DNA of 42,091 bases from Candidatus Gastranaerophilales bacterium (GTDB lineage: Bacteria > Cyanobacteriota > Vampirovibrionia > Gastranaerophilales > Gastranaerophilaceae), in contig CALUYR010000309.1 in assembly GCA_944325045.1 (NCBI GenBank), forward strand, positions 1 through 42,091, in the 5' to 3' direction. The position numbers and the translations under genes were made by a program. Below, one piece after another: positions 1 to 42,091 of the stretch. The notes under the pieces are model-generated. The model had not been told where the DNA came from and did not search any database. It was given only the letters and a program-made list of their open reading frames with translations. Every line of letters begins with the position of its first letter. The first letter of the stretch is position 1.

Positions 1-77
1 ATGTCGGCGCGCGCGGGTGGTGCCGTCCTTTACGGAGTAAACAATAAATAAGGTTATAAAGAGGACAAGTACGACTT
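1..77. repeat. Terminal direct repeat (left copy), identical to 42015-42091; assembly overlap of a circular or circularly permuted genome
   Basis: Compared base by base: atgtcggcgcgcgcgggtgg...gaggacaagtacgactt occurs at both ends. The left copy holds the last 47 nt of the tail-fibre ORF, including its stop at 45-47. Confidence 0.95.
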
Positions 78-109
78 ATGATGAAATTACAGGGTATAGG
101 TCTATTCGG

Positions 110-221
110 GCGTTTGATAGTTGGCGGGAATTGGAATAACTCCGGCTACACTGGTCCTTCGTGTCGTAATGGTAATAACCCGGCTCTGAATCTGAACACG
201 AATGTCGGCGCGCGCAGGTGG
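110..221 (+). repeat. DGR template repeat (TR)
   Basis: 112 nt align to VR 41926-42034 (109 nt). All 13 substitutions are at TR adenines, and there is one 3-nt indel. Nine AAY codons (aat/aac) occur in the VR reading frame. It ends in the GC-rich stretch gtcggcgcgcgcAggtgg. Confidence 0.92.
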
Positions 222-355
222 ATACGTAATTGCGGCTAGTAAGCCGCTGGACGGCTGGACCTATATCCTTTCCGTATTCGCAGGATATGGAAGAATACAC
301 AACAGGAAAGCCCTTTGTTAGTAGGGCTGCCGAAAGTAAGGGGCTTTTCGCTTTT
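222..355 (+). promoter_or_regulatory. DGR spacer between TR and RT start, with predicted stem-loops (232-247 gcggc/gccgc; 309-328 agccct/agggct)
   Basis: Non-homologous to the VR flank from 222 onward. Short perfect stems were read directly. The location matches the Sp region of characterised DGR RNAs. Confidence 0.5.
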
Positions 356-1753
356 ATGGTAAGAAGACACGGGAATTTGTACGAAAAATTTATAACATTG
401 GATAATTTTATATGCGCTTTTCATAAAGCTAAAAAAGGAAGAAGAGATAATAAATATGTGCGCAAAATTCTTGGAACACAACGCAAAAATGAGACCAGAA
501 AAGAATATGAAAAACGCAGGGAAAAACGGATAAAAAGATTTATGCAACATTTGATATACATAGTTGATAGCGGAAAATTTACTACAAGTGAATACAAGAC
601 AAGGGATATAAAAGATCCTAAGCCAAGAACGCTTTATATTCTACCGCTATATCCGGATAGGATAGTACAACATGCGTTAGTCAATGTTCTAAAACCTATA
701 TGGGATAAATTATTTATTTATAATAGTTACGCTTGCCGAGAAGGTAAAGGCCAACATAAATGTTCCAAAAAAATTTCGGAATATGTAAAACGTTATAAAT
801 ACTGCGCCCAGACAGACGTATCAAAATTTTATCCAAGTATACCTCATAATGAACTTTATGCCGTAATACAAAGAAAAATAAAAGATAAAAAGATATTAGC
901 GTTATTAAAGGATATAGTATACTCCATAGAAGGCGAAACCAATACCCCTATAGGTAACTTATTAAGTCAGCATTTAGGTAATCTTTATCTTAATGAAGCG
1001 GATCAATTTGAGGCGCACGTTCTAAAGCTTAAAGCGATTGGTCGATATATGGACGATAAGTCACATTTTAGTAACAATCTTCCGGAATTAAAGGAAAAAA
1101 TCGAACAGTTTGAAACTTTCCTATCGGAAAATTTAAAACTCAAATTAAGCAAAAAGAAATTTTTACGCTGTGATAACGGTGTCCCATTCATAGGTTATAG
1201 GCATTTTCCGGGTTACGTTTTGCTTAAAAAGAGAACTGCAAAACGGATCCGGAAAAAGGTCACTAAATTAGACAGGTTATTAGAAGAAAATAAAATAACT
1301 CTCATTCAATATACTTCTACGTTAGGGGCTTTTTACGGCTGGGCTAAACACGCCAACACGTATAACTTTCGTAAACGTATAGGGTTAGATGAGAAGTTTG
1401 AAAACGCGAGAAAAAGAATAAAGGAGGTAAAAATGCGCGGATTTCCAAAGTACACAGATATTGCGACAAAGTATGACGTTGAAAACTTAAAGGCTATTTT
1501 TCCTAATGAGACTAAAAAATTTTTAGAATCATTGAGAGATGATCGCTTTGTATGGGTTACGGTCTCCCCCCTTGCTTCAAAAGAGATAGGGGTAACAGAC
1601 GACACTCACAGAGTTATTGAGAGCATGGATCAAGACAATCCGGAAACTATATTATACTATCAGCAGGAACTGATAGAAGACGAACATGCTCGATTATTCC
1701 GCATGGGGTACACAGTCGAACAAGTCAATACACTTATAGAAAACTTGTCGTAG
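356..1753 (+). CDS. DGR reverse transcriptase with a ~106-aa C-terminal extension
   Basis: The ORF track opens at a TTG at 230, but ATG 356 gives the typical DGR RT N-terminus MVRRHGNLYEKFITLDNFICAFHKAKKGRR. Motifs seen: DRIVQHAL, TDVSKFYPSI, PIGNLLSQHLGNLYL (IGxxxSQ), GRYMDD (YxDD) and VPFIGYR. Confidence 0.93.
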   Translation: MVRRHGNLYEKFITLDNFICAFHKAKKGRRDNKYVRKILGTQRKNETRKEYEKRREKRIKRFMQHLIYIVDSGKFTTSEYKTRDIKDPKPRTLYILPLYPDRIVQHALVNVLKPIWDKLFIYNSYACREGKGQHKCSKKISEYVKRYKYCAQTDVSKFYPSIPHNELYAVIQRKIKDKKILALLKDIVYSIEGETNTPIGNLLSQHLGNLYLNEADQFEAHVLKLKAIGRYMDDKSHFSNNLPELKEKIEQFETFLSENLKLKLSKKKFLRCDNGVPFIGYRHFPGYVLLKKRTAKRIRKKVTKLDRLLEENKITLIQYTSTLGAFYGWAKHANTYNFRKRIGLDEKFENARKRIKEVKMRGFPKYTDIATKYDVENLKAIFPNETKKFLESLRDDRFVWVTVSPLASKEIGVTDDTHRVIESMDQDNPETILYYQQELIEDEHARLFRMGYTVEQVNTLIENLS

Positions 1754-1764
1754 TCCTCGTGTTT

Positions 1765-1793
1765 CGGAGGCGGTTAAACTGCCTCCGTTTTCT
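1765..1793. terminator. Bidirectional intrinsic terminator between the convergent RT gene and the 1794-2354 gene
   Basis: cggaggc (1765-1771) / gcctccg (1781-1787) stem followed by ttttct. Confidence 0.7.
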
Positions 1794-2354
1794 TTAGTGG
1801 AATAGCTTATAACTCCATGACGATTTGAGTTCTTCAATTTGCTTTTTAAGTGCGGAATTTTCCAACTCTAAAGTTTCAAACTTTTTCAAAAGGTCTTCAT
1901 GTTTAATTGATAAAGTTTGATAATCTGCATTGAGTTCAAAATACTTCTCTTCCGTTATTCTAGCACTATCTGTTAATAGCTTTGTTTGTTGTCCGGAATT
2001 TTCTAATGCCCATTTAAGAGCATTTATTGCGTCTCCCAAAATTTTCATTTCGGACATTTTAGAACTTTGTAAACTTTTTGAAACATTTTCGAACTCTACG
2101 TCTAAAACATTTTCGGAATTGGTTGAACTATTCGAAACATTTTCAAACGAATTTGAAACAGTTTCAAAATTTTCAGAATTTTCCGAAGTTTTATATCGTT
2201 CTATATCTTCCCTTGTCAACAGAGCTTTTAAGCCGTCAGCACGTTCAACAGTTTCAAACTTTCCGGAATTAATCCAATAATATGCCTTTGATTTTTTCCA
2301 ATTAAGCAATCTCATTAAGTCTTGCGCCGATAGTTCTAACTTTTCCATTCTCAA
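1794..2354 (-). CDS. HTH (excisionase/MerR-like) DNA-binding protein with an internal FENVS-type repeat and a C-terminal coiled coil
   Basis: The N-terminus LSAQDLMRLLNWKKSKAYYWINSGKFETV resembles excisionase-family HTH domains. Internal repeats read SENSENFETVSNSFENVSNS...FENVSKS. The C-terminus is heptad-like. Confidence 0.6.
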   Translation of the reverse strand: MRMEKLELSAQDLMRLLNWKKSKAYYWINSGKFETVERADGLKALLTREDIERYKTSENSENFETVSNSFENVSNSSTNSENVLDVEFENVSKSLQSSKMSEMKILGDAINALKWALENSGQQTKLLTDSARITEEKYFELNADYQTLSIKHEDLLKKFETLELENSALKKQIEELKSSWSYKLFH

Positions 2355-2611
2355 ACTTTCCTAAACTTTTTCAAACTATTGTAAATTTTTTTAACCTCTT
2401 GACAAGAGTATACCATGCTTGCTAAACTCATGCATGTTTTGTGAACGTTTGTAAATGTAGATTAACGCAAATTAACGCAAAACGAAAAATTAAATATGAA
2501 AAAAGGCCTTGGAAAAACCAAAACCTTAATTAAAATTCGCAATTTAATTATACAACGGTTTTTCTACTTGGTCAATAGCTTTTTATGCAAAATTTTGAGG
2601 GAGGTAGAAAA
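2355..2611. promoter_or_regulatory. Divergent promoter region
   Basis: Rightward promoter: ttgaca (2399-2404), 18-nt spacer, taaact. Leftward promoter: extended -10 tggtatact on the minus strand over about 2405-2413. An exact tandem repeat attaacgcaa x2 lies at 2461-2480. Confidence 0.45.
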
Positions 2612-3166
2612 ATGGCTTTAAATGCAGCAGTATCAAACGGTTTAGAAAAAATTGACGTTTCTTGTTATCATGACATGTTATCATGTCATATAGAAGAGGA
2701 TTTAACATCATGTCATAGTCATGTATCATGCCATGATCAAGATCATGAAAGTATTACAAGGTATTCATGTCATGAGCAGGACGAAGTCGAAAATTACAAA
2801 AAACTTTCTAAAGATGATTGGAATTATTTAGTTAGTGTTCTGGAAAGCTGGAGAGTGTATAATCCGCGCTCTGTAATTAAGAGATACGGTGCTTTGAATG
2901 CTTGGGAAGCTATGGTAAGAACTAAGGATTTTACCCCAAGAGTTCCGGGCGCATATTTCACAAAGGTGATACGCTCATTAACGGGAATGAACGGAAAGTT
3001 ACAAGAACTAAGAGAACAAGAACAAAAACGAGTTTCATTAATTGAAGCATTCAATAGTTACAAAGCGGCCAGAGCTTACTTAAATTCTATATCTGATGAT
3101 GATTTATCTAACCCAGAAATTGCAATAAACGTAAATAAGCTAAAAGAAAAATGGAATTTCGGCTAG
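2612..3166 (+). CDS. Hypothetical protein with an N-terminal Cys/His-rich SCH repeat; possible origin-binding or replication-associated protein
   Basis: RBS gagggaggt lies before ATG 2612 (the ORF track opens at 2585). The motif VPGAYFTKVIRSL resembles DnaD/replisome-organiser-like helices, from memory only. Confidence 0.55.
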   Translation: MALNAAVSNGLEKIDVSCYHDMLSCHIEEDLTSCHSHVSCHDQDHESITRYSCHEQDEVENYKKLSKDDWNYLVSVLESWRVYNPRSVIKRYGALNAWEAMVRTKDFTPRVPGAYFTKVIRSLTGMNGKLQELREQEQKRVSLIEAFNSYKAARAYLNSISDDDLSNPEIAINVNKLKEKWNFG

Positions 3167-3194
3167 TTCTTTGTAAAATTTTTCACTCAACCTA

Positions 3195-3223
3195 TTGATA
3201 TTGCTGTAAAAATGAGACATAAT
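3195..3223 (+). promoter_or_regulatory. Sigma70-like promoter
   Basis: ttgata, 17-nt spacer, cataat. The conserved motif copy at 3226-3240 follows directly. Confidence 0.5.
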
Positions 3224-3225
3224 AT

Positions 3226-3240
3226 AAGTGTCGAACACAA
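3226..3240 (+). promoter_or_regulatory. Conserved leader motif copy 1 (aaGTGTCGAACACAA)
   Basis: Matches the consensus ATTGTCGAACACAAAAA and lies 16 nt upstream of the 3256 start. Confidence 0.6.
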
Positions 3241-3255
3241 TTTGCAGGTTTTATC

Positions 3256-3501
3256 GTGGAGATAGAGGTTATTAGAGAATACATACCGTTTATAGCTATA
3301 TGCGTATTGTTATATCTACTACAAATGAATATATTTGTTAGAACGGAAAAGCTTGAAAAAGTACACAGAGAGATTCTTGATGAGGTAGAAAAAAAGTACG
3401 CAACGAAAGAAACAAGTGAACATTTTAGAACTCAAATATCCGATATTCAAATTAAAATTGATAAAATCTACGATAAGTTAATAGGTGAAAAGCATGAATA
3501 A
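3256..3501 (+). CDS. Small membrane protein, putative holin
   Basis: GTG start. One hydrophobic segment (IPFIAICVLLYLLQMNIFV) is followed by a charged helix. It sits immediately upstream of, and overlaps, the amidase gene. Confidence 0.5.
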   Translation: MEIEVIREYIPFIAICVLLYLLQMNIFVRTEKLEKVHREILDEVEKKYATKETSEHFRTQISDIQIKIDKIYDKLIGEKHE

Positions 3502-3976
3502 AATCATAATTCACTGGACGGCTGGGGCATATAAACCGAATGCTACTGATCTGGAACATTATCATTTTTTAATTGACGGCGAAGGGCAAAAGCATGAAGG
3601 AAAATATAGGCCCGAAGATAACGAAAATTGTAATGACGGAAAGTATGCCGCCCATACAGGCGGTGGGAATACAGGAGCAATAGGCGTAAGTATGTGCGCT
3701 ATGGCAGGTTTTGTTTCTCAAAATAATTGCGGTAAATATCCTATAACTCCGGTGCAATTAGAAGCTTGCTTTAAGTTATGCGCGGAACTATCAAAAAAAT
3801 ATGATATTCCGGTTGAAAATATTATGACGCATTATGAGTTTGGGCTTAATCACCCTAAAACTGCAAGTCATGGGAAAATAGATATTACTTATCTACCGCC
3901 ATACCCGGAAGTTAAAAAGAACGAAGTAGGCGGATTTATACGAAATAAAATACGTTGGTATTTGTTGAAAATATAA
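3494..3976 (+). CDS. N-acetylmuramoyl-L-alanine amidase (amidase_2/PGRP type, T7-lysozyme-sized endolysin)
   Basis: IIIHWTAG...HYHFLIDGEGQ...AAHTGGGNTGAIGVS...MTHYEF follows the amidase_2 pattern. RBS aggtga lies before ATG 3494 (alternative GTG at 3485). No cell-wall-binding domain is present. Confidence 0.8.
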   Translation: MNKIIIHWTAGAYKPNATDLEHYHFLIDGEGQKHEGKYRPEDNENCNDGKYAAHTGGGNTGAIGVSMCAMAGFVSQNNCGKYPITPVQLEACFKLCAELSKKYDIPVENIMTHYEFGLNHPKTASHGKIDITYLPPYPEVKKNEVGGFIRNKIRWYLLKI

Positions 3977-3991
3977 TTGTCGAACTAAAAA
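3975..3991 (+). promoter_or_regulatory. Conserved leader motif copy 2 (AATTGTCGAACTAAAAA, degenerate)
   Basis: Lies 15 nt upstream of ATG 4006, directly before RBS aggaggt. Confidence 0.5.
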
Positions 3992-4005
3992 CAGGAGGTA
4001 GAAAC

Positions 4006-4233
4006 ATGGCAGATGAAGAATTGAAAGAAGGGTTAAAAGAAGACGCTAAACAGGAAGCTCTGGAACTTGCAGAAGACGTAACAAAAGATTCCATTGAACA
4101 CGTATTTACTTTCGCTATTAATGCGATTAACAAATACGGTAACAATGTTCTTAAAGCTATTATCCCGATTTTGCAAACTGCAAAAGAATTTTTGCTTGAC
4201 TTAGCTGATAAAATTGACGGGGTAGAGGGCTAA
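4006..4233 (+). CDS. Hypothetical acidic protein
   Basis: RBS caggaggt precedes ATG 4006 (the ORF track opens at 3955). Confidence 0.6.
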   Translation: MADEELKEGLKEDAKQEALELAEDVTKDSIEHVFTFAINAINKYGNNVLKAIIPILQTAKEFLLDLADKIDGVEG

Positions 4234-4469
4234 TGTTTTTAGCCCTCAAAGCCTTTTTTGATTCCGTTACTGCCGGGTTTAATTTTGGAAAAACCAGAAC
4301 GGAAAAACAAGCGGAAACATACGCCATAAAAGACGCTAAAAAGTTACAAGAGGCTACGGATATAGCCGAAGACATTATTTTTTTGTATATGAAGTACGCT
4401 TCAAAAATGGCAGAAGATGACAGAAAAAAACTACTTAAACTGATTAAAAAGTTTAAAAAATATAATTAA
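4233..4469 (+). CDS. Hypothetical protein
   Basis: The ATG overlaps the upstream stop (taatg). The ORF runs to 4469 and is followed by a terminator. Confidence 0.55.
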   Translation: MFLALKAFFDSVTAGFNFGKTRTEKQAETYAIKDAKKLQEATDIAEDIIFLYMKYASKMAEDDRKKLLKLIKKFKKYN

Positions 4470-4486
4470 TATGCTGATTTGAAAAT

Positions 4487-4520
4487 AAAGCCGCTAGTGA
4501 ATGTTAGCGGCTTTTCTTTC
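4487..4520. terminator. Bidirectional stem-loop between convergent genes; overlaps the 3' end of the RuvC-like gene
   Basis: agccgcta (4490-4497) / tagcggct (4506-4513), flanked by an A-run and a T-run. Confidence 0.6.
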
Positions 4521-4985
4521 TGCTATTGTTTTCTGTCTTCCATATTCTGCTATTAGTACAGCGTCACAGGTATCGTAAGTTAAATTGCATTCCGGCCAGC
4601 GTTTCTGTGCGGCTTCTTTAAGAGCTTTTTTCTTTTCTCTGTATTCCTTCCCCCTTATTCTCAATTTTAAACCAGCTTGCCATGTAGCCGGGGGAATTTC
4701 ATAGTAAGGTATTTTCAAAGCAGTTAGTATACCAAGCCACATACCAAAATTTTTTCCAAAAGAAAATGCAGAGGCTTTGCCGTCATGAGGCATTGAATGC
4801 ACCTGTTCAATGTAAGCAATAATTCTATCGTCAAACATTTGCGCTAAAATTTTCTCATTGATAAGCTTAGAGGCTATGTCTAATACAGTCAATTTGTTGT
4901 AGGCATAAGGCTCGGGTTGTCCGTTTAAATCCATAAAACAAAAGCCGCCATGTTGGCCTGGATCAATACCCAATATTCTTACCAT
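4494..4985 (-). CDS. RuvC-like Holliday junction resolvase
   Basis: N-terminal RILGIDPG catalytic-Asp motif and C-terminal TCDAVLIAEYG. The size is typical of phage RuvC-like resolvases. Confidence 0.75.
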   Translation of the reverse strand: MVRILGIDPGQHGGFCFMDLNGQPEPYAYNKLTVLDIASKLINEKILAQMFDDRIIAYIEQVHSMPHDGKASAFSFGKNFGMWLGILTALKIPYYEIPPATWQAGLKLRIRGKEYREKKKALKEAAQKRWPECNLTYDTCDAVLIAEYGRQKTIAERKAANIH

Positions 4986-5416
4986 AATTTTAAACCCCCT
5001 AGCAGGCGTTTTAAGACACCCGGCTTTTCAGACTTAAAATATACATATAAACATGGTTTAAGCTTGTTGTCGGTCATTTTCGCTTCGGATTTTGCCCCTT
5101 TTTTATAGTTCTCTGATTCTGCAATATAACTTTTTAATATTTCTCTCAAAGAATCTTCAAAAAACGGATTGTAAAATTCCTGTGTAATCATCTTTATTAA
5201 ATACTCTGCCGGTATTCTCATGACAAGGTTAATGCCTTCCGATACCAAAAAAACATATATGCCGTCTCTATATCCTTCTTCCTGTAAGATTGAAACAATC
5301 CGCACTTCCACATCAACAAACGGATACAGCATAAATATGTGCCGCTTGATCCGATTAAATATGATTGCTTCTATATTGTTTCCGTCTTTTTCATTTTTTA
5401 TTTCTTTTAATGCCAT
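4979..5416 (-). CDS. Hypothetical protein
   Basis: ORF in the operon, with overlapping start and stop junctions. Confidence 0.55.
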   Translation of the reverse strand: MALKEIKNEKDGNNIEAIIFNRIKRHIFMLYPFVDVEVRIVSILQEEGYRDGIYVFLVSEGINLVMRIPAEYLIKMITQEFYNPFFEDSLREILKSYIAESENYKKGAKSEAKMTDNKLKPCLYVYFKSEKPGVLKRLLGGLKLW

Positions 5417-5673
5417 TAGCTTACTCCATTTCTTTGTTTAAATACTTTTAAAAGTTCTTCCAATCGTCTTTTTTGTCTTTCTTCTTTAGTAGTTTCTTTT
5501 ATCGTATCTAGCATTTTATGAGCAAGGGTTACAGCCCCGTCATCATAAGTATGTGTAATTATTGAACCGTCATCACATCTATACGTACATATTTCACTTA
5601 TAGAACCGCTTTCACGTACAGCAGAACGAGTATAAATAGGTTGGCCGTTTATCAATATCGATACCGTAATCAT
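5416..5673 (-). CDS. Hypothetical protein
   Basis: ORF translationally coupled on both sides. Confidence 0.55.
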   Translation of the reverse strand: MITVSILINGQPIYTRSAVRESGSISEICTYRCDDGSIITHTYDDGAVTLAHKMLDTIKETTKEERQKRRLEELLKVFKQRNGVS

Positions 5674-5858
5674 TAGCCTTTTTCCTTTCTGGGCTTTTTA
5701 GTTAGGTGGTAATATCCGCATATAGGACATTCATACACATATAACGTAACGCCCCGCTCTTCCTTAATCCGTTTAACAGTTTGTTCCGCTATTTGCTTTG
5801 AGCGGTAAAACTTTTTTCTTAAACAACTGCGCCACATCTGTTCAGCTTGCCAGCCCAT
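5673..5858 (-). CDS. Small basic protein with a C-terminal CxxC...H zinc-ribbon-like motif
   Basis: The sequence YVYECPICGYYHLTKK is seen. It is coupled to the flanking genes. Confidence 0.5.
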   Translation of the reverse strand: MGWQAEQMWRSCLRKKFYRSKQIAEQTVKRIKEERGVTLYVYECPICGYYHLTKKPRKEKG

Positions 5859-5868
5859 TTACTCCCTC

Positions 5869-7893
5869 CTATTTTCTATAACGTTTACCGCGCCAACCCT
5901 CGGCTTTTACAGGGCAGCCCTTAGCCCATTGGGGTATCGTTGACAACAGCGTTTCAAATTCCTGCACGTCTCCGCACCCTTCATCAACAGACGCAACGAC
6001 TTCATCATGTACGGTCATAGCTATTTTATATCCTTTAGCTTCAACGTTTTTCATTCCGTAAGCCATTAAATCCCTAGCCGTTGCTTGTACAATGTTTTCC
6101 ACGATTGAGCCGCCATAAGTATGTTGACGTTCCCATTTTTTGCTTAAAGAATTTACACCCATAAAGGTTAATTGTTCTTTAACCTCACCCCATGAAGTTT
6201 CAATCGGTTTAATTTGCGGCTCTGCATAGGCTATACAACGTCCGGACGGCAGACGGCAATATAAAAACTGTCCTTGAACTTTCCACATTATAGGACCTTC
6301 TTTAATTAACTGACCACGCTCTTTTACTGCTTTTATTGCTGCTCTTTCCTGCGCATACCAGCAAGCTACTACTTCCGGGTACGTTGCACGGTAGGTTTTA
6401 ACAACAAGATCAGCGGTCTCTCTTGTAATATCCATTCCGGTCATTGTCTTAACCTGTGCTTTGAACCGATCCGCTCCCATTTGATAACCGCAGCCCAGCA
6501 CGCCTGTTTTTCCTAATTGGCGTTCCTCTTTATCTTTTTTAGTAATCTTACGTTTATAAATCTCTGTCGCCAATTCGCAATAAATATCCGTACCATGCTT
6601 AAATGCTGTAAGACCTTTATCACAACCGGCAACCCAGAACAACACACGCGATTCAATATTTGAATAATCAGCTGCAATAAAGTCTTTTCCTGTATCTGCG
6701 ATTAAAAAGCCTCTTAATGAAGCGCTTATTGCGTCAATAACATTCGGATATACCGTAGCAAAAACATCATAATTATTGAGTTTGATTGTTTCAATTACGC
6801 TGTCTATGTTGTACTCTTCGGCACCTCTCGGAAAGTTTTGAACCTGAATACCCGCACCGGCCCAACGGCCTGTAGAAGCACCGTGATATACAAGAATATC
6901 TCTTACTTTGTTATCCGGACAAATACACATTTTTATTTTTTCCAGCTTAGAAGTCGAGGACTTACCGGCCTGTTGTCTGATTTCTAAAATTCTTTTAATC
7001 TTAGAATCGGTACAGTTTGCGAGGTATTCATTAATACTTGCGGCATTTAAAGACGGTAAGTCTTTTTTGTCAACAAAGTCATGCAAGTATTCCGTTAGCC
7101 TTTTAACTTCTGACGCCTTGGAGACTAAACCGCCAGTTAAATAGCAGAGTTCATCATTGAGTTTGTTTTTAAACGTATCGACAAATCGTATTGCTATATC
7201 TAACGTTTCAACATCTATTTTTATACCTCTGGAGTTAATCCTCTGGTCCAGTTTCCATATTTCACGCTCAAAAGAGTTTAACTCCGGTATAGCATTATCA
7301 ATGGCGGATTCAACTATTACGTCCTGTTCGCAATATTTATAAAGAGTTTTAAAATCTTCCGGATTATCGCACCATATTGACGGATCTTTTTTACTCGGTT
7401 TTTTCGGACGTGATAGTTTCATCATAATACGTTTTCCTGTTTCGTCCTTTTCTTCCGATAAATGTAAGGCCTTAGCGCAAGCACCTAATGCGCGCGGCAG
7501 TGCATGAGTTGCCGCCTTTGAGGCTGTGCATTCCCAACGATCAAAGTCTTTTAACTCCGGAAAACCGTATACCCCAGCCAGAATATTATTCCATATACAG
7601 TATTCAAACATGGAGTTATGGGCGTAAAATCTGACATCTGGATTTTTAGCTAATTGTATGATTTTTTCTATACTTGCAATTTCCGGATATACGCAAGACA
7701 TGCATTTATAATCAAACCACTCATTAAACATATTTTTTGTTATGGTTCCGGCTAATGTTTTGCCTCCCGGAAATTCTACACAATAACAAAGGCATAAGAC
7801 CGTTGTAGAGGGATCCAGACTGTAACGCCATGGACCCACATCTGCAACGCTTATTTTGCTACGTGTTTCAAAATCTAAATGTACCTTAATCAC
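5869..7893 (-). CDS. Family A DNA polymerase with 3'-5' exonuclease domain
   Basis: Exo motifs: DFETRS, HNSMFEY, YCEQD. Pol motif A: DYSNIESRVL. Motif B: RQLGKTGVLGCGYQMG. Motif C: TVHDEVV. Confidence 0.95.
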   Translation of the reverse strand: MIKVHLDFETRSKISVADVGPWRYSLDPSTTVLCLCYCVEFPGGKTLAGTITKNMFNEWFDYKCMSCVYPEIASIEKIIQLAKNPDVRFYAHNSMFEYCIWNNILAGVYGFPELKDFDRWECTASKAATHALPRALGACAKALHLSEEKDETGKRIMMKLSRPKKPSKKDPSIWCDNPEDFKTLYKYCEQDVIVESAIDNAIPELNSFEREIWKLDQRINSRGIKIDVETLDIAIRFVDTFKNKLNDELCYLTGGLVSKASEVKRLTEYLHDFVDKKDLPSLNAASINEYLANCTDSKIKRILEIRQQAGKSSTSKLEKIKMCICPDNKVRDILVYHGASTGRWAGAGIQVQNFPRGAEEYNIDSVIETIKLNNYDVFATVYPNVIDAISASLRGFLIADTGKDFIAADYSNIESRVLFWVAGCDKGLTAFKHGTDIYCELATEIYKRKITKKDKEERQLGKTGVLGCGYQMGADRFKAQVKTMTGMDITRETADLVVKTYRATYPEVVACWYAQERAAIKAVKERGQLIKEGPIMWKVQGQFLYCRLPSGRCIAYAEPQIKPIETSWGEVKEQLTFMGVNSLSKKWERQHTYGGSIVENIVQATARDLMAYGMKNVEAKGYKIAMTVHDEVVASVDEGCGDVQEFETLLSTIPQWAKGCPVKAEGWRGKRYRK

Positions 7894-7904
7894 GTAGCAC
7901 CGCC

Positions 7905-8444
7905 TTAAATACCTAGGATATTTTCCGCATTTTCAGCCGCACCGGAGAATTTTGCAAAGTCGTCCTCTGCTGACGCTCTTGATACAAGAGGTTCTCCGTC
8001 TTCCCATTTCATAAGGTTTTGAAGGCCGAAGGCTACACCTTTAGCGATATTATCGTAAGCGTACGCCGTAACGGTTGCTATCATATAGCAGCCGCTATAT
8101 ATCTCTTTAGGATCCATGATTGGCTGACATTGACGATTGACTACGCCCGGAGGTGCTATCATAGTTTTTGCAGTACAAATAATTTTGTCTTTATCTTCCG
8201 GATATTTATCTGTATCGCCTTGATTACCGTCTTTGAACGGTAATTTAATATTTTTAGGCGGGTTTGTTCCCCATTTTTCTTGAATAGCCTCTTGCACAAT
8301 AGCCTTCATGTCCGTAAAATTAGCGTCTTTATCGAATATCATCTTAACGGAATATTCTTCCTTACCCGATAACTGATTCAGACGCGGTGTAAATACGTGA
8401 ACAAAACTAGCTCTAAATACAGGTGTGTAAACTTTTCTTCCCAT
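7905..8444 (-). CDS. DUF2815-like single-stranded DNA-binding protein
   Basis: It sits between the PD-(D/E)XK nuclease and PolA, as in the conserved DUF2800-DUF2815-PolA module. It has an acidic C-terminal tail (SAEDDFAKF). Confidence 0.65.
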   Translation of the reverse strand: MGRKVYTPVFRASFVHVFTPRLNQLSGKEEYSVKMIFDKDANFTDMKAIVQEAIQEKWGTNPPKNIKLPFKDGNQGDTDKYPEDKDKIICTAKTMIAPPGVVNRQCQPIMDPKEIYSGCYMIATVTAYAYDNIAKGVAFGLQNLMKWEDGEPLVSRASAEDDFAKFSGAAENAENILGI

Positions 8445-8480
8445 GTTTGGTTTCTCCTTTTCTTTTTTACTGTTTTACTG

Positions 8481-8499
8481 TTTTTGTGTTTCGACAATT
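8481..8499 (-). promoter_or_regulatory. Conserved leader motif copy 3 (minus sense: AATTGTCGAAACACAAAAA)
   Basis: Lies 37 nt upstream of the 8444 start, with one extra base in the core. Confidence 0.55.
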
Positions 8500-8503
8500 T
8501 AAT

Positions 8504-9820
8504 TTATAAACCTAACTCGCTAATCGCTTGAAAATCTGCTATAGCTGTAGGCGTTTGTTTCTCTCGTAAATCCTCATCACGCGCGAGTTTTAATTCACCC
8601 TCCGGACGGTAACAATACGAAGCTACTATGTCCTTTACGCCCTTAGTATTTCCGAGAGCCTTTTCAACTTGCGCCGGAGTTTTTAAAGATCTGCTATATA
8701 AATCTTCCGGATTTATCCCCAGCTCGAGCGAAAGCATTGAGGTTATATTTTCTTCCGAATCATTCCATTTTCTATGGGTTTTATTACTCCGAACCAGCTT
8801 ATAACCCTCAATAGTTCCGCCATTATCCAGAATACGCAAAGCATAAGCCTTTACATCTTTAATGTATTGCTCGAGCAAATCCGCATTATCTAAAAAGAGT
8901 TTAATCTCTTCCGGCGTAAGCATTGAAGGGTGTTTTATAGCATTGTTTTCCGGTTTCTGTGCAAAATCTATTTTTGCTAGTTCATAGGTTTTATCGCGCA
9001 TAGCCAGACATATTAACTTAGCATTACAGAATCGGCACCATTTACCGGTACGCGTAGCCGCATTAGGTTTTCTGGTTTCTTCGATATGCTCTTTTAAATC
9101 GCGTTTGAACTGTGCTATACGTTCCGGAGTAGTTACCCAGCGTCTGACAGGACCTAGAGGGTGTTCTGCTCTCGGCTGTATAATAACAAGTTCAATGGAT
9201 TTAAAACTCATAAGGCTTTTACCGGCTGCGCCAATAGCATAATACATCATCTGCTTATTTTCCTGTGCTTCAACCGGTATACCGGCGCCATATTTGAAGT
9301 CATAAACGATTAAAGTCTCGCCCGGAACATAAATAGACGCGTCATTTGTACCCCTTGCCTCAATATCAACGTCTTTAAGTTCAAAGCCCTTCTCGATATT
9401 TACCCAAAGAGTATTAATTTTTTCCTGCGTTTCTTTATCCCATGCCTTCCATGCTTCCGGATTCTGTCCTTCTAATTGCACGGATTTGCGTAAATTACAC
9501 TCTATGCGCTTTGCGTCTTCCAGAATAGTATTAACGTATAAATTAGCGGCGTTTGCCATTTCTTCTGTTACTTTAAACTGAAAGTCATCAGCTTCATAGG
9601 TTTCACCAATACAAACGGTGGCGTCCCATTTAGCATTATAATGTACCTTATTTTTCAGTACATGCTCACATAAAGCATGGGCGGCTGTCCCCTCTGCGGC
9701 ATATTTTGACGGCTCCGCCGGAGGGAGTTTTGCGATTAACGCATTACTCCCCGGACAATTCCACCAACGCTCGCAGGACGAAGCACCTACAGGGCTATGT
9801 TGAATTACTGTCTCTGCCAT
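8504..9820 (-). CDS. PD-(D/E)XK (Cas4/RecB-like, DUF2800-type) exonuclease
   Basis: The cysteines CERWWNC (N-terminal) and CRFCNAKLIC (C-terminal) flank the core motifs IVYDFKYG and QMMYYAIG. Confidence 0.8.
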   Translation of the reverse strand: MAETVIQHSPVGASSCERWWNCPGSNALIAKLPPAEPSKYAAEGTAAHALCEHVLKNKVHYNAKWDATVCIGETYEADDFQFKVTEEMANAANLYVNTILEDAKRIECNLRKSVQLEGQNPEAWKAWDKETQEKINTLWVNIEKGFELKDVDIEARGTNDASIYVPGETLIVYDFKYGAGIPVEAQENKQMMYYAIGAAGKSLMSFKSIELVIIQPRAEHPLGPVRRWVTTPERIAQFKRDLKEHIEETRKPNAATRTGKWCRFCNAKLICLAMRDKTYELAKIDFAQKPENNAIKHPSMLTPEEIKLFLDNADLLEQYIKDVKAYALRILDNGGTIEGYKLVRSNKTHRKWNDSEENITSMLSLELGINPEDLYSRSLKTPAQVEKALGNTKGVKDIVASYCYRPEGELKLARDEDLREKQTPTAIADFQAISELGL

Positions 9821-10281
9821 TATGCCACCTTTAAATCATTAATAACTGCCGCATAATGTTCCGGTTTAACCTCTGGTACAAGAGTGTAACCATATTTTGT
9901 TAAAACCGCTTTAGCCTGTTGCACACCTGTTGCTTGATCCGGTGCGGCTTTTATAAATGCTGTAAAGGCTGTTCTTACATCATCTAACGTTAATTCAACT
10001 TTAGTTTCAGCCGGTGTATCTACTCCTAACAGGTCATCAACGGAATTGTCTGCCGCCGGAACAGGTGTAGTGTCTTCTACAACTTCTGCTACCGCTACCG
10101 GTTCAACTGGTTCAACCGGTGCCGGTTCAGTCGGTTCCGCTTTTTTCTTTGAGCTTTTTTTCTTAGGTGCTTCTTGTGTAGGTCCACTACAAGTATTACA
10201 TGCTAGTTCTGTATTTTCTGCAATACCTACCATTTTTTCAAGTGCATTTGCGATTCTTTCGAGTGAGTTTTCAATTGTCAT
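9820..10281 (-). CDS. Candidate nested in-frame gene (internal start within the SNF2 ORF); Pro/Glu-rich linker plus a small C-terminal domain
   Basis: ATG at 10281 is preceded by RBS aaaaggagaag and by conserved motif copy 4 (10304-10318). Confidence 0.45.
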   Translation of the reverse strand: MTIENSLERIANALEKMVGIAENTELACNTCSGPTQEAPKKKSSKKKAEPTEPAPVEPVEPVAVAEVVEDTTPVPAADNSVDDLLGVDTPAETKVELTLDDVRTAFTAFIKAAPDQATGVQQAKAVLTKYGYTLVPEVKPEHYAAVINDLKVA

Positions 10282-11607
10282 GGTTTTCTTCTCCTTTTCT
10301 TTACTTGTATTCGACAATATTCGGGTAATCACTTTACCCTTCCTTATAACTGTTTGTAACATTTCATCTTCTAAGGTTTCCGGTACAACAAGGTAATGCG
10401 CAACTACAGGATTAATCTGTCCTATACGCCTTACCCTGTCTCTTGCTTGATCCATGTTACCCGGCACCCAGTCAATTTCAGCAAAAACAATGTCACTTGC
10501 CGCCTTTTGCAGACCGTCAACCCCAAATCCAGCCGCCGTAAATTGTCCGATAAAAATTCTACTGTTTTTATCTCTAATAAATAGATCAACTTCCATTTGT
10601 TTACCCTTAGCGGTCATGCCGCCGAGGATAGCACGGACACCATAGCCGGCCAAACGCCTGCGTAATTCATTTATAACATCTCTATGATAAGCAAAAATAA
10701 CTATTTTTTCTTGCGTTTGCAAAAGGTTTTGTGCATATTCGATCACCTGCGGTATTTTTGCTATTCCTAACTGTCTGCGGATTGTAGCTTGAACCCCCAG
10801 ACCTTCATTATCGTTATACTCATTTATGTCTTCTTGCAGTTCGCTTTCTTCATTTAATACTTTTTGTATTTCTTCCGTTAATTCTAACTCAATATTTTTT
10901 TCAATTAACGGTGGTAATTCCGGTAAAACTTCTTCCTTTGTACGTCTTAGCATAAAGGGCTTAATACGTTCCGCTAACTCTTCTACATTGGACGCCCCAC
11001 GGTCGTATAAACTGCCGTAGCTATCTATATAACCACCGCAATATCTTACCGCATAACTTTCATAATCGGTATATGGTTCTATGCACTCTGGTGCAAGAGT
11101 TTTGAGCATAATATAAAAATCTTTAGGCCGATTCCGGATCGGTGTGCCTGTTAAGCAATAAACACGATCAGCGCTTCTGATAAGTCCGGAATTAGAAAAA
11201 ACCTTTTTTGTACGCTGTGCTTCTTTATTTGAGAGATTATGCGCCTCATCAAGTACAATAACATCAAAATGTAAGCTTCTTAGCTGTGAATGTATTTCAT
11301 TATGGATTATCAAATCATAATTACAAATAATTACATTTACATCTTTTTCAACTTTATCCTTTATTTTATAGATAATCTGATACTTATAATCGCCTGTAAC
11401 CCACTCTTTTAATTCCCGTTCCCAGTTAATTTTTAATGTAGATAGGGTTAATACTAAAACACGTTTAGGGGCGAGTTTGTTAATAACTGCCGCTGCTTGT
11501 ACGGTTTTACCTAGCCCCATATCATCTGCTAATAGTGCGGTTTGTCGGTTTAGCATGAAATCTCTGCCGATTTCTTGAAAGTGTTTAAGTTGTTTCATCT
11601 GTTCCAT
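9820..11607 (-). CDS. SNF2/Rad54-family helicase, fused in frame to a ~153-aa downstream module
   Basis: Motifs seen: DDMGLGKT, VLDEAHNL, LTGTPIRN, QARDRVRRIGQ. The helicase homology ends near ...ILSNTSKEKEKKT. Confidence 0.9.
   Translation of the reverse strand: MEQMKQLKHFQEIGRDFMLNRQTALLADDMGLGKTVQAAAVINKLAPKRVLVLTLSTLKINWERELKEWVTGDYKYQIIYKIKDKVEKDVNVIICNYDLIIHNEIHSQLRSLHFDVIVLDEAHNLSNKEAQRTKKVFSNSGLIRSADRVYCLTGTPIRNRPKDFYIMLKTLAPECIEPYTDYESYAVRYCGGYIDSYGSLYDRGASNVEELAERIKPFMLRRTKEEVLPELPPLIEKNIELELTEEIQKVLNEESELQEDINEYNDNEGLGVQATIRRQLGIAKIPQVIEYAQNLLQTQEKIVIFAYHRDVINELRRRLAGYGVRAILGGMTAKGKQMEVDLFIRDKNSRIFIGQFTAAGFGVDGLQKAASDIVFAEIDWVPGNMDQARDRVRRIGQINPVVAHYLVVPETLEDEMLQTVIRKGKVITRILSNTSKEKEKKTMTIENSLERIANALEKMVGIAENTELACNTCSGPTQEAPKKKSSKKKAEPTEPAPVEPVEPVAVAEVVEDTTPVPAADNSVDDLLGVDTPAETKVELTLDDVRTAFTAFIKAAPDQATGVQQAKAVLTKYGYTLVPEVKPEHYAAVINDLKVA
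10304..10318 (-). promoter_or_regulatory. Conserved leader motif copy 4 (minus sense: ATTGTCGAATACAAG), inside the SNF2 ORF
   Basis: Lies 23 nt upstream of the internal ATG at 10281. Confidence 0.45.
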
Positions 11608-11695
11608 ACCTTTTATCTGTATAAGTACCGGTTTTCCGTTGATTTTTTAACGAGGTCCCTTTAAAACCGGCAAAACATTGTATCCTCTCCTTTTG

Positions 11696-11714
11696 GTGCG
11701 GAGGAGCCACGCAC
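11696..11714 (-). promoter_or_regulatory. Intercistronic hairpin with a conserved 9-nt loop (minus sense: gtgcg-TGGCTCCTC-cgcac)
   Basis: 5-bp stem. The loop shares TRGCTCCTC with the hairpin at 18092-18116. Confidence 0.4.
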
Positions 11715-11720
11715 TCAATG

Positions 11721-13832
11721 CTATTCAAGCCCTAGAGCTTTTAAACTTATTACTTCTTTTTTCCTGTATCCGTTTGTAGTTTTATTGAGTTTTTTATGAT
11801 GAAATTTTCCTTTTTCCCAGTCAAGTTCCTTAACCATAATGTGAGCAACTCTGTTAAGTTCGCGGTTAGACATTCTGCTGACAGGGATTCCGATACATTC
11901 TTCTAATATCTCTCTGCCTGTTATTACTGTTCGTTCTTTTCCAAACTCGTCCGGACGTAATAGCCATTCCCGAATCGGCTCAATCCATGGATCTCTCTGT
12001 CTTCTTTTTTCTGTTTCTTCATTAGCCATACGTATTAATTCGCCTTCCAAATATAACTTTTCGCCTTTAAAATATCTTATTACCGCTTCGGCCAACAGTT
12101 GATTTCTTATCTCTCTTAATCCTTCAAAATCAACCTTATGGCATACTACCGGCCAAAAACGCCTGTTACCTGTAACATCTTTTAAGTATCCGCTGCCCTC
12201 TTCCGGATTAATAGTTCCGATAAAAATGCTTTGTCTCGGATAATCTTCTGCGTTTCTGCGATACGCAAGCCTTACGCGGTCTGTAGTACGCGATAGAAAT
12301 GATTTTAATTTATCGGTTTCAACCTTACGGCTGCATACCATTTCTGATACTTCGATAATCCAATTACCGCGCATAGCGTCAATAGTATCCTTGTCACTAT
12401 CGGTAATCCCTATATCTCCGTACCATTCTCCGCCTAAGATACTTATTAACGTGCTTTTACCGATACCCTGCTCCCCTTCAAGAACAAGCATTGTATCAAA
12501 CTTTATTCCCGGATTAAATACACGTGCTACCGCACCTATTAAGGTTTTACAGCCGACAGCACGGGTATACGCATTATCATCTACACCGGCATAATCAGTA
12601 AGCCATGTATCTAACCTATTAACGCCGTCCCATTCAAGAGTTTTTAAAAAGTCCCTTACAGGGTGATAACGGAATTTTTCAGCAGCGATAATAGCCGCCT
12701 CTTGACATAATTGAGTAGAAACATTAAAGAATCTTACACGACTTAGCCAGTATTTAAAATTTATTGCGTCTGAATCAGTCCATGCTCCAAGTCTCTTACC
12801 GTTATGCCATGGCGCCGGTTTTACAAAAGTTATATCATTCGTGAAATCATTGTATTTCAGAATGCCTAAAAACGGATATTCCTTGCATAACAAATAGTTT
12901 ACAGTGTTTCTGATTGTCGGCAATAGTCTTTTAGTTTGCTCATTATAATCCCATTTTAATTCGCTTTCATGCTCTCCTATAGTCTCCTCGTCCAGATCTC
13001 TAAATTGAGCAAAGTCCTGTTCTGCGGTATGTTTTCCGACTTTATCAGCATTGTATCTATAGGCGTTATCAACCTTCTTTTTTAAGTCCTCTAGTTCCCA
13101 AACAGGAATGCAACGAGGGTTCCAGTGTTCCGCCATAAGTTCAAAGGTTTTTTGAGCAGTAAGCGCGAAATCTCTACCCCTGCAAGCGGTTTTGAATGTG
13201 CAAATGTCACCGCCTTCGCCTTCAATAGCTGCCGGCGCCCCTTGCAAGAATTTTATGTATCTTAAAATATTCTGGTCGCTGTCATCAAAAGCGGTATCGT
13301 TATTAGAGTTAAGGTCTATTTCTTCACGTTGAATAGCTTTTAACAAGGTTTCCGGAATAGGTGCCGGCTTAAACGGATAACGTTTTATCATGTATGGATT
13401 ACCGGTCTCTGGGTGAATGCTTCCGGCCCCTACTACCTGCTGCCCATAAGATTTAAACTCAATCCCCGGATACTCTTTAAGAGCGTTTTTAACAGCAATA
13501 TCGGCGGGTTTTTTGAAATAAATATGCACACCGCCACCGCCTGTAATAACAAGGAATGTCTTATCGAAAGAAAAGTGTAGATCCTTAGCTAGTTTAAGTA
13601 ATATGTTACTATCGGTGGGGAACCGCCTCGGATCTACATCGACTACCAAATCATCATGACGTAATACTACGCCATAGTTCCCTTCTATCTCTTCTCCCGT
13701 TAAAAATGGATTATATTCAGTTTTTACCCAGTCTCTGCGCAAAGGTATTTTTCCATTGAGCGGCGTAAGTGTATAGCCTGCGTCAACATAACCCTGTACA
13801 AGACTGTTTCTGTCATACTGTTTGCTGCTCAT
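11721..13832 (-). CDS. Bifunctional primase-polymerase (Prim-Pol) / D5-VirE-like P-loop helicase
   Basis: The N-terminus GYTLTPLNGKIPLRRDW...LVVDVDPR is Prim-Pol-like. Walker A is LEGEQGIGKST, in a VirE/D5-like C-terminal half. Confidence 0.85.
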   Translation of the reverse strand: MSSKQYDRNSLVQGYVDAGYTLTPLNGKIPLRRDWVKTEYNPFLTGEEIEGNYGVVLRHDDLVVDVDPRRFPTDSNILLKLAKDLHFSFDKTFLVITGGGGVHIYFKKPADIAVKNALKEYPGIEFKSYGQQVVGAGSIHPETGNPYMIKRYPFKPAPIPETLLKAIQREEIDLNSNNDTAFDDSDQNILRYIKFLQGAPAAIEGEGGDICTFKTACRGRDFALTAQKTFELMAEHWNPRCIPVWELEDLKKKVDNAYRYNADKVGKHTAEQDFAQFRDLDEETIGEHESELKWDYNEQTKRLLPTIRNTVNYLLCKEYPFLGILKYNDFTNDITFVKPAPWHNGKRLGAWTDSDAINFKYWLSRVRFFNVSTQLCQEAAIIAAEKFRYHPVRDFLKTLEWDGVNRLDTWLTDYAGVDDNAYTRAVGCKTLIGAVARVFNPGIKFDTMLVLEGEQGIGKSTLISILGGEWYGDIGITDSDKDTIDAMRGNWIIEVSEMVCSRKVETDKLKSFLSRTTDRVRLAYRRNAEDYPRQSIFIGTINPEEGSGYLKDVTGNRRFWPVVCHKVDFEGLREIRNQLLAEAVIRYFKGEKLYLEGELIRMANEETEKRRQRDPWIEPIREWLLRPDEFGKERTVITGREILEECIGIPVSRMSNRELNRVAHIMVKELDWEKGKFHHKKLNKTTNGYRKKEVISLKALGLE

Positions 13833-14034
13833 TTACACGTCCTGCATACATATTAGCTATAATAGCCGCTTTTTCCACTTCTTCCGGATTAAAATACCAA
13901 TTATCATCAATCCATTTTACAGCCGGTATTTTACCCTTTCTTGCGTAGTGGCTCCACATGGCTTGACTATCACCGTACTTCTCTTCCATTTCTTTAGAAG
14001 TGTAATGCATGACGCCGTTAATCAATCTCGACAT
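13813..14034 (-). CDS. Small HTH (excisionase-like) DNA-binding protein
   Basis: The sequence WSHYARKGKIPAVKWIDDNWYFNPEEVEKA is seen. It is the first gene after the promoter and motif copy 5. Confidence 0.5.
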   Translation of the reverse strand: MSRLINGVMHYTSKEMEEKYGDSQAMWSHYARKGKIPAVKWIDDNWYFNPEEVEKAAIIANMYAGRVNEQQTV

Positions 14035-14062
14035 CTCTCAACCTCCGAAAACTATTAAAAAA

Positions 14063-14078
14063 TTTGTGTTCGACAATT
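14063..14078 (-). promoter_or_regulatory. Conserved leader motif copy 5 (minus sense: AATTGTCGAACACAAA)
   Basis: Lies 29 nt upstream of the 14034 start. Confidence 0.6.
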
Positions 14079-14102
14079 AAGTCATATTGACTTATATTAA
14101 CT

Positions 14103-14130
14103 ATTATCTACAATAATTTAAATGTGTCAA
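14103..14130 (-). promoter_or_regulatory. Sigma70-like promoter
   Basis: On the minus strand: ttgaca, 16-nt spacer, gataat. Confidence 0.5.
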
Positions 14131-14144
14131 GTAGTTATTAAAAA

Positions 14145-14516
14145 TTAATAAGAGTACATATACAAAATACCGTTTTTCGTGATAAAACCGTTATAAAAAG
14201 TAGGGTAAATCCGTGATACCCCTTCTGTCTCAACAACTCCGGTAATTGCATTATAATTTGCTTTTAATCCTTGACTATTAAGATAATTAGCCCATTCTTG
14301 TTTTGATTGCACCTGTTTTGCTTGTGCTTCACGTAGCTTATAAAAAGATTCTTCCTCTTTTTGAGCCTTACAAGCTGCTATCTGTTCAGGAGTTAGTTTT
14401 TTAACCTCTTTACCCGCAATCAACGCTTGAATATTATCCGATTGCGTAGGGCATTCCATAGCAAATGCCGGCATAGATAGAAAAATAATTACGATAAAAA
14501 TTTTTGCGAATTTCAT
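14145..14516 (-). CDS. Secreted or exported small protein with an N-terminal signal peptide
   Basis: MKFAKIFIVIIFLSMPAFAMECP is a signal-peptide-like N-terminus. The ORF track opens at 14534. Confidence 0.55.
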   Translation of the reverse strand: MKFAKIFIVIIFLSMPAFAMECPTQSDNIQALIAGKEVKKLTPEQIAACKAQKEEESFYKLREAQAKQVQSKQEWANYLNSQGLKANYNAITGVVETEGVSRIYPTFYNGFITKNGILYMYSY

Positions 14517-14523
14517 ATTTATA

Positions 14524-14835
14524 TTATACCTCATTTTTAAGATTTTTAAACCCTCTCTTCTTTAATAGAAGCCCGCTTAAATTCGTACATATATTAGCGG
14601 CGAGCAGTTCACTAATAGTATTAAATCCAGCTCTTGCGCACCTATATTCCATAAAAGTCATGCAATGATAATATGTACAGCTATAATACTCACTACAAAA
14701 AATAAAAGTAGCGCAAACGGTTTTCCTTTTTAAGTATTTAAATGTTACCTTTATATTATAGCTAAGGAATTCTGCTCTTAATATGTCCCTAACTAAACGA
14801 TACATTTTTTTAATTTCTGTGCATTCTTTTCTCAT
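14524..14835 (-). CDS. Hypothetical Cys/Tyr-rich protein
   Basis: ORF starting 3 nt after the stop of the frameshifted methyltransferase reading frame. Confidence 0.45.
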   Translation of the reverse strand: MRKECTEIKKMYRLVRDILRAEFLSYNIKVTFKYLKRKTVCATFIFCSEYYSCTYYHCMTFMEYRCARAGFNTISELLAANICTNLSGLLLKKRGFKNLKNEV

Positions 14836-14837
14836 AG

Positions 14838-15964
14838 TTAATATAAGCCCTCCAAATTTATACCGGACAGAATATGTGCTATAACATCAACAGTCCAGCC
14901 GTTTCCTAACATCTTATATCTCTGCGTATTGCTTACCCCTTCCGTGTAACAGTCCGGTACAGTTTGTAAGCGTTCGCATTCAAGGGGCGTAAGTTTACGA
15001 ATGCAATAATGCCCGTCCGGTAAGTTTACTTTGTAAAGCCCTGTTTTAGCACCTAGTCCCCCCCCCCATTAGCATTTAGAGATACCGACTTGCCAATAAC
15101 AGAATAAACCCTATTCCCTTGCGAACTGCTGCCATTCACATTACCTATTTTAATAGGTGCGCAGAGCATACTATCAGTATTTACCGTAGTTATGCTATTT
15201 GCTTTTCCATCTCTCTTTATTTCAAGCCGTTTCCCAAATCCGTTTCTTGTTCTCATAGCACAAGGTATAGCAACATTTGTCATTGTCATACTTCTTACGC
15301 CTTTATACATAGACGCCCCTATACTCCTAGCCTTATTGCTTAATCCTCTTACTCCGTCAAAACTATATTGGCTCGAAAGATTATCACTAATATTTATCCC
15401 CGTTTCTATAATATCCTTTAAAAAAATTTTGCAGTCATTAGGCTGGGTAACCCAAATATTAGTCCAGTAGTAACGTTTACGTTGTTGAGCTGACAATAAT
15501 GCAGAATTTATCATAATCGGTTCAACGCCTAAAATACTACTTATGGTATCTCTATCCTCATTACGCATACTAGCAACATTTTCGAGCAAAAAATATTTAG
15601 GTTTCACCTTTTCGAGAATCTCAACAAACCGCCAAAACAAACCGCTTCTCTCACCTTCTAAACCTTTACGGTTATGTTTTGCTATAGATAAGTCTTGACA
15701 TGGGCTTCCGCCCATTACTAAGTCTATATCTTCCCATGAAAAGCCTTCAATAAATTCCCAAAACTGAAAATTATTAACATCACCCAGATTAATAGCTTTA
15801 GGATAGTTTTTATCCGCTATTTTTATAGCGTACTTATCAATCTCACTTGCAAAATACTTATCGTATCCAATACCCGCCCTCTCCAGTGCGATAGCGCCGC
15901 ACCTCATACCGTCAAAAAGGCTTAAAACATTTCTAATCTTCACTCTTACAAACCTCCGAAGCAT
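14838..15964 (-). pseudogene. DNA (cytosine-5) methyltransferase interrupted by a frameshift in a G10 tract
   Basis: Frame 1 (15964-15053) holds motifs I (LFDGMRCG), IV (GGSPCQDLS), VI (LLENV) and VIII (QQRKRYYW), then ends NANGGGD*. A shifted frame (15056-14838) holds motif IX (RKLTPLECERLQTVPDCYT) and motif X (YKMLGNGWTVDVIAHIL). Confidence 0.9.
15058..15067 (-). repeat. Homopolymer: C10 on the plus strand, G10 in the coding sense; site of the methyltransferase frameshift
   Basis: Counted directly: ccc at 15058-15060 plus ccccccc at 15061-15067. Confidence 0.95.
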
Positions 15965-16544
15965 ATCTCTTCTTAATAAAATACAAACGTGCTAAGGCGT
16001 TCCATGCGACATGCGCTGCGTGATATAATCCGCTCTCCAGATCTATAGCCCGGTTTTGTTCTGCTAATAAATGACGCATTAAAGCATTGGAGTATCTCTC
16101 TTCTCCTCCAAGAACATAACGCCAATTACCTTTAGAATACTTATCAGCACCAAACGCCCATACTTTAGCAACTTCTTCGAGCGGTTCGGCAAAATCTTGA
16201 ATCATCTCACACATGCGGGGTTTACCTTTATCATATTTTATCCCTTCAACCGGTGTCATTGGTCCTGTTTCTGTTTCTGGCTCTGATTCCAGTTCAAAGT
16301 TATAGAGTTCAACATGGGGTAATAGGTACCCCGGAAAAGTTCTTACAAAATATTTCACAATATCATCAATATCGAAAATGTCTCCCCGAAAAGTATATCT
16401 CATAGGCTCTTTATTACTTAATGATACTTCGATTGAGGTGCAACCGAATGTTGTATTAAGGTCTATTCGTACTGATACTTCGCCAAAATAAAGTCTTAAT
16501 CTCTCGCAAAGTCTTTTAACAAAATCCTCATTTACTCTGTCCAT
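15933..16544 (-). CDS. Protein with a dATP/dGTP diphosphohydrolase-like (MazG-related, PF18909-like) C-terminal domain
   Basis: KYDKGKPRMCEMI...VAKVWAFGADKYSKGNWRY...ALMRHLLAE...ESGLYHAAHVAWNALARLY matches the remembered domain signature. Confidence 0.6.
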   Translation of the reverse strand: MDRVNEDFVKRLCERLRLYFGEVSVRIDLNTTFGCTSIEVSLSNKEPMRYTFRGDIFDIDDIVKYFVRTFPGYLLPHVELYNFELESEPETETGPMTPVEGIKYDKGKPRMCEMIQDFAEPLEEVAKVWAFGADKYSKGNWRYVLGGEERYSNALMRHLLAEQNRAIDLESGLYHAAHVAWNALARLYFIKKRYASEVCKSED

Positions 16545-16549
16545 TTCTC

Positions 16550-17074
16550 TTATCCTCCTATAAATGCTTTTGTACTAAACCAGTTATAATAATTCCAGCT
16601 ATATTGAATCTCCATAACTCTTTTAGAAAATATAGCTATCATGATTTTCTGACTGGGTTTCGGTGTCTCGTTTTCTGCCCCCGGAATAATAAAACCTATC
16701 TTGCCGGGAAGAAAAGCAAAAAGACAATGCGGATTTTTGATTATTAGTTCTTGATAATAATTAGTTTCCAGCCTATCAGCCGGTAAAACCATATAAACCT
16801 CTTCCGCATTCCCTTCTTGTATCTCGTTGTACGCCTTGCGTAACCAATTGCGCGTATACTTAAAAGGCGGGTTAAGAAAACACTTACCTCGCCAGCCTAT
16901 TGTTAATCCGTCATACAAACCATTGAACGCATGAAAGTCCGCCGGAATATTAGCCTCACTGCAACATACGTCCATACTAAAAAATGCCGTCTGTGCAATA
17001 TTGAGTAAACTATCGACAATCCATGACGGTGTCATATAATCATCACGCACAGAATCATAAGCCTTTTGTGCCAT
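16550..17074 (-). CDS. Phage Dam-type DNA N6-adenine methyltransferase
   Basis: The sequences DDYMTPSWIV and catalytic FLNPPFKY are seen. Size and layout fit the PF05869 family. Confidence 0.8.
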   Translation of the reverse strand: MAQKAYDSVRDDYMTPSWIVDSLLNIAQTAFFSMDVCCSEANIPADFHAFNGLYDGLTIGWRGKCFLNPPFKYTRNWLRKAYNEIQEGNAEEVYMVLPADRLETNYYQELIIKNPHCLFAFLPGKIGFIIPGAENETPKPSQKIMIAIFSKRVMEIQYSWNYYNWFSTKAFIGG

Positions 17075-17090
17075 AATGCCTCCTCGTTAT

Positions 17091-17107
17091 TTTTTGTGTT
17101 CGACAAT
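17091..17107 (-). promoter_or_regulatory. Conserved leader motif copy 6 (minus sense: ATTGTCGAACACAAAAA)
   Basis: Lies 17 nt upstream of the 17074 start and 5 nt downstream of the extended -10 tggtataat (plus-strand 17111-17119). Confidence 0.65.
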
Positions 17108-17132
17108 CTTATTATACCATAGGGAGGGGGTA

Positions 17133-17173
17133 GAAAAAGCGCCTTAACCAATTTGAAAAATCGTTCAAGGCGC
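17133..17173 (-). terminator. Intrinsic terminator after gene 17209-17622
   Basis: gcgcctt / aaggcgc 7-bp stem with a 21-nt loop, then TTTTT in the minus sense. Confidence 0.55.
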
Positions 17174-17208
17174 CGTCTCTCCGCTATCGGTATTTTAGTG
17201 AGGAAATC

Positions 17209-17622
17209 TTATATAACTTCTTCCAGAGGTTGTATATAATACCTGTTAAGTTTTTCAAAATCCTCTTTTGTAAAGTCCCCCTTAAATAAATCTATGTTAC
17301 GTTGTATTTCGTTGGCTTTATCTAATAAATTATTTATTGCGCTGCCTTTTTCACTCTCAACCTCTGCAAAGGCTTCCGCATAGATTACAAGCTTACGCGG
17401 CATTATATGCCTATATTTAAGAACTTTATAAGCAAATGAGGGGTTATCCTCTATACAGTCCATTAACTCAACTAATAAGCTATTGTTATTATTGTAACCA
17501 TTTTCAAAAAGGTTTTCAAAAATTTTTCTATTTTCCGGATATGTTTCAATCGCTTCCAATTCAATTAAATTTCTAGCCGTTTTTAAGGCTTGTGTTTGCT
17601 TTTTTGTCATATCTATACACAT
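17209..17622 (-). CDS. Hypothetical acidic protein
   Basis: RBS caggagga is present. The ATG overlaps the upstream stop (taatg). Confidence 0.6.
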   Translation of the reverse strand: MCIDMTKKQTQALKTARNLIELEAIETYPENRKIFENLFENGYNNNNSLLVELMDCIEDNPSFAYKVLKYRHIMPRKLVIYAEAFAEVESEKGSAINNLLDKANEIQRNIDLFKGDFTKEDFEKLNRYYIQPLEEVI

Positions 17623-17741
17623 TATAATATTTCCTCCTGTATAGCAATAATGATATTTGTATAATCATTATGTAACTTATCGTATGCATGCCACTGAAAG
17701 CCTATAATAGCTAGTAATGCAATAATTAAAATGTTTTTCAT
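17622..17741 (-). CDS. 39-aa hydrophobic peptide (MKNILIIALLAIIGFQWHAYDKLHNDYTNIIIAIQEEIL)
   Basis: Too short for the ORF track. RBS aaagtgagg lies 6 nt before the ATG at 17741. Motif copy 7 lies upstream. Confidence 0.5.
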   Translation of the reverse strand: MKNILIIALLAIIGFQWHAYDKLHNDYTNIIIAIQEEIL

Positions 17742-17757
17742 GTTTTCCTCACTTTCG

Positions 17758-17774
17758 TTTTTTGTGTTCGACTT
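17758..17774 (-). promoter_or_regulatory. Conserved leader motif copy 7 (minus sense: AAGTCGAACACAAAAAA)
   Basis: Lies 17 nt upstream of the ATG at 17741. Confidence 0.6.
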
Positions 17775-17776
17775 AA

Positions 17777-17869
17777 TTAACAAAATATTTTTTCTAATAT
17801 GTCGTAAACTGTCCAGCCGTTATATATTACGGTTTCAAGTATTTTAATAGGTATGAACTCAATAAGCAT
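17777..17869 (-). CDS. Possible 30-aa micro-ORF
   Basis: RBS gaggaggg precedes the ATG at 17869, which lies 10 nt after the previous stop. Confidence 0.3.
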   Translation of the reverse strand: MLIEFIPIKILETVIYNGWTVYDILEKIFC

Positions 17870-17879
17870 ATAACCCTCC

Positions 17880-18059
17880 TCATGCGTTGTATATAGCACT
17901 TTCAACCTGCGGACCGATTAAATCATATTCACTGTACAAAAATTCTTTCAATGCCCATGCACCGTAAAAAGTCCCAATTAAATCGCCGCAATTTTTAGAT
18001 AAATAGTATTTATCTTTTGCAGGGTCGTACTCAATTTCAAAATCGTAAATAGTAGCCAT
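17880..18059 (-). CDS. 59-aa hypothetical protein (MATIYDFEIEYDPAKDKYYLSKNCGDLIG...)
   Basis: Just under the ORF-track cutoff. A strong RBS gaaagtgagg precedes the ATG at 18059. Confidence 0.55.
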   Translation of the reverse strand: MATIYDFEIEYDPAKDKYYLSKNCGDLIGTFYGAWALKEFLYSEYDLIGPQVESAIYNA

Positions 18060-18091
18060 GTTTACCTCACTTTCATTTTTTCTTATACCGG

Positions 18092-18116
18092 ACGGGGCGG
18101 AGGAGCTACGCCCCGT
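18092..18116 (-). promoter_or_regulatory. Intercistronic hairpin with a conserved 9-nt loop (minus sense: acggggcg-TAGCTCCTC-cgccccgt)
   Basis: 8-bp GC-rich stem. The loop matches the 11696-11714 hairpin. Confidence 0.45.
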
Positions 18117-18149
18117 TTCGTCTTAATTCTCAAAGACTCATCAGCGGTT

Positions 18150-18818
18150 TTAATAACTCAATCCTTTTAAATCTTTTTCAAGCAACTTAATTGTAGAATT
18201 TACTTTGTCTTCAAAACGTTTAAACAATTTAGGATTAGAGAATTTAATAATCAAACGCCCATTATTATACAAAGTAACTTTACAACCATTAAATATAAAT
18301 GTTTTATTATTCTTTAAGACATTATACATTTTATGTCTTTGTTCTTTCGTTATTGCTTCCGGATTATCAAGTAAATAGATACAATTAAGAATTAAAAGCA
18401 ATCTTTTTTCCCAGCTTTTTGTCTCTTCATAGATATTATTCTGTATGATATAGCGCTCTTTTTCATTATAGCGGGACTTATTAAGGACGTCTCTATAAAA
18501 AGCGCTATAATAAAATACTTCTGGAGTAATTGCATTAATCTTTTTGGCGTGTTCTTTTACGCTTAATTCGTCCATTTTATTAAACCTTAGCGGTAAATAC
18601 CACGCCAATTCATTTTCTTTTAAAATATTGGTTAACGCTTCATGTGCATAATAATCTAAGCTGCTAAAATCTAATACTCTCGGAATTACAGTATAGAAAA
18701 CATTTTCGTATTTTTCTTGTCCGTATTCGTATGAGTCAACCAGTGCATGAAGCTTTTTTAACAGCTTTAAAGATTCAGAATATTTGCTTAATATTTTATT
18801 AGTTTCATTTTCAAACAT
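18150..18818 (-). CDS. Hypothetical protein
   Basis: 222-aa ORF with RBS aaagtgagg. Confidence 0.6.
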   Translation of the reverse strand: MFENETNKILSKYSESLKLLKKLHALVDSYEYGQEKYENVFYTVIPRVLDFSSLDYYAHEALTNILKENELAWYLPLRFNKMDELSVKEHAKKINAITPEVFYYSAFYRDVLNKSRYNEKERYIIQNNIYEETKSWEKRLLLILNCIYLLDNPEAITKEQRHKMYNVLKNNKTFIFNGCKVTLYNNGRLIIKFSNPKLFKRFEDKVNSTIKLLEKDLKGLSY

Positions 18819-18850
18819 TTTTTACCTCACTTTCAAAGGGTTATAGCCGC

Positions 18851-19558
18851 TTAGGCTATAACCTCATACTTTTTAGACCATAAATCAAGTGTTTTTTGTA
18901 CCGGTTCTTTTTTAGCTGTAATCGCTTTTACTGTTTCAATAGCCGTTACATCATCTAAGCCCCTAACCTGTTCTTTATTAAATACGGTATAACCTTTGTA
19001 ATAGATTTTTTCTTTTACTGGTTCATCTGTTTCAGTTTCATCATCTTTTTTAGATTTTGCAATAATAGCAAGAGTGATATAAGTACCGTGTTCGCCCTTT
19101 TTAACGGAGTTTTTAGCCGTTTTATACTGCGCAAATGTAGACCATTCATTAGATTGATAGTTATTTTGTAACTTTTCAATTTCTAATGTCCAGATATTCC
19201 AGCCGCTAAAATTATGCTTTGTTAAAGGGTTGCGGTGATTTGCTGGTCTTAAACCATGCTGCCAATATAAAGCAAATAGCGCACCTTCCGGAAAAGCATG
19301 TTTTAATGCTTCTTTTAATAACTCTTTTTTCAAATTGATTGTTTCGGCTGTTTCGTTTAAATCGGTTTCAGCATAATTTGAAGAAGTTTTAAACCCCTTA
19401 TCAATTCTTTTTACTGCTTTTTCAAGTTGGTTGTGTACTTCTTTTAAAATTTCGTTGCCTTTTTCGCCGTAAATATCCGGGTGATACTTTTTAACTAACT
19501 CTTTGTAAGTCGCTTTAAGCTCTTCGGACGTTTTGCATTTTTCAAAATAGTTTGTCAT
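18851..19558 (-). CDS. J-domain (DnaJ-like) / ArdC-N (DUF1738) ssDNA-binding fusion protein
   Basis: The N-terminus LKATYKELVKKYHPDIYGEKGNEILKEVHNQL carries an HPD motif. The C-terminus NPLTKHNFSGWNIW...EWSTFAQYKTAKNSVKKGEHGTYITL follows the ArdC-N pattern. Confidence 0.65.
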   Translation of the reverse strand: MTNYFEKCKTSEELKATYKELVKKYHPDIYGEKGNEILKEVHNQLEKAVKRIDKGFKTSSNYAETDLNETAETINLKKELLKEALKHAFPEGALFALYWQHGLRPANHRNPLTKHNFSGWNIWTLEIEKLQNNYQSNEWSTFAQYKTAKNSVKKGEHGTYITLAIIAKSKKDDETETDEPVKEKIYYKGYTVFNKEQVRGLDDVTAIETVKAITAKKEPVQKTLDLWSKKYEVIA

Positions 19559-19573
19559 GTTTTCCTCACTTTC

Positions 19574-19590
19574 TTTTTTGTGTTCGACTA
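19574..19590 (-). promoter_or_regulatory. Conserved leader motif copy 8 (minus sense: TAGTCGAACACAAAAAA)
   Basis: It fills the 29-nt gap between the 19588 stop and the 19558 start and overlaps the upstream stop codon. Confidence 0.6.
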
Positions 19591-19773
19591 CTCATTTATT
19601 TCATTTTTGAAATATTGTATTTGCTTAATTTCCGGATTTGATTTTAAGTTATCAATAGTTCTTTGGATTAACTCCGGCATTAAATAGATTTTATCGCCGT
19701 TTTCGGTTATAACCCTAATTTCAAACCGGTTACAGTGTTTAAATAATTTTTTTAGTGTAATTTGTTTTTTCAT
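19588..19773 (-). CDS. Hypothetical small protein, first gene of the leftward early operon
   Basis: 61-aa ORF downstream of the leftward promoter. Confidence 0.55.
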   Translation of the reverse strand: MKKQITLKKLFKHCNRFEIRVITENGDKIYLMPELIQRTIDNLKSNPEIKQIQYFKNEINE

Positions 19774-19795
19774 GTTGCTTACCTTTTATATTAAC

Positions 19796-19824
19796 ATTCT
19801 AAACGATAATATTAAGATTGTCAA
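19796..19824 (-). promoter_or_regulatory. Leftward early promoter
   Basis: On the minus strand: ttgaca, 17-nt spacer, tagaat. Confidence 0.6.
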
Positions 19825-19866
19825 GGGTATTGTTTAATATTAATGTTACAATTCTTAATATTTATA

Positions 19867-19895
19867 TTGACATTCTTAATAATACCGTTTAATAT
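19867..19895 (+). promoter_or_regulatory. Rightward promoter for the HTH regulator
   Basis: ttgaca, 17-nt spacer, taatat. It overlaps the repeated operator-like sequence ttatattRacattct. Confidence 0.55.
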
Positions 19896-19931
19896 ATAAT
19901 TGTAATACTCTATAAATGAAAGTGAGGTAAT

Positions 19932-20177
19932 ATGACTAAACCGACTACAGACAAAGACGCTGCAAAAGCTATTGAAAATCAAATCCGCGGATATATTGCT
20001 GCGTCCGGATTAACTGCGACATCATTGGCGGATTTAATAACGGAGAAATGCAACAGACCTGAAAGCGTACAAAGTTTATCGCAAAAACTTAAACGCGGTT
20101 CAATCAAATATTCAGAGGTGCTGGAAATTGCTGAAATACTTAATTATAATATTGAATGGCGCAAAAAAGGGGTATAA
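19932..20177 (+). CDS. Small HTH transcriptional regulator (Cro/CI-like position)
   Basis: GLTATSLADLITEKCNRPESVQSLSQKLKRG is HTH-like. It is divergent from the early operon. RBS is aaagtgagg. Confidence 0.6.
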   Translation: MTKPTTDKDAAKAIENQIRGYIAASGLTATSLADLITEKCNRPESVQSLSQKLKRGSIKYSEVLEIAEILNYNIEWRKKGV

Positions 20178-20189
20178 ATACCCCTTTTT
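20169..20189 (+). terminator. Intrinsic terminator overlapping the regulator stop codon
   Basis: ggggta-taaa-tacccc followed by ttttt. Confidence 0.7.
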
Positions 20190-20241
20190 CGCTATTTAAG
20201 AAAGTGAGCGATTATAAATATTTAATTATCAAAGTACAAAG

Positions 20242-20276
20242 AAAAAGCCCGCATTTTATGTTTTTGCGGGCTTTTC
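20242..20276. terminator. Bidirectional intrinsic terminator
   Basis: aaaaa-gcccgca ... tgcgggc-tttt. Confidence 0.7.
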
Positions 20277-20399
20277 ATTCACATTTTTACTAAGTTAATC
20301 AGCGTTAATATAAATTAATAAGCGTTGATTTTTTTATTTTTATAGTTTAAAATGTGAATAACCACGAAAACGCTAAAGCATGTTTGTCATGCCTTTTCG

Positions 20400-20418
20400 T
20401 TTTTTGTGTTCGACAATT
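20400..20418 (-). promoter_or_regulatory. Conserved leader motif copy 9 (minus sense: AATTGTCGAACACAAAAAA), with no protein gene downstream
   Basis: Followed only by a 5-codon ORF and then the 20242-20276 terminator. Confidence 0.55.
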
Positions 20419-20486
20419 ATTTGAGCGTAAATATCTGCAAATATTTGCGCTTTTTCTTGTCATTTTCCCACTGAAAAACAATTATG

Positions 20487-20504
20487 TTTTTTGTATCGAC
20501 AGTT
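20487..20504 (-). promoter_or_regulatory. Conserved leader motif copy 10 (minus sense: AACTGTCGATACAAAAAA, degenerate)
   Basis: 15 of 17 positions match the consensus. Confidence 0.4.
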
Positions 20505-20512
20505 ATTAAACG

Positions 20513-20588
20513 CAAAAAGCGCGTTAATAGTTAGCATTCGCCGGAGTTCATTCCGTTTCATATTTACTAACTATTAACGCGCTTTTTG
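20513..20588. repeat. Perfect 22-bp inverted repeat with a 32-nt spacer
   Basis: caaaaagcgcgttaatagttag (20513-20534) is the exact reverse complement of ctaactattaacgcgctttttg (20567-20588). Confidence 0.9.
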
Positions 20589-20759
20589 TTTGCTATATCC
20601 TAAACAATAGCCGGATTTTATACCGATTGCGCCAAAAGTTTAGAATGCGTTTAATAATTTTGCTTTAATTCTAATAAAAAATAATTAATATGTCAATAGG
20701 TTTATTAAATTATATTAATGCTGATATAGACTAATAAAAGCATATTTCAAACGGTTTTT

Positions 20760-21075
20760 AACCTTACCTTCTTACATCTGGTTTTTATGTAAGGCTGTAA
20801 GGTAAGATTTATATTAAAATTATATTAAGATAGGTAAGGCGTGAGCCTTTGAAAATCTTTTAATTTTTTATGTTTTTTATGTAAGATAGGTAATATTAAT
20901 GTAAGTTATATGTAAGGCGTGAAAATCAATAATAATAATATTTTTAATATTAACCTTACATATCTTACATGTAAAAATATAATATTAAATATTATAAATA
21001 TGGGGTTTTTAGCGCATAAGGCTATAAGCTCAAAAAAACTTTTGTTCATTTTAGAGGTAAGATAGGTAAGATATT
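20760..21075. repeat. Iteron-like cluster of GTAAG-containing repeats in both orientations
   Basis: Repeat types are TTTTTATGTAAG, TAAGATAGGTAAG and GTAAGGCGTGA. At least 10 copies of GTAAG/CTTAC occur. taagataggtaa recurs at 20826, 20882 and 21058. gtaaggcgtga recurs at 20834 and 20912. Confidence 0.8.
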
Positions 21076-21120
21076 TTTTATGTGATTAAATTTTATAACT
21101 TTTTGAGATTTTCGCGCGCT

Positions 21121-21264
21121 GAACTTTGAAAAATTTATTAAATGCTTTTATTAACTTTTTAATTTTTTGCCTCGATTTACACAAACTTTGAAAAGTCCGT
21201 TTTGATATATCTTTTGTATATACTATTTTGTTTTAAATTTTGATGACTTTATGAACTTTGAAAT
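21121..21264 (+). repeat. Three exact AACTTTGAAA direct repeats spaced 62 and 69 nt apart
   Basis: Copies at 21122-21131, 21184-21193 and 21253-21262. A related cctttgaaaat lies at 20846-20856. Confidence 0.8.
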
Positions 21265-21558
21265 TTCATATTTCATACGAGCCGATTTAAGAGCCTTAAA
21301 AAGATTAATTATATAATTTTTTACCCCTTATCCGCTTTTTACATAATTTTTATTATCAGTATATAGCGAAGCGATAGAAAAAAGAGCCTAAAACGCTGTC
21401 ATAGCTTGAAATTGTATTAAGCATATTATGTTATATATTCATGTCTTAATATGCTTAAAACTCAATAGGCATAAGGGTTTAATACTTATAAAACTATTAG
21501 CCTATATTTTAAAATGCCGCGAGCATAATATTTTGCTATTAAAAAATGCAAAGCCTTT

Positions 21559-21633
21559 AGGGGAGCCCCCTTGTTTTTGACCCCTATGCGACCCCGAGGC
21601 CGGCGCTCTCTCTGACGGGGGAGGACCCCTCTG
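21559..21633. other. Isolated GC-rich island in the AT-rich non-coding region; candidate cos/pac site or structured RNA
   Basis: Sequence: aggggagcccccttgtttttgacccctatgcgaccccgaggccggcgctctctctgacgggggaggacccctctg. It contains gaccc(c) three times and G-runs and C-runs able to pair. Confidence 0.4.
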
Positions 21634-21758
21634 TTTATTTAATAGCCCTCAAATTTTCAGACTTTATAGGTTAGGAATCCTACAAAAAATTTTCCGAAAA
21701 TAAAATTTTTACGAACATTTACGCATATTAACGGAACTCAATCAAATTTTACAAAACA

Positions 21759-21788
21759 TTGAGAAATTAAGCGATATAAGCTTATAAT
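21759..21788 (+). promoter_or_regulatory. Promoter of the late/structural operon
   Basis: ttgaga, 18-nt spacer, tataat, followed by motif copy 11. Confidence 0.55.
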
Positions 21789-21800
21789 GTAAGTAAAATA

Positions 21801-21817
21801 ATTGTCGAATGCAAAAA
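21801..21817 (+). promoter_or_regulatory. Conserved leader motif copy 11 (ATTGTCGAATGCAAAAA)
   Basis: Lies 12 nt downstream of the tataat and 83 nt upstream of ATG 21900. Confidence 0.5.
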
Positions 21818-21899
21818 TGTAAAAATGTTAAAAGGGAATTTAGGGAGCAAGCCTCTTAATAATGCTCAAATCGCTCTCTTTTTTTAAAAGGAGATCTCT

Positions 21900-22538
21900 A
21901 TGGCAAACAAAGCTAAAAACAAAACACAGGCCGCAAAAACTGAAACAACTTCAAAAGGTGTAAAGTTTTCTTTTGCAGGCGAGTATTACACAGGTTCAAA
22001 AACGGAAGGTGCACAAATAAAGCAATATGCTATTGATATTGTATTCCCGGAATACACGCCTAAAGCTTTATCTTTATTTAAAACCGGATTGAAAATCCCT
22101 AATAGTGCCATACGCAAATTAATGATTGCTAAATATCCGGATTTCAGAACTGTTAGGACGCATACTATAACTGGCGTAACGGATTTATCCGGTAAGACAA
22201 GAAACACTAACAATGTGTCTGTTATGTCTATGGAACAACTTGAAAGTTATATCGAGGATAATGATTTAGGTATTGATCCTAATATCTATGAAGGGGATAT
22301 AACTCGTTTACGTGAAGCGATTATCCTAGCTGAAAAAGATCCGGAAGCCTTTGAAGAAGCTTACAAGGCAGATGTTGAAACGTATAATTTCAATAAGCAG
22401 TTATCTGACTTAAACGAAACCGAAACAGAGAACACCGAAAAGGCAGAAGAAACCGAAGCTGATAATAGCAAAAAAGATCCTGACATTGATGACCTTTTAG
22501 GCGATATGGGAGAAGAAACCGAAACAGATGAGGGATAG
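21900..22538 (+). CDS. Hypothetical protein (basic N-terminus, very acidic C-terminus), first late gene
   Basis: RBS aaaaggaga is present. 212-aa ORF. Confidence 0.65.
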   Translation: MANKAKNKTQAAKTETTSKGVKFSFAGEYYTGSKTEGAQIKQYAIDIVFPEYTPKALSLFKTGLKIPNSAIRKLMIAKYPDFRTVRTHTITGVTDLSGKTRNTNNVSVMSMEQLESYIEDNDLGIDPNIYEGDITRLREAIILAEKDPEAFEEAYKADVETYNFNKQLSDLNETETENTEKAEETEADNSKKDPDIDDLLGDMGEETETDEG

Positions 22539-22917
22539 TTTTCCGATAGCTAAAAAAACTATGATCCAATGGGTTAATGGTGTTCCGGAACCGACTTACG
22601 GAAACATTAACCCTTCATCTATAAAACAACTTGCTACTACTGCGTTATCGCTACCTTATGAGGGGGATTATAACGAAGAGTTAGGGATAAATGTGATAGA
22701 TCCGCGATTTGAGGGAATGTCTAACGCAGAAGTAATGTGGGTAAGAATGGCGGAAAAGGCAGCCGCAGGAGATATAGACGCAGCGAAAACAATTCTTGAT
22801 AGAGTTTTAGGAAAACCGAAACAAAGTGTTGAGACAACTACAATGACGCTGACTTATCCGGAATTTTTAGAACACCTTGCAAGACAAGAGGAAAAAGCAA
22901 AAAATGGAAACGCTTAG
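22528..22917 (+). CDS. Putative terminase small subunit
   Basis: It lies directly upstream of, and overlaps, TerL. The AAKTILDRVLGKPKQSVE-type helix is common in small terminases (from memory). Confidence 0.5.
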   Translation: MRDSFPIAKKTMIQWVNGVPEPTYGNINPSSIKQLATTALSLPYEGDYNEELGINVIDPRFEGMSNAEVMWVRMAEKAAAGDIDAAKTILDRVLGKPKQSVETTTMTLTYPEFLEHLARQEEKAKNGNA

Positions 22918-24502
22918 TAATGCAGCCTTACAAGTTCATAAACGATTAACGGAAGATTTTCCGTATTTTGCTAAACACTGTTTACGTATTCTTGACAAGG
23001 CGGGTAATCTGGTTCCATTTGAGTTAAATAGGGCGCAAAGGTATATTAATGAAAGAGCAGAAGATCAATTAAGACGGACCGGACGTGTAAGGCTTATTAT
23101 CCCGAAAGCTAGACAAGGCGGAGTTAGTACGTATGTTGCCGGCAGGTTTTATCATAAAAACAACAGGCTAAATAACCGCTTGACATTTATCCTGTCGCAC
23201 CAAGCAAAAACTACGGATAAGCTCTTTGATATGGCTGAACGGTATCATTTTAACTGTCCGGACACGTTGAAGCCGAAGGCGATTGTAGATAATTCCAGAC
23301 AGTTAGTTCTGGAGAATGGCAGTGAGTATGCTGTAGGAACGGCAGGCAGCGGTGATGTAGGGCGAGGCTTTACCGCTCATCAATTGCATTTATCAGAAGC
23401 CGCATTTTATGAAAAAACGGACGAAATTGATACAGGGTTATTACAGGCGGTTTCAGATGAGCCGGGAACGGAGGTATTTGTTGAATCTACCGGAAACGGT
23501 GTTGGTAATTGGTTCTATCGTACATGTATGGACGCGCTTAAAGGAATTGGGGATTTTGAATGTGTATTTATTCCGTGGTTCTGGATGGAAGAATACAGAC
23601 GCCCTGTTCCGGAAGATTTCGTTATTACACCGGAAGAGCAGGAATATAAAGAACTTTACGACCTTGATAATGAGCAGATATATTGGCGCCGAAAAAAGAT
23701 TGAAAACCTAAAAAGTGAATGGAAGTTTAAACAAGAGTATCCGGCTAACATAGATGAATGCTTCCAAACTTCCGGCGATCCGCTTATTAATGCTGAAAAG
23801 CTCATGCAAGCTAGGCATAATAAGATTCCAAGTAATCCGGATAGTCCGCTTATTATGGGTGTTGATCCCAAAGGTTCTGGTAAAGATGACGCCGGTATTG
23901 TTTTCCGTAAAGGTGATGTTATACCCGGTTACAAGTTATATAAAGGCGAAATGGATCCTATGCGTTTTGCGGGAATTTGTATGCACCTCATAGATACCAT
24001 GGGTGTTGATATGATGTTTATAGATAACGGTTACGGCTATCAGATTGCAAGCCGCATGTGGGAAATGGGGTATAAAGACAAGGTTAGAACCGTTGACTTT
24101 TCTGAATCACCGATTGAAGATGATAAGTATTTAAACAAACGTGCCGAAATGGGCATGAACTATAAGTATTGGGTAGAGGAGGGCAATAAGTCTGTTCCCG
24201 ATACTGATGAATTTTACACAGATACAATGTGCATTCCTAGAGAATTGGAAACCTCTAATAATAAGTTTAAGCTCGAATCCAAGGAAAAAATTAAGGAGGT
24301 TTACGGGCGTTCTCCAACACTCTTTGACGCTGCAATATTAACGTTTGCTTATCCGGTTAGAAAACAGAACGGAGATAGTAGAATACGTTTTAAAAAGGTA
24401 GATGAGGCACATAAGGCAAAAGGTCCTTTGAAAACGTTAAATAGGACAAGATATAAAAATCAAGATAAAGGTAAAAAGGAGGTATCAGTATGGGGATATT
24501 AG
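22904..24502 (+). CDS. Terminase large subunit
   Basis: ATPase-like LIIPKARQGGVSTYVA is seen. Size and position upstream of the portal fit. RBS gagga precedes ATG 22904 (the ORF track opens at a TTG at 22877). Confidence 0.85.
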   Translation: METLSNAALQVHKRLTEDFPYFAKHCLRILDKAGNLVPFELNRAQRYINERAEDQLRRTGRVRLIIPKARQGGVSTYVAGRFYHKNNRLNNRLTFILSHQAKTTDKLFDMAERYHFNCPDTLKPKAIVDNSRQLVLENGSEYAVGTAGSGDVGRGFTAHQLHLSEAAFYEKTDEIDTGLLQAVSDEPGTEVFVESTGNGVGNWFYRTCMDALKGIGDFECVFIPWFWMEEYRRPVPEDFVITPEEQEYKELYDLDNEQIYWRRKKIENLKSEWKFKQEYPANIDECFQTSGDPLINAEKLMQARHNKIPSNPDSPLIMGVDPKGSGKDDAGIVFRKGDVIPGYKLYKGEMDPMRFAGICMHLIDTMGVDMMFIDNGYGYQIASRMWEMGYKDKVRTVDFSESPIEDDKYLNKRAEMGMNYKYWVEEGNKSVPDTDEFYTDTMCIPRELETSNNKFKLESKEKIKEVYGRSPTLFDAAILTFAYPVRKQNGDSRIRFKKVDEAHKAKGPLKTLNRTRYKNQDKGKKEVSVWGY

Positions 24503-24849
24503 CTGCTATAGGTGGGGTTGTTGCCGGTGCTTTAGGTATTGGCGGTGCGGCCGGTGTTGGCACTGCTGCGGCTACCGCTATAGGTGCTGCAACAGTTGGG
24601 GTAGCCGGTGCAGCGGTAGGTGCCGGGGCTTATGCAATTGGTAATAGTTCTGGGCAATCAAAAGGGGCGCAAAAGGCGGCAAGTGCTTTAAGCTCTTCCA
24701 GCGGTAGTGCAAATAGCGTATCCGCAACGTCTGACGCAGCAGGTGAGACAGGAACTAATAAATCCAGATCTCTAGCTATGTATAACACAGGTGCAAGTGG
24801 TGTTCTAGGTAATGCTACAGTAGGGCGCAGGGCTTTATTAGCTAGTTAA
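24490..24849 (+). CDS. Gly/Ala-rich hydrophobic protein (glycine-zipper-like N-terminus, Ser-rich C-terminus)
   Basis: The sequence GILAAIGGVVAGALGIGGAAGVGTAAATAIGAATVGVAGAAVGAGAYAIG is seen. RBS aaaaggaggt is present. Confidence 0.55.
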   Translation: MGILAAIGGVVAGALGIGGAAGVGTAAATAIGAATVGVAGAAVGAGAYAIGNSSGQSKGAQKAASALSSSSGSANSVSATSDAAGETGTNKSRSLAMYNTGASGVLGNATVGRRALLAS

Positions 24850-24867
24850 TAATTAGGGGGTGATGTC

Positions 24868-26586
24868 GTGGCAAGTTCAAGAATTGACGCTATTTTACAT
24901 AGATTTAAAACTTTAAAATCACGTAAACAGACACTTATACCGTTATATGAACTTATAAGTGAATATGTCTATAATCGTAAGTATGACGGCTACGGCATAC
25001 CTAATGCGGGGATTTTTGCAGATGAAGACATTTATGACAATACTGCACAACGTGCGAATGGCATTATGGCTAACGTTATGGTTAATAACATTTGGCCTAA
25101 CGGTCCTAGGACTTTTTCTGTCGGGCGTACTTGGGATACACCGGACACAGAAGAAATAAAAAAGTATTTTGAATTTGTAAATCAGCAGATGTATTCTGTA
25201 ATGGATAACACCCGCGCAGGGCTTCAAACCGCATTTGATGAATATATGCTTGATCAAGGGGCTTATGGTATTAGTGGTGTTTATGTCGAAGAGAAAGAAA
25301 CGGATCCGGTTGTACCTATTAGATATAAGTCTTGGGGGATTAAGGATATGCTTGTTGATGAAGGCCCGGACGGGTTAATCGATACTATTTTTTCTGAAAA
25401 AGAGATGTCTATTAGAAACGCAGTCCGTGTATACGGTTTAGAAAAATTGCCTTCGTTTGCAAGAGAACTCTATAAAAATGGGGAAGTTGAAAAGCCTTTA
25501 AAAATTCTTCATGTTATTGAACCGCGTTTAGAAAGAGATCCGAAGAAAAAAGGTGCTAAGGATATGCCTATAGCTTCTATCCATATAGAACTAAGTACAC
25601 GTAAAATATTGAAAGAAAGCGGTTTAGAAGAAATGCCGGTGTTTGTCGGCAGATTTTCAAAAGTTCCCGGAGAGATTTACGGTCGTTCCCCTGCCATGGT
25701 TGCTATGGCGGATATTCTGGAAATTAATGCAGTAAGGGAAGCTATATCTATTGCGACTGAAAAACAATTAGATCCTCCATTAGCTGTGTATGATGACGGT
25801 GCATTAGGGGGCGGAGATATTGACACTTCTGCCGGCGGTGTAACTGTTTTCTCTGTAACTGGTCGATTGAATACCGGAAAGCCAATTGAGCCTATATATA
25901 CAGTGGGTGAGCTGCAAAGTTCATACACTCATATTGATACGTTGAAGGAAACTATTAATAATCATTTTTATCTTGATAGGCTACTTGACTTCAATAATGA
26001 AACACGTATGACACTTGGCGAAGCACAGCTAAGAAATGCCCTCCGCGGTCAATCGCTCGGAGCTTTTTATGCAAGACAAGAGAATGAAGTTGTTACGCCG
26101 GTTATTGAAAGAACGTTTAATATTCTATTGAAACGTGGCAGATTAGGCGTTGTATCGGGATCAGAAGAAGAAATCGAGTTAATATCAAGGGGTATTCAGC
26201 CGGTATACATTCCGGACGTTCTTGTACAAAAAATGTTAAACGGTGACGATATTTATGAGATTACGTATTTGTCACCTGCAAAACGTACAATGCAATCAGA
26301 AGAGTTACGCGGCATTATTGAAACTGCTAATTTTGCAGTTGGTGTGGCACCAGCTAATGCAGAAATACTCGATAATATTGATTTTGATAAATTGATAAGC
26401 AGAGTAGCTAAATTAAGCGGTGCGCCAATGGAATTGATAAAAGACAGCGTAACTGTTAAGGGTATTAGAGACGCAAGAGCACAACAGCAACAGCAATTAA
26501 TGCAATTAGAACAGGCAAGGCAACAGAGTGAAATAGGGCGTAATGTGGCCCAGATGAATGCTATGCAAGGTAAGGAGGCCGCTTAA
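24868..26586 (+). CDS. Portal (head-to-tail connector) protein
   Basis: 572 aa, lying between TerL and the scaffold/capsid genes. GTG start after RBS taggggg. Confidence 0.8.
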   Translation: MASSRIDAILHRFKTLKSRKQTLIPLYELISEYVYNRKYDGYGIPNAGIFADEDIYDNTAQRANGIMANVMVNNIWPNGPRTFSVGRTWDTPDTEEIKKYFEFVNQQMYSVMDNTRAGLQTAFDEYMLDQGAYGISGVYVEEKETDPVVPIRYKSWGIKDMLVDEGPDGLIDTIFSEKEMSIRNAVRVYGLEKLPSFARELYKNGEVEKPLKILHVIEPRLERDPKKKGAKDMPIASIHIELSTRKILKESGLEEMPVFVGRFSKVPGEIYGRSPAMVAMADILEINAVREAISIATEKQLDPPLAVYDDGALGGGDIDTSAGGVTVFSVTGRLNTGKPIEPIYTVGELQSSYTHIDTLKETINNHFYLDRLLDFNNETRMTLGEAQLRNALRGQSLGAFYARQENEVVTPVIERTFNILLKRGRLGVVSGSEEEIELISRGIQPVYIPDVLVQKMLNGDDIYEITYLSPAKRTMQSEELRGIIETANFAVGVAPANAEILDNIDFDKLISRVAKLSGAPMELIKDSVTVKGIRDARAQQQQQLMQLEQARQQSEIGRNVAQMNAMQGKEAA

Positions 26587-26888
26587 TGGCAAAAGAAAAA
26601 ACGCAAGAGACTACGAAAGAAAACCAGTATAAAAAAGAATTACAGAAACTGCGAAATGCTTTTAACAATGTTGCTAAAACAAGTTCCGGAAAAGTGGTAT
26701 TCAGATACTTAATGAAGGAATGCGGATTTAACGAGCCCGCTGTAGTTGCGAGTTGTGCAACAGGGGAGATAAACCCTTTAGGCTCAATTTATAACGAAGC
26801 ACGTAGAGACGTATACATGAGGATACGAAAATTTTTAAGTAAAGAGAATATTATATCAATTGAATTTAAGGAGGACGAAGATGAGTAA
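26586..26888 (+). CDS. Small head-morphogenesis-associated protein (Bbp19-like, from memory)
   Basis: 100-aa ORF coupled to the portal stop (taatg). It sits in the conserved position after the portal in podovirus modules. Confidence 0.5.
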   Translation: MAKEKTQETTKENQYKKELQKLRNAFNNVAKTSSGKVVFRYLMKECGFNEPAVVASCATGEINPLGSIYNEARRDVYMRIRKFLSKENIISIEFKEDEDE

Positions 26889-27819
26889 AAAAAGATTATT
26901 TGGACCTTGTTATTTTGCGGAAGGCGCAGAAGGGGGAAGCGCTGAAGGTATTACCGCTATGGCTACCGGAAATGGTATAGGTACAGGGGGCGGCGCAGGC
27001 GGTGCCGAAGGTTCTAACAATGATAACAGCTTTAATTTTGATGATTTTAAAGCTACTTACGGTAAGGACTATGCTGATAAAGGCTTTATGCAAGAATTAG
27101 TATCTCCGGAAAAAATGTTTGAAAAGATAGATAACTTAGAAACTTTAGTCGGAAAAAAAGCTTTTATTCCGGGCGATAATGCTTCTAAAGAGGATTGGGA
27201 CGAATACCGAAATAGGATAGGGTTAAAAGATTCCAGTATTTATGAATTTGATAGTTCTAAGTTACCGGATAATCTTAAAAACGTTCACCCGGAAGGATTT
27301 GAGAATAAAATACGTGAAATCTTTTACGAAGCAGGTTTATCTAAAGAACAGGCTAAAATTATCAGCAGTAAATATGATGATTTAATGTTAGAAGCTAATA
27401 AATCAGCGTTAGAACAAATTGCGGCTAAACAAAAGGAATTACAGATAAGTGATGAAGAGTTTGAAGCATTAGCAACAGAAACGTGGGGCAAAGATCGTGA
27501 AGCTGTTCAAAATGTAGCAAAGGCACTTATCAGTAAATATACGCCTGAAAATTTAAAGTCTCATGTAAATAACATGCCTAATAAGGATTTAATTATTATG
27601 GCTTCTGTGTTAAAAGGTGTTTCAGATGAGTATATTTCACAAGATGATTTGGAAGTTTTGCGTAAAGGATATTCTAACTCTGGAGACGGTTCTACAATAA
27701 GGGAACAAGCACAACAGGAATTGGCTAAATTAGCTAGCATGAGTCCGTTTGATCCGCAATATAAGATACAACAGGAAAAGGTGCAATCTTTGTACGGACA
27801 ATTAAATCATGTAAAATAA
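26881..27819 (+). CDS. Putative scaffolding protein
   Basis: Helical, charged protein between portal and capsid genes. RBS aaggagga precedes ATG 26881 (the ORF track opens at 26860). Confidence 0.6.
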   Translation: MSKKRLFGPCYFAEGAEGGSAEGITAMATGNGIGTGGGAGGAEGSNNDNSFNFDDFKATYGKDYADKGFMQELVSPEKMFEKIDNLETLVGKKAFIPGDNASKEDWDEYRNRIGLKDSSIYEFDSSKLPDNLKNVHPEGFENKIREIFYEAGLSKEQAKIISSKYDDLMLEANKSALEQIAAKQKELQISDEEFEALATETWGKDREAVQNVAKALISKYTPENLKSHVNNMPNKDLIIMASVLKGVSDEYISQDDLEVLRKGYSNSGDGSTIREQAQQELAKLASMSPFDPQYKIQQEKVQSLYGQLNHVK

Positions 27820-27874
27820 CTGTATTGCTTGTATTAATGCAGATTTACGGAACTTTTTAAAATTTTACAAACAG

Positions 27875-27903
27875 TTGAATTTTTTTAAAAAAAATTAAAT
27901 AAT
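27875..27903 (+). promoter_or_regulatory. Possible promoter ahead of the capsid gene
   Basis: ttgaat, 17-nt spacer, aataat. The context is very AT-rich, so specificity is low. Confidence 0.35.
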
Positions 27904-28005
27904 TATAGTAGCGGGTAGCCTTTTGGTCCGTTTGATGATAGTAATCTATCCGGTGCGTTTACGATAAAACGTAGGTTGCGTCCGTTGTACGGGTAGCGTT
28001 TACCG

Positions 28006-28022
28006 AATGTCGAACACAAAAA
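28006..28022 (+). promoter_or_regulatory. Conserved leader motif copy 12 (AATGTCGAACACAAAAA)
   Basis: Lies 25 nt upstream of the capsid ATG at 28047, before RBS gagagg. Confidence 0.6.
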
Positions 28023-28046
28023 GTAAAAAACGAGAGGTAATCAGAA

Positions 28047-28943
28047 ATGACAAATACTATTGATAATGCTATGATTACGCAGTTTATGGATACCGTACAC
28101 ATTCAAGCGCAACAGTGTAAGGCACGTTTAAGACCTTATGTATCTGTAATTCCGCTTAAAGGTGATAATGCGGCTTATGACGGCGTAGGGACTGTAGAAG
28201 CTAGAGAAGTAAGCGGAAGAGTTCAGCCTGTTCAATTTACGAATATTGAACATTTGAGAAGAAAAATCGCACGTAGAAGATTTGAAGTCACTATCCCTGT
28301 TGATGAAGCAGATGTTAGAGGCATGATTCAAGATCCTCATAACGTATATGCGCGAGCAATTGTTATGGGTATTGAACGTAGATTCGATCGTTTATGTGTT
28401 GAGGCTATGTTCTCTAATGTAAAAACTGGGCGCGATTTTGAGACCGAAATAACTGCAGCCCAAGACGGCGTTATTGAAGTTGATGCAACTTCCGGCTTAA
28501 CTTATGAAAAGTTATTGGAAGTTAAACAGAACTTTATTGACGCTGATGTAGGTAATGATATGCCGGAAAAATTCTTTATGGGTATTTCCGGAGATGAGCA
28601 TACTGACTTAATGAACGAAACTAAGTTAACTTCTGGAGATTACTCGCGTCAATACGTAATTGATAAAGGCGAGATCCAGAATGCTTTAGGTTTTGATCTT
28701 GTTAAATACGCCGGTAAAACTAAAAAGCCTATGTTAGCAGTAGATAGCTCTAACATTCGTTCTTGTTTCGCGGCTTCAACAAGAGGTATCGTAGTAGGTA
28801 TCAGCTTGACACCTAAACTTAGTATTGATAAGAGAAATGACTATATTGAAACTAATCAGGTTCAAATGGTTGTTGAAATGGGTGCCGTTCGTACCGAAGG
28901 GTGCTTAATCCAGAAAATTAAGACCACAGCAACAGCCGCTTAA
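28047..28943 (+). CDS. Major capsid protein
   Basis: The position after the scaffold, its own leader, a downstream terminator and the size (298 aa) all fit. The N-terminal pattern ...FMDTVHIQAQQ..ARLRPYV...GDNAAYDGVG resembles capsid families (from memory). Confidence 0.75.
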   Translation: MTNTIDNAMITQFMDTVHIQAQQCKARLRPYVSVIPLKGDNAAYDGVGTVEAREVSGRVQPVQFTNIEHLRRKIARRRFEVTIPVDEADVRGMIQDPHNVYARAIVMGIERRFDRLCVEAMFSNVKTGRDFETEITAAQDGVIEVDATSGLTYEKLLEVKQNFIDADVGNDMPEKFFMGISGDEHTDLMNETKLTSGDYSRQYVIDKGEIQNALGFDLVKYAGKTKKPMLAVDSSNIRSCFAASTRGIVVGISLTPKLSIDKRNDYIETNQVQMVVEMGAVRTEGCLIQKIKTTATAA

Positions 28944-28994
28944 TAGCGGTTGTTGTCTGCGTTTGGAGAAAGTTCAAATATAGGAGACCTAAAA

Positions 28995-29492
28995 ATGGCA
29001 GTAGATAAATATGCAAATGAAGATATACAAAACGGAAAAATAGCGGATTCCGTTAATGTTACCGGAAATAAAGTTGTTACTATGATACAAAAAGTATCTA
29101 TTGCAGCTGATGACGGTGCTAACTCTGTTTACAGACTTTTTCAAGTAGCTTCTAATATGATCCCGGTAAAAGTCGATATTGTTCATGAAGCTTTGGCAGC
29201 GTCTTCCTCTGCGTCCTCTTCATATAACTTAGGTATATATGAACAAGGCGGCGAGGCTCTTGACGCTGACGCATTAGCTGCGGCTTTAGACTTTAAAACC
29301 GCTGCGACAATCGCAGCGCCTAAAAATGGGCTTGGCGCCTTAACTGTCGACACTATCGGTAAGAAGATCTATGAGTTAGCAGGGCATGATGTAGGTAATA
29401 AAGATACCGGTTACGATATTGCTCTTACCGCTGTTACACCTAGTGCCGCAGCGGGAGATCTGGTAGTTATTGCTACTTTTGTTCAAGGTTAA
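28995..29492 (+). CDS. Putative head decoration/cement protein
   Basis: It lies immediately after the capsid gene and before a strong terminator. RBS taggaga precedes ATG 28995. Confidence 0.45.
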   Translation: MAVDKYANEDIQNGKIADSVNVTGNKVVTMIQKVSIAADDGANSVYRLFQVASNMIPVKVDIVHEALAASSSASSSYNLGIYEQGGEALDADALAAALDFKTAATIAAPKNGLGALTVDTIGKKIYELAGHDVGNKDTGYDIALTAVTPSAAAGDLVVIATFVQG

Positions 29493-29516
29493 TTGCGCAC
29501 ATATATAAATAAAATG

Positions 29517-29546
29517 AATAAGCGCACAGTGGTGCGCTTATTTTTT
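29517..29546 (+). terminator. Intrinsic terminator after the capsid/decoration genes
   Basis: aataagcgcac-agtg-gtgcgcttatt followed by tttt. Confidence 0.8.
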
Positions 29547-29558
29547 AAAGAGGATAAT

Positions 29559-30227
29559 ATGGCAAGTTCACAAAACGATATTTGTAATAAGGCTCTGGAT
29601 TTATTAGGACAGAGGGCTGATATAGGGAATATAGATACGCCTACAACTGAAAATGAGCGTATATGCGCACGTTGGTATAATGACACTTTGGATTTTCTTT
29701 TAAGGCGATACGTTTGGAATTTTGCTGTAACAAGGAAAGTCGTTCCGAGAGATTTAAGAGGGACCCCAGAATTTGAGTATGAATCAGCATATAAATTGCC
29801 TGATGATTTTGTTAGGTTGTTAGAAATAAACGGCAGATCTATTACCAATGATAAATGCGTAGATCTTGCCGGGGGTTATATCCTTATGAACGGTACAGCT
29901 TCAAGCATAGAACTTAAATACATAAGAAGAGAGACAGATGTAAGGAAATATGATAGCGGATTTAAGCAGCTATTCTCGTTATATCTCGCTGTTAATATGG
30001 CGTATCGTTTCACTAATAAACAGACTGTTTTAGACAGGTTGCAAAAGTGGATAGAACTTGAAGAAGCTAAAGTTATTTCTATTGACGGACAGGAGAGACC
30101 GCCAGTAAGAATACAACGCTCACGTTATCGCAGGGCAAGACGTGGTTTTGGGGATTATTCGTACGCATATAGAACACGCCCAGCGGAATGGGCTAAAGAC
30201 GAGGAGGATAATAATGCCTCTGGTTAA
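29559..30227 (+). CDS. Putative head-tail adaptor / tubular tail protein A-like
   Basis: RBS agagga precedes ATG 29559. It lies between the capsid and the large tubular/nozzle protein. Confidence 0.45.
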   Translation: MASSQNDICNKALDLLGQRADIGNIDTPTTENERICARWYNDTLDFLLRRYVWNFAVTRKVVPRDLRGTPEFEYESAYKLPDDFVRLLEINGRSITNDKCVDLAGGYILMNGTASSIELKYIRRETDVRKYDSGFKQLFSLYLAVNMAYRFTNKQTVLDRLQKWIELEEAKVISIDGQERPPVRIQRSRYRRARRGFGDYSYAYRTRPAEWAKDEEDNNASG

Positions 30228-32820
30228 TGAAGTTGTACGGAATTTTGTAGGCGGTGAACTATGCCCTTCTGTATCTGCAAGAAGTGATATTAAAGTATAT
30301 TCTAATGGCTGTGAAAGATTAGAAAATTTCTTGCTGGAAACTACAGGACCTGTAAAATATCGTACCGGTACTGTGTTTGTAAACCCTACCCGTAGAAATG
30401 CTTTAGCAAGATTCATACCGTTTCAGTTTTCTGATTCTCAATCCTACCTAATTGAATGTACACCGGGATATTTTAGGTTTTATAAGGATAACGGTATTAT
30501 CGTTGATTCCAGAGAAAAAACGATAACCGGAATAACGGCAGCGTCTCCGGCCGTTGTTACTTCTAATTCTCATGGTTTTGTTAATGATGAGATTGTTTAT
30601 ATCAGCGGCATAAAGGGTACTATTTCAGAGGTTATAACGGACGGATATTATAAAGTTAAATCCGTTCAAACAAATACTTTTGCTTTATATTCTCTTGACG
30701 ATACCGCAATTGATACAACTGATAAGGAGTATAAATCTGACGGAAGTATAGAGAAAACGATAACCGGAATAACAGCAGCGTCTCCGGCTGTCGTTACGAT
30801 TAAAAATCACGGTTTAGAAAACGAAGACGAGGTCTTCCTTAATGATGTTGTTGGTATGGAGGTGCTTAATAGCAAATCATTTATAGTTAAAAACGTTACT
30901 ACCGATACCTTTGAACTGTATAACGATGAAGACGAAGCTATCGATACTACAAGTCTTTTATATATTTCAGGCGGACGTATTTCTAAGATAGTTGAAATAG
31001 AGACACCGTATAAAGATGTTGAGGGTTTAACCGATGAAGAGATTATGTCGTATTTACATAAAATCCAATACACTCAAAATACAGATACGGCGTATATCGT
31101 TCATAATCAATACGAGCCTCGTAAATTGACACGTTCTTCTCATACGGATTGGTCCTTTGCGGAATTTGAGAGGACAAGCGACTACATGACGGAAAAAGGA
31201 AAATACCCTAGCTCCGTAGCTTTTGACGGAGCCGGGCGTATTATATATGCGGGTTTTGAAAATGAGCCGGATTTAATCCTTATGAGCAGAGGCCCGGACG
31301 AGAAGGACGGCACACCTCGCTATGATGACTTTACTACAGGAACATTAGCAAATGACGCTATTAAGATGTACCTTGCTTCAATGAACGGTAAGAGTACCAT
31401 TATTAAATGGTTAGCAGCTAATAACAGATATTTTATCGTAGGTACAGAAGGCGGGCTTTTAAGAATAGTAAGTTCGGACGGTTCAGATACTGCGTTTAGT
31501 GCGGAATCCGTACCAATGGCGCGCCCGATTGATTCTTCCGGCTGTGCTAATATAAGACCTGTTCCTAAAGGGAATTTGCTTTTTTATTTGCAGAAAGAGG
31601 GCTTAATATTACGCGGTCTTGAATATGATCTTGTTTATGATTCCTATAAATCTGTCGACAAGAATTTAGTATCTGATAGGATTACTTCCGGCGGTTGCCG
31701 TGAGATTGTTTTCCAACAAGGACGTCCGGATATTTTCTGGATCCCTAAAAAGAACGGACAGTTAATAGGTTTAACATATCATGAAACCGAAGACGTTGCA
31801 GGTTGGCATAGAACCATTTTAGGTGGTTCCGGTAAAGTTATAAGCGCCGGAATAATGCCAAGAGCTAATAACTATGATCAACTATGGTTAGTTGTTGAAA
31901 GAGTTATAAACGGTAAAACTAAGAGATACGTAGAGTATGTATCTGATTATATTGAATTCGTTACCGAAGAAGATTTTTACACAGATGAGCTAACGAAAAA
32001 TGAGGACAAAGAACGGTATCAGAATGATTTATACGAAAGACAAAAATTAGAAAAGCACCTTGATTGCTGCATGAGTTATGACGGCAGTCAATTAGGGGTA
32101 TCTTTAAATGCTACTATTACTATTCAAAAGATTTCAAGATCAGAAAATAACCTAGCTTATTTTAATTCGGACGTGGATATATTTAATGATAATGATCTTG
32201 ATAGGCAGATCTGGCGATTGCATAAAGAGGGTATTGGTTCCGGCCGTGCGAAAATTGTTGAGTTTATTAACGCAAAGCAAGTAAAGTGCAAGATTTTAAA
32301 AGAGTTTGATATAGATACAATGGCACCGGGAATATGGACGCTTACAACGGCAAACATTAGCGGTTTAGAACATTTAGAAGGTGAGACCGTTTCAGTTGTT
32401 GCTGACGGGGCAGTACACCCGGATTGCGTTGTAGAAAACGGGGCTATTGAACTTAGGACACAGGCCGATGTTATCCATATCGGTTATGGCTATCGAGGAA
32501 TGATAAAAACAATGAATTTGAATGTAGGGGGAACTACAGGAAGTGCACAGAATAAAGCACGGAATGTGTATAAGGTTGTATTTGAGTTTTTAAATTCTTT
32601 GGGCGTAAAGTTTGGGACAGGTTTGTATAACTTAAATAAATTAGATTTTAGGGATATAGACAGTAAAACGAATAGACCTACAGCGCTATTCTCCGGTGAA
32701 AAATCACAGGTTTATGATGATAAGACACAAAAAAGAAAACATGTCTATGTTGTACAAGATAGCCCTTTACCTTGTACTATTCAGGCACTCGATATTTATA
32801 TGGAGGTTGTAGATGACTAA
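30214..32820 (+). CDS. Large tail tubular/nozzle (stabilisation-type) protein with two tandem ~79-aa insert domains
   Basis: RBS gaggagga precedes ATG 30214. The N-terminus is MPLVNEVVRNFVGGEL...YRTGT. A duplicated EKTITGITAASPAVVT... domain is present. Confidence 0.6.
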   Translation: MPLVNEVVRNFVGGELCPSVSARSDIKVYSNGCERLENFLLETTGPVKYRTGTVFVNPTRRNALARFIPFQFSDSQSYLIECTPGYFRFYKDNGIIVDSREKTITGITAASPAVVTSNSHGFVNDEIVYISGIKGTISEVITDGYYKVKSVQTNTFALYSLDDTAIDTTDKEYKSDGSIEKTITGITAASPAVVTIKNHGLENEDEVFLNDVVGMEVLNSKSFIVKNVTTDTFELYNDEDEAIDTTSLLYISGGRISKIVEIETPYKDVEGLTDEEIMSYLHKIQYTQNTDTAYIVHNQYEPRKLTRSSHTDWSFAEFERTSDYMTEKGKYPSSVAFDGAGRIIYAGFENEPDLILMSRGPDEKDGTPRYDDFTTGTLANDAIKMYLASMNGKSTIIKWLAANNRYFIVGTEGGLLRIVSSDGSDTAFSAESVPMARPIDSSGCANIRPVPKGNLLFYLQKEGLILRGLEYDLVYDSYKSVDKNLVSDRITSGGCREIVFQQGRPDIFWIPKKNGQLIGLTYHETEDVAGWHRTILGGSGKVISAGIMPRANNYDQLWLVVERVINGKTKRYVEYVSDYIEFVTEEDFYTDELTKNEDKERYQNDLYERQKLEKHLDCCMSYDGSQLGVSLNATITIQKISRSENNLAYFNSDVDIFNDNDLDRQIWRLHKEGIGSGRAKIVEFINAKQVKCKILKEFDIDTMAPGIWTLTTANISGLEHLEGETVSVVADGAVHPDCVVENGAIELRTQADVIHIGYGYRGMIKTMNLNVGGTTGSAQNKARNVYKVVFEFLNSLGVKFGTGLYNLNKLDFRDIDSKTNRPTALFSGEKSQVYDDKTQKRKHVYVVQDSPLPCTIQALDIYMEVVDD
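30514..30797 (+). repeat. Direct repeat within the tail gene: ~47-nt cores at 30514-30560 and 30751-30797, 237 nt apart
   Basis: gaaaaaacgataaccggaataacggcagcgtctccggccgttgttac versus gagaaaacgataaccggaataacagcagcgtctccggctgtcgttac, with 4 mismatches. Confidence 0.9.
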
Positions 32821-33250
32821 AGTTATTCCTTTTAAAATCGAACACGTTGAATGCATGGAGATCCGGGAATACGAAAGTATGACAACTATAAATCTTGAAA
32901 ACTGGGGGTTTGCTTTAAAAAAATTCGAGCAGAGCAAGACATGCGGAACAATACTCCATGACGGAAGAATACTCGCTGTTATGGGCTATTACGAATTATG
33001 GCCCGGCGTTTGTGAATTGTTTGTTTTGCCTTCAAAATATCTTCCGGAATATCCGATACAATTTGCTCGATGTGTTAAACGAACGCTTAACTCCGGCATT
33101 TTTAAAGAATATCATAGGATACAAATACATGCATTAGATGACGATTTGCATAATCGTTGGTTATCGTTTTTAAAGTTTAGTTTAGAGGGAATTCTCAAAA
33201 AGTATGATTCCAAAGGAAACGATTATAAAATCTGGGCGAGGTATAGTTAA
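32813..33250 (+). CDS. Hypothetical virion-module protein
   Basis: RBS ggagg is present. 145-aa ORF. Confidence 0.55.
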   Translation: MTKVIPFKIEHVECMEIREYESMTTINLENWGFALKKFEQSKTCGTILHDGRILAVMGYYELWPGVCELFVLPSKYLPEYPIQFARCVKRTLNSGIFKEYHRIQIHALDDDLHNRWLSFLKFSLEGILKKYDSKGNDYKIWARYS

Positions 33251-33825
33251 TGGCAACAGGAGCATTAGTAGCATTTACAGCACTTTCCGCAGGTGCGTCA
33301 ATAGTTAAAGGGATACAAGCAAATTCCGCTTATTCCGATCAAGGTATTGCCCTAATGAAACAGGCGCAAATAGCGCAACAAGAGAGCGAATATGCAGCCT
33401 TGCAAAAACAAAGAGAAGTTGATAAAACGGCAGCACGGCAAGTAATGGCCATGGCGAAAAATGGAGTTGTTACAAGTGCCGGTTCTCCTCTCGAAATTCT
33501 GTACGAAACAATGACACTCGGACAACAAGAAGTTGACGCTATCCGTAGACAAGGAGCAGCACAAGCCGATTTATACAGGACAAATGCTAATACCGCATTT
33601 AATAATGGGCGTTCCTCTTTATTTGGCGGAGCAGCTGACGCATTAACTACAATAGGGACTACTATTGCCGGCGGTGCAGCTAACGGCTTATGGGGTAGCG
33701 GTAGCAACGCTGCTGGTTCTTCCGCTAATGGTGTAGCTACAGGTTGGACGCCTAGTATTACCGGCAGCAGTTCTACTACCGCGTCCGGCTATTCGGGCAC
33801 GTTACCAAGTATAGGAGGGTTGTAA
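33250..33825 (+). CDS. Gly/Ala/Ser-rich putative internal virion protein
   Basis: Coupled starts. The C-terminal half is low-complexity and G/A/S-rich. Confidence 0.55.
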   Translation: MATGALVAFTALSAGASIVKGIQANSAYSDQGIALMKQAQIAQQESEYAALQKQREVDKTAARQVMAMAKNGVVTSAGSPLEILYETMTLGQQEVDAIRRQGAAQADLYRTNANTAFNNGRSSLFGGAADALTTIGTTIAGGAANGLWGSGSNAAGSSANGVATGWTPSITGSSSTTASGYSGTLPSIGGL

Positions 33826-35402
33826 TGGCTAGAGTTCCAAGATATACGCAAGATAGATTAGCTTCATCATTAGTCGGCACGCCTAATTTAGATTTGTCAG
33901 GTTATAATCTTGCTAAAACTATTGAGGGGGATTCTCTCCAGCTTGCGCAATCTTTTAATCAATTAGCAGTAAAAAAGCAGAAAGAAATAGACGCCGCTAA
34001 TGCGAAACTCCAAAATGTTAATGATACTTTAACCGCTTATGAAAAGTCGACCGCTCTTGAAACACAGATGTGGGAGATGATTGATAAAAATAAAAGGGAA
34101 TGGATAAACGATCCTAAAAGCGGTTTAGAGATGATCCAGCGCGAAGGTTCTGCTATGATTCAACAGGGGTTAGCCGAATTTGACAATAACCCTTCTGTTA
34201 AAGAAAAAATGGCGGGAATATTAACAAACAGTTTGCGCGGCAAACTAAATGAAGTTAATTCGTGGAGAATAGCACAGGATACCGCCAATGCTAAAGTTAA
34301 GATCCAAAATACTTTTAATCAGCTTTACACTCAAGCCGCTGGAACAAGCGATTTTAACCGGGTGCAAGGTATGATAAATGCGTTTGTTGATGACGGCACG
34401 CAAGAAATGGATTTTAACAATCTAATTAATTTTACTTACGGTGCTAAAGGTCCGGAAGAGATAGAAAACGTTAAAAAGGGTATTGCAGAAGCATATATCC
34501 TCGGAATGCTAGATAGAAAAGAATGTAACCAAGCTAAGGCTATGATTGAGAGCGGAAAGCTTGACGCATACATGGATCCGGAAACTAAGCATAAATATCT
34601 CAAAATGGCAGATAGCGTTATTAAGGCAGAAGAAAAGCAAGAAAGAATGGATAACATGTTTGAGATTTTTGATATAAAACAAAACGCCGCTATTCTTGCA
34701 AATCAAGGGAAATACAGTATTTCTCAATCTATTGCGGATAATAAACGCATTGTCGCACTTGGTGGTAAACCTACAACCTCATTGACAACACAAGGGGTAA
34801 GAAGCGAAAAAATACAAACACAGCAGGCGTATAAGGCAAACCGCTCGAAAGCGTTAGAAGATATTACAAATACGCTAGGCGGTATGACTAAAAAGGGAAA
34901 ATTAGATCCAGAATTAGAACTAAAAGACATTGTCGAATTTCAGAATAAAATAGAAGCTTACCGACCGTATTTAACGGATTCCGAGTATAAAACGTATATG
35001 ACAAAAGTAAATGAACCGAAAGTTAAACGTATAAAGAAAATGGGTAAAAACATTTTCGGTATGCCTTACGGTGAAATGAGCGGCAGAGATACTTATAGCA
35101 GATCATATCTTGCTATTTATAACTTTGCGGAAAAAGCTTACGCAGGTAAAGATAATCGTTATAACGCTATTAATAACATGATTACCGATTTTGTTAGGTA
35201 TGCGGACCAGTTAGAAAATAGGCAAGGTAAGGAGATGACACAACAACAGGCGGCAAATTTATGCAACAAGGTCATTATGGATCAAAGAAGACGCTCAAAC
35301 CCTGCACTTAATAACATTCCGGAAACAGGACAAATAATGCAGGATAAAAACGGAAGAAGAGTTAAAGTCTATCCAGACGGACGATATGAGCCATTAAATT
35401 AA
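33825..35402 (+). CDS. Putative internal virion/ejection protein
   Basis: 525-aa ORF between the small internal proteins and the giant protein. Confidence 0.55.
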   Translation: MARVPRYTQDRLASSLVGTPNLDLSGYNLAKTIEGDSLQLAQSFNQLAVKKQKEIDAANAKLQNVNDTLTAYEKSTALETQMWEMIDKNKREWINDPKSGLEMIQREGSAMIQQGLAEFDNNPSVKEKMAGILTNSLRGKLNEVNSWRIAQDTANAKVKIQNTFNQLYTQAAGTSDFNRVQGMINAFVDDGTQEMDFNNLINFTYGAKGPEEIENVKKGIAEAYILGMLDRKECNQAKAMIESGKLDAYMDPETKHKYLKMADSVIKAEEKQERMDNMFEIFDIKQNAAILANQGKYSISQSIADNKRIVALGGKPTTSLTTQGVRSEKIQTQQAYKANRSKALEDITNTLGGMTKKGKLDPELELKDIVEFQNKIEAYRPYLTDSEYKTYMTKVNEPKVKRIKKMGKNIFGMPYGEMSGRDTYSRSYLAIYNFAEKAYAGKDNRYNAINNMITDFVRYADQLENRQGKEMTQQQAANLCNKVIMDQRRRSNPALNNIPETGQIMQDKNGRRVKVYPDGRYEPLN

Positions 35403-35410
35403 GAGGGACT

Positions 35411-38400
35411 ATGAACGAAGATATACAATTAGAAAATATGGACGTAAATATAGGGGAGCTAAGTGTTGCAAGTGAGCAGCTTCCGCCATTACCGCAGACG
35501 CAGCCGGAATATAATGAAGACGTTTATTACAATGCTTCTTCTCAAAATTCTACGGCGGAGTTCAACACGGATAACAGCGGTAATGTTCAAAATTATGATG
35601 ATTCTATAGACTGGGGTAGTTTACAGCCTGTTGATGAGAGCGGATATACTACTCCGGATACCCCGGATTTTGAAAGTCTTACACCTTATGATGTTACTGC
35701 TAAACCGGCTTCTGTATGGGACGAAGCCGCCGTTAAAATGGATATGGGGAATCTTACTAATTATCGAGCAACTTTAGGGCGTGAGGTAATGAGCGGTAAA
35801 ATAACGGTTGAAGAGGCACAAGCCCGCACATTTGGCAGGCACCAAGAGATTTTAAACAAATACGGTATTTCAGAAGTTCCGGAGTTTTCATTTGCTAAAT
35901 TTAGGTCTGATCCTTTAAGAACGGTTATAGGGGAAACCGCACAGATGTTACCTTTTTATGGTAAAGGTTTAGCAGAGGGGGCAAAGTACGCGGCGGTATT
36001 AGGCCCAGCCACAGCATGGGTAAGAGGGAAACAAGCGCAAGTCGCCGGTGCGGTAGCCGGAACAGCAGTAGAGCCGGGCGGTGGTACTCTTGCCGGGGCT
36101 GCCGGCGGTAGAACTGTTGGTACAATAGGTGGGCTTATAGAAGGTATTTCAAACGGAATGCTTATCGGTACGTTTGTTACGTCTATGGACGTTGAAGGTT
36201 CTAACCTCTATCTTGATTTACGAGAAAAAGGTATTGAACATAAAACCGCTATGGCAGCAGGATTATCCGGCGGATTGCTTGACGGTATTTTAGAAACGGC
36301 CAGCTTTGGGTTTATGACTGCCCCAATTAAAGGAGCAGCTAAAAAAGCAGCGGCTAAGATGTTATGGGACGGTATGAAAAAAAGTCCTGTTATGCAAAAA
36401 GCTTTTAAAAGCGCCGTCACTAAATGCGCTACAGAATACTTTAAGCGCGTTGGTATGGAAACCAGTACCGAAATGATACAAGACGTTGTAAACAATACAA
36501 TGACGCTTCTCGCTGCGCAGGCTGATAGTGTTGATAGTGCTAAACCAACCGCCGAGGATTGGAAAAAAATTATAACGCAAACCGGACCGCAGACAGCCGC
36601 TGCCATGTTATTAATGGGCGCAGTCGGTACACCTTTTGATGTAATGAATGCAAATGTCGGCAGTGTTAAAAGTAACGGTGCCGGTGAGATAGGAACTACA
36701 GCCGAGATAGAACAAAACATTTCTAATCTTGCAGAAGGACAACAAGTTACTACAGGCGGATTTGTTTTAGAAGGGCAAATCTCTTATGATTCTGTTGCAG
36801 AAGGGGAATCGACTATTGCTGAATTAGAAGCAGAATTAGGAGAAAGCCAAAATAAAATAAATGACATGAACAAAGAAATTAGCCGTTTGGAGAAAAAAGG
36901 GAATTTAACAGAACAGGAAACGGCGGATTTAAACGCTTATAGAGATGAAGTCAAGTATGAAACAGACTATCAAAAATTAATCCGGGAAGAGATTGAAAAC
37001 ACTTCATCTAAAATGTCTGAAACAGAAAACAGGCAATCACGTAAGCAAGAGCTTACCGAAAAAGGTAAAAAAGAAAAATTATCAGCGGAGGAGTTACAAG
37101 AGCTTAATGATATTTGGATAGAAGAAGAAAGAGCGAAGGGCGAGCAAGAAATTAATGAGCGCACGCAGAAAGCCCGTGAACGAGAGTTAAATAAAAATAT
37201 AAGAGATTTGGACGCAGAGATAGAAAAGTCTCAAAAAAAAGAGGACAGAGCGCGGGAAAATCGCAATAAAATCGAAAGTCAACAAGACGAAAACAATGCG
37301 AAAATTTCAGCACTTGAAAAAGAAAACGCCGAAATTGAAGCAGCGTTAAAAGATACCGATATAGAGAGCGATGTTGCAGAAATGAAAACAACGCTTTCTA
37401 AAAATCGTGAACAGATTGCGGACCTAAAACGAAATAACGCAGCACTGGAAAAGCAAAGAATTAAGTATAACGCCGATATTGAAAATGCTATGAAAGAGAC
37501 GGACACTCTTGCAGAGCAGAGAAGCGCACTAAATGAAGAACGCGCGCAATTAAGCGAAGGTGTTATAAACGAAAACGGTAAGGTTGATATTACGGCCGGA
37601 GGATATAAAAACGCACAATTAAGCGCATTATCCTCTAAATTAAAGGCTATGCAAGCCGGAATAAAAAGAGGTGTTCGTATGACACGCAGAGAAATACGAG
37701 ACATTCAAAACTCTGCCATTGGTTTAATCCGTAACTCATCAATGAGTGATAAGGATAAGACTAAATTCCTTACGACAATAAGGGATTTAAACAGTCGTGA
37801 TAAGTTCAATAAAGCGTTACCGGAATTGATAAATAAAATATCCGAAATGGAGGACAGGCACAATAAACGGCAATTACTTAATTATATGGGTAAGCTGATT
37901 AAAAAAGCCGCACCAAAAAAAGGAGGGAAAAACCCGGTAGGTAAATATAACGCCGATATTCAATCCATTTTAGATGATATAACAGAAGCAAGTAAGCTTA
38001 CGCAAGAGCAGGCGTTTGCAGAAATTGAACGTATTTTTGATAATGCAGGGGAGAACACTTTAACAGATGAACAAACCCAAAAAATTAGGATACTGTTTAA
38101 TTATGGCGGTTTAAAGGATAAATCTGTTTCAGAGTTATTAAATAATGCACGAGCCTTACGAATGCTACTAGAAGACGGTAAGATAGCCGGACAATTCAGA
38201 GAAGCAGCTAAAAAAGCACATAAAGAACAGATTTTAAAAGAAGCTAAAGAATCTATCATAGGCGATACATTACCTACTGGAAATAGAAAATTGGATATTA
38301 AAAACGATATAAAACAGTTTTTTAGAACTGCCGGAGCTAACAGCGATAGCTGGGCAGGGCTTATGAATATCGCCAGCTTACATGATAAAGATAGACGCCT

Positions 38401-40387
38401 TGCAAAAATACTTGACGTATTCCCGGCAAAAATGAAACGCATATCCGGAGAGATAACCCAGTTTGATAAATTTGCTAAAAGTGCTATGGAAGCGCTTAAC
38501 TGTAAGAATACCAGAGATTTTAATACTAGAGTAAAAAGGGATACCGTTATTGAGGATATAGGGTATTATACAGACCAAAACGGCAATCAAGTGATGTTGC
38601 AAGCAAGCCGCGCAGAAGCGCGTAAGCTATACATGGAGATGTTGGATCCAACGCTCGAAGACACTTTAAAAAATAAAAACCTATATACTTTTAAAAGTGA
38701 TGTTGAGGGTGTTAATAACGGCGTGCAAGGTAACAGAGAACTGGATTTATTGTTTGGCGAAAACGCAACAAGAGATCGGAAGTTTACCATTACTGATAAA
38801 TCAACGCAGGAATTGCTCGAAGAGTTTTTAACTGATGAGGACTTTGCACTTATAGATGTAGAGCTGCAATTCTACCGTGATTATCATAAACGTCTCAATG
38901 CTTTTTACAGAGAGAAATACGGTATAGACATGCCGTATAATGATTTTTATTCTCCTATTGCAAGGAAAACAGACGGAGGAGACAGGACAGGTGATTGGAT
39001 AAATCAAAGTACATATCAAAAAAGCATGGTGCCTAGTAACTTTAGAAGCCGCAGGAATGCGGATAGACCGCTAGCATTTCTTAACGATATAGCCGTTATG
39101 CAAGAGCATATCGCTAACAGTGAGCATTTTATGGCTATGGATTCCTTCGTTACTGACGCGGATAACATATTTAAAAACTATGAAATCAGAGAGATCATAA
39201 AAGATAAATACGGCAGAAAATTCCTGCAATTAATAGACCAACAGCTTACGGATATTAAAAATGACGGCGTACAATCAACACGCCCGGAATTAGGTATAAT
39301 ATCTAAAATGCGTAACCTGTTTACGTCTGCGGCTTTAGGTGCTAAGGTAAAAATCTTTTTAACCCAGACTACAGCTATAGGAGTATTCGCTGACGCTATC
39401 CCTACAACTGATTTTGTAAAAGGCTTATCCGATTTTATTGCGCACCCTGTAAACGCTACAAAGATATTATCAGAATCGTATTTGCTAAAAGACAGGGCTA
39501 ACTCCATAAACATGGAGATTAAGGATATTGTCAGATCGCAAGAGTATCAAGCAATTACACGATATAAAGATTTTAGACAGTATTTGTATTTCTTCACGCA
39601 AATGGGCGATAAATGGAGTATTATTGCCGGGGGTTGGACGGTGTACAAATCGGTTTACGATAAGACCGGCGATAGTAAGGCAGCTATGGAAGCCTTTGAA
39701 CGTGCCGTTGATAGGTATCAGCAATCCGGACATGTAGACCAATTAAGTGCATGGCAGCGCGGAAATGCTTTACAAAAATGTTTTGTAATGTTCATGTCCG
39801 ATCAGATGAAACAGATGAGGGCAGAGATTCATGCAGTGCGTGACGCAATAATTTTTAACGATAGGGAGCATATTGCGGCAGCGGCTAAGACTGTTGTAAT
39901 CATGCATTTTATTTTACCGAATCTGGTTCAGTATATAGCTAATGGTTTTGCATGGGACGATGAGGACCAATTAAAGGCAACGATATTAGGACCATTTACT
40001 GCCACTGCTGTAGTCGGTCAGATTTTATCTGCCGGCGTAAGTCTCGCTATGAAAGCATGGGGTAATATGATTGATACAGATCGGTTCAAAGATATAGACG
40101 CTTTTGAGGGTTTAGATATGACTATCTTTGGACCGTTTAATAAATTAAAAGATCATATTAGTAAGCTATTAAATTCTGATGATATTACCGGTGAGGATTT
40201 AATGGAAACGTTGTTGAAAGTCGGTAGAGATACTATAGGGCCGTACACAGGATTACCGATTAAGTATGTAAGTGATGTCTTTATGAAAACACCAGAATAC
40301 AGAGACGAAGGACAAGCGTTGAATATGATTAAGTTATGGCTAGGTATAAGCCCGTATATTATAGAAAACAAAGGACAGGAGGATTAA
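35411..40387 (+). CDS. Giant (1658-aa) putative internal virion/DNA-ejection protein with Gly-rich hydrophobic segments and a long coiled coil
   Basis: Size and position match podovirus core/ejection proteins. Roughly aa 470-760 is E/K/N/Q-rich and heptad-like. Confidence 0.6.
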   Translation: MNEDIQLENMDVNIGELSVASEQLPPLPQTQPEYNEDVYYNASSQNSTAEFNTDNSGNVQNYDDSIDWGSLQPVDESGYTTPDTPDFESLTPYDVTAKPASVWDEAAVKMDMGNLTNYRATLGREVMSGKITVEEAQARTFGRHQEILNKYGISEVPEFSFAKFRSDPLRTVIGETAQMLPFYGKGLAEGAKYAAVLGPATAWVRGKQAQVAGAVAGTAVEPGGGTLAGAAGGRTVGTIGGLIEGISNGMLIGTFVTSMDVEGSNLYLDLREKGIEHKTAMAAGLSGGLLDGILETASFGFMTAPIKGAAKKAAAKMLWDGMKKSPVMQKAFKSAVTKCATEYFKRVGMETSTEMIQDVVNNTMTLLAAQADSVDSAKPTAEDWKKIITQTGPQTAAAMLLMGAVGTPFDVMNANVGSVKSNGAGEIGTTAEIEQNISNLAEGQQVTTGGFVLEGQISYDSVAEGESTIAELEAELGESQNKINDMNKEISRLEKKGNLTEQETADLNAYRDEVKYETDYQKLIREEIENTSSKMSETENRQSRKQELTEKGKKEKLSAEELQELNDIWIEEERAKGEQEINERTQKARERELNKNIRDLDAEIEKSQKKEDRARENRNKIESQQDENNAKISALEKENAEIEAALKDTDIESDVAEMKTTLSKNREQIADLKRNNAALEKQRIKYNADIENAMKETDTLAEQRSALNEERAQLSEGVINENGKVDITAGGYKNAQLSALSSKLKAMQAGIKRGVRMTRREIRDIQNSAIGLIRNSSMSDKDKTKFLTTIRDLNSRDKFNKALPELINKISEMEDRHNKRQLLNYMGKLIKKAAPKKGGKNPVGKYNADIQSILDDITEASKLTQEQAFAEIERIFDNAGENTLTDEQTQKIRILFNYGGLKDKSVSELLNNARALRMLLEDGKIAGQFREAAKKAHKEQILKEAKESIIGDTLPTGNRKLDIKNDIKQFFRTAGANSDSWAGLMNIASLHDKDRRLAKILDVFPAKMKRISGEITQFDKFAKSAMEALNCKNTRDFNTRVKRDTVIEDIGYYTDQNGNQVMLQASRAEARKLYMEMLDPTLEDTLKNKNLYTFKSDVEGVNNGVQGNRELDLLFGENATRDRKFTITDKSTQELLEEFLTDEDFALIDVELQFYRDYHKRLNAFYREKYGIDMPYNDFYSPIARKTDGGDRTGDWINQSTYQKSMVPSNFRSRRNADRPLAFLNDIAVMQEHIANSEHFMAMDSFVTDADNIFKNYEIREIIKDKYGRKFLQLIDQQLTDIKNDGVQSTRPELGIISKMRNLFTSAALGAKVKIFLTQTTAIGVFADAIPTTDFVKGLSDFIAHPVNATKILSESYLLKDRANSINMEIKDIVRSQEYQAITRYKDFRQYLYFFTQMGDKWSIIAGGWTVYKSVYDKTGDSKAAMEAFERAVDRYQQSGHVDQLSAWQRGNALQKCFVMFMSDQMKQMRAEIHAVRDAIIFNDREHIAAAAKTVVIMHFILPNLVQYIANGFAWDDEDQLKATILGPFTATAVVGQILSAGVSLAMKAWGNMIDTDRFKDIDAFEGLDMTIFGPFNKLKDHISKLLNSDDITGEDLMETLLKVGRDTIGPYTGLPIKYVSDVFMKTPEYRDEGQALNMIKLWLGISPYIIENKGQED

Positions 40388-40393
40388 AACGAC

Positions 40394-42061
40394 ATGGCTG
40401 TATGGAATGACGAAAACAAACTTTTAGTAGATTGCAGCGAAGTAAAGGACATACCTTTTGAGTTTAAGATTTTTAATGAAAAGGATTTGATTGTTTCCTT
40501 GATAAATCAAGAAACTTCGGAAGAAACACTATTAACGCTGCATACTGATTATGAAATTGAAATAAGCAGGATTGAGGACGGCGGAACATTAAAGCTCAAT
40601 GAGGTTCACCCCGGATATAACTGTTATGCTTACAGAGAAATTCCGCTTATTCAACCGGAAGAAATCCCAACAGAAGGGAATTTTCCGGAAGAAACCATTG
40701 AGAATGCTTTTGATAGAGGCGTAATGATAAGTCAGCAGTTGCAGGAGCAAATAGACAGATGTTTAAAGATTCCGGGCTTTTCATCTATTTCGGAGATTAA
40801 CTTTGAAGAGCCGCAAGACGGAAAAGCTTTAATATACGATATTGAGGGAAACACTGCTACTATCAAGAACTCTCAATATAATCCGGACGAGGTTGTTGAA
40901 GAATGTCAAGCACAAGTTGCTTTAGCAGAAGCACAGGCGGATAGATCCGAATTAAATGCAGAAGCCGCCGCGGCTATCACAGGACAATTCCCGGCGTCCG
41001 TAAGCCTTACAACTTGGGCGAGATTAAATAACGGCGAGATTTTTAACTTACCGTTTGACAGTGTAAAGGCTGATGTTAATAGATTTATTGAGTATGCAGA
41101 CAAACGTAAACTTAAAATTTTGAAAAACACTTTTATCAGACTGGATATAACAACTGAAACAGATAGCGGCAGTACAAGTGAATCGCGTTTATTTTGTGTC
41201 TGGGAAGATCAAACGCTAAACGTAGAGGATTTGCTCGATACAGGAGAAACGCTTACAAACGGTAAGGATTATAGTATATTCTTAGTTCCTGATGATACAG
41301 CAACAAATAGCATAGGAATTAAGGTATCTCTGAATAAAACAGCGCCTACAGGGTATAGTGCATTGAATACTAGACGTATAGGCGGATTCCATACGCTATG
41401 TGTTGACGCCGGAACAATTGAGGGTCACGATTTAAGCGGTTGGCTTGCCGGTGATATTTTACCTTTATCAGTATGGACGTTATGGCATAGACCTATTTGC
41501 AGCCCTTCCGGTATGCGTTATGTTCCGGAATTAGACGGCTGGAAAACTATTTACATGCAATCCGGAACGGGTACAAATACCGTTTTTGAATACGGTGCTA
41601 CGCATACCAGATCACGTGATTACTGGGGGCATGAGTTTGATGTAGGCATGGTCGGAATGGAACTTATATCAAGTTTAGCATTTACCGTATCCGCACAAGG
41701 AGTTGAACCGTTAAAAGCTATTCAAGGAAAAGCGGAAAGTTATTGTTTAACTGCCGGTGGTCATGTTAATGAAAGCGGACGCCGTATATTATCAAACGGC
41801 GGTGATGAAGATGATGTCGGTGTATTATGGCAAGTAACAAGTCATATTGCGGCTACAGGCGGCTCAAACTGGGCGCAAGCCGGATCATTTAATGATACGA
41901 AAGCATATCAATATGGCTCTTGTATGCGTTTGATGGTTGGCGGGTCTTGGGCTGACTCCGGCTACACTGGTCCTTCGTGTCGTGGTGGTAGCCCGGCTCT
42001 GTATCTGCACACGCATGTCGGCGCGCGCGGGTGGTGCCGTCCTTTACGGAGTAAACAATAA
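40394..42061 (+). CDS. Tail fibre / receptor-binding protein, DGR target (Mtd-like, C-type-lectin-fold C-terminus)
   Basis: It is the last late gene. The C-terminus ...VGGSWADSGYTGPSCRGGSPALYLHTHVGARGWCRPL is encoded by the VR. Confidence 0.85.
   Translation: MAVWNDENKLLVDCSEVKDIPFEFKIFNEKDLIVSLINQETSEETLLTLHTDYEIEISRIEDGGTLKLNEVHPGYNCYAYREIPLIQPEEIPTEGNFPEETIENAFDRGVMISQQLQEQIDRCLKIPGFSSISEINFEEPQDGKALIYDIEGNTATIKNSQYNPDEVVEECQAQVALAEAQADRSELNAEAAAAITGQFPASVSLTTWARLNNGEIFNLPFDSVKADVNRFIEYADKRKLKILKNTFIRLDITTETDSGSTSESRLFCVWEDQTLNVEDLLDTGETLTNGKDYSIFLVPDDTATNSIGIKVSLNKTAPTGYSALNTRRIGGFHTLCVDAGTIEGHDLSGWLAGDILPLSVWTLWHRPICSPSGMRYVPELDGWKTIYMQSGTGTNTVFEYGATHTRSRDYWGHEFDVGMVGMELISSLAFTVSAQGVEPLKAIQGKAESYCLTAGGHVNESGRRILSNGGDEDDVGVLWQVTSHIAATGGSNWAQAGSFNDTKAYQYGSCMRLMVGGSWADSGYTGPSCRGGSPALYLHTHVGARGWCRPLRSKQ
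41926..42034 (+). repeat. DGR variable repeat (VR), followed by an IMH-like flank
   Basis: Aligns to TR 110-221 and differs only at TR adenine positions plus one codon deletion. It ends in gtcggcgcgcgcGggtgg. Homology to the TR is lost from 42035 onward. Confidence 0.92.
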
Positions 42062-42091
42062 ATAAGGTTATAAAGAGGACAAGTACGACTT
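42015..42091. repeat. Terminal direct repeat (right copy), identical to 1-77
   Basis: Direct comparison. Confidence 0.95.

Follow-up and report, generated by a model that had tools for sequence, protein, structure and literature searches.

A tail-fibre tip in a gut podophage that is very probably the VR of an active, BPP-1-like DGR

The 3' end of a tail-fibre gene in a circular phage genome is very probably the VR of an active DGR, carried by a BPP-1-like podophage of animal guts. This DGR evidently rewrites the final 45 residues of the encoded protein, as happens in BPP-1, and its activity is likewise evident. As a natural relative of the BPP-1/Mtd prototype the system is well documented; it was recovered from gut metagenomes, with population-level evidence of activity. 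It is of a known type, as an earlier survey lists both TR-RT cassettes lacking Avd and phage targets of the Mtd type (PMC5758913), and it leaves the general understanding of DGRs unchanged.

The window, that is the whole stretch of 42,091 nucleotides analysed, contains the target gene as an ORF on the + strand (40394–42061, 555 aa), whose product terminates in ...MRLMVGGSWADSGYTGPSCRGGSPALYLHTHVGARGWCRPLRSKQ*. Its description as a tail-fibre or receptor-binding protein draws on Pfam mtd_2nd, PHROG tail-protein families, hhalign and Foldseek. The VR occupies 41926–42034 of the same strand (109 nt), encodes residues 511–547 of the 555 and is followed by nine codons and then the stop codon of the ORF; the coordinates and sequence given in the initial annotation were accurate, as was its placing of the VR at the C-terminal tip. 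Together with the TR (110–221, + strand, 112 nt) the VR forms a direct repeat. The TR contains 24 adenines and 9 AAY codons and is invariant between near-identical genomes; a TR with 23–24 adenines, mostly in AAY codons, is shared with BPP-1.

Differences between the two repeats are concentrated on a single base. All 13 of the 13 VR/TR substitutions in the window fall on TR adenines (P ~7e-11, assuming random positions and 24 adenines in a TR of 112 nt), and TR adenines account for 77/78 substitutions across seven independent VR/TR pairs. One non-adenine change, from T to G in the codon ATA, recurs in L091/L092, and Arg occupies the ATA-codon position in 3 of 15 closely related proteins (described below); this weighs against the reading as an active DGR. 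Furthermore, the VR of the window is one codon short relative to the TR, the missing codon lying within TR AAT-GGT-AAT-AAC, while the VR is full length in the other 14 members of the protein cluster listed. The repeat pair, its adenine specificity and the pairing of an invariant TR with hypervariable VRs are direct observations, as are the DGR-type RT, the Mtd homology and fold of the target and the fixed differences at the VR boundary.

Only the linear record makes the TR look far from the VR: the contig is a circle whose ends overlap by 77 nt. Bases 1–77 (+ strand) are identical to, and repeated at, 42015–42091, giving a circular phage of ~42.0 kb. On the circle the TR begins 75 nt after the target stop codon and the RT lies downstream of the TR. 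A feature that spans the contig ends, with the VR end duplicated in the 77-nt overlap, could in principle have been created by misassembly where the contig was circularised; the probability of this is negligible, since the same layout of VR, 75 nt, TR and RT lies inside contigs of independent origin, assembled from other samples (L001, L004, L089, L090 and L091), and these internal copies in other assemblies already refute it.

Variation between related genomes points to a DGR that is still at work. Among 15 proteins that are at least 95% identical and come from different metagenomes, 15 distinct VR peptides were found, with variable columns making up 18/37 of the VR versus 28/519 elsewhere (Fisher P = 6e-12) and with 5–10 different residues at each AAY codon position. 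The L001 contig, 99.2% identical to the window across 4 kb, carries exactly the same TR, and 15 of the 33 differences between the two, counted as alignment columns, lie between 41933 and the VR end. The hypervariability initially ascribed to the region is borne out by these two comparisons. The TR is also identical in L091, and the VRs of all three (window, L001 and L091) differ. In the L091 VR many AAY codons towards the 5' end are still unmutated, as if that part had been copied from the TR recently.

It might be argued that the DGR is a decayed relic, in which VR and TR diverged long ago and recombination among strains, not ongoing retrohoming, makes the genomes differ. The failure to find Avd or a cruciform (see below) and the one-codon deletion of the window VR relative to the TR would fit such a history. 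It is nonetheless highly improbable in view of 15 different VRs at protein identities of at least 95%, of genomes 99.2% identical with the same TR, of the 77/78 substitutions held by TR adenines, of an RT whose ORF and catalytic motifs are intact, and of the many AAY codons left unmutated towards the 5' end of the L091 VR, as in a recent TR copy. An active DGR remains the preferred reading.

The target is a true Mtd homologue, by sequence match and by fold. Its architecture comprises an N-terminal fibre anchor, an Mtd-like body and a C-type-lectin tip. The anchor (residues ~18–157; 40445–40864, + strand) resembles T7 gp17, BPP-1 Bbp9 and Dpo31, with E = 2.8e-9 against Dpo31 in the PDB, 33% identity to Bbp9 (E = 2e-17) and Foldseek matches to the T7 gp17 and Carin-1 fibres; unlike in BPP-1, the Bbp9-like anchor and Mtd are fused in one protein of 555 aa and are not encoded by two genes. 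For the body, PF21916 mtd_2nd scored 62.4 bits versus a cut-off of 24.6 (E = 6e-17), phmmer with the target against PDB Mtd gave E = 3e-6, and hhalign aligned the family profile to Mtd residues 70–378, VR included, with a probability of 99.55%. The AlphaFold2 model is confident for residues ~220–555 (pLDDT mostly >85), and Foldseek places Mtd (1yu4) first in the PDB, at E = 1e-18 over 403 aligned columns and with a TM score of 0.68 when normalised to Mtd; Mtd of BPP-1 is represented by PDB 1YU0–1YU4 and 2IOU. The next matches are FGE/EgtB, which are C-type-lectin-like (E = 3e-4), and the DGR variable protein TaqVP 5vf4 (E = 2e-3); an FGE-sulfatase Pfam match is absent from the target protein. 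The C-type-lectin fold proposed from the sequence is thus supported by the ranking of Mtd first, followed by FGE/EgtB and TaqVP. TvpA of Treponema denticola and TaqVP of Thermus aquaticus, of the FGE-type subclass, share the general fold class and a C-terminal VR; the TaqVP and FGE/EgtB matches are far weaker than that to Mtd, and the protein described here is the tail fibre of a phage and not a lipoprotein of the bacterial surface.

Correspondence with Mtd extends to the individual variable positions. As in BPP-1, the VR covers the last ~45 residues, follows the pattern GGxWxx...xGxx...x.x.x-GARG-x-C and carries its variable codons at the same aligned positions: in the hhalign alignment the TR AAY codons, which correspond to target residues 518, 520, 521, 531–533, 537, 539 and 541, fall on Mtd 344, 346, 347, 357, 359, 360, 364, 366 and 368, which are the variable positions of Mtd and those at which it contacts its receptor. 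The GARGVC-type ending that the initial annotation gave for Mtd is correct. By analogy with Mtd, the variable residues would contact the host receptor.

The IMH of BPP-1 is made up of 14 bp of pure G/C, in which VR and TR do not differ, and of the next ~21 bp, in which the two repeats mismatch at a few positions. At the VR end of the window, gtcggcgcgcgcGggtgg (42017–42034) had been called a G/C-only stretch; it is G/C-rich, yet includes two T, and the strict G/C-only run measures 13 nt (42019–42031, + strand). This run encodes GARG, as does the (GC)14 of the BPP-1 IMH, whose position it holds, and after it TR and VR diverge, as in BPP-1. Set against the BPP-1 definition, the locus therefore has a 13-nt G/C run in the VR, an A inside the run in the TR and a partial match of ~10 nt (5/10), compared with 21 nt in BPP-1. 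The run differs between TR and VR by this one base, unlike in BPP-1, because of A216 (216, + strand), whose fixed counterpart in the VR is G42029. No VR seen has received or kept A216. The A216/G42029 difference is fixed in 7/7 DNA pairs and Gly546 is present in 15/15 proteins; with TR A216 always G in VRs, the site is a fixed, IMH*-type difference and not a variable one. The 'x' of VGARxW, formerly listed as a variable residue, is invariably GGG in these pairs and Gly in these proteins, though the TR encodes Arg (AGG).

The partial match lies between the VR-specific flank TGCCGTCCTT (42035–42044, + strand), a candidate distal part of the IMH, and the TR-specific flank ATACGTAATT (222–231, + strand). 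The TR flank starts with ATAYG, which is conserved at this place in 17 diverse DGR loci of the Mtd type, and a VR flank of the (A/T)GCY type is conserved in 17 loci with RTs as little as ~37% identical. The GARG-encoding run, A216 and the flanks in 17 loci support the IMH/IMH* arrangement suggested in the initial annotation, and from these sequence comparisons the boundary is predicted to act as an IMH.

Protein constraint on GARGW(C/S)RP, and not a DNA signal, could explain why the VR flank and Gly546 are conserved. An alternative, considered unlikely, is that the G/C run and VR flank are conserved only as coding sequence for this C-terminus of the lectin fold and form no IMH, directionality coming from elsewhere, for example from a spacer RNA found only beside the TR. 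The GARG motif also closes the Mtd fold, the VR flank lies within coding sequence, and selection alone could account for Gly546 in all 15 proteins. However, the TR keeps the G/C run although it is non-coding, and across 17 loci the TR never occurs with the VR flank, nor the VR with the TR flank. The template Asn, Thr or Tyr persists in some VRs at other adenines, whereas Arg (AGG) never occurs at residue 546. In addition, the homologous position in BPP-1 is the IMH mapped by experiment (PMC3240598). A putative IMH function of the boundary is favoured over protein constraint alone, and the question is directly testable, as donor and recipient are set apart by one fixed base (A216 vs G42029) and a 10-nt flank.

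In the mechanism proposed here, the TR (110–221) and the structured spacer (222–355) would be transcribed, and the RT (356–1432) would copy the TR to cDNA, faithfully at C, G and U and with misincorporation opposite adenines. This cDNA would replace the VR (41926–42034) at the 3' end of the tail-fibre gene. Some ~13 codons would be randomised (9 AAY together with ATA, TAC, ACT and ACG), allowing ~1e13 peptides in theory, with the varied residues predicted to lie on the ligand-binding face of the Mtd-homologous C-type-lectin fold and the scaffold of GGxW, SGY(T/A)GPSCR, PAL and VGARGW left unchanged. Transfer would be one-way and would end inside the G/C run (42019–42031); beyond the stop point the VR would carry G42029 and TGCCGTCCTT and the TR A216 and ATACGTAATT, a disposition matching IMH/IMH* of BPP-1.

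Downstream of the VR, a weak 4-bp hairpin (ccgt/acgg; 42037–42049, + strand) is present and a strong cruciform absent, both as previously noted. The hairpin, with arms at 42037–42040 and 42046–42049, has a folding energy of only -3.2 kcal/mol and z = +0.33 versus shuffles, which does not exceed what chance would give; relatives do not conserve it, and it was judged non-functional. The hairpin/cruciform of BPP-1 has a stem of 7–10 bp and a 4-nt GRNA loop and is located 4–34 bp after the VR, and this GC-rich inverted repeat is required by BPP-1 for efficient homing (PMC3240598). In contrast to BPP-1, no GC-rich inverted repeat of 7–10 bp with a GRNA loop was found after the VR in the window or its closest relatives, and a repeat search for inverted repeats of at least 6 bp downstream of the VR returned only a GCGC palindrome, inside the VR. 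A VR cruciform was rejected, as the DNA folds did not surpass those of shuffles and a conserved stem was absent. Pairing of the G/C run with the VR flank (CGGC...GCCG) recurs in relatives and is significant only in L002.

Avd is essential in BPP-1 and occurs in ~74% of DGRs, and is therefore not universal. It was not found by Pfam (PF05635) in ~40 ORFs, nor by tblastn with BPP-1 Avd (E >= 0.7). Whereas BPP-1 is arranged as mtd-avd-TR-brt, avd is missing here and the TR begins so soon after the target stop codon that no gene can lie between VR and TR, the 75-nt gap being too short. The arrangement is that of architecture A (TR-RT) of Wu et al. 2018, with target, TR and RT on one strand and no avd, HRDC, MSL or CH1 recognised. 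In that survey TR-RT DGRs are counted at 75/372 and Avd-independent homing is suggested, with Mtd-type targets being rare at 12/372 (PMC5758913). Homing in the present phage would work without Avd or a cruciform. With an element that is evidently active although no Avd or VR cruciform can be recognised, the phage family offers a compact system in which to test what mutagenic homing minimally requires, and possibly a basis for engineering small DGR cassettes.

The RT core (356–1432, + strand, 359 aa) matches RVT_1 (E = 1e-18) and phrog_1423 (E = 5e-82). It is 30.5% identical to Brt of BPP-1 (E = 4e-44) and shares with it the IGxxxSQ and YMDD motifs. The first reads IGNLLSQ and lies at residue 199, the second at residue 231, and both fit the [I/L/V]GxxxSQ and YxDD signature of DGR-clade RTs. 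Between TR and RT lies the spacer of the DGR RNA, which includes, just 3' of the TR, a hairpin GCGGCT-AGTA-AGCCGC (232–247, + strand) whose stem sequence varies in relatives with pairing kept. It is followed by a structured RNA (261–348, + strand) with a sub-threshold match to Rfam RT-14 (RF02921). In the window and four relatives the spacer matches this model end to end and on the right strand, including the long hairpin at the 3' side and the internal motif UAGUAG...CGAA that it contains. Scores were 30.4 bits in the window and 36.6–39.4 in the four relatives, at the same place; membership of RT-14 is not established because all of these scores (30–39 bits) are below the gathering threshold of 48.1. 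Position and strand suggest a distant relative of RT-14.

Unlike in BPP-1, the RT ORF continues in frame into a further unit, an acidic stretch of 106 aa (1433–1753, + strand) that has its own conserved RBS and ATG and whose place next to Mtd-like genes is conserved. The unit matched no family in Pfam, PHROG or NCBIfam, and fold searches returned no PDB match and a single uncharacterised protein in BFVD. Homology to Bbp4 of BPP-1 was considered and found unsupported, with an hhalign probability of 5% over 13 columns. It is conceivable, albeit improbable, that the lineage uses a minimal, BPP-1-related form of DGR homing without Avd or a target cruciform, in which the RT is translated fused to the conserved acidic 106-aa domain, a constant companion of Mtd-like genes, and this domain acts as a new accessory factor, either as a substitute for Avd or by linking diversification to the assembly of the fibre. 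If true, this would constitute a new DGR architecture.

At the level of the whole genome, the gene order is the same as in BPP-1, with a large internal protein, fibre/Mtd, TR, RT and lysis genes in succession. The genome likewise measures ~42 kb, arranges its structural, DGR and lysis modules as BPP-1 does and has Bbp9-like and Bbp19-like genes, whereas the gut-metagenome source and the low G+C content of 38% set the present phage apart. A dGTP_diPhyd_N domain prompted the idea of a Z-genome (2-aminoadenine), which was dropped because no PurZ-like gene was found. By blastn, the target gene had no match among 50,697 phage records. Searching the phages in protein mode, the N-terminal anchor alone matched BPP-1-like and T7-like fibres, and the Mtd part matched one archaeal-virus tail protein. 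Pattern scans with the VR core and the TR-spacer junction recovered only three related contigs from the viral collection and one contig from a human-gut metagenome.

The window carries what is clearly a new and active phage diversity-generating retroelement (DGR) of the Mtd type, related to that of Bordetella phage BPP-1 and accessory-less in architecture. This bears out what the initial annotation observed and supports its reading, with minor corrections. A repeat comparison within the window showed bases 1-77 to be identical to 42015-42091, thus the contig is circular and the real genome spans ca. 42,014 bp. The target ORF (40394-42061, + strand) encodes 555 amino acids, and the C-terminal peptide quoted in the initial annotation is its actual end. 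In its last part (41926-42034, +), this ORF repeats, in direct orientation and with divergence, the 112-nt segment 110-221 (+), which contains 24 adenines. Allowing for one 3-nt gap, an alignment of the copies shows 13 substitutions, every one at an adenine of the 110-221 copy (P ~7e-11 if positions were random), identifying 110-221 as the template repeat (TR) and 41926-42034 as the variable repeat (VR). Across the circular junction, the TR lies only 75 nt 3' of the target stop codon. It is followed, after a 134-nt spacer, by an ORF with a reverse transcriptase (RT) domain (356-1753, +). Read in frame, the TR encodes GRL-I-VGG-N-W-NN-SGYTGPSCR-N-G-NN-PAL-N-L-N-T-N-VGARRW, with nine AAY codons from which no stop codon is reachable by adenine change. 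Its 23 transferable adenines give a theoretical capacity of 7e13 DNA variants, or about 1.2e13 peptides.

The hypervariability proposed for the target C-terminus is borne out by comparison with close relatives. The IMG/VR contig L001 is 99.2% identical to the window over 4 kb and has an identical TR, with 15 of the 33 differences (alignment columns) falling between 41933 and the VR end. Of the 18 members of a 90%-identity protein cluster (NCBI, ENA, JGI and Logan assemblies), 15 were aligned; these are at least 95% identical and have 15 different VR peptides. Variable columns in these proteins make up 18/37 of the VR vs 28/519 elsewhere (Fisher P = 6e-12), with 5-10 different residues at each AAY-coded position and fixed scaffold residues. 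At the DNA level, 77 of 78 substitutions fall on TR adenines in a set of seven independent repeat pairs, taken from the window and from L001, L004, L089, L090, L091 and L092. The sole remaining substitution, T to G, lies between two adenines and turns TR codon ATA into AGG; it recurs in L091 and L092 at VR position 9 (equivalent to window 41934; protein alignment column 514), giving Arg in 3/15 cluster proteins. The window VR is also one codon short (~41983-41991) relative to TR 167-178, reading CGT GGT GGT AGC CCG vs CGT AAT GGT AAT AAC CCG in the TR, and the other 14 listed cluster members have 556 amino acids. The RT may have slipped in the AAT/AAC run, or the loss may be an effect of assembly from a mixed population; the missing codon would return with the next homing event.

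The C-type-lectin fold proposed for the target, which the initial annotation had put to a fold-prediction check, is supported by its match to Mtd, the BPP-1 receptor-binding protein, in sequence, profile and predicted structure. Residues 272-361 match the Pfam 'Mtd second domain' (E = 6e-17), the protein matches PDB Mtd by phmmer (E = 3e-6), and a 62-sequence target-family profile aligns to Mtd residues 70-378, through the C-terminus (probability 99.55%, E = 1.8e-23). Over residues ~220-555, pLDDT in an AlphaFold2 model is mostly 85-97, and in a Foldseek search of the PDB the top places go to the five variants of Mtd (E = 1e-18; TM 0.68, normalised to Mtd). When the profile is aligned, the positions encoded by AAY codons fall on Mtd 344, 346, 347, 357, 359, 360, 364, 366 and 368, the positions coded by AAC in the BPP-1 TR, which in Mtd form a solvent-exposed receptor-binding surface (PMC5758913, citing crystal structures). 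At the other end of the protein, residues 18-157 are similar to the N-terminal domain that anchors podovirus tail fibres, as in Dpo31 (E = 2.8e-9), BPP-1 Bbp9 (33% identity, E = 2e-17) and, by fold, T7 gp17. The gene is the last of a structural module, preceded by portal, capsid and tail proteins and a 1658-aa protein. There is thus good support for calling it a receptor-binding tail-fibre protein. It joins in a single polypeptide the Bbp9-type anchor and Mtd, which BPP-1 encodes in two genes.

The IMH of BPP-1 consists of 14 bp of G/C only, shared without change by VR and TR, and a further 21 bp in which the two differ at five positions (PMC3240598). This (GC)14, CGGGGCGCGCGGCG, encodes G-A-R-G within FGARGVCD, and the G/C run of the window, CGGCGCGCGCGGG (42019-42031), encodes the same G-A-R-G within VGARGWCR, placing both at an equivalent position in homologous proteins. 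Past GGTGG, the VR continues as TGCCGTCCTT and the TR as ATACGTAATT, matching at 5/10 positions, with no similarity between VR and TR beyond these ten. In the 17 Mtd-type DGR loci compared, whose RTs go down to ~37% identity, ATAYG always follows the TR, and the VR is always followed by AGCY, or by TGCC in the lineage of the window. Conservation on the VR side has a real alternative explanation in protein-level constraint on GARGW(C/S)RP. TR A216, within the G/C run, is G in 7/7 VRs seen as DNA, and the corresponding Gly546 is invariant in 15/15 cluster proteins. At other TR adenines the template-encoded residue is retained in some VRs. Since A216 is never transferred while other template adenines sometimes are, information transfer appears, from sequence comparison, to stop between TR 201 and TR 216, which fits the BPP-1 marker boundary within the G/C element. 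An IMH/IMH* arrangement at the VR and TR ends, whose function we infer, has good comparative support from the GARG position, the conserved, distinct flanks and the fixed A216/G difference.

Just 3' of the TR lies a 6-bp hairpin, GCGGCT-AGTA-AGCCGC (232-247, +), which in relatives changes in stem sequence but keeps its pairing (GCAGCA-GAAA-TGCTGC in L002 and L007, GCAGC-AAACA-GCTGC in L008, GGGG-TTTAT-CCCC in L006), and is followed by a conserved GGACGGCTGGAC. Rfam RT-14 aligns over its full length to positions 261-348 (+) at 30.4 bits, under the 48.1 gathering score, and likewise to the equivalent places in four relatives (36.6-39.4 bits, all below 48.1). This segment is most simply a structured spacer of the DGR RNA, priming and positioning the RT, of which the hairpin probably also forms part. 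The RT core (356-1432, +; RVT_1; phage RT family phrog_1423, E = 5e-82) is 30.5% identical to BPP-1 Brt across its whole length (E = 4e-44) and carries the DGR-typical IGNLLSQ and YMDD.

BPP-1 additionally has the accessory protein Avd and a cruciform, formed by a GC-rich hairpin (stem of 7-10 bp, GRNA loop) situated 4-34 bp downstream of the VR (PMC3240598); neither was found in the window, where VR and TR are 75 nt apart. No Avd-family Pfam match occurred in about 40 window ORFs, and tblastn with BPP-1 Avd found nothing. Between VR and TR there is no GC-rich inverted repeat, and the ccgt/acgg 4-bp hairpin (-3.2 kcal/mol, z = +0.33), already described as weak in the initial annotation, is not kept in L002, L004, L006 or L008. 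The element corresponds to 'Architecture A' (TR-RT without accessory gene), to which Wu et al. assigned 75/372 DGRs in a survey that had already proposed Avd-independent homing (PMC5758913), thus these absences are notable rather than new.

Fused in frame to the RT core, with no stop between, is a conserved, acidic 106-aa unit (1433-1753, +; pI 4.7) of pattern MRGFPKY...DRFVW...EDxNARLFRMGYT, preceded by a nucleotide-conserved AAAGGAGGT-N5-ATG. The fusion recurs in L002, L004, L006 and L008, and homologues occur at about 55/85 Mtd-homologue loci, as a separate ORF in L009 and, in Bartonella loci without RT, directly downstream of the mtd-like gene. AF2 models the unit with confidence (pLDDT 87); the predicted fold has no counterpart in the PDB, and no family was matched. 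A role as fibre partner or assembly factor is likelier for it than one as DGR accessory. Bartonella genomes contain many Mtd-like gene copies (within L011-L085), 35-45% identical over the C-terminal half and usually accompanied by the 106-aa partner gene; the flanks retrieved showed neither an RT nor a repeat pair with A bias.

At ~42 kb, the genome is also similar in size to Bordetella phage BPP-1 (locus L086) and shares its order of genes, with a T7-like portal (Head-tail_con), Phage_capsid_2 capsid, Bbp19-like protein (26586-26888), Bbp9-like fibre anchor and DGR, then an amidase endolysin (3485-3976). DNA pol A, DUF2800/PD-(D/E)XK, SNF2 helicase and Prim-Pol/VapE make up the replication module. 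Relatives of the target gene on Vampirovibrio, Gastranaerophilales and Melainabacteria MAG contigs, one of 219 kb (L008, L019, L022, L049, L080; protein P0060), hint at a non-photosynthetic gut cyanobacterium as host of this phage group, but other close relatives, binned with Bacteroidales or Elusimicrobia, disagree. A DNA-modification cluster (15053-17074, -) encodes a C-5 cytosine methylase and a Dam-like N6-adenine methylase, together with a protein whose N-terminal domain is of the dATP/dGTP diphosphohydrolase type; there is no sign of a 2-aminoadenine genome, since no PurZ-like gene turned up. Finally, a 78-nt direct repeat (30513-30590 and 30750-30827, +; 79% identical, 237 nt apart) within the gene for an 892-aa tail protein overlaps a repeated E1_FCCH-like/major-tail-like domain and is therefore probably an internal domain duplication.
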